Positions 1 through 64,000 of a stretch of 64,000 nt of DNA are shown piece after piece; position 1 is the stretch's first letter, and each line of letters opens with the position of its first letter. Both the position numbers and the translations under genes were made by a program. The stretch spans positions 887,374-951,373 of the forward strand of contig NW_003314282.1 in NCBI RefSeq assembly GCF_000143415.4, written 5' to 3'. Source of the DNA: Selaginella moellendorffii (Eukaryota; Plantae; Lycopodiophyta). The notes below the pieces were generated by a model. The model was not told the DNA's origin. It ran no database searches and saw only the letters and a program-made list of their open reading frames with translations.

Positions 1-170
1 TCGCGCTCGCACACTCGCGCTCGCGCTCGCATCACACTCGCGCTCCCGCTCGCATCGCGCTCCCACTCGCGATCACGCTCACTTCTCTACAGGTTTCTCG
101 TGTGCATCGGCGTCCACTCGCGCTTGCATCACACTCGCGCTCGCATCGCGCTCGTGTGCATCGGCGTCCA
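1..170. repeat. Low-complexity TCGCGC/TCGCAC tandem repeat
   Basis: Repeated tcgcgctcgc/acactcgcgc units and a duplicated ctcgtgtgcatcggcgtccact; runs off the window edge. Confidence 0.8.
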
Positions 171-1291
171 CTTCAAGACACACCCAGTTTGTAACTTCGC
201 CACCAACTCCGCCGCCCACTCCGCCACCCACACGCAGCCCACTTGGCGTCCCGGGAGATTTCAACACCACTCTCCAACTGTAAGTGGCAGAGTAGCCTTG
301 CTGCTACGATCCGCTGCACACACAGTGCACATTCGCCAGCGAGTCCGGCCTCGATTGTCACGGCCTCCATTCGGCTTCAAATGGTAAGTCTTTTAGACCA
401 AGTAGAAAATGGCATGAGGCCACATGCCATTCAGTAGCAACATTGGCATGCACCGATTGGGCTCTCGAGTGCAGTCCGGTTACAGATGGCGTGTAGCCTC
501 ACGCCATCTTAGGATGCAGCCTCAAGACATCTGATGCAGTGGTGAATGGCGTGTGGCCTCACGTTATTTCCAGCTGCTAGCTTTTCATCTGTCAGCTCTA
601 ATTGTTGTGCATTTCTAAACAGGCGAGGAATTGCGTTCTTCTTCCAGCCACTGTCAATGTGGATGCAGAGAAGGGGGAGGAGCTCACCAGTTGGACTTTC
701 GGGATGGAAGGCGAGGATCTGATGCTGTACAACACAGATGGTGGGAGAAAAGAATGCATGGGGATCCTCATCCAAGTGACAGACACTCCATGCAGTTCCA
801 TGCAAGAATATGGACTGGCACTTGTGGTAGAGACAGCGTCCGCCTTCAAGATCCACCTTGCACATCCTAGCGGCTTCCCGGAGGGGGGCAGCGGCTATGA
901 GGAATTCCTAGAGGGAGCTAGGGAGAGGTTGTCCAGGAGGCCCACAATTTCAAAGACGCTGCGGGTCTATGAAGATCACATGGAATCCACGGACCTCACC
1001 TACGGCGATGTTCAAAAACTATATTCCAACATTGAGCCGTTGAGAGTGCCTCCAGTTTGTGAAGCGAAGGGGAAGGGGGTCGATCTAGAAAATACCCCGA
1101 AGCAGAAAAGGGTGGTCAAGCTCAAGCCGATGTCCGACTCTGCTGCTCCAAAAAAGAAGCTACTCGGTGATGCCATTGCCTCGGGTTCGAACACTACACC
1201 CACCAAAAAGAAGAGCCGCAAAGAGCAGAAAGAGCAAGAAGAGGCAGCAAAAATCGTCGCAAATAATAGTACTTGTTACTATTCCAACAAA

Positions 1292-1680
1292 GTATATACA
1301 ATTGACGTGAGCCGTATCGAGATCCAAAGCAAATACAACCACAGGCTAGTATCTGATGAGTGGGTGGAGAAACTGGAGCAGAAGATGCTGGCAAGTCCAG
1401 TAACACCCGACATCGCAGACGTGATCCCCTACTACCGAACAATGAAGGGCGAGACGAGGTTTCCAGACTTGATCAATAGGAAGGTGTTGGACGATCAGAA
1501 CATCCGGTTCTATGCCGTCTCCGGGCAGCATTCTAGCTTGGCGATGCAACAGATAGTTGTGGATATTATGGTGGGCGAGGAGGTGAAGAAAGTCTTCAAG
1601 ACAAGAGTTGTCCGCCTGATAAAAGGCAACTCGCCCCTCCGATCTATCATATACATCTCCCACGCGCAGAATGTCAAGCA
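1292..1680 (+). other. ParB/sulfiredoxin-like N-terminal domain coding segment
   Basis: IDVSRI..NHRLVSDEWVEKLEQKM..FYAVSGQHSSLAMQQI..RVVRLI..IIYISHAQN follows the ParB pattern (i.i..I, R..v..L...i, y.iidGxHR..A, vpv.v, al.EN). Confidence 0.65.
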
Positions 1681-4600
1681 AGAAACGTGCTACAAATCGG
1701 GTCTGCACGAGACATTGGCACGAACACGGAAGCTCTGGGTTCAACTGAAGAAGCCACAAAAACCAGGACAAGGACGTGCACTAGCAACTAGCGCCTGGCA
1801 GGTAAGCCTCGTTGCATGTGGCATAGCATGTGGCCTCACGCCATTTCCATTGCAGGAATTCTCGAGTCTTCTCTCGAAAACACTGGGGGTCAATGACACA
1901 CTCAGCATCCATAACATTCTACTCGCGACAAAAGTTGTTTTTGACAAATGGGTAGATGTGCTGAGGAGGTACCATGACGGGGAGTTGCTAAACTCAATGG
2001 GTGTGGAGGACGGCCGGAAGCCCAATGATTTGAAGCTCAACGCCTTGCGTTTCTCGCGGTCTCTAGACGACGACGACCTTCTGACAGTGGCTAATGCTCT
2101 TTTACGTGGTGAGGTAGTCTTCAACAAGACCAAAATGACTCCCGGCCATATTGTGACATACAAGGACTTGTGCACGACTCTGAGAGCTCGTGCGCTATTG
2201 AAGGATTGGATCTTCGAGCAAGTGGCCGTGGCGAGGGTGAGCATCGACACCACGCAAGAGATGATGGAAGAGCTGGACTTGTCAAATGAAGACATCGACG
2301 AGTACGTGAAGGGGGCCCCCAAGTTCATCGATCTGCTGCGGGATGCCACGAAAAGTAAAGCTGAGAAGTTGGATCAGTATCCAAATGTCATTAAGAGGGA
2401 TGTCGACCGCCGGCTTCAGAAACAGCTCGACCCCGCAGCAGAGGCCTATCGAGAACCTTACCGGGTATACGTAAATTCGGATGAGGATCAAAGGTGGAGG
2501 AGCATCGTTTCCCGCGGAGATGAGCAGGTCAAGAACATCTTTTGTGTGATGGACTTCACAAACGAGGAGATCACTCATGCAGACGAAGTCAGCTCCATCA
2601 TTGACTTAATGGTGGGACTTGCGGAGGTGGAATCTTCAGTCCACTATATGATCTACGACTCCGAATCCTATCACAAGTTCTGGAAGGCCTTGAACGAGGT
2701 GAAGGCTCGGTTGAAAGGCAAGGAGATGCGGGAGATCCATGGGATAATGGCTAAGAAGAAGATACCGACGAATGTCCGCATCTTCACAGTCGCCCTTGTT
2801 ATTGGTCCTGCAGCAGAGTGGGACTGGAGTGACTTCCCAGCTTCGTTCAACAAAGCCGATCGAATTGATCTGAGGGAGGTCAATTTACCCGTGCCTGAGG
2901 AACTGAAGACGGCTATGGAGCTTTCGAATCCAAAGAAAGCTCCAGGTGCAGCATGGGAAATGCTCAGCTGGGTCTTCAACGCAATAGCGGGTGACTCCAA
3001 GGGCAAATGCGTTGTCGAGTACAACTGCGGCGGACTATTCTTTCGAGCCGCACTACTCAAGGGTGTCCCGTGTGTTGCGGTGACAAACTCCATTGAAGAG
3101 GTGACTTCAATGGAGCATATAATTACAGTTGCCAAAGAAAAACAGTATCTTCTCTACGAACCTGGTGAGTACGCACTTTAAGTTTAAATGTTATCTCACA
3201 AGCTCTGTATGCAGGAGCGTGGCCACCCCCAGATGCTGAAACGGCGTTAACAGCTATTGATGTTAGGCCAAGGTCACAACCTGCACAAGATAAGGTCACG
3301 TGAGGCCTCACGCCATTTTGATCATAGATCGTTGTGAATATTCAGACACGAGGACTGAAAAGCGCACTGGTGGCGCGTCGAAGAAGGACAAACAGACAAG
3401 AAATAGGAAAAAAGGAGGTACAAATTATATTTGCAATGGCGTGTGGTCTCATGCCATTCCTTGGAGGAGACACTTCTTCAAAGGCAAAACAGGCAAGCAT
3501 CAGCCAAGCTCAAACTGACAGTGGTCATAAAAAGCGAAAGCACGTTGGACAGTCGTCGGGATCAGAGGCGTTTGATTCGAAAAGGAAGAAGGGCAACGAA
3601 AAGATGATAGATAATGCCTCGCGGTTATAGCGTGTGTGCTCATGCCATTCATTGCAGATCAAGGGCTGAGTGAAAGGAGCCAGTCACCACCTCCTGACTC
3701 AGATTCTTATGGCGGACTCCCCTTCCCCAATCTCAATGGAGAGGTACAATGGATGAGGGATGCTTTTCAAGTCAGGGCCACGTTTTTCTCATCTCGTCAT
3801 CTTCGAAGGGTGCAAGAACGTGCAGAAACCATGTTAAGACAGTCGGGTGAGGATACGGTCCTAGGTCACGCACTAAAACAGGCTATGGATGTCTTGTATT
3901 TTGAGATGGAGACTCGGCCAGATGATTTTCCCAAGATGGTCCTGGAAAAACAAGCCATCCAGCCTGAGCAGCCTATGGAAGAAATGCAAGAGGGGGATGA
4001 GGAGCCAGAGAAAGATAATGAGCAGGAAGAGCAGAAGGACGAAGAGGAGGACAAAGAAGAGGAGGACGAAGAAGAGGAGGATGAAGAAGAGGAGGACGAA
4101 GAGGACTTGGATGGTCCTCACAATGGTGACGATCACAATAACGACGATGACGATGATGACGACGATGGCCAGCCTGAGGTGGCCAAAGAGCAGCGGAGGA
4201 AGGTCATACAAGACAAACCATCAGGTAAATAATAGTACATCCATTCCTAACCTTTTACCATTTCTAACATTGTCCATGTAGGTCGCAGAAGAAATGGTAA
4301 GTAGAGATTATTCAGTTGAATTAAGATACAAACTCTAGCCTTTAGTGTCGAGGAAGGATAGTGCCAAGCAAGGGTCGAAACGTATGTCCAATCCTTCAGA
4401 ATCAACAGTGCGCCCAAGTGATATCGGGCCTAGTTCCTCAATAGCAGTTGATGGTAAATACAGTATAGTCGATTCAATGTGCTAATGAGTTTGTTTTTAG
4501 TAGCACGGGAGGATACCATCTCAATCGAAGGGAGATATTTGGACATGCATATGGATCCGCCAGTGGACTCTACTTGCCTGCAAGAGTCATCAGAGCTGGT

Positions 4601-5123
4601 GGAGGCTACTATCCATATCAACGCCAAGCAAGCTGACCACGCTCCACTTGATGCTGCCCATACCACTGAGTCAATCTTGTCCATGTATCCAACTGACGGT
4701 GACCAGGCGCCATTGGACCCGCATGAGGCCGCCCCAGCCGCCGAGCCGGTCGTATCCTCATTTCCAACGTGTGCCCAATCGTCTGACTACGCGCCGTTGG
4801 AACCTCCCTACACCGCCCCTACTGCCTGTTTGGTCATGTCCACTTTGCCAACGGAGGCACCAGCTGAAATGGCGTGTGATCACACGCCATCGAAACCACC
4901 CCATGCCACTGTTGAGCCAGTTGTACCAGAGTCTACAGCTGAAATGGCATGTGCCCACACGCCATCGGATGCGATTGACCCCACATTGTAGAGGAGAGTA
5001 TTTCCACCCTTCACGTTTCCTCGACCAAAACCCTCTGAACGACCATCGGGAGCACCATTCGCTAATATTATAGATGGTAAAATTGACTTGTACCATTTTT
5101 TATGCTGACGCATTTCATTTCAG

Positions 5124-5986
5124 AGTCACGGCGAAAGTACTGTATCGTTTTTGATCTGAACGGTGTCCTTTTCTCCCATGAGCGTGGCTCGTCCTCGAAT
5201 GTCACTGCACCCTCCAAAGCCTGCGGTCGCAAGTTGGTCAAAAGAGACAGATTCACATTAATCACACGGGAGAAACTGCGGGATCTAATAATGACCATGC
5301 GACACTTAAAACAGAGGGCCGGGTTCAATTTGCAATTGGGAGTTTGGACATCCATGATGCGCCACAATGCATTAACGTTGCTACAGATGATGCACGATCA
5401 GACGCGAGTAATATTACCATTTGACTTTCTCCTAACGCAGGAGGATTGCTTGACTATGGTCCATGTGAGGGGTAGCAAGCCCATCTTCGTCAAGGCAGAG
5501 GCTGTAGTGATGAACCGGACTGCTAGGTCAAGTGAAATCCTCATCATCGATGACTCGCCGATTAAAACTGCAGCGAACACGCACACATATGCAGTGCACC
5601 CCATCTCTTGCAATATGGAAACTAGGGAGAAGAAACCGTATGTTCTGGGGGACCTTGCAAAACGGCTTGAAGCGATGGTGATAGAGAACCGGCCAGTCCA
5701 GGAGGTGGCTGCAGAAATCAACCAAATGGCAGATGGAACGGTATATCAGAAGCCATTTGATCGAACAGACACCAGTCATCATTTATGGCATGTATATTGT
5801 CTAGCCAAGCACTATCCGCATCTCCATAATCTGCTCAACCGGATGGGTTCTTCGACCACTAAACATGAGCGTGGACGTATTAGAGAAGAGATGGCATTAC
5901 TATTGGGTTTAAATCCTGATAGTGTGGAGAGTGATGAAATTCCAAGATTATTGTATAGGCGTTGGAGGCAAAAAATAACAGTCTGA
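5124..5986 (+). CDS. FCP1/NIF-like HAD-superfamily phosphatase domain (terminal exon)
   Basis: YCIVFDLNGVL (motif I, DxN variant), GVWTSMM (motif II), IFVK (motif III), ILIIDDSPIK (motif IV). Confidence 0.8.
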
Positions 5987-7121
5987 GATGGCATGTATTT
6001 ATTTAAAAATGTAACTTATTATGGCATGGGGTTCCATGCCATTGTATTAATATTAAAAGACAATTCTTTGAGAGGATTTGCATTATACTAGAAGTGTTAC
6101 AGCATGTTATTGGAAGTCTGCGAAGTTGTTTTATTAATAAGGGGAAAGTAAAGATTGAATGGGGACTTGGGCTCCACCTAGACTCAGAGCAACTGAGCCA
6201 ATATTAAAAGGATGGAAAGAAATTGGACGACGATGACAAGGAGAAGAGAGAGGTGAAACAGTGGCAGGGGGAGGAGAAGTGATTGAGTAGACATTTCCTT
6301 GTTTAAAATAAAATAGCATGTGCCTCAATGCAATTGAATTTTGTTATATTTATATACTATATAAAGGTTTGGAAACCTTATTTTACAAGTGGGATAATGA
6401 CAATTCCCACTTTAACGAAATAGAGCTTCTAAGCAAAAGATGCAAAATAATTCGTAAACTGGTAGAAGGCAACTACCTAAGACTTCTTATTGGGATAAGG
6501 AAGTTTGATATACCCTTATAAGGGATAAATTACTTATGTTGCGATATAGTAAGTCAATGTCAAAAAAGGAATGTTCATTGTCAGAGAGACCATCATTGGG
6601 ACACCCAAACACTCTAAAACACCAAAAGGGGGTATTTGGTGTCATGAGGGCAATGGATAATGCCTAAGGGAAAAAGTCCCTAGCGAATGAAGGATAGGAG
6701 GTGTTATCCAAATGTCCAAAGTTGTGGAGACGGGAGAAGTGCGTCTACCCAAATTGGACAAAGCCAAAGAGGGATTTTGGCAAGGTTAGTGATGGCCATA
6801 TAAAGACCCATAAGTAGCAACGGTGATCTCAGTGTGTGGGATTACAAGGTGAGCAAACCCAGATTGAGGAACCACTCCCTAGGCTGTCGGGTAGGTGCAT
6901 CCCTATGAATACTTGCCAAGGCATGGTAGAAAGTGCAAAGCTATCTTCCTAGTCTGGAGGAAAATAACCGAAGGAAATATATAAGGCCAAAAGGCAAGTA
7001 ATATAGGAATAGAACCGAACCATGGGAATTGACACGCATGACCAAGGGTGGTTATGCAAGTTAGGAGTGGAGAATTAAGTGGGTGCTCAAGCATGTCGTT
7101 ACTAACGACTAGAATGCCATG

Positions 7122-7481
7122 TGTCAAGACCCCTGACAAGATCAAGACTGGAAAATGCAAAAAGACAAAGAGAAAAGCTAGTGGAAACAAGAAGAGGCCT
7201 TAGACTGGCGTTGATTCAGATTGTGGAGAAATGGAACAAGGCTAACCTATATATACTATAGGTTGATGAAGCTCCACCACTCTTGGATCGAGGACGGCCT
7301 AAATATAGCTGAGGTCGAGGAGGCACCACATCATCATCAGGAATGTGGCTCGAGACTCAGGAATCGGGAAGTGTCTCGAGAGTCAGGAATAGGGAAGTGT
7401 CTTGAGAGTCAGGAATGTGGTCTGCAGGTCAGGAATCTGGCGAGAGTCAGGAATGTGGCAAGAATTGGGGGATTCCTGACA
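7122..7481 (-). repeat. 3' LTR (360 bp)
   Basis: Matches 12291-12676 apart from about a dozen transitions and one fewer 26-bp internal repeat unit. Confidence 0.95.
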
Positions 7482-10400
7482 GCACCCCCTCCTCAAGAAC
7501 GAGTGGAACGAGGATGTGAACGAGAACGAAGAGGAGGATGAGATGAGCGGCGAGGGATGGGAGATGGAAAAAAAGAATGAGGACTGGGACGAGAAGGATA
7601 GCAGCGGTGGAAGTCCTGAACAAGGTCAGAAGAATGAATCAGGTTGTCTGCAGGTTCCCAAGTGCGTTCCTCAGGTCCGTAACCTTTCCAGTCCACCAGA
7701 TAGTAGAGTTTAGACTGTGAAATCTTGGAATCAAGGATGTCCTGAACCTCGTACTCAGACCCATCCTCGAGCTGCACTGGTGGAGGCGGAGGAATGACCC
7801 GATTTGGAATAGGACTGGGAATATAAGGCTCAAGGAGAGAGGAGTGAAAAACGGGGTGAATTTGATATGAGGAGGGAAGTGCAAGGCGATAAGTCACAGG
7901 ATTAATGATGGCAGTGATAGGGAAAGGACCAAGGCGTTTGAAATTGAGTTTTGGACAGGGCCTGGTGGTGGAGATATTTCGCCTGAGGAGCCAGACTTTA
8001 TCCCCGATATTGTAAGGGGGACAATCCTGACGATGGACATTGGCAAATGTTTTATGAGATTCCTGAGCACGATGGAGGTGGAAGGAGATGGAGTTGTGGA
8101 TTTCCTGGAGGTTGGAGATAAATGTCTTAGAGCAGGGATTTGAACGAGAGGATTCAGATGGAGAAGGAAGTGAGAGATTGAATCGGGGATTTCGGCCAGA
8201 GTTCACAAAGAAGGGGGAAACTCGAAGAGAGGAGTGAACAGAGTTGTTATAGGAGAACTCAGCAAGGGGAAGGATATCAAACCAGTTATCCTGATGATAG
8301 TTGATGAAGCACCTCAAGAATTGTTCCAACGTCTGAATCATTCACTCTGACTGCCCATCAGTTTGAGGATGATATGCCGAAGAGAGGTTGGCCTTCACTC
8401 CAAGCAGCTGCAAAAACCATTGCCAGAAATGAGAGATGAACTGAGGCCCCCGATCCGAAACCACATCTGTAGGAATCCCATGAAGTCGGAAAATTTCCCT
8501 GAATACCAGTTTTGCCATGTCCTCGCCCGAAAACTCCTTGGTACATGGCAAGAAGTGCGCCATCTTTGTGAAGCGATCCACCACGACTAAAATGCTGTTG
8601 AAGCCTCAAGAACTCGGAAGATCACTCAAGAAATCCATGGAGATGGATTCCCAAGGACCTGAAGGGACCGGAAGGGAATGAAGCAAACCTGAAGGAAGGT
8701 GGCGAGGTACCTTATTCCGGGCACAAGTGTCACAGGAGGTAACAACAGCTTTGATGTAGTCGTCCATGTGAGGCCACCAAAAGTCCCATGCAACTAGCTC
8801 ATAGGTTTTCGCAATGCCAAAGTGACCAGCAGTCGGGCTATCGTGGCGCGCCATCAGGACCAACCTTCGAGCATCACCTTCAGGAACGTAAAGCTGCTCC
8901 CCACGGTACAATAAGCTATCTAAGAACTCAAACTCGTCAAATCGCCGGCAGTCGGGAGTCATTGGGTGTCCAGCCTGAAGATGGGGGAAGATGTCGCTAG
9001 CGAGATCATCAGATTGAAGATCGTTTCTGATTGCATCCATCAAGGAGGAGTCCTGAGGGGCCAGGGAAATTGCCATAACTTGAAGCCGATCAAGACCGAG
9101 GATAACTTGATCCTGTTGATCGAAGGCAGGATTACCAGGCCTGAGACTGAGATAGGAGCGCCTTGAAAGAGCATCAGGAAGGCCTTGAAACTTTCCAGGT
9201 CTGTACTTGATAACAAAGTCAAACCGACTCAGGAATTGTGCCCACCTTGTTTGACGACGGCTTAAAACTCGGGAAGTGGCAAAGTACTCGAGATTTTTGT
9301 GATCCGTCCAGACTGTTGTTTGATGGCTCGCCCCCTCCAAGAAACGGCGCCTCTCCAAAGGAATCCACGATGGCAAGGAGCTCCTTGTCATGGATTTCGT
9401 AATTGATCTCCGCAGGCTGGAATTTCCGAGAATGGAAAGCGACCGGATGAAGTTCGTGATCCGCTCCGAGTTGAGACAGCACAGCACCAATGGCAAAGTC
9501 GGAGGCGTCAGCCTTGATGAAGAAAGGTTGTGAGGAATCAGCATGGATCAAGACAGGAGCAGAACTGAAAGCCGCCTTGAGTGTGTCAAAGGCCTGCTGG
9601 GCAACAGCAGACCAAGAGAAGGGAACATCCTTGCGAGTGAGATGTGTGAGAGTAAGAACAATGTCAGAGTAGTGATCAATGAATTTGCGGTAGAAGTTGG
9701 CGAAGCCAAGGAAAACCTGAACGTCCGACATTAATTGTGGAGGCTCCCATTCGAGAATAGTCTTGACTTTGGCATGATCCATCGTGATACCCTCAGGAGT
9801 GACAAAGTACCCAAGGAACTCCATAGACTGCTGATCAAAGGAACATTTCTCAAGCTTCGCATATAGGCCGTGTTCTCGCAGCTTCGCTAGCACCTTGCGT
9901 ACATGTTCGTCATGCTCCTCCTGAGTTTTTGAGTAGATGAGGATGTCATCGAGGTAGACGATCACCATCTGATCAAGAAACTCCCGAAAGACGTTCTTCG
10001 CCATGTGTTGGAAAACTGCTGGAGCATTTGTCAAGCCAAATGGCATGACAGTGTACTCGAAGTGGCCATAGCGGGTTCGGAACGCAATCTTCCATTCATC
10101 ACCAGGCCGGATCCGGATCAGGTTGTATGCTCCACGGAGGTCGATCTTGGTGAAGAAGCAGGCACCGCCAAGGCGTTCCAACAGGTCCAAGATCAGGGGC
10201 AGCGGATAACAGTTCCAAATAGTCACCTTGTTCAAACCTCGGTAGTCGATGACTAGCCGCAAGCTCCCATCCTTCTTCTTGACAAAGAAGACAGGTGCTC
10301 CAGCCGGGGACTGCAAATGCTGAATGTAGCCCGAGGCAAGGTTCTCATCCACGTACTCTTTGAGGGCCTTAAGCTCGGACGGGGATAACCCATAGATAGG

Positions 10401-12290
10401 CCCCCATGGAGGTGACGCTCCTTTCTGTAAATCAATGGGACAATTATAAGGCCGATGAATAGGCAGTACACTAGCTTTTTTCTTGTCAAACACATCCCCA
10501 AAATCATGATACTTCTCAGGAAGACTGACAAAAGAAACATGCAAAGCAAAAAGAAAAAGAGGTTCTTCATGAAGGAGTTCTTTCATAGTGATTGTGGAGA
10601 TAGGAGGAGGCGTACGACTAAATGGAATGATGAGACGAGGATACGGTCCAGTGTAAGATGGAAGAGAGGAAAAAGAAGAGGGTGAAAACTTTATAGAGTC
10701 AAGAACAGAACCCCGATTTGAGTTTAGGGAACTTCTCCTGATTCGGACTCGATGAACAGCAGGGGAAGCCGTGGGAGAGATGAGCTGTAATTCCTTCCAA
10801 CAGATCTGAGGCTAATGTAGTTGGAACCAAGGAAGACCGAGCACCACAGAGGAGGACTTGCTGTTGATGATGTTAAAGGTGATATCGGTGACGGTGGACC
10901 CGATGTGTACTCGAACGAGCAACGTTTCCCTAAGTCCAGAAGATGGAGACACAAAATGCCCGCCGATGCCTTCAACCCTCAAATCCCGTATGGTAGGAGA
11001 AAGAGGAACGTGATGTCGGGCAGCAAAGTCCGTGTCCATGAAGCAGGAAGTTGCACCCGAGTCCAGTAACGCCAGAGCCTTGAGTCCTAATTGTCCGGTG
11101 AAAGAAAGGAGACATGGGACGTGGAAGTTGCGGGAATTGGTGGTGGCTTTGATGAAAGGTGGTGAGGAGCTTGATAAAGAAGAAAAGTGATTTTTATTCG
11201 GGGAGTCCAAACAGACAGCTCCTACTCTGTTTGGACAGGGTCATTTCCTGACTGCAATAGAGGTGGACTTTGAGGCAGAGTGAACTCGAGCAGTCGAGGA
11301 GGCTTCTTGGGACATACAACTGCTTTGTGATTAGGATCAGCACAATAGAGGCAAAGATTATGAGATATTCGACGTTGCTTCTCAGCAGGACTCAACTTCC
11401 CTCTAATGAGTCGGGGAGTACCAGAAATATCTATCGGAACCGGAGCAGTAGGTTCAGGAGTATGCCCCGAAGACTCAAGCTGGGATTCCTGAGTCTGGGA
11501 CGGAAAAACAGCGGCGCGGCAACTTTCCTGACGACGTTCAAAGAGACGATTGTCACATCGAACAGCTTTGTTGATGGCATCCAACAGGTCCTTGGGATCC
11601 TCCATGGTGAGCAACAAATCCTTGACACCGTTGTTGAGGCCGAAACGAAATTGGTCAATCAGGGCCCGCTCATCCCACTTAGTGTCCAAAGCAAGGAGTT
11701 GGAACTCTGCAGCATAGCATCGAGGCAAGACGAGACCCCTGAGAGAGACGTCTCATCTTTGTGGTAGCAGCCCGCACCCGATCCGTCTCGCCAAAACATG
11801 CTTCGAGCTTCTCTTTGAACAATTGAAGATCCATCAGCTCTGGAACCACGACCCCTTTCATGCTCTTCTCCAGAAGAGGAGAAAACCATGACAAAGCTGC
11901 ACCTTTGAGCAACGTCCCAATCGCGCCGATTTGAGACTCAGGAGTAGGGTACCGCTGATGTTGAAGTGCGAAGATCAACTCCATCTGGTTCAGGAATCCG
12001 CGAAGCTCCGAACGCTTGCCTGAAAATTTCGCCGGGAAGCTCACCTTCGGTTCAGGAACTTTGCTGGATCCTTGAGCCGAAAGTGAAGCAAGCTCCTGCT
12101 GCATGCAAAGAAGGGTCGCCTTCAGCTCGGTATTCTCATACTGGATTTTTGCAAGGATTTCAGCAAAGAAATTAGGATGGCTTGGAGACTCCATTGGCAA
12201 AAAGAAAGAAAAAAGGGGGAAAAAAAGGCAAAGGTAATCAAACAATCAAAACGAAAATCAAAAAACGAAAAAACACAATCTGAATCAAAC

Positions 12291-12676
12291 TGTCAAGACC
12301 CCTGACAAGATCAAGACTGGAAAATGCAAAAAGACAAAGAGAAAAACTAGTGGAAACAAGAAGAGGCCTTAGACTGGCATTGATTCAGATTGTGGAGAAA
12401 TGGAACAAGGCTAACCTATATATACTATAGGTTGATGAAGCTCCACCACTCTTGGATCGAGGACGGCCTAAATATAGCTAAGGTTGAGGAAGCGCCACAT
12501 CATCATCAGGAATGTGGCTCGAGACTCAGGAATCGGGAAGTGTTTCGAGAGTCAGGAATAAGGAAGTGTCTCGAGAGTCAGGAATAAGAAAGTGTCTCGA
12601 GAGTCAGGAATGTGGTCTGCAGGTCAGGAATCCGGTGAGAGTTAGGAATGTGGCAAGAATTGGGGGATTCCTGACA
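12291..12676 (-). repeat. 5' LTR (386 bp)
   Basis: TGTCA..TGACA termini; internal gagagtcaggaat repeats; TATA-like element at about 12416-12430. Confidence 0.95.
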
Positions 12677-14764
12677 CCATGGAGAGTCTAAAGCATGGGA
12701 TTGTCCATGTTAGAATATATAGTAATTGGAAAGCTTGGGAAAGGAGAGGCCTTAACAAGCTAAGGAACAGAGTTCCTTGAACGTTCCCCTAGGTAGATAA
12801 ATACTTAGTCAACCAAGTGTAAATAGTTCATAGAATGCGCAAAATCAGAGTAGCACAGCAAAAGCGTGGTCTTGAAACTTGCCATGAGGCGAGGCTATCA
12901 AGATTGGGGAAGTAGTTCCCGAGTGTTCAAAGAGAGGGGTTTTGAACGAAAGTCGATGGTTAAGGACTTTCACGCTTATGCATGAACCATGTTATAGTAG
13001 CCGAATGACTTTGCTAAGTGAGATTGGCAAGTCCGGGGGAACGAATACCCTAGTTGAAAGAGCCAACTTCAAAGGGGTGGCCCAGGGGGCCGAGCATGGA
13101 GGAGTCCATGCATGATCACAGATATGTCAAGTGAGAGGATTTGGCAGTGCGGAGGAACTAGGTTCCTAAGCTATGATCTGTAGCGCGCTTTAAGTATAAG
13201 TTGGTGCACCGGCATGGGGAGTCACGCCAGGCATCTAGGGTGATGCCATCCGTAGATGCATATACAGAGGTTGGGTTTAAGTCCCAACCCTCTAGTGCTT
13301 GGGTTCGAGTCCCAAATTACTAGGGCGTGGTGATGGTTTGGAATATGAGGACACTCATATTTCGGTGGTCATGGACTCTCAGTGAGAAGACTGGTTTGGG
13401 CACACCGCCAAGCAAGGGATGCCTCGGACTCGTGATGCACGGTTAGATTGCTTAGAGTGAAAGCTCGGCATATCTAACTTGAACACTTTTGTGCAAAAGG
13501 CACCAAGGACGTGGTGAATGAAATGGGAACACCCAGTCTCAGTTGCTATGGATCCTTGGCCGGAAGGGCTGGCTTGGGCGCACCGCCAAATGTGGGGGAT
13601 GCCCCCGGGGTCATAGTCAACAATTTAAAAGGGTCTGGAAGACATAGTTCCTATTGGTAGACCTGTTAAGGGGTCAAGATGAGATCACTAGGTGATCTTG
13701 TGGCTAAACAAAGACAAGGTCTTTGTTTGGGTTAAGGAATATGATTCCCAGTTCAAAGTGTTGATTTAAATTATTGATAATGGTGTGACTTGGTCGAGGT
13801 GACCAAGTGAGAAGGACACCTAAAGGGAAATCAATTGTGCTAATACGATGGTATAGTAAGTCCAAGAAAGTAGTCTCGGGGAGAGACCCATGGAACGGTC
13901 ACAAAGTTGAGCCATGGATGAAGCCCGTAGCAGAAATTGCTAAAGAGACCTATTAAGGGTGAGCACCCGCTGGACTTAGCAAAGTAGAGTCTTTGCCATG
14001 GAACCAAAATGATACCTCGAGAATTGAGGTAGTGATCATATGTTGCTCAGTGCAACAATAAATGGATAAAAGCAAAAGACTAGTGGCCAAGTGTGGGCCA
14101 TGGAGTTCATTAAAAGGAATCCAAATGGCAAAATTAGGCATGGAACACTAATGTGTTAGATGCTAACGGATTGTGAGAAAGGAAGTGTGCTTCCAATGAT
14201 GGATTCCCAAATGCTCAAAGTTGGCAAAGGTGAAAGCTCCAAGGGAGGGAGCGGCGAAATAGCCAAAGGATAGGGCCGTGAATAGCTTTAGCACAACTTA
14301 CGATAGCTAGAACTTGGTGCCAAAAGTGGTATAAAATAGAAAGGAGGATGATGGCGCCCTCAAGTGGGGGGCTTCTTAGGATGGGAAGTGAAGTTGCACA
14401 ATATGTGCAGTGAAAGGTGTCAAAGACACCAAAGAAATTGACTTCGAGAAGTCAAAATTAAAAGTTCCAAGGTGAATTGGCTATGTCAATAGAAGTTAGG
14501 ACTACTCGAGAATGAGTAGTGAAATTGAGTTAGAGAAGGTGTCTCTAACTGGAGCAAACCACCCCAGGTGGCCAAATGAGTCTCTATGTTGGAGAGACTA
14601 TGCCCCTTAGAGGATGGACAAGGCATGGTGAGCTTTCAGGGTCAAACCATAGACAAATATTGGCTAGGTGCCAAGGATGGAAATGGTAATACCTGCGGAT
14701 GTTACTTTATAAAAGGGTTTACCGTTCGATAAGGACATCAAACTTCGTCTATGGGTGGTGGAGT

Positions 14765-16599
14765 TGTGAAACACAAATCCCTAAGCCCCAAAGTGGAGCC
14801 GAAAGGGTGCCACGTGGTAGTGGCTAAAGCAAAAGCGTAACATGTTTGGACTAAAAGGCTCCGACTTGAAAGGTTGAGAGCGGGAGTGGAACTCCCAACG
14901 GAGTGCTCAAGGAACGAGCATGAAGCGAGCAATAAGCGAGGCTCCAAAAAGGGACCTAAAAGGACTAACACATGACACATGGAAGTGTCCGAGATGGAGT
15001 CCGAGATGGACCCGAGTTGGAGTCCGAGGTGGAGTCTAAGATGGAGTCCGAGATGGACCCGAGTTGGAGACCGAGATGGATCGAGATGGAGTCTGAGATG
15101 GAGTCCGAGATGGACCAAGACGGAGACCAAGATGGAGTCCGAGATGGAGTCCGAGATGGACCCGAGTTGGAGTCCGAGGTGGAGTCTAAGATGGACTCCG
15201 AGATGGACCCGAGTTGGAGACCGAGATGGATCGAGATGGAGTCTGAGATGGAGTCCGAGATGGACCGAGACGGAGACCAAGATGGAGTCCGAGATGGAGT
15301 CCGAGATGGACCGAGATGGAGTCCGAGATGGACCGAGACGAAGTCCGAGATAGAATCTAAGGTGGACCGAGACAGAGTTCGAGATGGAGTTCGAGATGGA
15401 GTCCGAGATGAAATCTGAGATGGAGTCCGAGGTCGACACCGACACCGGGACCAAGACCGAGACCGAGATCAGGACCGAGACCGAGACCGAGATCAGGACC
15501 GAGACCGAGGCCGAGGCCGAGGCCAAGACCGAGCCCAAGCCCGAGTCCAAGTCCGAGCCCGAGCCCGAATCCAAGTCCAAGTCCGAGTCTGAGTCCAAGT
15601 CCGAGTTCGAGTCTGAGAGGGTGAAAGCCCAAAGCGTTCGTCTCCCAGACCCTGGGGGTTTGGTGAGCTCCAAAAGTATAGTAAGGGGGAGGACTGTAGT
15701 GGAGCCAGTTTGGCCAGGAAAGGCCAGTTTGGCCCAGGAAGCCAGACCTAGTGTTGGGTGATGAATTGACCACTAGGAAGTCCAAGACTAAAGTGAATAC
15801 AGACCGACAAGCGGGGTAGCTTGCTGAAGTGTTCAAGAGCCGGCTCTAATTCCCCCGGGAGATCGTCTGGCCGATGCTCCCAGTCCAAGTGTGGGTGGCA
15901 CTACCTACTTGGATACCTAGCATGGCTCAATGGAACCTTGCTCTAAGCCCATGGCTAGAGCACCTAAAGGCGAAAGGCGGGGAGAGTACCCATGAGGCCC
16001 GCGGTGTTCCGAAATGTTGTCCCAAAGTCCCAAACTATGGAAAGGAAGAGGAGTAGCCCTTTGGTGTGGTGACCAAAGACACAATCACACAGGAAGGAAG
16101 TCCTAGAGGACAGTGGGACTTAGTGGCCGGGCCCATGGGCCTTGATCCAGTGGCAGTGTTGGCGAACTCGACCAAGGAAAGAAAGGGACTTGGTGGGGAC
16201 TGGAACGGAGATATTGGGGAAGGCTATTCCCTGTGTCTGTGGGCATCCTAAGGATGCTAAGGAGTGGATCTAGGATGACCACTCATGGACGAATAGCCCA
16301 GTCCTAAAGAGACGGGATTGCAATGCAGGTGGTGTTAGACCACCGATGTGACCAAGGTGAATGGGCATGGCCTGGCGTAACAGGCAGATATGTCAATGGT
16401 ACCTTGGGTGTCGGTCATGGGATCGGACATGTGGAGCACTAAGACCAAGTGCAAAGGTTGAGTGGCGAGGATGCCATTCTTGGGGCTAACAAGCCCAAGT
16501 TTGGAATAGGACTTATGGAGGTTGTGAGTGAGACTCTTCCAAGTGGTCGAAGGTGTGGCTAAGTGACTAAAGTAGAATGGAAAAATTTAGTCGATTACA
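14765..16599 (+). mobile_element. Long (~1.8 kb) LTR flanked by a PPT upstream and a tRNA-iMet PBS downstream
   Basis: TGTGA start after a purine-rich tract; TTACA end followed by TGGTATCAGAGC (16603-16614). Confidence 0.65.
14989..15615. repeat. 6-bp-periodic minisatellite (CCGAGA/TGGAGT units with higher-order duplication) inside the LTR
   Basis: Direct inspection; explains the spurious ORFs in several frames. Confidence 0.95.
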
Positions 16600-17169
16600 A
16601 CTTGGTATCAGAGCTGTTCTTTAGTTTGACTTTTATTGGTGCTCAAGTATATCACCACTAGCGTTGGCATCGGAAGATCCGAGGAGTGGGCCTATCCTCG
16701 AGGAGTAGCAGGTCGGGAAGACAAGGAGGGGCATAGGGGGTTCCAAATGTATAGTAGAGATAGTGGTTGAAATGCATGTCCAACCACCTGAGACATTAGT
16801 TTGGCTCCCACTGAGCTGTGTCACTCTTTGTTCTGCATCTGGTTTTGGTTTAAGCCCAAACTCCATGTTACTCTAGTCAATGGGGTACCCTCCTCCTCGC
16901 GTTAGGCCACTGGTATGCCAAAATTGTGCCACACTCCATCTAACACCGTTTTGCATGTAGATGCTAGATACGGGGAGCTGAATACGGGGGGCTGGTGCTC
17001 TTGGGATTGTACTGGACCCTTGTTTCATAGTGCAATGGGCTTGGAATTCAACCCTAAATTCAGATGTGCTACATCATTGGTCACACTACTCACATTGCTA
17101 ATCTCTTGGATTGTTTGGGGAAAAATCATTAATTCACTAAGCTAAATCTTGTTTTTGGGTATTGGCCAG

Positions 17170-19905
17170 TACTAATGGCCGAAAAAGATATTTCTGAGAT
17201 TGTTTTTTGTACACCATTTGGTTTGTACAAGTTCTTGGTAATGTCGTTTGGTTTGAACAGTGCTTTAGCAACTTTCTAGTGAATGATGGACGAAGTTCTT
17301 TGCGATATGCCAGAGGTGAGTGCTGACTTCATTGATAAGTCTGATCCACTTGAAGGGGACATGGGAGGAGACGTTCGTGATGTTTGTAAAGTGTTGGATT
17401 GGCTACAGGATGTTGCTTTAAAGCTGAAATGGTTAAAGTGCGTGTTTGGGTCCAAGAACATGACTTACTTTAGGTACTGTATTGCTTGTGAAGGTTTGCA
17501 AGTTGATCCTAACAAACTTATGGTTGTTTTAAAGTTCTTTATTCCAAAGTGTGTGAATGATATACAACACTTTCTAGGCAAGGTGCAATATCTCGGTTGT
17601 TTTGTGGATCATCTTTTTAATCACATCACACCATTGCGAGTGTTGTTGAAATCATCAATATTATTTTTCATTTGGTTTGTGGACTATGAGCGGGCATTCA
17701 TGGATATCAAAGAGCTATTGACGACTCTTCCGATTTTGGTGTATCCTGATTATACTTGACCTTTTATTTTACATGTGGATGTTTTTTATATTGGTTTTGG
17801 AGGTATGTTGATGCAAGAGAGCCCGAGTGTATGTGATCAATACCATCCCATTATATATATCAACTATACATTATAACCGGCAAAGGTGAACTACTTCAAA
17901 ACAAAGAAGGAGTGTTTAGCAGTGTAAGCAACCAAAGGGAACAACTCGAGAGATGATCCATAGGGTTCAAATATAAAGGGAAAGGGCCCATGAATAAGAG
18001 TGCACCCCCTTTTCCAATCGGTTAAGGGTCTTGGGATATTTTGGGGTTAAATGTCTTTAGGTTTAAATAGTATTGGGTTGGGTGACCTCCCGGGAAGTCC
18101 AAATTCATGAGCTTACAAGCAGTAGTCTGGGGTTTCAAAAAACTTCATCCATATCTACATGGTTCTCGGACGTTACTAAAATGAAATTATGTTGCCATTA
18201 CTTCATTATGAAGCAGAAGAACTTAATTGATGTATGGGGTCTATGGGCTTTGAAACTTCAGATATATAATTTTAATGTTGTTCAATCACTTAAGGAGTTT
18301 TATGGCTGATGCTTTTTCTTGAGCTCCTTTTCCTTCTTTGTTTTCTTCTCATGTTTTTGACAAGTTTATTATTCCAGCATTTGTGGATTTTCTAGACAAG
18401 GATTCTGTGCCATCAGCAGTTGTTATATTTGACATTTAGTGTTCATAAGGTACAAAGCAAGATCTACCTTCTCTTGATGAGGTTTGCAAAGCTCAAAAGA
18501 TTATAAATTTGAAGGCTTCAAGATGGGTTTAAGAATTCTACATCACTTGCTAATAACTTGCCATTTCGATATTTACATTCTTAATATCATCTTGAAAATA
18601 GCCTTTTTCATTTTGTGGGGATGGATTCTGATGATCATTTATGGCTATGGTGCCTTCAATCTTTATTCCATGGTTTCTCCATGCTTACCATGCTTCTCCT
18701 ATTCTAAGCATATGCTTTAGAAGGACGGTTGGAGTCAATTGTAATTTCTCATCTGTTTGAGTTTGTGGCATTTGATCTTACAAAACCTTTTTTACAATCA
18801 ACTACTAGTAATGAATATATTATTATTGCTTCTAACTACATAACTTATTGGGTGGAAGTTGGTGCTCTTGTTAGCACCTTTGCAATTTCTATTAGATACT
18901 TCCTCTTTAATTAAGTAGTATTCTAACATTTTTGTGCGAATTGAATTCTTTTGGATAATGGTCCCACATTTATAGTAGAAGCATTTCATGTTTTGATGTC
19001 TCGGTTGAGGATACGCCACATTTTCATAAGTGTTTATCATCAACAGTCATATGATTTTGTGGAATGGCTCCTTTGGGTATTCAAAGAGAGAATTGCGAAG
19101 TATGTGAACTTTCAGCATTTGGATTGGAATAGTTATTTGTCATTTCTTTGATATACATATGTCATAGAAGTGTAAAGTTTTATTGGTGCTTCACCATATA
19201 AACTCCTATATGGTCATGATCCAATATTACCAATAGAGCTAGGTTTACTTTCGTAATTACCACAAGCTACCAATACTAAATTGTGGGATTAGTATTTGAC
19301 AAGCATTTTTCTATTTGTCTAAACAAAGTTTATCGAACACCTAAATTATGTACAAGTGGGACAACAATGGCATTACAACTTCTATCATCATCCACTTATA
19401 GAGTACAAAATGGATGAATTAATGTTAGGCCATTTTCCCTATTTTACGATACATGGTTTATTTAAGGGGCTCCTTACTTAGTGGAAAGGACCATATTAGG
19501 TGTTGCGGCAAGGTGAACCACAAGTTTATGAGGTTCAGCATGATGTCCAACATGCTAATCCTTCAAAAATTATGCATGTGCAACAATTAAAATGTTTCAT
19601 ACAAAAGGATCAAGAACAATTAATACCACCTATAAATTTACTAATGCCTCCTTTTGATGTTCCTCCAGATCCTGGCCCATTTATGAGAAAACTTTTATAG
19701 TCTTCTATTATTTCAAGAGGAGGGGATAATATGAGGTCCAAGTGTATGACTACAATGCCATATACTAATATCAGTGTAATGTGACTTTAGTAGGCATCAT
19801 ATTAGTTTTAATCTAGACCACTCACTTTTGTATATAAATTAGGGTTTTTGGGCTAATTGATATCATATTTTTTTGTATTCCCTTTCCATATTTTATACAC
19901 TCACA
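17170..19905 (+). mobile_element. Decayed 5'-truncated Ty3/gypsy of the same family as 25367-30306: RT-RH-INT remnants, PPT and 3' LTR (~19730-19905)
   Basis: MMDEVLCDMPEV, FLGKVQYLG and FVAFDL..PF segments are colinear with the minus-strand copy; LTR ends in cactcaca. Confidence 0.9.
17923..18117 (+). mobile_element. 195-bp solo LTR with 5S rRNA-derived segment (Cassandra-TRIM-like)
   Basis: TGTAAGC..GCTTACA termini; 5-bp TSD AGCAG; tagtattgggttgggtgacctcccgggaagtcc matches the plant 5S C-box region. Confidence 0.8.
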
Positions 19906-20716
19906 TAGTTAAATTTCTAAAATTATTAAAGTTGTTGAATTATTTTAAACTAAATTACTATAATCCTTTTTTTCAATTTGATTAGCTTGGGTATTTTATA
20001 TGTAAAATATAAAAATCTTTTCAGCCTCTTATTAAGTCTTTAATATAGTGCAATATTATAGTTGTATTGTTAGTTTAAAGATTGAAGAAATTCTCCACTT
20101 AATATATTAGTAAAATTCAAAAAGTTATAAAATAATTTTTATTCTGTATTCAGAAACAGAACCATGTCATGATACAGCATTCTATCAAAAACCAGTTGAG
20201 CACCCACAGTCGAGCACATAGTCTTTTTTGGAGAGAGTGCCTCAACTTTAATAATCCACAATAGGAGGATGGAGTTCTAGATCTTTGGAGCTTACAATAT
20301 TGAGCGTTGTTGTGGTTTGGCAAGAATGTCTCTTGAAAGGCTTCTAGAGAAGGGCCTCAATCCTCCTCTGGGGCTTGCTTTTCATTTGTGAATTCAAGTC
20401 TCCATCCAAACCTATTTTACGAGGTGATTCTTTCAAATGTGAGAGTTTCAAGAGGTATGTTTGCAATGTTTTTGGCAATGTTAGCCTTGGCTTGTTTCCA
20501 TTCTATGACACCAAGCTTAGCATTAATGTTTGCATCCAAGACTTTGGGTCGAGGCTCACTCTAGATGAAAAAGTGGATGAGATGGTGAATGCTTCTCACA
20601 CGACTGGCTTTTTCAACAAGGACGGTGCTTGAAGTACATTAGAATCACAGCCGCAAAGTCAAATGAACATGATCCATTTGATCGGAAAATAGGTTTGGGT
20701 TGTGAATTCACACAGA

Positions 20717-21879
20717 ATGCACAGCAAGCCCAAGAGGAGGCCATCCAAGCTCGAGATCCTTCTCCAGGAGCCACTCCTGCAGGACCACGATGAGGAATCG
20801 GCGATGCCCACCATCTCAAATTGTGGTAAGCTCCGAAGATCCAGGAGCGCTCCCTCCTCCGACTGTGGAGCGATGAAGATGAGGCCCAAGAACATCTCCC
20901 CAGCGCCCGCGTTTGGAATGACCACCAAATCCTACTCTCCAGGCAAGACCGCAGCTCTCATTCTCGCGCTCTACCTCGCCATTGGAATCCTCTGCTTCGT
21001 CCACGTCAGGGACGAGCTCCATGGAACCAAGACCCTGAGCTTCGTCGACGCCTTGTACTTTTGCGTGGTCACCATGACCACCGTCGGCTATGGCGACTTG
21101 GTTCCAGCCACAGCGACGGCCAAGCTCATGACGTGCCTGTTCGTCTTCGTGGGCTTCGCGATCTTTGGATTGCTGCTCGGCAACGCTGCAAACTATCTGG
21201 TGGAGAAGCAGGAGAGGCTGCTGGAGAGAGCGATCGAGAAAAGAGAGAAGTACCTCCATCACAAGAACACCGAGAGCGATGCAAGGATCCGGAGAGTTCA
21301 CTGCAAGGTGGCGGTGGCGGCGGGGCTGGTTCTGGTGCTGTTTGGAGCCGGGATCTCGGTGTTGGTGAAGCTGGAGGGGATGAGCTTCCTGGATGCGTTC
21401 TACTGCGTGACCGTGACGGTGACGACGCTGGGCTATGGAGATCGCAGCTTCACGAGCGCCGGCGGGAGGATCTTTGCGGTGGTGTGGATCTTGATGAGCA
21501 CGGTTTGTGTTGCGCAGTTCGTCCTCTACATCGCGGAGCTTGTCACGGAGGGAAGGCAGCATTCGCTCACCAAGTGGATTCTCTCCAGGAAGATCACTTA
21601 CTCGGATTTCGAGGCGGCGGATCTGGACGACGATGGAGCTCTCAGGTGGGCTGTCTTATTTCGAAGCTTTCCAGCGTTTGCTAGTAAGAACGACTCGTTT
21701 GATCTTGGTGTTCTTTGTTTTGCAGCCTCACCGAGTATATGGTGTATAAGCTCAAAGAGATGGGCAAGCTCGAGAAAGAGGACTTAGAGGCGATTGTGAG
21801 ACAATTCCAAGAGCTTGATGTGGATAGATCTGGAACTATATCTCTACAAGACATCAACTTAGCACAGTTTGGTAGGTAG
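20717..21879 (+). CDS. TPK: Two-pore (tandem-pore) Ca2+-regulated K+ channel, TPK/KCO family; exons 20717-21645 and 21726-21879
   Basis: Two TTxGYGD pore loops, RSRSAP 14-3-3 motif, two EF-hands (DLDDDGAL, DVDRSGTI); a GT-AG intron restores the YKLKEMGK C-terminus. Confidence 0.95.
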
Positions 21880-22025
21880 AGAACACCTCCACTAACATAT
21901 ATTAATAAGAGAAAGTTTTGCCCTAATTCTTAAACAAAGTGTTAGGGCTTTTGGAATTAGGGTTCTTCAGCCGCCAGTAAAGAGCAAGGGATCTCGGGTC
22001 GGGAGCTGAGGCGCTCGGCGGCAAG

Positions 22026-22811
<786 letters not shown>

Positions 22812-23085
22812 ACAATATCCTCCATGGCTTTGTACGGGCATGTCTTGGTTTTTCTCCTAAGTTTTTGACAAATGCGTCCTTATTTTCTTGCCGAGATCTC
22901 TCTACGTTTTCACTCTTCTATTTTTCTCAACAAAAAAAATCAAAGAAACACTCCAGTCAACTATCATTGGCCCGGTCAAACCGGTGCCTTACTTGACTGG
23001 GATGCTTCTCAGGAAGATTCCCCAAAGTTAGAGAAACCAAACTTCAGTATAGATAATCACAGCAATTCATTCACAAAGCATTCAA

Positions 23086-23781
23086 ATGGCTCTAAGAATT
23101 GGCTCAATTGTGCGTGTTTTGATCGTCTTCTCGATATGTTCTCGTGATCTTCTCGTCGAGTCCAGGGGATGCGGGCAATCGTGCTCCACAAACGACGATT
23201 GCGATGGTCAGCTCTACTGTGGAGCGGGGCGCACTTGCCAAGACGATCCGGATTTGGGAACTCACATCTGCGCTGGAAGTGGCGGCGGCGGTGGCGGTGG
23301 CTCAGGAACTTGCCAGCAGAGTGGAACTCTCAAGGGCAATTCGGCCCACCAGTGCGACGAGTGCTGCAAGGCCAACACAAACTATCCGATCTATCGATGC
23401 TCGCCCCCAGTCTCGCAGAGCACCAAAGCAATTCTCACTGTCAACGACTTCCAAGCTGGTGGCGATGGCGGAGATCCTTCGGAGTGCGATGGGAAATTCC
23501 ACTCCAACACCGAGAGGGTCGTGGCTCTCTCAACCGGATGGTATAGTGGGGGCTCCCGGTGCTTGAAGTTCATCAGTATCACAGCTCCAAATGGGAGATC
23601 CACCACTGCCAAAGTGGTGGACGAGTGTGATTCTACAATGGGCTGTGACAAGCCTCATGCTTGGCAGCCACCATGCCGGAATAACATTGTGGATGGCTCT
23701 GATGCTGTGTGGAAAGCGCTGGGCATTAGCTCCAGCGACCCCCTCTACGGTCAGATGTCCATCACCTGGAGAGATGCTTAA
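23086..23781 (+). CDS. Kiwellin / ripening-related secreted Cys-rich protein, copy 1
   Basis: Signal peptide, Cys-rich N-domain, Gly linker, [52 protein letters not shown]; intronless. Confidence 0.93.
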
Positions 23782-24079
23782 CAATGCTATATAACAGTAA
23801 TTGGTCATAAAGAAGAATAAAAGCTGCCAAGACGTTTGAAAGAAGTCGAAACATTGGCCAGTTCTTACAAGCGCTGATATAGTGGAAGTCCTTTGACTTA
23901 TCTTTGAGGCCCTTGTAATTGGGAAAGACCAATGAATGCTCATCGCGACCCCGCGAAAGCTAAGGAGCTACAAATTGTTTATCATGCTCGTAGTTAACTC
24001 TTTCTCTTGTTGACTAGAAGTGTTGCCAATCATTGACTGATATAGTATTGACCAACATTGACTGGTTTTCGGTCATGGT

Positions 24080-24600
24080 TTCGTGCATGCGCAGAGGAGC
24101 GTGCCTGCTGCTCCAGTCCTCGAGGCTCAAGCTCTACGACACCAAAAGTTAGCCATGAACCTTCATGGAGATACGAGCAATGTAAAGCACCTCAAGGCGG
24201 CGGCAAGGTTGAGAGATCTTTGGCCGAATCCAGAGCTGCTTGACGCCACTGATGCGACCTCTCGCTGGGCGAGCCTCGAAAGGTGCTTGTGAGCTTGTTG
24301 AGCCTAGACATTTACAGGCCCTGGATGCTCCGCCCTGGATGGTTGCACGTAGACGGCATCATTGACGAGCATCCACCGGAGCTTGTGCAGCTTCCGCACC
24401 GGCCAAACCAGGAAAGAAGGCCCTGCTGCCGCTCATCCTCACCAGTGACTGTGTGATTCCAGGCTGAAATTTGTGACGACGCGCTACACCCCAATACAAG
24501 TGGTACAAGTGGCGCGACGGGAACAGGATCCCGAAGGGCACCTCGTCGGGAAGATCATCCAAGGAGCTCAGATTGTTGCGCATCTTGGTTATCTTCATCC
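24080..24600 (-). pseudogene. F-box protein relic, copy 1
   Basis: SSLDDLPDEV..IL F-box start; frameshifted; internal deletion relative to 33540-34370. Confidence 0.7.
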
Positions 24601-24652
24601 TGATAACAAATATTTTTCAATTTATTGGCAAATACTTTTTAGTGGATTAACA

Positions 24653-25224
24653 TCAATGGAGAGAGGTGGTGAAGGAGACGGTCTGGAGAGGGCTTCCACA
24701 GTGGTATTGTCCGATGATATCAGCCAGCGAGTTGACAAGCCGGCTATCCATGGGCTTCACCAAGGGATTCCTTTGTGGAACAAGCACAAAATCATACGTG
24801 TGGTTCCTTGCATTGAATGGATTTGGGTATGGAATGTTCTTGCTAGTGTTGGAAGGAGATACATAAGGCTCCAAAATGCTGCCCTTCACAGCTCCTGCCA
24901 AGCCACCATGATCATATAAAGATTTGAAGTATATCACTCACCGGTGCTGCCTGCTGGAATGTTTGCAATCCAAAAGTTGATGTAGGGGTAAACTTTGGTT
25001 GGCGCTGACAGTGCCTTTTGATCTGCCATGACAACCGAGAAGAGACGAGCAGTGCCATTCTTCCCGAATCCTTCAATGTCAACAGTGGGGGCAGAGTCAG
25101 TGCTGCTCAAGGGGATGAAGTTGCCATTCCCAACCGTGACAGAGCCATATTGTACAAGCAAACCAACAGTAGCTTGAGCTAACAAGGAGCAGAGAATCAA
25201 GCAAGACATGACTGAAATTGCCAT
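24653..25224 (-). CDS. Secreted PEBP-fold protein, copy 1 (174 aa; intron 24895-24941)
   Basis: Signal peptide. FSVVMADQKA resembles LVMVDPDA, YINFWIANIP resembles YLHWLVTNIP, HTYDFVLVPQ resembles HRYVFVLFRQ. A 47-nt GT-AG intron joins the two ORFs in frame. Confidence 0.8.
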
Positions 25225-25366
25225 TAGAAAAGATTAATTGATTGATGTTTTCTGTTGAGAATTTCCTTGAGATTTATACAAAGGCAATAGCTAATTCTGT
25301 CCATGCCTTGGATAAATTTTGCAAACTATCTAATAAAATCTAGTGTATTGATTGTCTTTTTACATA

Positions 25367-28300
25367 TGTGAGTGCATGGAATATGGAAAGGGAATATAGA
25401 AATATGCATATCAATTAGCCCAAAAACTTTAACTTATATACAGGAGTGAGTGGTCTGGATTGAAACCAATCCAATGGCTACTAAAATCCCACTACGCTAA
25501 TATTAATATACGGCATCGTAGCCGTACAATTGGCCCTCACATCATCCCCTCCTCTCGGAATAATGGAAGGCCGTCAGGGTTCTCTTGTAGATGGGCTGAG
25601 ATCTGGAGGAACATCAGGAGGAGGCATCGGCGGATCTGTAGACGGTATTAACTGCTCCTGATCCCTTTGTATGAAGTGTTTCAACCGCTGCACATGCACA
25701 ATCTCCGGAAGATCTGCCTGCTGAACATCATGCCGAACCTCATAAACGTGCGGTCCAACTTGCCGCAACACCCGATACGGTCCTTTCCACTGTGCAAGGA
25801 GCCCCTTAGATAAACCACGTACCGTAAGATGGGGAAAACGGACTAACACTAAATCATCCACTTTGTACTCCATAGGTGGACGATGATGGGAGTTGTAGCG
25901 CCGTTGTTGTCCCACTTGTACGCGGCCTAAGTGTTCGGCAGACTCTACTCGGACAAGTGGAAGAATGCTCGTCAAATATTGTTCCCAGGACCTAGCATTA
26001 GGAGCTCGTGGCAATCCCGAAGGTAAACCCAGCTCCATTGGTAATATTGGATCATGACCATATATAAGTTTATACGGTGAAGCACCAACAGAACTCTGCA
26101 CCCCTGTGACATAAGCATACCGAAGAGACGGCAAATAACCATCTCAATCCGAATGCTGAAAGTTCACATACTTCGCAATCATCCCTTTGAATGTCCGAAC
26201 GAGCCATTCCACCAGACTGTCTGATTGTGGATGATAAGCACTCGTAAAAGTGTGGCGTATCCCCAACCGAGACGTCAAAACATGAAATACCTCAGCCATA
26301 AATGTAGGACCATTATCCGAAAGAATCCGCTCTAGACAAGAATGCTGGAACACCACTCGATTGAGAAGGAAGTATCCAACAGCAGTTGTAGAGGCGCTAG
26401 CAAGAGCACCAACTTCCACCCAACGAGTCAAGTAGTTAGAAGCAATAATAACATACTCATTGCCAGCAGTCAACCGTGGAAAAGGTCCCATAAGATCAAA
26501 CGCCACCAACTCAAACGGACGGGAAACTGCAATTGACTCCAACCGTCCTTCCGCAACACAAGGGGGAGTATTACGAGCTTAGCACCAAACGCAGCTACGC
26601 ACATACCGGATAACATCACGTCGCATCTCCGGCCAATAGAAAGACCTGCGCAGCTTCTCGGTCACACAACGATGTCCCATATGCCCACCTAGAACAGGAG
26701 AATCATGGTAGGCATAGAGAAACCGCGGAATAAAGATAGAAGGCACCACCAGCTATAAAGGATCATCAGGATCCGTCCCCACAAAATAAAGAAGGCCATC
26801 TTTAAGATGATATTGAAAATGTAAATGCCGAAAAGGCAAGTTATCAGCAAGTGATGTAAGATTCTCAAATGCATCTCGAAGCCTTCGAATCCATGGCTCA
26901 ATCTTTTGAGCCTCACGAACCTCATCAAGAGAAAGTAGATCTTGCTCTGCGCCTTGTGAACACTAAACGTCAAGTACAGCAACTGCCGACGGCACAGAAT
27001 CCTCGTCTAGAAAATCCACAGATGCTGGAACAACAAGCTCATCAAAAATAGGAGAAGAGAGCGGAGAAGGAAGAGGAGCTCGAGAAAGGGCATCAGCATC
27101 AGCCATAGAACTCCCTGGGTGATGAACAACATCAAAATTATATATTTGAAGCTTCAAAACCAACCGAGCAGTACGACCAACCAGGTTCTTTTGCTTCAAT
27201 AATGAAGTAACGGCAGCATGGTCACCTTCAAGTAACGTCCGAGAACCATGTAGATATGCATGAAGTTTCTCGAAACCCCAAACTGCCGCTAAACACTCCT
27301 TCTCTGTCGTAGAGTAGTTCACTTCTACTAGTTGTAATGTACAGCTTATATATGCAATGGGATGACGCTGACCAGGCACACTCGGGCTTTCTTGCATCAA
27401 CACACCTCCAAGACCAATATCAGAAGCATCTACGCGCAAAATAAAAGGTCGAGTGTAGTCAGGATATGCCAAAACTGGAGGAGTTGTTAACAGCTCTTTG
27501 AGATTCACAAATGCCTGCTCACAATCTGAAGACCAGATGAAAGATGACGTTGATGACTTTAGCAACGCTCACAACGGTGCAGTGCGATCAGAATGATGAT
27601 CCACAAAACGACCAAGATACTGCACCTTGCCCAGGAAGCGCTGCACATCATTCACACACTTTGGAGTAAGGAACTTTAGAACGGCTACAAGTTTGTCAGG
27701 ATCAACTTGCAAACCTTTACGAGAAATACGGTACCCAAGATAAGTTGTGTCCTTGGACCCAACACGCACTTCGACCGCTTCAGCTTTAAACCAACGTCCC
27801 ATAGCCGATCCAACACTTTACACACATCACGAATGTGCTCCTCCCACGTCCCCTCCGAGTGAATCAAGACATCATTAATGAAGTCAGCAGTCACCTCTGG
27901 CATATCACAAAGAACCTCGTCCATCATCCGCTGGAAAGTTGCTGGAGCATTGTTCAAACCAAATGGCATCACCAAGAACTCGTACAAACCAAATGGTGTA
28001 CGAAAAACAGTCTTAGGAATATCTTCTTCGGCCATCGGTACTTGCCAGTACCCAGAAGCAAGATCGAGCTTGGTGAACCAACGACTTCGCCCTAGACGAT
28101 CCAAAAGATTAGCCGTGTGAGGAAGAGGGTACACATTCGGGATCGTCACTTCATTTAACGGATGATAGTCGATGCAAAAACGAATACTCCCATCAGGCTT
28201 CGTCACAAGATGAGGTTCACATGCCCAAGGACTCCGTGACTTCCGAATAACACCCTTCTCCAACATCTCTTTGACGTTTGCACGTAAAATCTTGATCTCC

Positions 28301-30306
28301 TTACCGACGACAAACAGGAACCTTGATTGGACGAACATCCCCGGTTGGAATCGGATGACGTGTGGCAATCTTGGCCCTAGAAGATAAGTCAAATTCAAAG
28401 AGATCAGAATACTCCTTCATGAGCTGATCAATAACTGCAACACAAAGATCTTCGGAGGGATCGGAAAAGGGAAGAGCAGAACAAGATGGAAACATAGAAG
28501 GAAATAGTGGGGAAACAAAAGTAATAGAAGCAGAGGTAAAAGTAGAGGGACAAAGAGGTACGAAAGTGAGAGGAATGGATGAAACATAAAGAAGTATGAG
28601 ACAAGGGGGAGAAGCCTTAAAGTCACATTTGGCATGATTGCGCTGCAACCAATCCATACCAAGAATAAGGTCAAAAGCTTGACTCGGCACCACCCGCAAT
28701 GACTGCAACTCAAGCTCGAGATCGCCCACACGCACAACCAGATCCGCCTTATCTCATGCACATGCATGTACGGCCGTTGCCATAAAGAATGAAAACTGGA
28801 TCCGCCGCACGACGCAAGTGTAGACAACAACGTGTAGCAACAGGTCGAGCAATAGAAGATAAACTCGAACCTGTATCAACCAACACGGAGAGAAAAATAG
28901 GAGACCTCTTGTTATAAAAACAAGCTTGGAAAGTAAACACTGGATGAACCGGTGCCGAGTGAACCCCTTGATGATACTCTCAAAAGAAAGATGGAGGGGT
29001 CACTAACTTATTTGCGCAAGGTCCCTCTGTTACTCGCATGACTCCTCATTTCCCGGATGCACCTCGGTGTCCAAACCTTCCACTGCAGCAGCACCAACAG
29101 GACGTTGTTGACGCCAAGGTCTCCATCTAGGAAATGGAGGTCGCCAATCTGGAAAGCATCGACAACGCCGATAAGTATGACCAACTTCATCACACGTCCA
29201 ACAACGAACATCACGGCCACAACCACGTCATCGCCCTTATCCATGGACTCGAGTAGCAACAGCATCAACCTCCATTGGAACAGGACCATCACTCATAGGA
29301 AGTGGAGTTAAAGGACGTGCAGCGAAAAGTGGAAGAGGTGACGTCTTATAACGTTGTGCCAAGCGAAGAGCATCGTCAAGGGTGGCAGGGGCAAGTGCAT
29401 GCACAAGGCCAACAAGATTTTGATGAAGTGCTGGCCACAACATTCCTAGCTTGATCCGCTCCGACATATTAGGCTCCGCACGAAGTAAAAGACTTCGGAA
29501 ACGAACGCCAAATTGCATCACTAACTCAGATGGCCCTTGGCGAAGACGATGCAATTGTTGGAAGGCATCGTCACAATCGTCGGCATGTCCAAAGGCACGT
29601 TTGAAGACGTCCGGAAGAACACTCCAATCCCCACGAGTGGCCACACTCAATCCATTGTACCACTGCAACACCGTCCCTTGGAGACACGTGGGAAACTTTC
29701 GAGCATCATCCCAAGAATGATATGTGGCAATCACTGTGAAGTGATCGAACCAATGGTACACATCATCCCCAGGATTCCCACGAAAGAACTCCGGCCGAAC
29801 ACGAGGATAGGCACCAAGAGCATGAGGAGTTGGACCACGTGCCGTGAATGCCGCCATCAATTGAGTTTGGTTGTTCAATTGCAAGCGCATAACATCAAGC
29901 AATTGAACCAACTGCTGTTCTAGAGTCAAAGGAGGAGATTGCGGATCGGCCATGAAGATGAATGAAAAAGAAAAAACAAAAGAAGAGAAAATCTTGAAAA
30001 GAAAGAACAAAAGAAAGGAAATGGAAAAAACTAAATCTAGACAATGCAAAATAAACCGAAATCCCAAATCCAAGCACTCCCCAGGGACAATCAAAAGTGC
30101 CCTTCATCTCCACGCCCTTCATCTCCACTAATGTGAGTGCATAGAATATGGAAAGGGAATATAGAAATGTGCATATCAATTAGCCCAAAAACCCTAACTT
30201 ATATATAGGAACAAATGGTCTGGATTGAAACCAATCCAACGGGTACCAAAATCCCACTACACTAATATTAGTATACGGCATCATAGCCGTACACTTGTCC
30301 CTCACA
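25367..30306 (-). mobile_element. Full-length non-chromovirus Ty3/gypsy, disabled; 175-bp LTRs 25367-25541 and 30132-30306
   Basis: TG..CA LTRs, 4-bp TSD CATA, PPT gagaggaggggatga; gag, LVDTGSS protease, RT, RNase H and integrase with GPY motif; multiple stops. Confidence 0.95.
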
Positions 30307-31439
30307 CATAATATAATAATAATGTAAACAATTTGTCATTTATGTTTAGTGACTAGAAGTATTTTTAGCATACAGCTAAAATTGAGAATCATCAACTTTG
30401 TCAACATGACTTGAATGTATATATCCCTTCCTTGTTAGAAGATAATTGTGGCATACCGTTTTCCAGTAATTACCACAGATGGGGCGGATTCTTCGAGGAG
30501 ATGAGCTCGACTGCACTAATCCCCCCAATGAGGTATTGCGACCAACCGGAAGAATCTTTAAACTCCAAAAACAATGTCATTCCCTCTAAATGTGCTGGAT
30601 GTAAGCTCTTTCCAATTACCTGGAGCCAGCCAAGGGATGACCGTTGCTGCTGTGAGAAACCGAGATTGCTGCTGCTGCTGCCAAACCAGGAAACGAGGCC
30701 TTGGTGCTGTTAGCAGCGGAAAGACGCACACGAGGAGAAAAAACTTTCTGTGCATTCAACTGTATGTTACATATTCATGGGCATAATTACATGCTACATC
30801 ATCTACCTCTAACACTCCCAATGACAATTAGGCTGTTGATTCAAACTTAAATCGTGCCCAGCAGCTACTCTGAGATGATGAACATGAAGAGCTGATGAGA
30901 AAACCATATGAAAAACTCATCAATCAACTACCCAAATTTTAGTTCTTGGTTTTGGCCTTACTTGCACACTCTTTGCTCCTTGCTATGGCTTCAATCTTGC
31001 TAATTACTGAAGTTGACACTAGGTCAAAGCCCTCACCTTGCTTGGATCATGATCACCTTTGCTCACTGCACCCTTAGGTTTGTTCTTGAACTGCATCCCC
31101 TGATGTGCCACCCCATCCTCTTTAACAAACCGGCCTCCTCCCCACCACATCAGAAGCTGAGTCATCTGTGTCCATATCGTATGTTGCCTCATTTTGTGCT
31201 ACGGGCTCGTTATTGGCTGTTACAGCTGTAGCCCCTACCCCGCCCCCCTTGCAGTTTTAGTGGTCTTCTACTTTGTGTGGTGGTTTAAGTGTCAAGGTCA
31301 ATATTGAACATTCATTTCAAATGCCAGCCTTCCTTAACCTGTTGTGGTTCACTCCCTCTAGCTGCTACACAGAATTTGGATTTGTGAACTTGTTGGGTGA
31401 TTGTATATAGTCTTTTGAACTTTGCTCTGCCTTTCCCAC

Positions 31440-32045
31440 CACGTCATATGACTTTTATGAATACTTGGTCTCCTACTGCAAATGGATGTTTGGCTATCCT
31501 CTTGTTGAAGTTTTTGGAGTAGCATTCCTGGGATCGCAAAATATTGATCTTGGCCCGCTCAGTGAGATCAGGGCTCTCCTCCAGTACTCGTAAGTCTGGC
31601 ATGGGATGATGAGGTTTCCTTGGTAGCTCAAATAGCGAGAATCCTGTGGACTCATGCCTGGATGTTTGGTATGCAAATAGCAGCTGTGGGAGTAGTGCAT
31701 CCCAGTCCCTGGGGGATAGCAAAGCATTTACCGTGGTCATTTTTTCCAATGTCTTGTTGAATCTCTCTGAAATCTCGCAGTGCATTGATGTTTTGCACCC
31801 ATGAGGTTACAAAATTCTGGTCCCTGACCTATGAGTATCTCCACAGGGACGCCATGTCTAAGGATTATCTCTTCGAATATGAACTGGACGGCTGCCTCCA
31901 CTGACTTTGTATGTAAAGCTTTCCCTTCAACCCACTTGGTAAAATAGTCTATTGCCACCACGACCACCCTGTTGCCGAATGCAGTTTCAAACTGAATGGA
32001 CCAGCAAAGTCCAATCCTATCCTTGCAAAAGGCTCTGATATGGGC
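31440..32045 (-). mobile_element. Ty3/gypsy integrase fragment of a different family
   Basis: PFARIGLDFAGP..VAIDYFTKWVE..HGVPVEIL..QGPEF..ERFNKTL. Confidence 0.85.
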
Positions 32046-32316
32046 TCAACAGGAAGGACTACAAGGACCGGAGGTACTTGCAGGTTGTGGCAAACGCGCT
32101 CGACGTGAAGCTCAGGGACGACCTCGAGAGGCTCAAGAAGATCAGGCAAGCCATTTTTTCCTTTCAATCTCTTACGGATGGATGGATTGACTTGAGGTTA
32201 TCTTCCTTAGGGACCACCGTGGTCTTCGTCACTACTGGGGTCTGCGCGTCCGCGGGCAGCACACCAAGACCACCGAACGCCGTGGAAGAACCGTGGGAGT
32301 CTCCAAGAAACGATAG
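32046..32316 (+). pseudogene. RPS18: 5'-truncated RPS18 duplicate (end of exon 3, intron, exon 4)
   Basis: Near-identical to 22539-22811 with small deletions. Confidence 0.92.
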
Positions 32317-32576
32317 ACAGTATCCTCCATGGCTTTGTACGAGCATTGCTTGGTTCTTCTCCTAACTTTGTGACAAATGCATCCTGCCGAGATCTCTCAA
32401 GCTCTTTGTTTTCAGAAAAAAAAATACAATGTACCAGTCAAGTCAAACCGGTGCATTAATTACATGACTGGGAAGCTTCTCACGAAGAGTCCCCAAAGTT
32501 AGAAAAACCAACTTCCAAACCAAGTATATATAATCACAGCTCTTCCAACCAAGAAATCAATTCACAAAGCATTCAA

Positions 32577-33272
32577 ATGGCTCTAAGAATTGGCTCAATT
32601 GTGCGTGTTTTGATCCTCTTCTCGATATGTTCTCGTGATCTTCTCGTCGAGTCCAGGGGATGCGGGCAATCGTGCTCCACAAACGACGATTGCGATGGTC
32701 AGCTCTACTGTGGAGCGGGGAGCACTTGCCAAGACGATCCGGATTTGGGAACTCACATCTGCGCTGGAAGTGGCGGCGGCGGTGGCGGTGACTCAGGAAC
32801 TTGCCAACAGAGTGGAACTCTCAAGGGCAATTCGGCCCACCAGTGCGGCGAGTGCTGCAAGGCCAACACAAACTATCCGATCTATCGATGCTCGCCACCA
32901 GTCTCGCAGAGCACCAAAGCAATTCTCACTGTCAACGACTTCCAAGCTGGTGGCGATGGCGGAGATCCTTCGGAGTGCGATGGGAAATTCCACTCCAACA
33001 CCGAGAGGGTCGTGGCTCTCTCAACCGGATGGTATAGCGGGGGCTCCCGGTGCTTGAAGTTCATCAGTATCACAGCTCCAAATGGGAAATCCACCACTGC
33101 CAAAGTGGTGGACGAGTGTGATTCTACAATGGGCTGTGACAAGCCTCATGCTTGGCAGCCACCATGCTGGAATAACATTGTGGATGGCTCTGATGCTGTG
33201 TGGAAAGCACTGGGCATTAGCTCCAGCGACTCCCTCTACGGTCAGATGTCCATCACCTGGAGAGATGCTTAA
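32577..33272 (+). CDS. Kiwellin / ripening-related protein, copy 2
   Basis: Near-identical to copy 1; CRNN changed to CWNN. Confidence 0.92.
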
Positions 33273-33539
33273 CAATGTGAATGAAATCTATATAACAGTA
33301 ATTGGTCAAAAAGAAAAATAAAAGCTGCCAAGACGTTTGAAAGAAGTCGAAACACTGGCCAGTTCTTACAAACACTGTTATAATGGAAGTTCTTTGACCT
33401 ATCTTTGAGGCCCTTGCAATTGGGCAAGACCAATGAATGCTCATCGCGACCTCGAGAAAGCTATACAAATTGTTTATCATGCTGGTAGTTGACTCTTTCT
33501 CTTGTTGGCTAGAAGTGTTGCCAACCATTGACTGATAAA

Positions 33540-34370
33540 GTTTTACCAACATTGACTGGTTTTCGATCATGGTTTCGTGCACGGTGGATTGCAGTCGACT
33601 CCGAATCAAGCTTTGGCTCACCACACAACGTCGCAGCGCTGCGGCAGGCCAAAGTGGAGGGGATGCACCTCAACACCCCCAGGCTGTGGCCAGCTTCACG
33701 ATCGCAGGCACCTGGGGTGAAAATCAGGTGGCGGGCCAATCAACACAGCCCCCGTTCCTTTGAGCCGCGTCACATAGCGGCTGCTCATGACGAGCTCCCG
33801 CAGAAAGTCGATCTCGTCTCTCTCCCAGCTCGGCACCCGGTCCCTTGGGGTAGGAGGCGGTGATGTGCATGCGCAGAGGTGCGTCCAGTCCTCGAGGCTC
33901 AAGCTCTACGATACCAAAAGTTAGCCATGAACCATCATGGAGATACGAGCAATGTAAAGCACCTCAAGGCGGCGGCAAGGTTGAGAGATCTTTGGCCGAA
34001 TCCAGAGCTGCTTGACGCCACTGATGCGACCTCTCGCTGGGCGAGCCTCGAAAGGTGCTTGTGAGCTTGTTGAGCCTAGACATTTACAGGCCCTGGATGC
34101 TCCGCCCTGGATGGTTGCACGTAGACGGCATCATTGACGAGCATCCACCGGAGCTTGTGCAGCTTCCGCACCGGCCAAACCAGGAAAGAAGGCCCTGCTG
34201 CCGCTCATCCTCACCAGTGACTGTGTGATTCCAGGCTGAAATTTGTGACGACGCGCTACACCCCAATACAAGTGGTACAAGTGGCGCGACGGGAACAGGA
34301 TCCCGAAGAGCACCTCGTCGGGAAGATCATCCAAGGAGCTCAGATTGTTGCGCATCTTGGTTATCTTCAT
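33540..34370 (-). pseudogene. F-box protein relic, copy 2
   Basis: LDDLPDEVLFGIL start; frameshifts. Confidence 0.7.
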
Positions 34371-34424
34371 CCTGATAACAAATATTTTTCAATTTATTGG
34401 CAAATACTTTTTAGTGGATTAACA

Positions 34425-34996
34425 TCAATGGAGAGAGGTGGTGAAGGAGACGGTCTGGAGAGGGCTTCCACAGTGGTATTGTCCGATGATATCAGCCAGC
34501 GAGTTGACAAGCCGGCTATCCATGGGCTTCACCAAGGGATTCCTTTGTGGAACAAGCACAAAATCATACGTGTGGTTCCTTGCATTGAATGGATTTGGGT
34601 ATGGAATGTTCTTGCTAGTGTTGGAAGGAGATACATAAGGCTCCAAAATGCTGCCCTTCACAGCTCCTGCCAAGCCACCATGATCATATAAAGATTTGAA
34701 GTATATCACTCACCGGTGCTGCCTGCTGGAATGTTTGCAATCCAAAAGTTGATGTAGGGGTAAACTTTGGTTGGCGCTGACAGTGCCTTTTGATCTGCCA
34801 TGACAACCGAGAAGAGACGAGCAGTGCCATTCTTCCCGAATCCTTCAATGTCAACAGTGGGGGCAGAGTCAGTGCTGCTCAAGGGGATGAAGTTGCCATT
34901 CCCAACCGTGACAGAGCCATATTGTACAAGCAAACCAACAGTAGCTTGAGCTAACAAGGAGCAGAGAATCAAGCAAGACATGACTGAAATTGCCAT
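34425..34996 (-). CDS. Secreted PEBP-fold protein, copy 2 (intron 34667-34713)
   Basis: Translation identical to copy 1. Confidence 0.8.
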
Positions 34997-35419
34997 TAGA
35001 AAAGATTAATTGATTGATGTTTTCTGTTGAGAATTTCCTTGAGATTTATACAAAGGCAATAGCTAATTCTGTCCATGCCTTGGATAAATTTTGCAAACTA
35101 TCTAATAAAATCTAGTGTATCGATTGTCTTTTTACACGATCTTAATAATAATATAATAATAATGTAAACAATTTGTCATTCATGTTTAGTGACTAGAAGT
35201 ATTTTCAGCATACAGCTAAAATTGAGAATCATCATGACTTGAATGTATATATCCCTTCCTTGTTAGAAGATAATTGTGGCATACCGTTTTCCAGTAATTA
35301 CCACAGATGGGGCGGATTCTTCGAGGAGATGAGCTCGACTGCACTAATCCCATTGCGACCAACGGGAAGAATCTTTAAACTCCAAAGACAACGTCATTCC
35401 CTGCCGAGTTGGGTCTAAA

Positions 35420-35670
35420 TGTGCTGGATTACCTGGAGCCAGCCAAGGGATGACCGTAGCTACTGTGAGAAATCGAGATTGCTGCTGCTGCTGCCATACC
35501 AGGAAAAGAGGCCCTGGTGCTGCTCACTGCCAGAGGAGATTGTGGACGATTCCAACCTGAAATGCGTGCTGACCCTTGCGAGTTGCACCCATCTTGACGA
35601 CTAGACCAATATACGTGGCGTCAGGAAAAGAGTAGAGAGGACAAGCACGTTGGAAACATCCATCGTATAG
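35420..35670 (-). pseudogene. Short F-box relic
   Basis: Homologous to the F-box region at 39800-40010 and to 60577-60800. Confidence 0.55.
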
Positions 35671-36652
35671 TTAACATTAGAGAATACGTTGATTTTATTT
35701 TCTTTTAAAGTAGTCCCAGCAAGAACATGTCATTTCACGTTGACCCCGGTGAAAGAAGATGCGTTTGGTCTTGTATGCACTAGAGTTAGAGTGGCTGCGA
35801 GCTTGGGGGATGGCGTTTCTGGGCTCTGTTAGCTTCAAGCGAAGGTAAGTTCTCAGCTTTATTTTTTGGTGGATTCATTTCTCAGCTTTGGAAAAATTTA
35901 TGCAGCCAAGAACACATCTAACTCAGAGGACACTCGTTCAGGAAGTCTGCTACTCGAATAGCCTTCTGATCGGGAGTCAGATGCGCATGGATCGGGTGGT
36001 ATCTAGCGCTCCTAGGTCATTCCACGATCTTCAGTGTTTTTGACTTTTGTCACATAGACCATGAATGGACGGATCAGATGTAACAGCTGTCTGATGTGGC
36101 AGAATTTTAATTAGTACCCACATAAAGTAGTAGAATACAGAAAAATTCATACAACTTACAGTTGAATTAGTTCCCACCACCAAGATCACCTTAGTTAAAA
36201 TAGAGCTCAACTTTACCAAAGGGCAGTTCTCTGCATAAAAGAGTAAACCATTGCCACGCCTGGTCGTCTGCGTAACAGGCAGAAATACTTACCACTATAC
36301 TTCAATGACTGATGATTACATTATTTTAGATAATGAAAATCTTCATATTATTTTTTTTCCACCTGATTCTCAGTCCAACAGCACGGCATCGGCATTTGCA
36401 ACAGGCCTTTAATACTGTACTAAAATATCGAGATGTGGTTCTTTAAACGTTCCTTATGTCCTTTCTTTGCAATCATAACGGCGGTTGCTGTCTTTCAAAC
36501 CCGTGACCAAGAACGTCGAAGGCAATCACAGCGAGCTTCATCAGTCCTTAAAAATATCTATTACGCTCCTAAGTTACATAAGGGGAATTTCCCTCTCTAA
36601 ATAAATTACACTCTGCCTATGTTGCAATTCGCAAAATTGTGTTGTAATGTCC

Positions 36653-37831
36653 TCAAGGAACTTCCAGGTACATGTCGTTAATATCAAACTCCACAGGTGG
36701 CTGTTGCTCCATCCAAGACTGAATAAACTCCATGTCCCCAATGGTGCTATCTGGGATCAATAAGAGCTCCTCCAAAAGCATATTGTCCACTGAAAGTGTT
36801 TGCTCGCCGCCATCCATGCCAGATTCATATTCCTGCTGGGGAATATAGGTTGGCGGTGGTGGACACTCGTCAAAATCAACGAGCTCCATCCAAGACTGAC
36901 CAGACTCTGTATTGTCAATAGTGCTTTCTGGGCTTGAAAAGATCTCCTCCAGAAAGCCATCATCCAGTGAAAACGTTTTCTCGCAGCCATCCAGGCTTCC
37001 AGAGTTATGGTGCTCCCCATCAATGGAGCTCATCGAAGGTGAGGATACTAGAGGTGGTGGAGAATCCTTGTTGAATCTTAGCTCCTCCGGCTGTAAACCC
37101 TCCACGTTATGATCATCAGCCAAATTTTGGTTATCGCCCTGCTGCTTTAACGTGTGTATGACAATGGTTTTCATTTGAGGTGGCAAAGTCTTCAGATCAA
37201 GGCCAGTGTTTGTGTTGAGGATGTAACTCTTTACCATGTCCGGGAAGTAACACGAGAAATCAAGTATTGTACCCGTGAGTATGTGTAGCTCCCATATTTT
37301 CTTCATGATTCCATAGATGCGCTTTCGGAAGCAGCTCTTTCTTGTCTCAGCATCAGAGATGTACTCTATCGGGATTTTTTTCTTCCCTGCTCTCTTTTTC
37401 TGAACGAGAAACAACAAAGAAAAAATTATAAGGAAAAACCATCTAGAAATTATTAATACCTTGATGATAGGAGATATTTGGTTAACTTGGCCCTGTTGCG
37501 TTACTGAATGCATCGATTGCTGCTTGACAATGGTTGTCATTTGAGGAGGCAATGTCTTGAGATCAAGGCCAACATTGGTGTTGAAGGCATAGCTCTTGCC
37601 CGTGTCAGGAAAGTTACTTGAGAAATTGAGTCTTGTAGCCGTGAGTATGTTAAGCTCCCATAACTTCTTTGTGATTCCAAAGATGCGCTTGCGGTGGCAA
37701 CACTTTCTTATTTCAGCATCCAAGATGTATTCTAGTGGAATTTTTTGTTTCCCAGCTGTTTTTTTCTACAAAGAAACATTTATAAGAGGTGAAACATGAA
37801 ATTACGGAAATACCTTGATCACCGGAGACAT
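36653..37831 (-). CDS. Type I-like MADS-box protein with two tandem MADS domains, copy A (356 aa; exons 37831-37814, 37765-37460, 37399-36653)
   Basis: Two repeats of GKxKIPxxYIxDAExRKxCxRKRIxGIxKKxWELxILT; acidic C-terminal repeats; GT-AG introns in frame. Confidence 0.8.
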
Positions 37832-38318
37832 AGTTATTTTCCTTGTGTGTTGTTTGGGGGACAAACCCTTATTCTTGTTCCCTCAATTATTAGCAAAATC
37901 AAAGATTTGATATCTTCCTTAAATCTAGCATGTTTATGTTTATTAATGTATTATTATTATGTTTAGTTGATAGTTAATTAATCCATCCGCAAAAACCTCC
38001 ACTCGCTTTCCATGCGAATTCAGGACAAGCATCGTGGCCGCCTCTCGATCCTTTGCCAACAGCGCTCTGCCCAATCCTTTCATGGATGCATGGCCACCCT
38101 TGCGCAGCTCCTCTCTCACTTTGTCTGGCCAACGTTGATAATCGAGGAATGCCGTGTCTTATGGTCGTGAAAGAAGTCCATTTCTTTCAAGGTCAAATTA
38201 GGTGGCTGCATGGGGACGATCTTCCCGACGAGATGCTGGGCGAGCTAAAAAAATGTGATCTCAATTTCTCAATCTTTGCTTCAGACTTGTATACGAACCA
38301 TTGTTAATCATAAAAAAT

Positions 38319-38346
38319 CACACACACACACACACACACACACACA
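38319..38346. repeat. (CA)n microsatellite
   Basis: Direct inspection. Confidence 0.95.
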
Positions 38347-38349
38347 ACT

Positions 38350-40100
38350 GGTTCACCGTGTTCTCGTCGAAACCTGCGCACCGGTGGTGGATTGCAGTGT
38401 AGGGCGCCTCCGAATCAAGCTTGGGCTTCATGCAGCGCCAGACAATCCGCAGTGCGGTGGCATGCCAAAGCGGATGGGATGCACCTTGACACGACCGGGG
38501 AACGCTGTGCCCAGCTCCACGATCGCCGGAGGCACCCGGGGCCAAAATTCAGGCGGCTCCTCAATGCACACAACGCCTGTTACTTCCAGCTGCGTCACAC
38601 AGCTGCTGCTCACCACCAGCTCCTGCACAAACTCGATCTCGTCACTGTCCCAGCACGGCATCCGCTTAGTCGAGTAGGAGGTGTCAATGTGCACCCGCAG
38701 TGGCGCGCGCCTGCTGCTCCACCCCGCAAGGCTCAAGCTCTGAAACACAAAAAGCAGTCCAAGTTTGTAACATACGATCCTTGAGAGAAAAAAATATATG
38801 GACCTTGATGGTGAGGCGAAAGATGTAAAGCGCCTCCAGGCCATGGAACGACTCCAAGAGCTGTGCGAGGTTAACGGATCTGGGCTCGAAGTCGGCCGAA
38901 TCCATAAACAGGTCGAGCTGCTTGATGCCACTGATGCTCGACCTCCTGCCAGACAACGCTGCAGCGCGGTGGCATGCCAAAGCGGATGGGATGCACTTTG
39001 ACACGACTGGGGAACGTTGCCTAGCTTCACGATCGCCGGAGGCACCTGGGGCCGAAATTCAGGCGGCTCCTCAATGCACATAACGCCTGTTACTTCGAGC
39101 TGCACCACGCAGCTGCCGAACTCCTGTACAAAGTCAATCTCGTCATTGTCCCAGCACGGCACCCGCTTGTTCGAGTAGGATGCATCGATGTGGACACGCA
39201 GTGGCGCCTGTCTGATGCTCGAGCTGCTTGATGCCACTGATGCTCGCCCTCCTGACAAACGGCTCGATAATTTTCTAGACGTGGGCACTGCCTCAGGAGG
39301 TATTGGTGAGCGTGAGCGTGTTGAGCTGGGACATGACCAGGCCCTGAACAATCCAAACTTGCCCATGTAGCACCACCATTCCACGTTGCACGTAGACAGT
39401 GAGAGCTCCACGTGAGGTACACATCCACCAGAGCTTGGGCATGTTGAGCACGAGAGAAAAGCTGGCAACGCTCCAGCCGGGGCCCCTGTGGGCGCGAATC
39501 CCGGAGGCTGTGGTTCTTGAGCAAATAGGTCGGCGGGAAGTATATGAGTGGGCACAACTCGATGAGCTGCTTCGTTGTGGCCACGTCCAAGTGTGTGCGT
39601 ATGACGAGCGCGGGAAGAATTAGAGCCGCTGCCTTGGTCGTGAGAGGGCCACCAAGATCGACACCATCGTCGATATGGAGGCACCTCCCTCCATAGCCTC
39701 CATAGCCTCCGTAGCGAGAATGGCGATCCACATTGATGCTGATGGTAAGGGAGTGGAGGATTTTTCCATTCACCGATAGCCAGTCAAGACAAGAGCGTAG
39801 CTACTTTGAGGAACCTGTGATTGCTGCTGCTGCCAAACCAGGAAAGGAGACCCTGTTGCGCATGCTCACCGGACGATTCCAACCTGAAATGCGTGACGAG
39901 CCTTGCCGGCTGTGCCCACCTCTTGCTCACCAGGCTACACCAATACAATTGGCGCGAGGAGATGAGCAGGGACAGGATCCGGATGGGAACGTCGTCGGGA
40001 AGATCGTCCATGGAGCTCGGATTGTTGTGCCTCTTGGTGATCCTCATCCGCTCCACCAAGAAGAGTAGCTCATGCATCTCGTCGGGAAGATCATCCAGTG
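38350..40100 (-). pseudogene. F-box gene relic with internally duplicated C-terminal segment
   Basis: SMDDLPDDVPIRILSLL..CSLVSKRW F-box; 38450-38710 is repeated at 38965-39210; frameshifts. Confidence 0.75.
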
Positions 40101-40289
40101 CGCTCTGCCACTTCGTCTGTTGGAGCAGCTGGAATCAACCATGCAGCTAGAATCAACAGCAGGAATCCAGGAGAGGAACGCATATATAAATCCATGTATA
40201 GCAAGCGTTTAAGTAGTAAAATTTTCCTGTTCATTCTTTCCATCATCAGTACAATTTATGTATAATATTTCAAATTATTGCAAAATTTT

Positions 40290-41600
40290 CCACAATATTA
40301 CAGCTCCAAAATGTTGCCAATGGTGCTATCCGTGATCGATGTGATCTCCTCCAAAAACACATCGTCTGAAAGTATTTGCCATCCAAGATTCATAGAATAT
40401 ATGACGAGGGTAGTCACATTTCCTAGCAACTACCCATGCTTTTACGGCTGCAAACCATTGGCAACTTCTTGCCCATCTTGAACGATTCCATCTCCAAAAT
40501 CCCCGTCTATGAAACTCAATGAAGGTGAGGATACTAGGTGGTGGCGAGTTCCTCCGGCTCTAAACACTCATCTGCCAGCTTGTGATCATCACAACCTTGG
40601 CCCTGCTGCGTCAACGTGTGATCGATTGCTGCTTGACAATGGGGTGGCAAAATCTTGGGAGATCAAGGCCAATTGTGTTTGTGTTGAGGATGTAACACTT
40701 GGACCATGTCCCAGAAGTAACACGAATCAAGTAGCTCCTATATTTTCTTAGTGATTCCATATATGCGATTTAGGAAGCAGCTCTTTCTTTTCTCAGCATC
40801 GGTTCTATTGGCATTTTTCTCTTCCCTGCTGTCTTTTTATAAAGAAAGAGAACTCAAAAGAAGATGTATACCTTGATGATCGTAGACATTTCGCCAGCTT
40901 GGCCTGCTGCGTTTCTGAGTGCATCGATAGCTGCTTCACAATGGTTTTCATTTGAGGTGGCAAAGTCTTGAGATCAAGGCCAACGTTGGTGTTGAGGCAT
41001 AGCTCTTGACCGTGTCAAGGATGTTAATTAATTAAGTCTTGTAGCCGTAGTATAGCTCCAATAACTTTGTGATTCCATAGATGTGCTTGCAGCCTCGGTA
41101 ATGTACAATTTTTTTCCCGCTGTTTTTAATTCACATTGTGTATATCAAAATAAATTACACTGTATATTAAAAACACATCATCCACTGAAAGTGTTTGTGC
41201 GCCCCATCCATCCAGATTCATATTGCTGCTAGAGAATATAGGTCTGTGGTGGTGGTGGCCGCTCCAGGGGCTCATCAAACTCGACATATGGCTGCTCCTC
41301 CATCCAAAACTGATCAAACTCCGTGTCTGAGCTTGAAAAAATCTCCTCAAGAAACTCTTCATCCACTTCTTTGGTGCTATGCATGCTTCTAGATTCATGT
41401 TGCAATTGCTGCTGAAAAACATTGGCATAAAAAACTGGGGACTCATCAAGCTCGACGAGTGGCTGCTTCTCCATTCAAGATTGATCAAACACCCCACTGC
41501 CAATGGGGCTAGGAAAGAGGTTCCCCAGAAACTCATCATCCATTGAAAACGTTTTCTCACCACTGAAATCATGTTGCTGCTGGAAAACATTGGCCACATA
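40290..41600 (-). pseudogene. Decayed double-MADS paralog(s) and acidic-tail fragment
   Basis: Colinear with 37100-37770; FLEEIFSS and WMEEQP motifs at 41200-41560. Confidence 0.7.
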
Positions 41601-41719
41601 AACTTAGTTCATGGAACTCAATAATGAAGCTGTGTGTACAACTAAGGGTTTATTTATCCAGTTTGGCTATATATATTTAGAATATTCATTATTTTGTTGA
41701 ACAAAGTTTAAATAAATGT

Positions 41720-44650
41720 ACTTGGGAGTGCATGGAATATGGAAAGGGATAAATAAACTATGCTAATATTAATATATGACATCATAAATGTACACTTGGA
41801 CCTCACATCATCCCCTCCTCTTAGAATAATAGGAGACCATCAGGGTTCTTTTGTAGATGGGCTAGGATTTGGAAGAACATCAGAAAGAGGCATTGGTAGA
41901 TCGATAGGTGGTATCAATTGTTTTTTATCCTTTTGTATAAAGCATTTCAACCATTATACATGCACAATTTATGGAGGATTGTCTTGCTGGACATCATGCC
42001 AAACTTCATAAACTTGTAGTCCAACTTGCCGCAACAACTAATACTGTCTTTTCCATTGAGCAAGGAGCCCTTTAGATAAACTACGTACCGTAAGATGGGG
42101 AAAACGGACTAACACCAAGTCATCTACTTTGTATTTTACAAGTGGACGATGATGGAAGTTGTAACATCGTTATTGTCCCACTTATACATGGCCTAAGTGT
42201 TCAATAGACTCTACTTGGACAAGTGGAAGAATGCTCATAAAATATTAATCCCACAACCTAGCATCAATAGCTTGTGGTAATTGTGAAGGTAAACCCAACT
42301 CCATTAATAATATTGGATCATGACCATATAAAAATTTATATGGCGAAGCACCAAGAAAACTCTGCACCCCTGTGATATATGCATATTAAAGAAATAATAA
42401 ATAACCATCCTAATCCGAATGTTGAAAGTTCACATACTTTACAATCATTCATTTAAAGTTTCTGAATGAGCCATTCTACCAAACCGTTTGACTGTGAATG
42501 ATAAACACTTGTGAAAATGTGGCATATCCCCAACTGAGATATCAAAATATAAAATGCCTCAGCCATAAATGCGGGACTACTATCCGAAAGAATCCACTAT
42601 AGACAAAAATGCTAGAACACCACTTGATTGAGGAGGAAGTATCGCAGTTACAGAGGCACTAGCAAGAGCACCAACTTCCACCCAACGAATCAAATAGTCA
42701 GAAGCAATAATAACATATTCATTATCAGTAGTCGATCGTGGAAAATGTTCCATAAAATTAAACACCACCAACTCAAACGGATAGGAAATTGCAATTGACT
42801 CTAACCGTCCTTCCGCGGCACAAAGGAGAGTATTACGAGCTTGGCACCAAACATAGCTACACATATATTAGATAACATCATGTCGCATCTCTAGCCAATA
42901 AAAAGACCTGCATAGCTTCTCAGTCATACAAGGATGTCCCATATGCCTGCCTAGAATAGGAAAATCATGGTAGGCATGGAGAAACTATGGAATAACAATT
43001 GAAGGCACCATCAGCCATAAATGATCATCAAGATCCGTCCCCACAAAATAAAGAAGGCCATTTTTAAGGCAATATTGAGAATGTAAATGCCTGAAAAGTA
43101 AGTCATCAGCAAGTGATGTAAGATTCTCAAACCCATCTCAAAGCTTTCGAATCCACAACTTAATCTTTTGAGCCTCATGAACCTTATCAAAAGAAGGTAG
43201 ATTTTGCTTTGCACCTTGTAAACACTAAACATCAAGTACAACAACCACTAACGGCACAGAATCCTCGTCTAGAAAATCCACAAATGCTACAATTGCAAGT
43301 TCGTAAAAAACGTGAGAAGAGAGTGGAGAAGGAAGAGAAGTTCAAGAAAGGGCATCAACATCAGCCATAAAACTCCTTAGGTGATAAACAATATCAAAAT
43401 CATATATCTAAAGTTTCAAAGCCTACTGAGTAATACGACAAACCAGGTTCTTTCACTTCAATAATGAAGTAAAGGCAACATGATCACCTAAAAGTAACAT
43501 TTGAGAACCATATAGATATGCATGAAGTTTCTTGAAACCCTAGACTGCTGCTAAACACTCTTCTGTCGTGGAGTAGTTCGCCTCTGCTTGTTGTAATATA
43601 TGGCTTATATATGCAATGGGATGGCACTGACTAGGCACATTTAGGCTCTTTTGCATCAACACACTTCCAAGACTAATATTAGAAGCATCCATACGCAAAA
43701 TAAAAGATCGAATGTAGTTAGGATATGATGAAACTGGAGGAATCATCAATAGCTCTTTGAGATCCACGAACGCCCAGTCATAATCCGAAGGCCAAATGAA
43801 AGAAGACATTGATGACTTCAACAACACTCATAACGGTGTAGTGGGTGATCGACAATGAATAGGAACCTTGATTGGATGAGCATCCTCGGTTGGAATCAAA
43901 TGACGTGTGGTAATCTTGGCCCTAGACAATAGGTCAAATTCAAAGAGATCAGAATACTTCTTTATGATCTAGCCAACCGCTGTAACACAAAGATTGTCGG
44001 AGGGATTAGAAAAGGGAAGATAGAAATCTAGGAGGAAGTAGTGGGGGGACAAAAGTAATGGAAGCAAAAGTAGAAGCAAAGGGACAAAAATGTATGAAAG
44101 TGAGAGGAATGGATAAAATATAAAGAAGTATGAAACAAAGGGGAGAAGTTTTAAAGTCACATTTAGCATAATTGCGCTGCAGCCAATCCATACCAAGGAT
44201 GAGGTCAAAAGTTTGACTTGGCACCACCCACAGTGATTACAACCCAAGTTTAAGATTGCTTACACACACAACTAAGTCCACCTCATCCCGTGCACATGCA
44301 TGTGTATGGCCGTTGCCATAAAGAATGAAATCTGGCTCCACCATTCGACGCAAGTGTAGACAGCAATGTGTGGCAACAGGTCAAGCAATAAAAGATAAAC
44401 TCGAACTTGTATCAACCAATATGGAGAGAGTAATAGGAGACTGCTTATTATAAAAACAAGTTTAGAAAGTAAACATTAGATGAACTAGTGCCGAATGAAC
44501 CCCTTAATAATACTTTCGAAAGAAAGATGGAGGGGTTATTGACTTATTCACACAAGGTCCCTTCATTACTTGTGTGATTCCTCATTTCCTGGATGCATCT
44601 TGATGTTTAAACCTTTGATTGCAACAAGCTGCTCAATTGAGATCAACAAG
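41720..44650 (-). mobile_element. Decayed Ty3/gypsy of the 25367 family, lacking most of RT and gag
   Basis: Colinear with 25370-29100; RT segment deleted near 43845; partial LTR and PPT at 41720-41825. Confidence 0.9.
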
Positions 44651-44891
44651 GCACAAGTAGCTTGCAAGTGTTGAGAACACCACTTGAAACAATGTGGTAA
44701 TGGAGTCCAGAGTCTCACTTCCTTGTAAGAACTGGATAGAAGATAATTATTTTTTACCAAGAGCCTGATCGGTTCTCCAGTCATTTTAGCCACTAAGGCG
44801 ATCAGAAGGTTGTATTGATGTTCATATGTGTATGCTGTATGTACACAATCTAGAATACTCACGGGACCAAGAGCTTAAACACTTAAGTTTG

Positions 44892-47800
44892 TGTCGCGAA
44901 TGTGACTTCGGGTATCGAAAGTTACCTGTCGACCAGTCCTTACGGACACTCTTACCTTACTGCCACGATGGCAAGAGGTCAGTATTGCTGGACCCTTTAT
45001 CAGTCCCTCTTGTTCAAGTGTTAGTAAACTGGACTTTGCATCTGTACTTGGCCAGATGAGCATAAGGACGGAATTCCTAAGTGTCTATTTAGCCAAGCAT
45101 ACTTGGCCTGGCTTTTTAGTTCTCTTTTTCTCTGTCTTGCACTGGCTTGACAAGAACCCTTGCGTATTGAGATTGGTCCCTCAATATCGCTACATGATAG
45201 CTTACCGTGTCTGCCAAACACCCTCGTTATCATGCCCTTTGTGTTAGTCTCATTTCGGTCCCAAATGCTATTTATAGAAAGTGTCCAGATTTGCTCATTT
45301 GGCATATCTACGGAATATGGAGATTGGCCTGAACACAATGGTGTTCGTCCCGTGTCCAAATTCGCATTTTAGCGCCATTCCATATTTAGTAAGTTTTGAG
45401 CTTGTCCCAGAGACTAACTCCTGATACTAAGGGAGGCTTGGGGTGAAAGCCCAAAGCGTGTGTTCCTCAAGGGGGGGGGCTATGGGGGGTTCCAAATGTA
45501 TAGTAGGGATAGTGGGTAGGTCGGGCATGGCCGACCAACCTGAGGCATAGTCTAGCTCCCGCTTGCGTGCCTGTCCTTGTTCTGCGTCCGGCTTGGGTCT
45601 AAGCCCAAGTTCCATTCCATGCTAGCTGGTGGAGTACCCATGTCCTCGTGTTAGGCCACTGGTATGCCGAAATAGCGCCAGACTCCGTTTGGCTCCGTTT
45701 TGTGTGCTGGTCCTGGCATTAGGATGCTGGTTACTCTAGGACTGTTCCAAGTCGCTCCGGGCTCCTGTCCCTTCGCTCCTTGGGCTTTATGCTCGGGAGT
45801 TGCTCCGTGGTTCAGTTCCGTCACTCCTTGGCTCTATGCTTGGGAGTTTGGCACCGTTCCTTCGTTCAGTGGCCCAAGGCCCTGAACCTCGGGTTCCTAT
45901 GGACACGTGGCATGGACACGTGGCATGTGACACGTGGCATCTGTCACGTGGCACAAAGAGGGTTTAGGTTCCGCTTCGTGGTGTTATCCTATGGTAAATC
46001 ACCATAGGATAAAGGGTCAAAACCACGTGCGCTACATTTGGTATCAGAGGATGAGTCTCAGCGAGTACTATCCAATGAGATTGGGCAACTAGTCTCGTTG
46101 CATACGCAGAGATGAAAACAATGATCCGAGTGGGTACATGTTTGGGTGCAAAGGCTTCGCAATTGTTCCTTGGGTATGGATTTAGTTACCTTTTGTACCA
46201 TAATAATGTGAGCTTGCTCTTGGGCTCATAAGAGGGATTGAGATGTTTCCTTTGGCACGAGTTTGCGCTTGGGCTCGTGAGTGAGGCACATTAGCAACTC
46301 AAGGTTACACTTTGAGTTGGCAGGATTAATGTTAGTCTATCGGTGGTTCAATGAGTTGTTCCGTGTACCGTTGGTAAAAGCAAACCTTCCCTGAGTTTGC
46401 TATAAGTGGCAAATAGGCTGGTCCATAGCTGTTTAGCATGGCACTGGTGGATCCTTCCTAAGCATGATTACAAGTGGATCAATTAAGACTGTAGGAATTA
46501 GTCTAATGGTTCAAGTAGTCATTGCCGTGCTCTCTCATAAACTTTTCTTGGATTGGACTAAAGGCAGTGTGAAAGCAAGCTTGAAGTTTAGTCAAAGATG
46601 AGACCGAAAAGAGAGTCGTCAGGGACGAAGGATCAAACACATAAATCATCTTCTCTTCTTGGAGAGATGATTTGCAACGAGGTGTGACTCATTGCTCGTG
46701 TTCACATTATGCAATCAAGAGTCCCTACCTTGATGCATGTTGGAGATGATGGTCTTACAAATGGTGAGTTGTGGGATGGATAGCGGTGAAGCACTAAACC
46801 ATTTTGTCTAGGCTTGCTATTGGAAGACTTGAGTTACAATGCTCAATTCTTTTCCGGGGAACTTTGCTATTGCTCCTTGAGTAGCTTGGTGTTGGATTAG
46901 TTTTGAGTTTGGTCAAAAAGAGAGTGGCATGAGTTTGTCCGTGTTGTGAACAAAAGTTAGTGGTGTTGAGTGTTGTAAATTTTTATCGGTGGGGTGTGGC
47001 ATTTATGTTACATTTTGTCGAATTGAGTTGACACTTGATACTCACTTAAACCTTTGTAGTAGTGACATGGGCATTGCTCATAGTGTTGCTTGATTGATGA
47101 TCAAGTCATTGTGATTTATATCATATCCATGTGATAATGAGCAATGTGTTTACGAAGTTGCTTGGGTAGATGATGATCAACCCCAAAGTGGTTGATGGAG
47201 AAGCTAATCTACTTGCAAGTAGTAGCATTGTAGTAGCTTTGACTGGATTCTCGATGGTGGTCCATTATGCTAAGCTTAAGTTGGTTCCTTGTACTTTGTT
47301 TCCATGAGGATTTGTCCATAAGGTGTTGGAAAAGGTTATAGCATTCACTTGCTATGGCTTGTTGGTTGATCCGTTAGCACTTGAAGTAGATTATTGGATG
47401 GAGAAGGTGTGTAATTGAGGTATTGACATTGCTAGCACTTGTGTTAGTGAAAGTGGCATTGTTGTTCGAGTGATGAGGAATTTTCCTTAGACCTTGATTT
47501 TCCGTGTCATTTTTCTTGTTAGTGTTTTAGCTTCACATTGGATCTTGAAGGTGATTGAAGAAGAGTGTTAGTGCAATATGGATATCCGAAGATGTGGTCT
47601 TCGTGATCAAGCTTTAGATATTCACTTTGCATTTTATGGATGTCGGTGTTGGATGTCGGAAGTATGGGCAAAAAAAAGATGTTCGAAGTTTAAACATACT
47701 ATGGATCATGAGAATTGATGTTGAAGTGAACCTATGTGAAGGTGTAGGTAGGAGGAAGTTGGTTGAGTCTTGGAAGTTTGTATTTCTAGACTAAGAGTCA

Positions 47801-50800
47801 TTCTTTCTCTAGGATGAAAAATTTTTCCACAAATTTTCTTAGGCTTTTCCAATGGCTGATCTGTTGATCACTTTGTCCGAAAACCATTCCGTTTTCGTAA
47901 GCCGGTACAAACTAGTGAAGGGGTTGGAGTTGACATCGGTTGGCTTAGACCTTGGTAGGTAGTTTGTATGATGCGACCCGAAAGGGATGCTGACTTTTGA
48001 AGCTAAAGCAATTGAGTTGGATAGAGTCTGGAGTTGGTGTAGAAAAGTGGCCATTGCACTTTTCTAAGAAGGGTGACCCTTGTACCTTTCTTCTGTGTTA
48101 TGCTTGGTGGCAGGTTGCACCCTGCATTTCATTAGACTCTATGAGAGTAGTGAGCTCTCACTAATCTTGACTTGGTCTTGGTGGTTTTGCGCCTTGGCTG
48201 AGAATGGTGATGTCCAACTTAGTTGTTTAAGGTTAAGATGTTGGTACCCGTACTATAGCTTTGTCTAAGTGGAGGTTGTGTACCGATATGAGTCCATCTC
48301 ATGGTCTTCACTTAAGTTTTAACTTAGTGTTGATCATGCATAGCTAGCCTCTTCAAGGTATGCTCAGAGCTATTGACTAGATGTATTGATGAGCTTATCG
48401 CGGTTGAGTTGGATTCGAGTGGTCATTTGGTTTGTGCTTGTCTATGAACTTTTATCTTATACCTGAGGTATCACGTTCATACTAGACAAGTATATGACTC
48501 GATGGCAGGAGTTTAGTGTTTGGGTCTTGTGAAGGCAAGTTGAAGAGTGATTGTTGGTTGCCTTGCGACTAATGGTTGCTTATAGACTTCGTCGAGGACC
48601 TTTGATACTTGCTTCGCTCGATGATGATTTAGCGGTGATGGGCTTGCTTTACCAGATGGTGTTGCGGAGGATCGTGTCGTTACACTTACGTGTGTTTTCC
48701 ATGTTGGCATTTTCGACTCTACCTCTGTCAATATCATTTGGTTACGTTTGGTCCGTGGTGTTGGATTTCATTGAGTCTTGGATGTGGTGATTCACTCCTT
48801 GAGGAAGTGTTATCTGTACCTGAGTAATGTTGAAGGTTTGGTCTCAGACACTAACTAAAGTATCTTCGACCTTAGTTAGTTTGGTTGCTAGAAAGTTTTG
48901 AGTGGTGATTCACTCTTGCTTTCTTCTAGCTTTGTTCTAGTGTTGATGGCATTGAAGTGATGCCTTGTCGTTGACATTGTTGATATTGAAATTTCAGTGA
49001 AATGAGATGTCTTTCCGCAAGATTGATGTCGAGTTTCATTTGTCTTGATGAAGATAGTGTTGATGATTTGGCCATGGCTTGTGTTATTGGCATTGGTGCA
49101 TTTGCTAGTTAGCAACTATATTAGCATTCAAACGAACCGAGTGGCAAGTTTGAGTTAGTGTGTTCTAGATGAGATTATTTAGTAGGGGTTGAGCTTTGAG
49201 CTTTTCCTTGAAAAGTGATTTAGTCATGGACTATGCTAACTCTACAAGTGGGAGAGTTAGTGATCGATATTGGAATATTTGAATCCTTGTGGGATTTTAA
49301 TTGAAATATATCGATCATTGATAATTCTTCTTGTGCTTGTTATGAAGTGAGTTACGTCTTGCTATAAATGGATTCATGGAGGATCGTTTGGTGATCACAT
49401 GTTGAGCATAGCTTCGTTATGCTTAGCTTTTAGATTGATGCAGATATGCTCTTCATTAGCTTTGGCATTATGAAGTCTAGCTTATGGATGTGTTGAGGAA
49501 TATATTGTGGGTTGCACCATGATTTCTTTTTTAGCATTGAAGTTAGTTCATGTGAGACTTGTGATCATTGTTAGGAAAGACTTGGCTATAGACTCCTTCA
49601 AGCTTTTGGTTCTTTGAGTTTTATGTTGTTCCATTTGTTAGAAGTTGTTGGGGAAGGCATTATGGCTCATTAGCTTCAATATTGAAGTTGGCCTTTGCAT
49701 TTTTGCAGTCATTGGTGATGATTGACTATCATCTTAGATAGTTGATTATTCTTGTCAAGAGTTTTGCTTGAATATTGTTGATATAGACTGAGTTGTTGTT
49801 CTTCGGGATGGTAAATTCTTTCTTTAACGATGATTATGCATCTCTTTGTTGATGGAATGATTGATGATCTTTCATGATGGTTAGTTGTTCTCTTTGATAG
49901 CTTATGGCTTTTCGCAATACCACATGTTCTTTGTGGTTTGCTCTGGATTGGTCTCTTGGGTTTGAGATATTAATAGGATGTTGCTGACACTTGCTTAGGC
50001 AACTTGAGTTCCTTAGTGTTGTTGGTTGGGATCTATTCGGATTGACTCATGTGATAGTTGGCATGACTGAGGGTTTGTTGGTCTTACCGCATTCATTCTC
50101 TTCTGTTGATTGTTACTCGAGTTAGTTTTGATAGATTTGGATGTTATTTCCTTTGGGTGATACATTCGCGAGCATTGTGTTTGTCAGTCAATGATACTTT
50201 GTGTTCTTTGAGTTATCTCTAGTAAGTTGTTGGCTTACTATTTGCTATTTTCAGTAGTTAAGTTTCATCATTAAGTTTATTTGATGATATACTTGCTATT
50301 GAATTTTGTTGGATGGTAAATCCTATGTTTCCAAAAATGATGATCTTGGTGGTTCCTATCCTATAATACTAGTTTATTGGATGATAACTTACTTGGAATA
50401 CTTTTGTGTTCTAATCTAAGATATATTCACTGATAATTAAGACTCTAAGATATCATTGTCTATGACTTTGATATTGTCCATCTATTCATCTTCGAGTTTG
50501 GGCCAGTATAGGCAGACTAGCTTCGGCACTTCGTGTGCATGGTGAAATCTCTAGTCATGGGGTAGCTACTGTTGACTGGTCACATAACCTGCCTCTTTGT
50601 CGATGTTCCTTGTTCCGTTGAAAGGGCGTGACCGTGTAAAACAACTCTAACTGCCTGTTTACAGTAGTCTATCTAAACCTTACCGACGGGTTTGGTTTCT
50701 TTGCTTAGGAGGGTTGGGGCCTTTGGCTTCTCTCTCTATGTTCCTGCGGGCAGGGGCATATCACACTTTTGTAGCTGGGTGACTCCCAGAGCAGCAAGGG

Positions 50801-52158
50801 TGGCTGACTCTGTTGGTCATTTCCTTGTCGGCGACGGCCGGAAGGTGTCTGAGCTGGTAGCGCATCCGTGTTAGACAAAGAGGTTACCCCTAACTCATTT
50901 AAGTTGGTGCATTTCTCACATAGTGTGAGTACCGTGAACTTTTTTTGGAGTTGTTTCCTTGGCGGTATTCTAGACTCGAGTATGCATCGACGAGGACGTC
51001 GATCTTCCCTAGGGGGGGAGAGTGTCGCGAATGTGACTTCGGGTATCGAAAGTTATCTGTCGACCAGTCCTTACGGACACTCTTACCTTACTGCCACGAT
51101 GGCAAGAGGTCGGTATTGCTGGACCCTTTATCAGTCCCTCTTGTTCAAGTGTTAGTAAACTGGACTTTGCATCTGTACTTGGCCGGATGAGCATAAGGAC
51201 GGAATTCCTAAGTGTCTATTTAGCCAAGCATACTTGGCCTGGCTTTTTAGTTCTCTTTTGCTCTGTCTTGCACTGGCTTGACAAGAACCCTTGCGTATTG
51301 AGATTGGTCCCTCAATATCGCTACATGATAGCTTACCGTGTCTGCCAAACACCCTCGTTATCATGCCCTTTGTGTTAGTCTCATTTCGGTCCCAAATGCT
51401 ATTTATAGAAAGTGTCCAGATTTGCTCATTTGGCATATCTACGAAATATGGAGATCGGCCTGAACACAATGGTGTTCATCCCGTGTCCAAATTCGCATTT
51501 TAGCGCCATTCCATATTTAGTAAGTTTTGAGCTTGTCCCAGAGACTAACTCCTGATACTAAGGGAGGCTTGGGGTGAAAGCCCAAAGCGTGTGTTCCTCA
51601 AGGGGGGGGGGGGGCTATGGGGGGTTCCAAATGTATAGTAGGGATAGTGGGTAGGTCGGGCATGGCCGACCAACCTGAGGCATAGTCTAGCTCCCGCTTG
51701 CGTGCTTGTTCTTGTTCTGCGTCCGACTTGGGTCTAAGCCCAAGTTCCATTCCATGCTAGCTGGTGGAGTACCCATGTCCTCGTGTTAGGCCACTGGTAT
51801 GCCGAAATAGCGCCAGACTCCGTTTGGCTCTGTTTTGTGTGCTGGTCTTGGCATTAGGATGCTGGTTACTCTAGGACTGTTCCAAGTCGCTCCGGGCTCC
51901 TGTCCCTTCGCTCCTTGGGCTTTATGCTCGGGAGTTGCTCCGTGGTTCAGTTCCGTCACTCCTTGGCTCTATGCTTGGGAGTTTGGCACCGTTCCTTCGT
52001 TCAGTGGCCCAAGGCCCTGAACCTCGGGTTCCTATGGACACGTGGCATGTGACACGTGGCATCTGTCACATGGCACAAAGAGGGTTTAGGTTCCGCTTCG
52101 TGGTGTTATCCTATGGTAAATCACCATAGGATAAAGGGTCAAAACCACGTGCGCTACA
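44892..52158 (+). mobile_element. Non-autonomous LTR element (LARD-like, probably Copia-derived); LTRs 44892-46036 and 51023-52158
   Basis: TG..CA, 5-bp TSD GTTTG, PBS TGGTATCAGAG at 46039, PPT agggggggagag 51011-51022, near-identical ~1.14-kb LTRs, 5-kb interior with no real ORF. Confidence 0.93.
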
Positions 52159-52229
52159 GTTTGTCAAGAGTAGCTGTTGGATACAGTCCACCTTTCCGCA
52201 ATGGGAATGATTTGATACGATCTCAAGCA

Positions 52230-52830
52230 TCATTTAGAATTCATAGCAAGGATGCCAGCTCGGTGTCGATGTAGGCCACTTTTTACCATTAACTCCATTT
52301 AAGCCAAACGGCAGCTGCACGGCTTTGTCAGTTTGGAATTCGCCAAGGACTTTGGTGATTGTCATCGTTTCTATACCACCTGGTGCATGAGGATGGAGCG
52401 AGAGAGAGAGAGAGAGAACAGCAAAGAAGTATACCACTGAGAAGATCATCCAAAAGTTGGCTTCCAGTATCACAGATTTTCACTCATTCCCAGCCTCATT
52501 CCCAGTGGTATAGCTGACTTGCCAGAGTAGTTGCGATCCAAGGCACTTACCACTATCTTTTCTGCCACTTCCAGGATCTTGTCGACCTTTGCTTCAGACA
52601 ATCCCATTAAGCTCTGGCAAATAGAAGAAAATCTGATGAGGGAAAAAGAAAAGATTGATTGATTCGCACCTTCTTTGTTTGCAATCCATTGCATGTACAA
52701 CTTCCGGCATCCTGGAGCTTTTTCACATCCCCGGCATTGATTTGGAAGAACAAGTTATCTAGAAGGCCAAATGATCTCTCTAAAGACTTATGTGTCGATC
52801 GTCTCAAAGGTCCTCCTCCTCATGCGCACT
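52230..52830 (-). pseudogene. DMC1: DMC1 (meiotic RecA-family recombinase) intron-containing relic
   Basis: INAGDVKKLQDAG..TCNGL, GLSEAKVDKILE.AEKIV, GGIET..IT..GEF, GxNGK segments; frameshifts and deletions. Confidence 0.85.
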
Positions 52831-53059
52831 TACATGGTGGCTGTGACTGGGATGTTCCAGCTCACTTCTTTAGGGCAAAAGAAGCAAATGCGGCCGCGTT
52901 TGTAAGTAGCAAACGGCTCGATTGTTTTTAGGGTTAGGTCAGTCAAATATAGTTGAGGAAGATCTTGAACTGGCAGGAACGTGAACTTCTTGAGCTTGAT
53001 AGGCCTTGGATGGTCCCCATGCCCGACGGCATGTAGACGGCAAGAGCTCCACTATTTCT

Positions 53060-53625
53060 GTAGAACAAAACAGCTGCGAAACAAAACCTTTGCTAGAGTA
53101 CATCTATGCTGAGATAAAAAACTGTTATGACCGGAAGCACATCTATGGAATCAAGAAGTTATGAGAGCTATACATACTCACGTCTAGACAAACTCTATGT
53201 GCCTTTAATATTGAATCAACTTTGCCACCTCAAATGAAAACCATTGTTAAGCCACTACCGATGCACTTGGTAATGCAACAGGGCCAAACTGGCAATATTA
53301 ATCAAATGTCTCCGATCATCAAGGTATGTAATTTCTACATGGTTTCTTTTTAAGTGTTTCTTTGTCAGGGAAGAAAAAAATCCAGATAGAGTACATCTCC
53401 TGCATTGAGACAAGAAAGAGCTGCTTCTGAAAGCACATATATGGAATCATATACAATACTTGATTTATCCTGTTACTTCCCAAAGAGTTACATCCTCAAC
53501 ACAAAAATTGGAGTCAGTGATAACCAAAAGTTGGCAGATCATAACCTGAAGGGTTTAGAGCCAGAGGAGCTAAGATTCAACAAGGACTCGCCACCACCAT
53601 TAGTATCTTGGGGCTATGCAATTTA
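53060..53625 (+). pseudogene. Decayed double-MADS paralog
   Basis: Colinear with 58398-59120 (LEPEELRFNKDSPPPLVS); many indels. Confidence 0.75.
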
Positions 53626-54239
53626 ATCTTTTATCTAGTTTTACAGCATTCAGTATCCACATTAGTGTATATTTGAAACATATACTTCAAATATGTAATG
53701 AAAGGTTTAAAGATGTACAATATTATTATGAGAATTCCTTTTTTCGCTAAAATATAGAGATCACCGCTGAATGATAAAAAGGTGGCAGCGTGGGTTTGAG
53801 CCTTCCCTGACTTTATGTATTTTATGACAAAAATAAAAAATGTTCTGATTACGCTTATAAATGCTCCCAATGACAATATTTAGTAGTTTGTCAGGGTGCC
53901 ATTCTACCGAATGGTTTCTAGGGCACCCGAAATACAAATGGTGTTTGAGGCACCTTTGAAAAATTGAGTAATGTTTAATCAAGCGAAGGTCACAGTTTGT
54001 GTTCGTAGCACAGACTGTTCTAAAAGTCTTACAATTTCTTTGCATTCAATACCAAATAGTTATTATTAATCACTAAAAATTTAGGATTGGCCAATAATAT
54101 ATATTTTTCTGCAGAGTCTTAGGTTACTATTGTGAAAATTTTTGCAATAATTTGAAATATTATACATAAATTATATTTGTAAAATTTGTAAATATATGTA
54201 TGTATATACATGTATTACCCTAGCTAGGTAATACATTAA

Positions 54240-54480
54240 TTATAGTACTATAGCATATAGACCATCCATTTGGGATTGAATCTGGTCCATCCATTTTTGT
54301 ATATAAGCAGAGGTTTAAAACCCAATTAATATATTTATTTTTATATCCCGAACACTCACATTGGTGGAGGTGAGGGGCATTGCAATTTCTCCCTGAAGGG
54401 CAAAGTTTTTTTGTAGTGTTTTACTCTAGTGTTTGGGATTGTGCTTTTTTATTTTTATTTCTTCATTCTTTTTTAGATCT
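54240..54480 (+). mobile_element. Partial 5' LTR + PBS + leader of the 25367 gypsy family
   Basis: cactcaca followed by TGGTGGAGGTGAGGGGC, homologous to the reverse complement of 30100-30230. Confidence 0.65.
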
Positions 54481-54537
54481 AGATCTATATTAACTTTTGG
54501 CAAGATTTAGAATTCTAGCTATTATTGTACTTAGATC

Positions 54538-55500
54538 TGTGTAAGGAACCAACTCCTCAAAGTGTTGAAAGCTAAAGGATCCTTAAAAGCACAACCAAAA
54601 TGATAAAAAGTTCATCGAATGAGACTGGGTCCGGGTTCGAGCCCAAGACCGACTCTAAGATTGAGTTTGAGACCGAGTCCGAGATTGAGTCCAAGACTGA
54701 CTTTGAGTCCAAGTTCGAGACCGAGTCCGAGATTGAATTCGAGACCAAGTCTGAGATCCGATATCAAGTCTGAGACCAAGTCCGAGATCGAGTCCGAGAC
54801 CGAGTCCGAAGTTGAGTTCGAAATCAAGTCTGAGATCAAGTCCAAGACCGAGTCCGAATACTAATACAAGTTATGGGGTGAAAGCCCAAAGCATGTGTCT
54901 CCCGAGGGGGGCTGCAGGAGGTTCCAAAAGTATAGTAGGGATAGTGAGGTCTAGAAACCAGTCTTGAAGGAACTCTCTAGTGGTGCTTCCAAATTGACTA
55001 GAGGTTGAGATTGGGGCTAAAGGGCCTTGGATGGGAGTGAACATGGACTCGGGTGGTGTTGGAGGGGCCACCCAAGGAAATGCTCAAGAGCAACTCCCAC
55101 TCCCAGAAGGGAAATTGATTGTGGTGCTCCCGGCTCATGTGAAGTGGTGCCCCACTTGAGTACCTTGCAGCTCATAGGCCCTCGCCCTTCCTAGGGGCTT
55201 AGGCTTTCTTTTCGGGATGGAAGTGGGGGGGTAGAGGTACCCATATTGGGCCATTAGGCCATGGTGTTTTGCCCTAGCGTCCTAAAGCAAGTGTTGCACC
55301 CAAGGCTTAGGATTTAAAGAGTCCCATGATCAAGTCTTGTTGTATCAAGGGATGTTAGAAACCTAGAGGTTTGGTGTGCTTAGCTGCTTGTGCCTGTGGG
55401 GAGTGTAGTTGAACCTTAAGTCTAGTCTAACCCGGGGAGGGGGATTGGGGGAATCTGTGGATGAATGGCTAACACTTCGTTGCTCGTGCAGTGAGTAGCT
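54538..55500. mobile_element. Decayed LTR-like segment with CCGAGT/CCGAGA minisatellite (54620-54860)
   Basis: Same minisatellite and gggtgaaagcccaaagc..ccaaaagtatagta block as the LTR at 14765. Confidence 0.55.
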
Positions 55501-57054
55501 GAACCCAAGTAGGACCAAGTAGAAGTTGGTATAATAGGCAGGAACTTTATCAAGGGAACTTAGCTAAAGCCAAAGCAGTGTTGATCGGATAAACAAAGTA
55601 AGCTAACAAATTGGAAATGAAAAATTTGTGGCTTACAATTTGCTCTTTCTTCTAATCTTTATTGCATTCTCTTCTTCCACCATGCCATGCCGTCATTGAT
55701 CAAGGAGTATGTCACTTGAGGCTACTAATGTTGCTCTGTTGGATTGAACTTTTGGTGTTGTGGGGTGTGATTATATTGGTGTTGGACATATCCTTGGTGT
55801 GTTGTCGTTTCCAGCTTTTGAGGGATGTAATTACACGGCTTGTCTTATTCTTGGTGTTCTACCATCTCCTATTGATGTGCAGTGTGATCATGATATTGAT
55901 TGGCAAGCTATGGAGTCCAATTCTTGGAAAATATTCGAGGATCAAGTTTATGGGAAGACGATGTATACAAGCTCAAGTGGATTCCAGAGTATGATAATGA
56001 GCTTAATTATTATGGAGATAGTTTTGGAGATGAAATGGAGATTTCACGGGGTAGATGTCAATATTTTAATTTGCCATTTGATCCTTTTTCTTTCCCTTCT
56101 ACTCTTTCCCAACTTTTTTTTATTTCTCAACCTGAGCCACCTTCTCATATTCTTAGTATTTTTTCCTCATTTACAGTGTTTTTTTCTTTTGGCATGTCGA
56201 TCATTTGACTCTTATGATTCTCTTTCTCAATCTAGTGTTGAGTGGAGTGTTTTTTGTCCTCCTTATACTAATCTAGATCTTGAGTGTGTCCATGAAGTTG
56301 AGAATCTTGCTTTTGTTTTATTGGCAGAGTCTTTAATCAGTTCTAGTGTTAAGTATTTCCTTGTTCCAAGGGTTGAGTCATTTTGGCCAGAGTTTTGGGT
56401 TGAATGCATGTCCCCACTTGTGAGTGCCATTGAGAGCTTTTGCTTTACTGTTGCTGATAAAGAATTTATATGTTTCTTTGAGAGTGTGAATGTTATTATT
56501 AATTTTCCCGTCTTAAGTGTTGAATTGTGTATTGAGAAGGTTGAGTGGTGTAAATCTCTTGTTTATATTGTGGTGGCCAAAGTATTTTATGATAGGAAGT
56601 CCCTTATTTTCCAAGCTTTAAGCATATATTCTTCTAATTTCCCGATTTCTGCATAACCAATTATTGTAAATTCCTCTTTTGATGCTTCTTTATTCATTTT
56701 TTCTTTTTCCACAATTATTTTTCCTCAATTTTTCTTATTTTCTCCTTTTTGCCTTGACACTTCCAACTTCTTTTTCTTCAAAGGGGGTAGAGGGGACAGA
56801 CGAGAATCTGGCCCCGATGATGGAGTGAGGACAAGCACATATAGTAGTGGAGCGAGGACGAATAACATGGATTGTGGAGTGAGGATAAACATAGCGAGTC
56901 CGAATAGAATATTTGGCCCCAACATAGTGAAGCTGAATGGATGTAATAGTTGAGTGAGGCCGAACATAGATGGCAGAGTGAGGATAAGTGCAACAAGTCC
57001 GAATGGAGCTAATGTTGCAAAACATTTTTTCCTTCGAGGAGGGGATAAAGAGAA

Positions 57055-57281
57055 TGTAAAGGACAAATAGAGTGAGTTTGACCTCCCCAATTCAAAGTCA
57101 TGGTTACATGGTTGGTTTGAGCATTTGGGAGCTACATACGGAATTACAATTGGTTCATCAAAGTTCCGTAATCGGTATTTTAGTCATAGTTATCAGCAAA
57201 TTTGTTAGTGATTTTATGGGTTTAGAGTGTATTCCAGATCCGTCAACTAGCACAGCTCTTGGGACATTGAGGCGCTTTACA
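57055..57281 (+). mobile_element. 3' LTR of a truncated retroelement
   Basis: TGTAAAG..CTTTACA termini, preceded by purine tract gaggaggggataaagagaa and short gagtgagg repeats (56820-57000). Confidence 0.6.
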
Positions 57282-57384
57282 TCTCTCACCTCGTCATCAA
57301 GGTACATTTTGTTTCTCAAGGATCATATCTATATTGTGTACCAATTACAAAGTTGGGACAGCCTTTTATGCTTTAGAACTTGAG

Positions 57385-57769
57385 CCTTGATGGGTGGAGC
57401 AGCAGGCAGGCGCCACTGCATGTCCACATCGATGCATCCTACTCAAACAAGCGGGTGCCATTCTGGGACAATGACGAGATCGACTTTGTACAGGAGTTCG
57501 TGGTGACCAGCAGCTGTGTGATGCAGCTCGAAGTAACAGGTGTTATGTGCATTGAGGAGCCACCTGAATTTCGGCCCCAGGTGCCTCCGGCAATCGTGAA
57601 GCTAGGCACAACGTTCCCCAGTCGTGTCAATGTGCATCCCATCAGCTTTGGCATGCTGCCGTGTTGCGGCATTGTCTGGCACTGCATGAAGCCCAAGCTT
57701 GACTTGGAGGTGCCCTACACTGCAACCCACCACTGGTGCATTGGTTTTGACGAAAACACCATGAACTAG
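57385..57769 (+). pseudogene. F-box gene C-terminal fragment (inverted counterpart of the 38350-39210 segments)
   Basis: APLHVHIDASYSNKRVP.WDNDEIDFVQE matches the minus-strand relic. Confidence 0.7.
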
Positions 57770-58331
57770 CGCTGGTCAAGCCGAGTGGCAAAGCGGTCAA
57801 CACGCTTTTCAATCATGAAGTATTTTTGGGACCAGTCAATGCTGGTCTCAAGTTTTTCTGCTGACAACGAACGTTGGAGCTACTGCGTGGCATTGGAGGA
57901 GCTCATTTACTCAAAGAATGTTAGGACTCGCAATTGCTGTAAGAATCGATCCACCTCTTACTCTTCCTCACCAGGTAAGAAGTCAAGAGCCGGCCTCAAT
58001 GCCACTGCCAGTGACATGTGACATACATGACTTATCTACCTCACTCCTAACGATGAGTCAAGATCGAGAGGCGGCCACGATGCTTGTCCTGAATTCGCAT
58101 GGAAAGCGAGTGGAGGTTTTTGCCAATCAACCAAGGGACCAGCTCGGCGGTATGAGTTGCGCAGGGAACACCAAATACGACGATGCGGATGGATTAATTA
58201 ACTATCAACTAATAAACATAAACATGCGATCTTCATAGATTTAAGGAAGATATCAAATCCTTGATTTTGCTAATAATTGAGGGAACAAGAATAAGGGTTT
58301 GTCCCCCAAACAACACACAAGGAAAATAACT

Positions 58332-59509
58332 ATGTCTCCGGTGATCAAGGTATTTCCGTAATTTCATGTTTCACCTCTTATAAATGTTTCTTTGCAGAAA
58401 AAAACAGCTGGGAAACAAAAAATTCCACTAAAATACATCTCGGATGCTGAAATAAGAAAGTGTTGCCACCGCAAGCGCATCTATGGAATCACAAAGAAGT
58501 TATGGGAGCTTAACATACTCACGGCTACAAGACTCAATTTCTCAAGTAACTTTCCTGACACGGGCAAGAGCTATGCCTTCAACACCAATGTTGGCCTTGA
58601 TCTCAAGACATTGCCTCCTCAAATGACAACCATTGTCAAGCAGCAATCGATGCATTCAGTAACGCAACAGGGCCAAGTTAACCAAATATCTCCTATCATC
58701 AAGGTATTAATAATTTCTAGATGGTTTTTCTTATAACTTTTTCTTTGTTGTTTCTCGTTCAGAAAAAGAGAGCAGGGAAGAAAAAAATCCCGATAGAGTA
58801 CATCTTCGATGCTGAGACAAGAAAGAGCTGCTTCCGAAAGCGCATCTATGGAATCATGAAGAAAATATGGGAGCTACACATACTCACGGGTACAATACTT
58901 GATTTCTCGTGTTACTTCCCGGACATGGTAAAGAGTTACATCCTCAACACAAACACTGGCCTTGATCTGAAGACTTTGCCACCTCAAATGAAAACCATTG
59001 TCATACACACGTTAAAGCAGCAGGGCGATAACCAAAATTTGGCTGATGATCATAACGTGGAGGGTTTACAGCCGGAGGAGCTAAGATTCAACAAGGATTC
59101 TCCACCACCTCTAGTATCCTCACCTTCGATGAGCTCCATTGATGGGGAGCACCATAACTCTGGAAGCCTGGATGGCTGCGAGAAAACGTTTTCACTGGAT
59201 GATGGCTTTCTGGAGGAGATCTTTTCAAGCCCAGAAAGCACTATTGACAATACAGAGTCTGGTCAGTCTTGGATGGAGCTCGTTGATTTTGACGAGTGTC
59301 CACCACCGCCAACCTATATTCCCCAGCAGGAATATGAATTTGGCATGGATGGTGGCGAGCAAACACTTTCAGTGGACAATATGTTTTTGGAGGAGCTTTT
59401 ATTGATCCCAGATAGCACCATTGGGAACATGGAGTTTATTCAGTCTTGGATGGAGCAACAGCCACCTGTAGAGTTTGATATTAACGACATGAATCTGGAA
59501 GCTCCTTGA
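58332..59509 (+). CDS. Type I-like double-MADS protein, copy B (356 aa; exons 58332-58349, 58398-58703, 58763-59509)
   Basis: Near-identical inverted copy of 36653-37831; splicing joins the two ORF-track frames. Confidence 0.82.
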
Positions 59510-61220
59510 GGAGTTGCATTACAGCACATTTTTGCAAATTGCAACATAGGCCAAGTGTAATTTATTTAGAGAGGGAAATTCCCCATATGTAACTTAGGAG
59601 CGTTTGAGAAAATAATAGACATTTTTAAAGACTGATGAAGCTCGCTGTGGTTGCTGTCGATGTTCGTCGTCATGGGTTTGAAAGGCAGCAACCGCCGGAA
59701 GGATTGCAAAGAAAGGACATTCGATATTTTAGTACAGTATTAAAGGCCTGTTGCAAATGCCGATGCCGTGCTGTTGGAGTGAGAATCAGGTGAAAGAAAA
59801 AAAATGAAGATATTCATTTTCTAAAATAATACAATCATCAGTCATTGAAGTATAGTGGTAAGTATTTCTACCTGTCACGCAGACGACCTGGCGTGGCAAT
59901 GGTTACTCTTTTATGCAAGGACTGCCCTTTGGTAAAGTTGAGTTCTATTTTAACTAAGGTGATCTTGGGAACTGATTCAACTGCAGCGATGTAAGTTGCT
60001 TGCAAGTTACTCTATTCAAGATGAAAATATTGGCATCATTATTCCCTAGCTGTTTATGAATTTCTACTACTTTATGTGGGTACTAATTAAAATTCTGTCA
60101 CATAGATAGCTGTTAAATCTGATCCGTCCATTCATGGTCTATGTGAGCCCAAGCACAAAAGTGCTTAAAAACACTGAAGATCGTGGAATGACCCAGATAG
60201 CACCCGGCACCTTGGGATCCATGGCGCAATGGTAGCGCATCTGACTCCAGATCAGAAGGCTATTCGAGTAGCAGACTTCCCGAACGAGTGTTCTCTGAGT
60301 TAGATGTGCTCTTGGCTGTATAAATTTTTCCAAAGCTGAGAAATGAATTCACCAAAAAATAAAGCTGAGAACTTACCTTTGCTTGAAGCTAACAGAGCCC
60401 GGAAATGCGCCATCCCCCAAGCTCGCAGCCACTCCAACTCCAGTGCATACAAGACCAAACGCTTCTTCTTTCACCGGGTTCAACGAAATGACATGTTCTT
60501 ACTGGGTATACTACTTACATTTTGATAGGTTTGTAAAAGAAAATAAAATAAAATTATTCTCTAATGTTAACTATACGATGGATGTCTCCAACGTGCTTGT
60601 CCTCTCTACTCTTTTTCTCACGCCACTTATATTGGTCTAGTCGTCTAGATGGGTGCAACTCGCAAGGGTCAGCATGCATTTCAGGTTGGAATCGTCCACA
60701 ATCTCCTCTGGCAGTGAGCATTGGCAGCAGCAGCAGCAGCAGCAATCTCACGGTCGTCCCTTGGCTGGCTCCAGGTGATTGGAAAGAGCTTACATCCAGC
60801 ATATTTAGACCCATCTCGGCAGGCCACGAAAAAACTTTGAATTGACCAATGACATTGTCTTTGGAGTTTAAAGATTCTTGCCGTTGGTCGCATACCTCAT
60901 TGGGGGAATTAGTGCAGTCGAGCTCATCTTCTCAAAGAATCTGCCCCATATGTGGTAATTACTGGAAAATGGTATGCCACAATTATCTTCTAGCAAGGAA
61001 GAGATATATATCGACAAAGTTGATGATTCGCTGCATGCTGAAAATACTTCTAGTCACTAAACATGAATAACAAATTGTTTACATTATTATGTAAAAAGAC
61101 AATCGATACACTAGATTTTATTAGACAGTTTGCAAAATTCATGGACAGAATTAGCCATTGCCTTTGAATAAATCTCAAGGAAATTCTCAACATAAAACAT
61201 CAATCAATTAATCTTTTCTA

Positions 61221-61765
61221 ATGGCAATTTCAGTCATGTCTTGCTTGATTCTCTGCTCCTTGTTAGCTCAAGCTACTGTTGGTTTACTTGTACAATATGG
61301 CTCTGTCACTGTTGGGAATGGCGACTTCATCCCCTTGAGCAGCACTGACTCTGCCCCCACTGTTGACATTGAAGGATTCGGGAAGAATGGCACTGCTCGT
61401 CTCTTCTCGGTTGTCATGGCAGATCAAAAGGCACTGTCAGCGCCAACCAAAGTTTACCCCTACATCAACTTTTGGATTGCAAACATTCCAGCAGGCAGCA
61501 CTGATGAGTGATATACTTCAAATCTTTATATGATGGTGGCTTGGCAGGAGCTGTGAAGGGCAGCATGTTGGAGCCTTATGTATCTCCTTCCAACACTAGC
61601 AAGAACATTCCATACCCAACCACACGTATGATTTTGTGCTTGTTCCACAAAGGAATCCCTTGGTGAAGCCCATGGATAGGCGGCAACTGGATGGCTGATA
61701 TCATTGGACAATACCACTGTGGAAGCCCTCTCCAGACCGTCTCCTTCACCACCTCTCTCCATTGA
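61221..61765 (+). pseudogene. Secreted PEBP-like copy 3, disabled
   Basis: Splice donor GT changed to AT (ACTG|ATGAGT) and deletions in exon 2. Confidence 0.8.
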
Positions 61766-61829
61766 TGTTAATCCACTAAAAAGTATTTGCCAATAAATTG
61801 AAAAATATTTGTTATCAGGATGATAACCA

Positions 61830-62680
61830 AGATGCACAACAATCTGAGCTCCTTGGATGATCTTCCCGACGAGGTGCTCATCGGGATCCTGTTCCTGTCG
61901 CGCCACTTGTAATACTTGTATTGGGGTGTAGCGCGTCGTCACAAATTTCAGCCTGGAATCACATAATCACTGGTGAGGATGAGTGGCAGCAGGGCCTTCT
62001 TTCCTGGTTTGGCCGGTGTGGAAGCTGCACAAGGTCCGGTGGATGCTCGTCAATGATGCTCTCGCCGTCTACGTGCAACGTGGAGTGGATCAAGCTGCAT
62101 GCGGAGGTGCGGAGCATCCAGGGCCTGTAAATGTCTAGGCTCAACAAGCTCATAAGCACCTTTCGAGGCTCGGCCAGCGAGAGGTCGAGCATCAGTGGCG
62201 TCAAGCAGCTCTGAATTCGGCCAAAGATCTCTCAACCTTCCCGCCGCCTTGAGGTGCTTTACATTGCTCGTATCTCCATGAAGGTTCATGGCTAACTTTT
62301 GGTGTCGTAGAGATCGAGCCCCGAGGACTGGAGCAGCAGGCACGCACCTCTGCGCATGCACATCGCCGCCTCCTACCCCAAGGGACCGGATGCCGATCTG
62401 GAAGAGAGACGAGATCGACTTTCTGCGGGAGCTCGTCATGAGCAGCAGCTGTGTGACGTGGCTCAAAGTAACAGGGGTTGTGTTGATTGGCCCGCCACCT
62501 GATTTTCAGCCAGCTGCCTCCGATCGTGAAGCTGGGCACAGCATTTCCTGGGCATGTTGAGGTGCATCCCCTTCACTTTGGCCCGCCGCAGCGCTGCGAC
62601 GTTGTGTGGCGCTCCATGAAGCCAAAGCTTGATTCGGAGTCGACTGCAATCCACCGTGCACGAAACCCAATGGTTGTCAA
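61830..62680 (+). pseudogene. F-box relic, copy 3
   Basis: LDDLPDEVLIGIL; inverted homolog of 33540-34370. Confidence 0.7.
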
Positions 62681-62876
62681 CACTTCGAGAAAGAGTCAAC
62701 TACCAGCATGATAAACAATTTGTACCTCCTTAGCTTTCGCGCAGTCGCGATGAGCATTCATTGGTCTTGCCCAATTGCAAGGGCCTCAAAGATAAGTCAA
62801 AGAACTTCCACTATATCAGTGCTTGTAAGAACTGGCTAGTGTTTCCACTTCTTTCAAACGTATTTCATTCACATTG

Positions 62877-63563
62877 TTAAGCATCTCTCCAGGTGATGGA
62901 CATCTGACCGTAGAGGGGGTCGCTGGAGCTAATGCCCAGCGCTTTCCACACAGCATCAGAGCCATCCACAATGTTATTCCGGCATGGTGGCTGCCAAGCA
63001 TGAGGCTTGTCACAGCCCATTGTAGAATCACACTCGTCCACCACTTTGGCAGTGGTGGATCTCCCATTTGGAGCTGTGATACTGATGAACTTCAAGCACC
63101 GGGAGCCCCCGCTATACCATCCGGTTGAGAGAGCCACGATCCTCTCGGTGTTGGAGTGGAATTTCTCATCGCACTCCGAAGGATCTCCGCCATCGCCACC
63201 AGCTTGGAAGTCGTTGACAGTGAGAATTGCTTTGGTGCTCTGCGAGACTGGGGGCGAGCATCGATAGATCGGATAGTTTGTGTTGGCCTTGCAGCACTCG
63301 TCGCTCTGGTGGGCCGAATTGCCCTTGAGAGGTCCACTCTGCTGGCAGCCACCGCCACCGCCGCCGCCACTTCCAGCGCAGATGTGAGTTCCCAAATCCG
63401 GATCGTCTTGGCAAGTGCGCCCCGCTCCACAGTAGAGCTGACCATCGCAATCATCGTTTGTGGAGCACGATTGCCCGCATCCCCTGCACTCGACGAGAAG
63501 ATCACGAGAACATATCGAGAAGACGATCAAAACACGCACAATTGAGCCAATTCTTAGAGCCAT
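62877..63563 (-). CDS. Kiwellin / ripening-related protein, copy 3
   Basis: 228 aa; shorter Gly linker; Cys swap (VES to VEC, HQCDE to HQSDE). Confidence 0.92.
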
Positions 63564-63774
63564 TTGAATGCTTTGTGAATGAATGGATGTCTTGCTGTGA
63601 TTATATATACTGAAGTTTGGTTTCTCTAACTTTGGGGATCGTGAGCAGCATCCCAGTCATGTAAGGCACCGGTTTGACCGGGCCAATGGTAGTTGACTGG
63701 AGTGTTTCTGGGATTTCTACATTGATTTTTTTTTTTTTGAGAAAGAGAGTGAAAACGTAGAGAGATCTAAACTT

Positions 63775-64000
63775 CTCTAGACAAACGGTATGTGCCTTCA
63801 ATATTGAATCAACTTTGCCACCTCAAATGAAAACCATTGTTAAGCCACTACCGATGCACTCGGTAACACAACACGGCTTGATCATCATGGTATTTAATTT
63901 CTACATAGTTTCTTCTTTTAAGTTTTCCTTTGTTTAGAAAAAGACACTAACACTAGGGAAGAATAAAATAGAGTAATGTTAAGACAAGAAAGAGTTGCTT
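63775..64000 (+). pseudogene. Further MADS-paralog fragment running off the window
   Basis: actttgccacctcaaatgaaaaccattgttaagccactaccgatgcact also at 53219. Confidence 0.65.

Follow-up and report, generated by a model that had tools for sequence, protein, structure and literature searches.

The 64,000-nucleotide stretch of Selaginella moellendorffii DNA analysed here, referred to below as the window, carries close to its start a predicted spliced gene for a multi-domain protein with a ParB-like domain, together with eleven copies of a 22-bp palindrome, all of which lie within 409-6334. The features discussed are these:

1..316, no strand: 5' flank containing short tandem repeats of the TCGCGC type; a portion of the flank runs into different sequence in other contigs
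381..5986, forward strand: predicted spliced gene, hand-built model with 14 exons, 13 introns and 1,619 codons
409..430, no strand: palindrome 1, exact, in predicted intron 384-437
486..507, no strand: palindrome 2, exact, in predicted intron 469-512
546..567, no strand: palindrome 3, 2 mismatches, in predicted intron 542-622
1289..1690, forward strand: ParB/Srx-fold domain according to an AlphaFold model, with GQHS at the Box II position (1523-1534)
1823..1844, no strand: palindrome 4, 1 mismatch, in intron 1802-1855, the sole intron with homologue backing
1856..2452, forward strand: conserved helical region, which aligns with homologues; candidate DNA-reading domain
2453..3164, forward strand: degenerate beta-class N4/N6 DNA-methyltransferase-like domain, from the family alignment
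3295..3316, no strand: palindrome 5, 3 mismatches, in predicted intron 3295-3345, its first two bases forming the predicted GT donor
3436..3457, no strand: palindrome 6, exact, in predicted intron 3418-3492
3627..3648, no strand: palindrome 7, 1 mismatch, in predicted GC-AG intron 3593-3657
4869..4890, no strand: palindrome 8, exact, in a predicted coding exon, within a 75-nt duplication shared with palindrome 9
4944..4965, no strand: palindrome 9, exact, in predicted intron 4923-4991, or exonic if that intron is not spliced out
5138..5584, forward strand: NIF/FCP1-like HAD domain (PF03031, E 5.4e-6, 26.6 bits, cut-off 21.8)
6021..6042, no strand: palindrome 10, exact, in the 3' flank
6313..6334, no strand: palindrome 11, weak, 3 mismatches, in the 3' flank

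The exon model was built by hand and is a prediction, with the start codon at 381 a guess. It contains 12 GT-AG introns and one GC-AG intron and keeps the frame open to a stop codon at 5984-5986; intron 4923-4991 was chosen because its excision removes an in-frame stop. Assembled contigs continue unspliced across the predicted introns and are therefore uninformative on splicing. The 602-3181 open reading frame does not correspond to a single exon: it reads through the 54-nt intron 1802-1855, a segment that is absent from the homologous proteins. The position of this intron is common to a Selaginella paralogue and several relatives, which indicates that the gene family is old. The protein is predicted to run from an N-terminal domain through the ParB-fold, helical and methyltransferase-like regions and an acidic, low-complexity linker to the FCP1-like domain, and the order is identical in a Riccia gene model. 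A ParB-like domain followed by a helical region had been recognised before, but the methyltransferase-like and FCP1-like domains had been overlooked.

The palindrome was first described as ATGGCRTG-N6-CAYGCCAT. All eleven coordinates given for it are occupied, but only six copies (409, 486, 3436, 4869, 4944 and 6021) match this pattern exactly, where shuffled sequences (n=100) lead one to expect 0.00. Allowing up to two mismatches brings in 546, 1823 and 3627, making nine copies against a shuffled expectation of 0.09 and a largest shuffled count of 1; elsewhere in the window (57.6 kb) there is no site at this level, as the earlier reading of the sequence had suggested. The copies at 3295 and 6313 have three mismatches each, and the pattern alone cannot single them out because three equally good matches lie beyond the gene (9370, 13209 and 20164). 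In a matrix of all eleven sites, which is circular in that it was built from the same sites, these two rank 10th and 11th with scores of 24.9 and 18.9, compared with 12.4 for the next place. If eleven sites were placed uniformly, the probability that all would fall inside 5.9 of the 64 kb is 4.7e-10. Among viral sequences the motif occurs in 62 stretches, as a single copy each time and without clustering. No Rfam family matched, the one hit being a chance match (E 0.49).

The spacer had been thought to vary freely, but it proves to be constrained. Alignment of the 22 half-sites gives the consensus ATGGCRTGWGG, in which position 9 is T or A in 19/22, position 10 is G in 19/22 and position 11 is G in 14/22. 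The C at position 5 is invariant (22/22), while 10 of the 22 half-sites have A at the position of its CpG partner (Fisher P 5e-4). When compared across palindromes the flanks are mutually unrelated, and so there is no mini-element common to the sites; the copies at 4869 and 4944 are products of the local 75-nt duplication. Judged on sequence, this pattern is a better fit to a protein that reads double-stranded DNA than to a hairpin. The gene model agrees with the original placement of the sites in introns, one coding exon and the 3' flank: eight are intronic, one per intron, one is exonic and two lie in the flank. Long coding blocks account for 74% of the span yet contain 2 of the 11 sites (P 1.6e-4, a value that depends on the model), and the site-bearing predicted introns are 44-81 nt long.

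Structure modelling and comparison support the ParB/Srx fold first proposed for the domain at 1289..1690. The AlphaFold model (from an alignment of 21 sequences) has a pLDDT of 73, compared with 31 for single-sequence folding. Its top VIA match is Myxococcus ParB (7bnr; Z 8.2, rmsd 2.9 Å over 86 residues), a Z near 8 being obtainable also from a common structural arrangement, and ParB, Noc, PadC and KorB are the best structural matches (Z 6.2-8.2), ahead of sulfiredoxin and SerK (Z 3.9-5.2). ParB/Srx-type proteins, among which we count SbnI and Atu1540, make up 28 of the 32 PDB structural rows listed, none of which reaches E<=0.001, and the whole of the first 25 VIA rows, while two of the three BFVD matches with E<=0.001 carry a ParB-like name. 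Searched by sequence, PDB, Pfam, PHROGs and NCBIfam returned no match to ParB. In the adjoining helical region, structural alignments extend onto the HTH part of ParB/Noc only at an rmsd of about 13-15 Å.

Beta-class N4/N6 methyltransferases are characterised by the catalytic motif (D/N/S)PP(Y/F) and a C-terminal SAM-binding motif, FxGxG. At the first of these positions, the Asp alone is kept in all five members of the family, followed by FTN, LTH, LRR, SAN or ATT; at the second, the four of five members that reach it have D/E-x-x-x-GG, the spikemoss protein reading E-x-x-x-GG. The Riccia member alone (1/5) matches PF01555 (E 1.4e-4), its score in a separate scan falling short of the curated cut-off, the Atlas leads for the region score 0.79-0.80, and comparison of the alignment with the PDB matched no methyltransferase. 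Transitive matches hint weakly at a methyltransferase-like domain. The FCP1/SCP phosphatases have the catalytic motif DxDx(T/V), and in the 5087-5986 translation the FCP1-like domain reads DLNGV where this is expected. A Riccia relative also matches PF03031, and the alignment between its FCP1-like domain and that of the spikemoss is not significant (E 0.67).

Relatives of the spikemoss protein occur in liverworts, namely in Riccia (R1sor_016316, R1sor_023988 and R1sor_025532) and Calypogeia (CAM6105388.1), and SELMODRAFT_409495 and SELMODRAFT_416075 are Selaginella paralogues. An exhaustive HMMER protein search gave 14 matches, two of which (P0002 and P0006) were dropped as repeat artefacts; word-index protein searches returned nothing, and identity to the relatives is 19-29%. 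Riccia has three paralogues on three different scaffolds, two of which share 151 of 162 residues in the ParB domain, and the Riccia clade is the sole resolved grouping in a tree of 11 ParB domains. Among named Atlas families, DUF3723 comes closest to residues 225-520 (0.97 by language-model features, 200/256), the corresponding Pfam family (PF12520) giving no match in the spikemoss protein. Metagenome, viral and prokaryote contigs and phage and plasmid records yielded no related locus; the single candidate was a glycosyltransferase and spurious.

We consider it likely that the gene originated in a mobile element. In its low identity to relatives, its scattered Riccia paralogues and its nearness to DUF3723, the family behaves as mobile DNA does. 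Repeats flank it on both sides, and the 5' flank (1..316) is possibly subterminal to an element that ends outside the window. The window contains 380 bases upstream of the predicted start; we found in it neither a transposase nor a terminal repeat nor a target-site duplication, and scanning the 3' flank in six frames against Pfam yielded 0 families in 12 frames. A run with no more than 2.8 million contig letters in total spans the whole gene at roughly 99% identity, and each of 14 similarly small runs from one sample contains 0.66 of the gene's words; there are hints here of several near-identical copies, from which no copy number can be derived. Over the neighbouring potassium-channel gene (20376-21699) the depth is 0-0.6 in all four runs, whereas the ParB-fold gene is covered; neither depth nor an uncovered part measures copy number, and we do not take this contrast as evidence. 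CpG/CHG is 0.74/0.92 in the gene compared with 0.46/0.49 in the 3' flank, but this retention is no proof of protection because two young Ty3 elements in the window retain likewise (0.68/1.09 and 0.82/0.83). Two further origins were considered and rejected: a Helitron 3' end, as the small hairpin at about 6386-6410 is followed by no fitting terminus (by eye), and an introner-like origin, as the introns have only the 22-mer in common and the position of the 1802 intron is found in distant relatives.

The explanation we favour, with a probability of roughly one half, is that the gene serves a multi-copy DNA mobile element as an accessory and that its ParB-fold protein binds the palindromes as a dimer and thereby counters silencing, the co-occurrence of motif and protein being that of one locus. 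We infer that the protein would read the 22-bp sites in its own introns and flanks, because the half-sites vary independently about one fixed consensus and palindromes are the sites that ParB-family proteins read. Sites may have been gained where the coding sequence is left unchanged, at about one per intron, so that loading points would cover the gene body. The output would then be occupancy, with recruitment by the methyltransferase-like and FCP1-like domains, the latter possibly engaging the RNA polymerase II tail, rather than canonical amino-methylation or CTP-gated sliding. If VANC and the ParB genes of algae are a guide, the purpose could be anti-silencing or self-regulation, which would keep the element transcribable.

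The idea of a transposon protein with a ParB-like domain that binds its own element is not new in kind. Two 2025 papers on algae propose that such proteins bind and mark their own transposons, with no test reported in the available text (PMC12477816; bioRxiv 10.1101/2025.02.11.637652), and the initial claim that nothing of this sort was known in plants stands only to the extent that our literature search found no land-plant description of it, whereas ParB accessory genes proposed to be self-binding are already on record from red and brown algae; Iyer 2011, to which PMC12477816 refers for green-algal cases, may include plant members. The nearest known counterparts come from giant DNA transposons of algae, namely the ParB accessory gene of Ectocarpus Sola1-1 and PAG3 of Bostrychia. 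The accessory gene of Sola1-1_Ec32 joins a ParB-like domain to an N4C/N6A methyltransferase and has been proposed to bind the transposon that carries it and to modify it (PMC12477816). As far as its description goes, it shares with the spikemoss protein a eukaryotic ParB-like domain, fused to a domain that in the spikemoss is only tentatively of amino-methyltransferase type; the spikemoss protein differs in lacking the catalytic motif, in its extra FCP1-like domain and in having a precise palindrome in its own predicted introns with no transposase in view. The same self-binding proposal, as a hypothesis only, has been made for PAG3 (Plavaka accessory gene 3) of Bostrychia and other red algae (bioRxiv 10.1101/2025.02.11.637652). 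PAG3 is described as having an N-terminal ParB-like domain, whose best HHpred match, 7BNR, is also the top VIA match here, and inverted repeats at the gene, but it has in addition a putative 2OG oxygenase and adjoining tandem repeat arrays, whereas the sites in this land plant are single and dispersed one per predicted intron.

In Arabidopsis, the motifs of VANC, the anti-silencing accessory protein of VANDAL transposons, concentrate in the introns and terminal non-coding regions of its own element (PMC5735166), which resembles the model-based distribution seen here, and both binding and demethylation by VANC have been demonstrated (PMC5735166; PMC10398659), whereas for the spikemoss protein they are predicted activities. 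VANC motifs are, moreover, short, asymmetric and in tandem repeats, and the available accounts of VANC report no ParB fold. DUF3723 (PF12520) is described as a cargo gene that is conserved in the Starship elements of fungi, with no function assigned (bioRxiv 10.1101/2021.12.13.472469); the likeness to this mobile-element cargo lies in language-model features, with homology unproven. Marchantia DN4MT1, a 4mC methyltransferase, shows that bryophyte genes can carry a prokaryote-type beta-class domain, but it is an active host enzyme that retains TSPPY, the catalytic motif that the spikemoss family has lost (bioRxiv 10.1101/2021.02.12.428880). The term 'ParB' is absent from that paper and from bioRxiv 10.64898/2026.08.24.746577.

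One of the two algal papers names VANDAL as the sole transposon known, by its account, to bind and modify its own sequence. The spikemoss locus offers, in a sequenced land plant, a precise candidate site (the ATGGCRTGWGG half-site, with eleven natural variants) alongside a candidate reader, so that a single binding assay can test the algal self-binding idea. If binding were confirmed, this would be a second self-binding transposon system, derived from a bacterial fold, and an anti-silencing protein specific for a 22-bp sequence could find use in epigenome editing; if the protein does not bind, the locus becomes a curiosity of a single repeat family. It is a more doubtful proposition that we are looking at an old lycophyte and liverwort family of ParB-fold mobile-element proteins that load at parS-like palindromes, one in each intron of their own gene, spread along the element by means of a rebuilt nucleotide site and keep it transcribed with the help of a pseudo-methyltransferase and an FCP1-like domain that binds the polymerase tail. 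Land plants would then have a second, independent system of sequence-specific anti-silencing, and one of much greater age than VANC.

A domesticated, immobile host gene that regulates itself through operator-like sites in its own introns seems unlikely. The frame that closes unbroken across 13 predicted introns, the age of the family and the failure to find a transposase nearby would all suit such a gene, but the Riccia paralogues are young and, besides the flanking repeats and the hints of extra copies, 10 of 14 listed differences between the window copy and other runs alter the amino acid, as would be expected if selection did not act on a single copy, these 14 being a small selected part of several hundred and possibly assembly errors or haplotype differences. 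We give a little less credence to the sites being read by another protein, such as an element transposase or host factor, or being relics of a very small dispersed repeat that has nothing to do with the ParB-fold protein. The evidence does come from one locus at which reading by that protein is predicted, and two sites arose by local duplication. Transposase sites, however, usually cluster at element ends, unlike the one-per-intron arrangement here, and the unrelated flanks and the lack of any site within two mismatches in the remainder of the window argue against a dispersed repeat.

It is rather improbable that the protein is a true ParB/parS-type CTP clamp, one that would load onto the palindromes, close when it binds CTP and then slide over the element's DNA. 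In favour of the clamp are the ranking of the structural matches, the four best of which (ParB, Noc, PadC and KorB) are CTP clamps, and five residues invariant in 10/10 aligned members (Q, H, two Arg and one Asn) that could recreate a nucleotide site. Like bacterial ParB/parS, Noc/NBS and KorB/OB, the locus combines a predicted ParB/Srx N-terminal fold and helical region with palindromes in or near the gene, but this gene is eukaryotic and spliced, with added enzyme-like domains. Box II reads GQHS in 15 sequences and GQHT in 2, near-duplicates included, so that the arginine of GxxR is missing in 17/17 family sequences and the CTP-dependent clamp of the preliminary description is left unsupported. 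This arginine is required for nucleotide binding, and its mutation is reported to abolish binding in 11 tested ParB-fold proteins (PMC12704722). The ParA-binding motif LG-R/K-GL is likewise absent from the 602-3181 translation, and the segregation role once suggested finds no support. Nor need a ParB fold mean a clamp, since a phage ParB activator is described as functioning without its NTP residues (PMC13229309). Least probable is that the palindromes are pre-mRNA hairpins tuning splicing or intron retention: 8/11 do lie in short predicted introns and several fold as hairpins, but folding z ranges from +0.65, in the best-supported intron (1802), to -2.8 over seven stretches, the distance from site to modelled acceptor ranges from 5 to 55 nt, two sites lie past the stop codon, and conservation covers sequence beyond pairing, with an unpaired A.C between the arms at the C5/CpG-partner position in 2/11 sites.

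The ParB-fold gene is best read, with a probability of about one half, as an accessory cargo gene of a DNA mobile element. Its product would bind as a dimer to palindromes gained at places costing no coding change, and their occupancy, together with two enzyme-like domains of the protein, would either hold the element in a transcribable state or regulate it. The features concerned are:

381-5986, plus strand: predicted spliced ParB-fold gene
409-6334: eleven 22-bp palindromes (starts 409, 486, 546, 1823, 3295, 3436, 3627, 4869, 4944, 6021, 6313)

The preliminary description counted ten motif copies and a weak one. The sites are present, but a pattern scan of the window for ATGGCRTG-N6-CAYGCCAT returns only six exact matches (0.00 expected) and nine with up to two mismatches (0.09 expected), the copies at 3295 and 6313 having three mismatches each. 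All nine fall in 409-6042, in agreement with the claim that the window holds no convincing copy elsewhere; three more three-mismatch matches lie outside the gene. Under uniform placement, eleven sites inside 5.9 kb have P 4.7e-10. A site matrix ranks the eleven first to eleventh in the window (scores 34.7 to 18.9; next place 12.4), a circular ranking since it was trained on the same sites. The 'free spacer' originally described was an error: the half-site consensus (ATGGCRTGWGG, 22 half-sites) runs into it, with G in 19/22 at position 10 and 14/22 at position 11, which makes the whole site a near-perfect 22-bp palindrome. That palindromes stud the gene is thus partly confirmed.

The 602-3181 ORF of the preliminary description runs across an intron, 1802-1855. 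In a RefSeq paralogue from Selaginella, WQ is followed directly by EF at this point, and several gene calls from relatives, made without splicing, stop or lose similarity just past a Val here. Our predicted exon model (start ATG 381, stop 5986) is hand-built and non-unique; its 12-intron version has one internal stop, and the 13-intron version, with intron 4923-4991 picked to remove that stop, is open for 1,619 codons. The predicted introns (12 GT-AG, one GC-AG) are 44-81 nt each. In this model eight of the 13 contain one site apiece, a ninth site falls in an exon and the last two are downstream of the stop, as the first placement in introns, a coding exon and the 3' flank had it. A test independent of the exon model uses five long coding blocks: they cover 74% of the span and contain 2/11 sites (P 1.6e-4).

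The original interpretation survives in part: the ParB/Srx fold is supported, the canonical CTP clamp is not, and mobile origin is the most likely reading. Against mobility, the window shows neither a transposase nor terminal repeats nor a target-site duplication, the 5' side being cut off by its edge. Contigs from four to five other sequencing runs cover the gene in long pieces at about 99% identity; a run with 2.8 million contig letters in total covers it end to end, and in one sample 14 small runs each hold 0.66 of the gene's words and a fifteenth none. This hints at several near-identical copies, in runs selected for containing the gene and with depth not equal to copy number. Three paralogues occur in Riccia, each on its own scaffold, and two are 151/162 identical across the ParB domain. 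Of 14 listed differences from other runs in the opening coding exons, 10 change the residue, which is what a drifting copy would show; the 14 are a small, selected share of the several hundred present. Beside these hints, a domesticated, autoregulated host gene appears improbable, although it is the least improbable of the alternatives.

The ParB/Srx fold is supported by modelling. The AlphaFold model of the domain (21 aligned sequences) has pLDDT 73 and pTM 0.51. Foldseek gives no PDB match at E<=0.001 (best E 0.010); ParB, Noc, KorB, PadC, sulfiredoxin or kin occupy 28/32 rows among the PDB matches listed, and 2/3 BFVD matches at E<=0.001 are named ParB-like. In VIA, a realignment of Foldseek's list and not an independent search, Myxococcus ParB aligns with Z 8.2 and rmsd 2.9 Å over 86 residues, and rows 1-25 are all ParB/Srx-type (first unrelated row, Z 4.3). 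Alignments reaching into the helical region, where an HTH would lie, have rmsd 13-15 Å. From family behaviour and the confinement of the sites to their own gene, we infer that this protein reads the palindromes; that they belong to another protein, or are an unrelated repeat, seems unlikely. According to PMC12704722, NTP binding needs the GxxR arginine of Box II. Box II here is GQHS or GQHT in 17/17 family sequences, which on sequence grounds places the protein outside the canonical CTP clamps. A true clamp would need a rebuilt nucleotide site, possible given an invariant Q, H, two Arg and one Asn in the family alignment, and we think it a little less likely still. Least likely are RNA hairpins, given a folding z-score of +0.65 in the best-supported intron (1802-1855; +0.65 to -2.8 across stretches tried) and arms that vary independently, with A.C mispairs in 2/11 sites. 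Half-site C5 is unchanged in 22/22 while the adjoining base is A in 10/22 (P 5e-4), an asymmetry that equal CpG decay of both strands would not explain. Asymmetry, independent arms and these z-scores together favour a protein reading double-stranded DNA.

Exhaustive HMMER searching gave 14 family matches, two of which were dropped as repeat artefacts; those with a named source come from Selaginella, Calypogeia fissa and Riccia sorocarpa, and the remainder are fragments. A 1,064-residue gene model from Riccia shares the part order of the window protein and matches NIF above cut-off (E 1.9e-5) and N6_N4_Mtase below it (E 5.8e-4). The last exon of the window gene matches NIF above cut-off. Active FCP1/SCP enzymes carry DxDx(T/V); the FCP1-like domain here has DLNGV at that position. 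The methyltransferase-like part retains Asp alone at the catalytic motif in 5/5 members, its SAM motif is D/E-x-x-x-GG, a domain search of the window protein's own copy found no methyltransferase match, and Atlas, a language-model comparison of protein features, gives leads of 0.79-0.86. On these grounds it likely derives from a methyltransferase and is unlikely to act as a canonical amino-methyltransferase. For the ParB-fold region (1259-2161; residues 225-520 of the 602-3181 product), the nearest named Atlas family is fungal DUF3723 (0.97), then a cluster with sponge members (0.95). DUF3723 is a cargo gene of Starships (fungal mobile elements), which fits the mobile reading, and could in its turn be an accessory protein with a ParB fold; our literature search found no paper linking it with ParB.

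Self-binding ParB transposon accessory genes are already known as a hypothesis. A Bostrychia preprint describes PAG3, a ParB-like accessory gene adjoined by tandem inverted-repeat arrays, and proposes that it binds its own element, as we do for the window gene. Motifs of VANC, the VANDAL anti-silencing protein, concentrate in the introns of VANDAL elements and in their terminal non-coding regions (PMC5735166; PMC10398659). The ParB-type HTH fusions mentioned in the passages of PMC4738411 are those of chlorophytes and chytrids alone. A literature search whose coverage stopped short of Iyer 2011 found no land-plant description, and the window gene is possibly an intact land-plant member of this kind. 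New here are single sites in predicted introns of the gene itself, the lost methyltransferase motif and the added FCP1-like domain, and the published self-binding idea becomes directly testable.

The 3' flank, decayed sequence with an inserted Ty3 element, has no Pfam match in six frames. In CpG and CHG ratios the gene exceeds this flank but not young Ty3 copies, so the ratios do not show protection. One contig of another run joins 3317 (end of the fifth palindrome) to 6405, its shorter side being 22 letters, which may reflect an additional site that another copy carries close to its 3' end. A neighbouring kiwellin belongs to a cluster named Selaginella moellendorffii. The surroundings comprise:

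6335-7116 and 12677-14700: decayed repeat directly 3' of the gene (CpG o/e 0.46, CHG 0.49), matched by other runs at 87-93%, whereas they match the gene at 99%; may be part of the gene's element or an older neighbour
7122-12679, minus strand: Ty3-type LTR retrotransposon (LTRs 7122-7484 and 12291-12679, 90% identical); in contigs of two runs 7116 connects directly to 12677, so the element is absent from other copies of the flank
14700-16613 and 54620-54946: repeat in high copy number, with long tandem arrays of GAGACCGAG type and a terminal TTACA ahead of a tRNA-Met-type primer site; probably an LTR, from a different retrotransposon family
20693-21787: ORF resembling two-pore potassium channels, identified by eye through its GYG pore motifs
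22500-64000: segmental duplications with three kiwellin genes (23053, 32460, 62877), repeated MADS-like and other ORFs, and nested Ty3 remains
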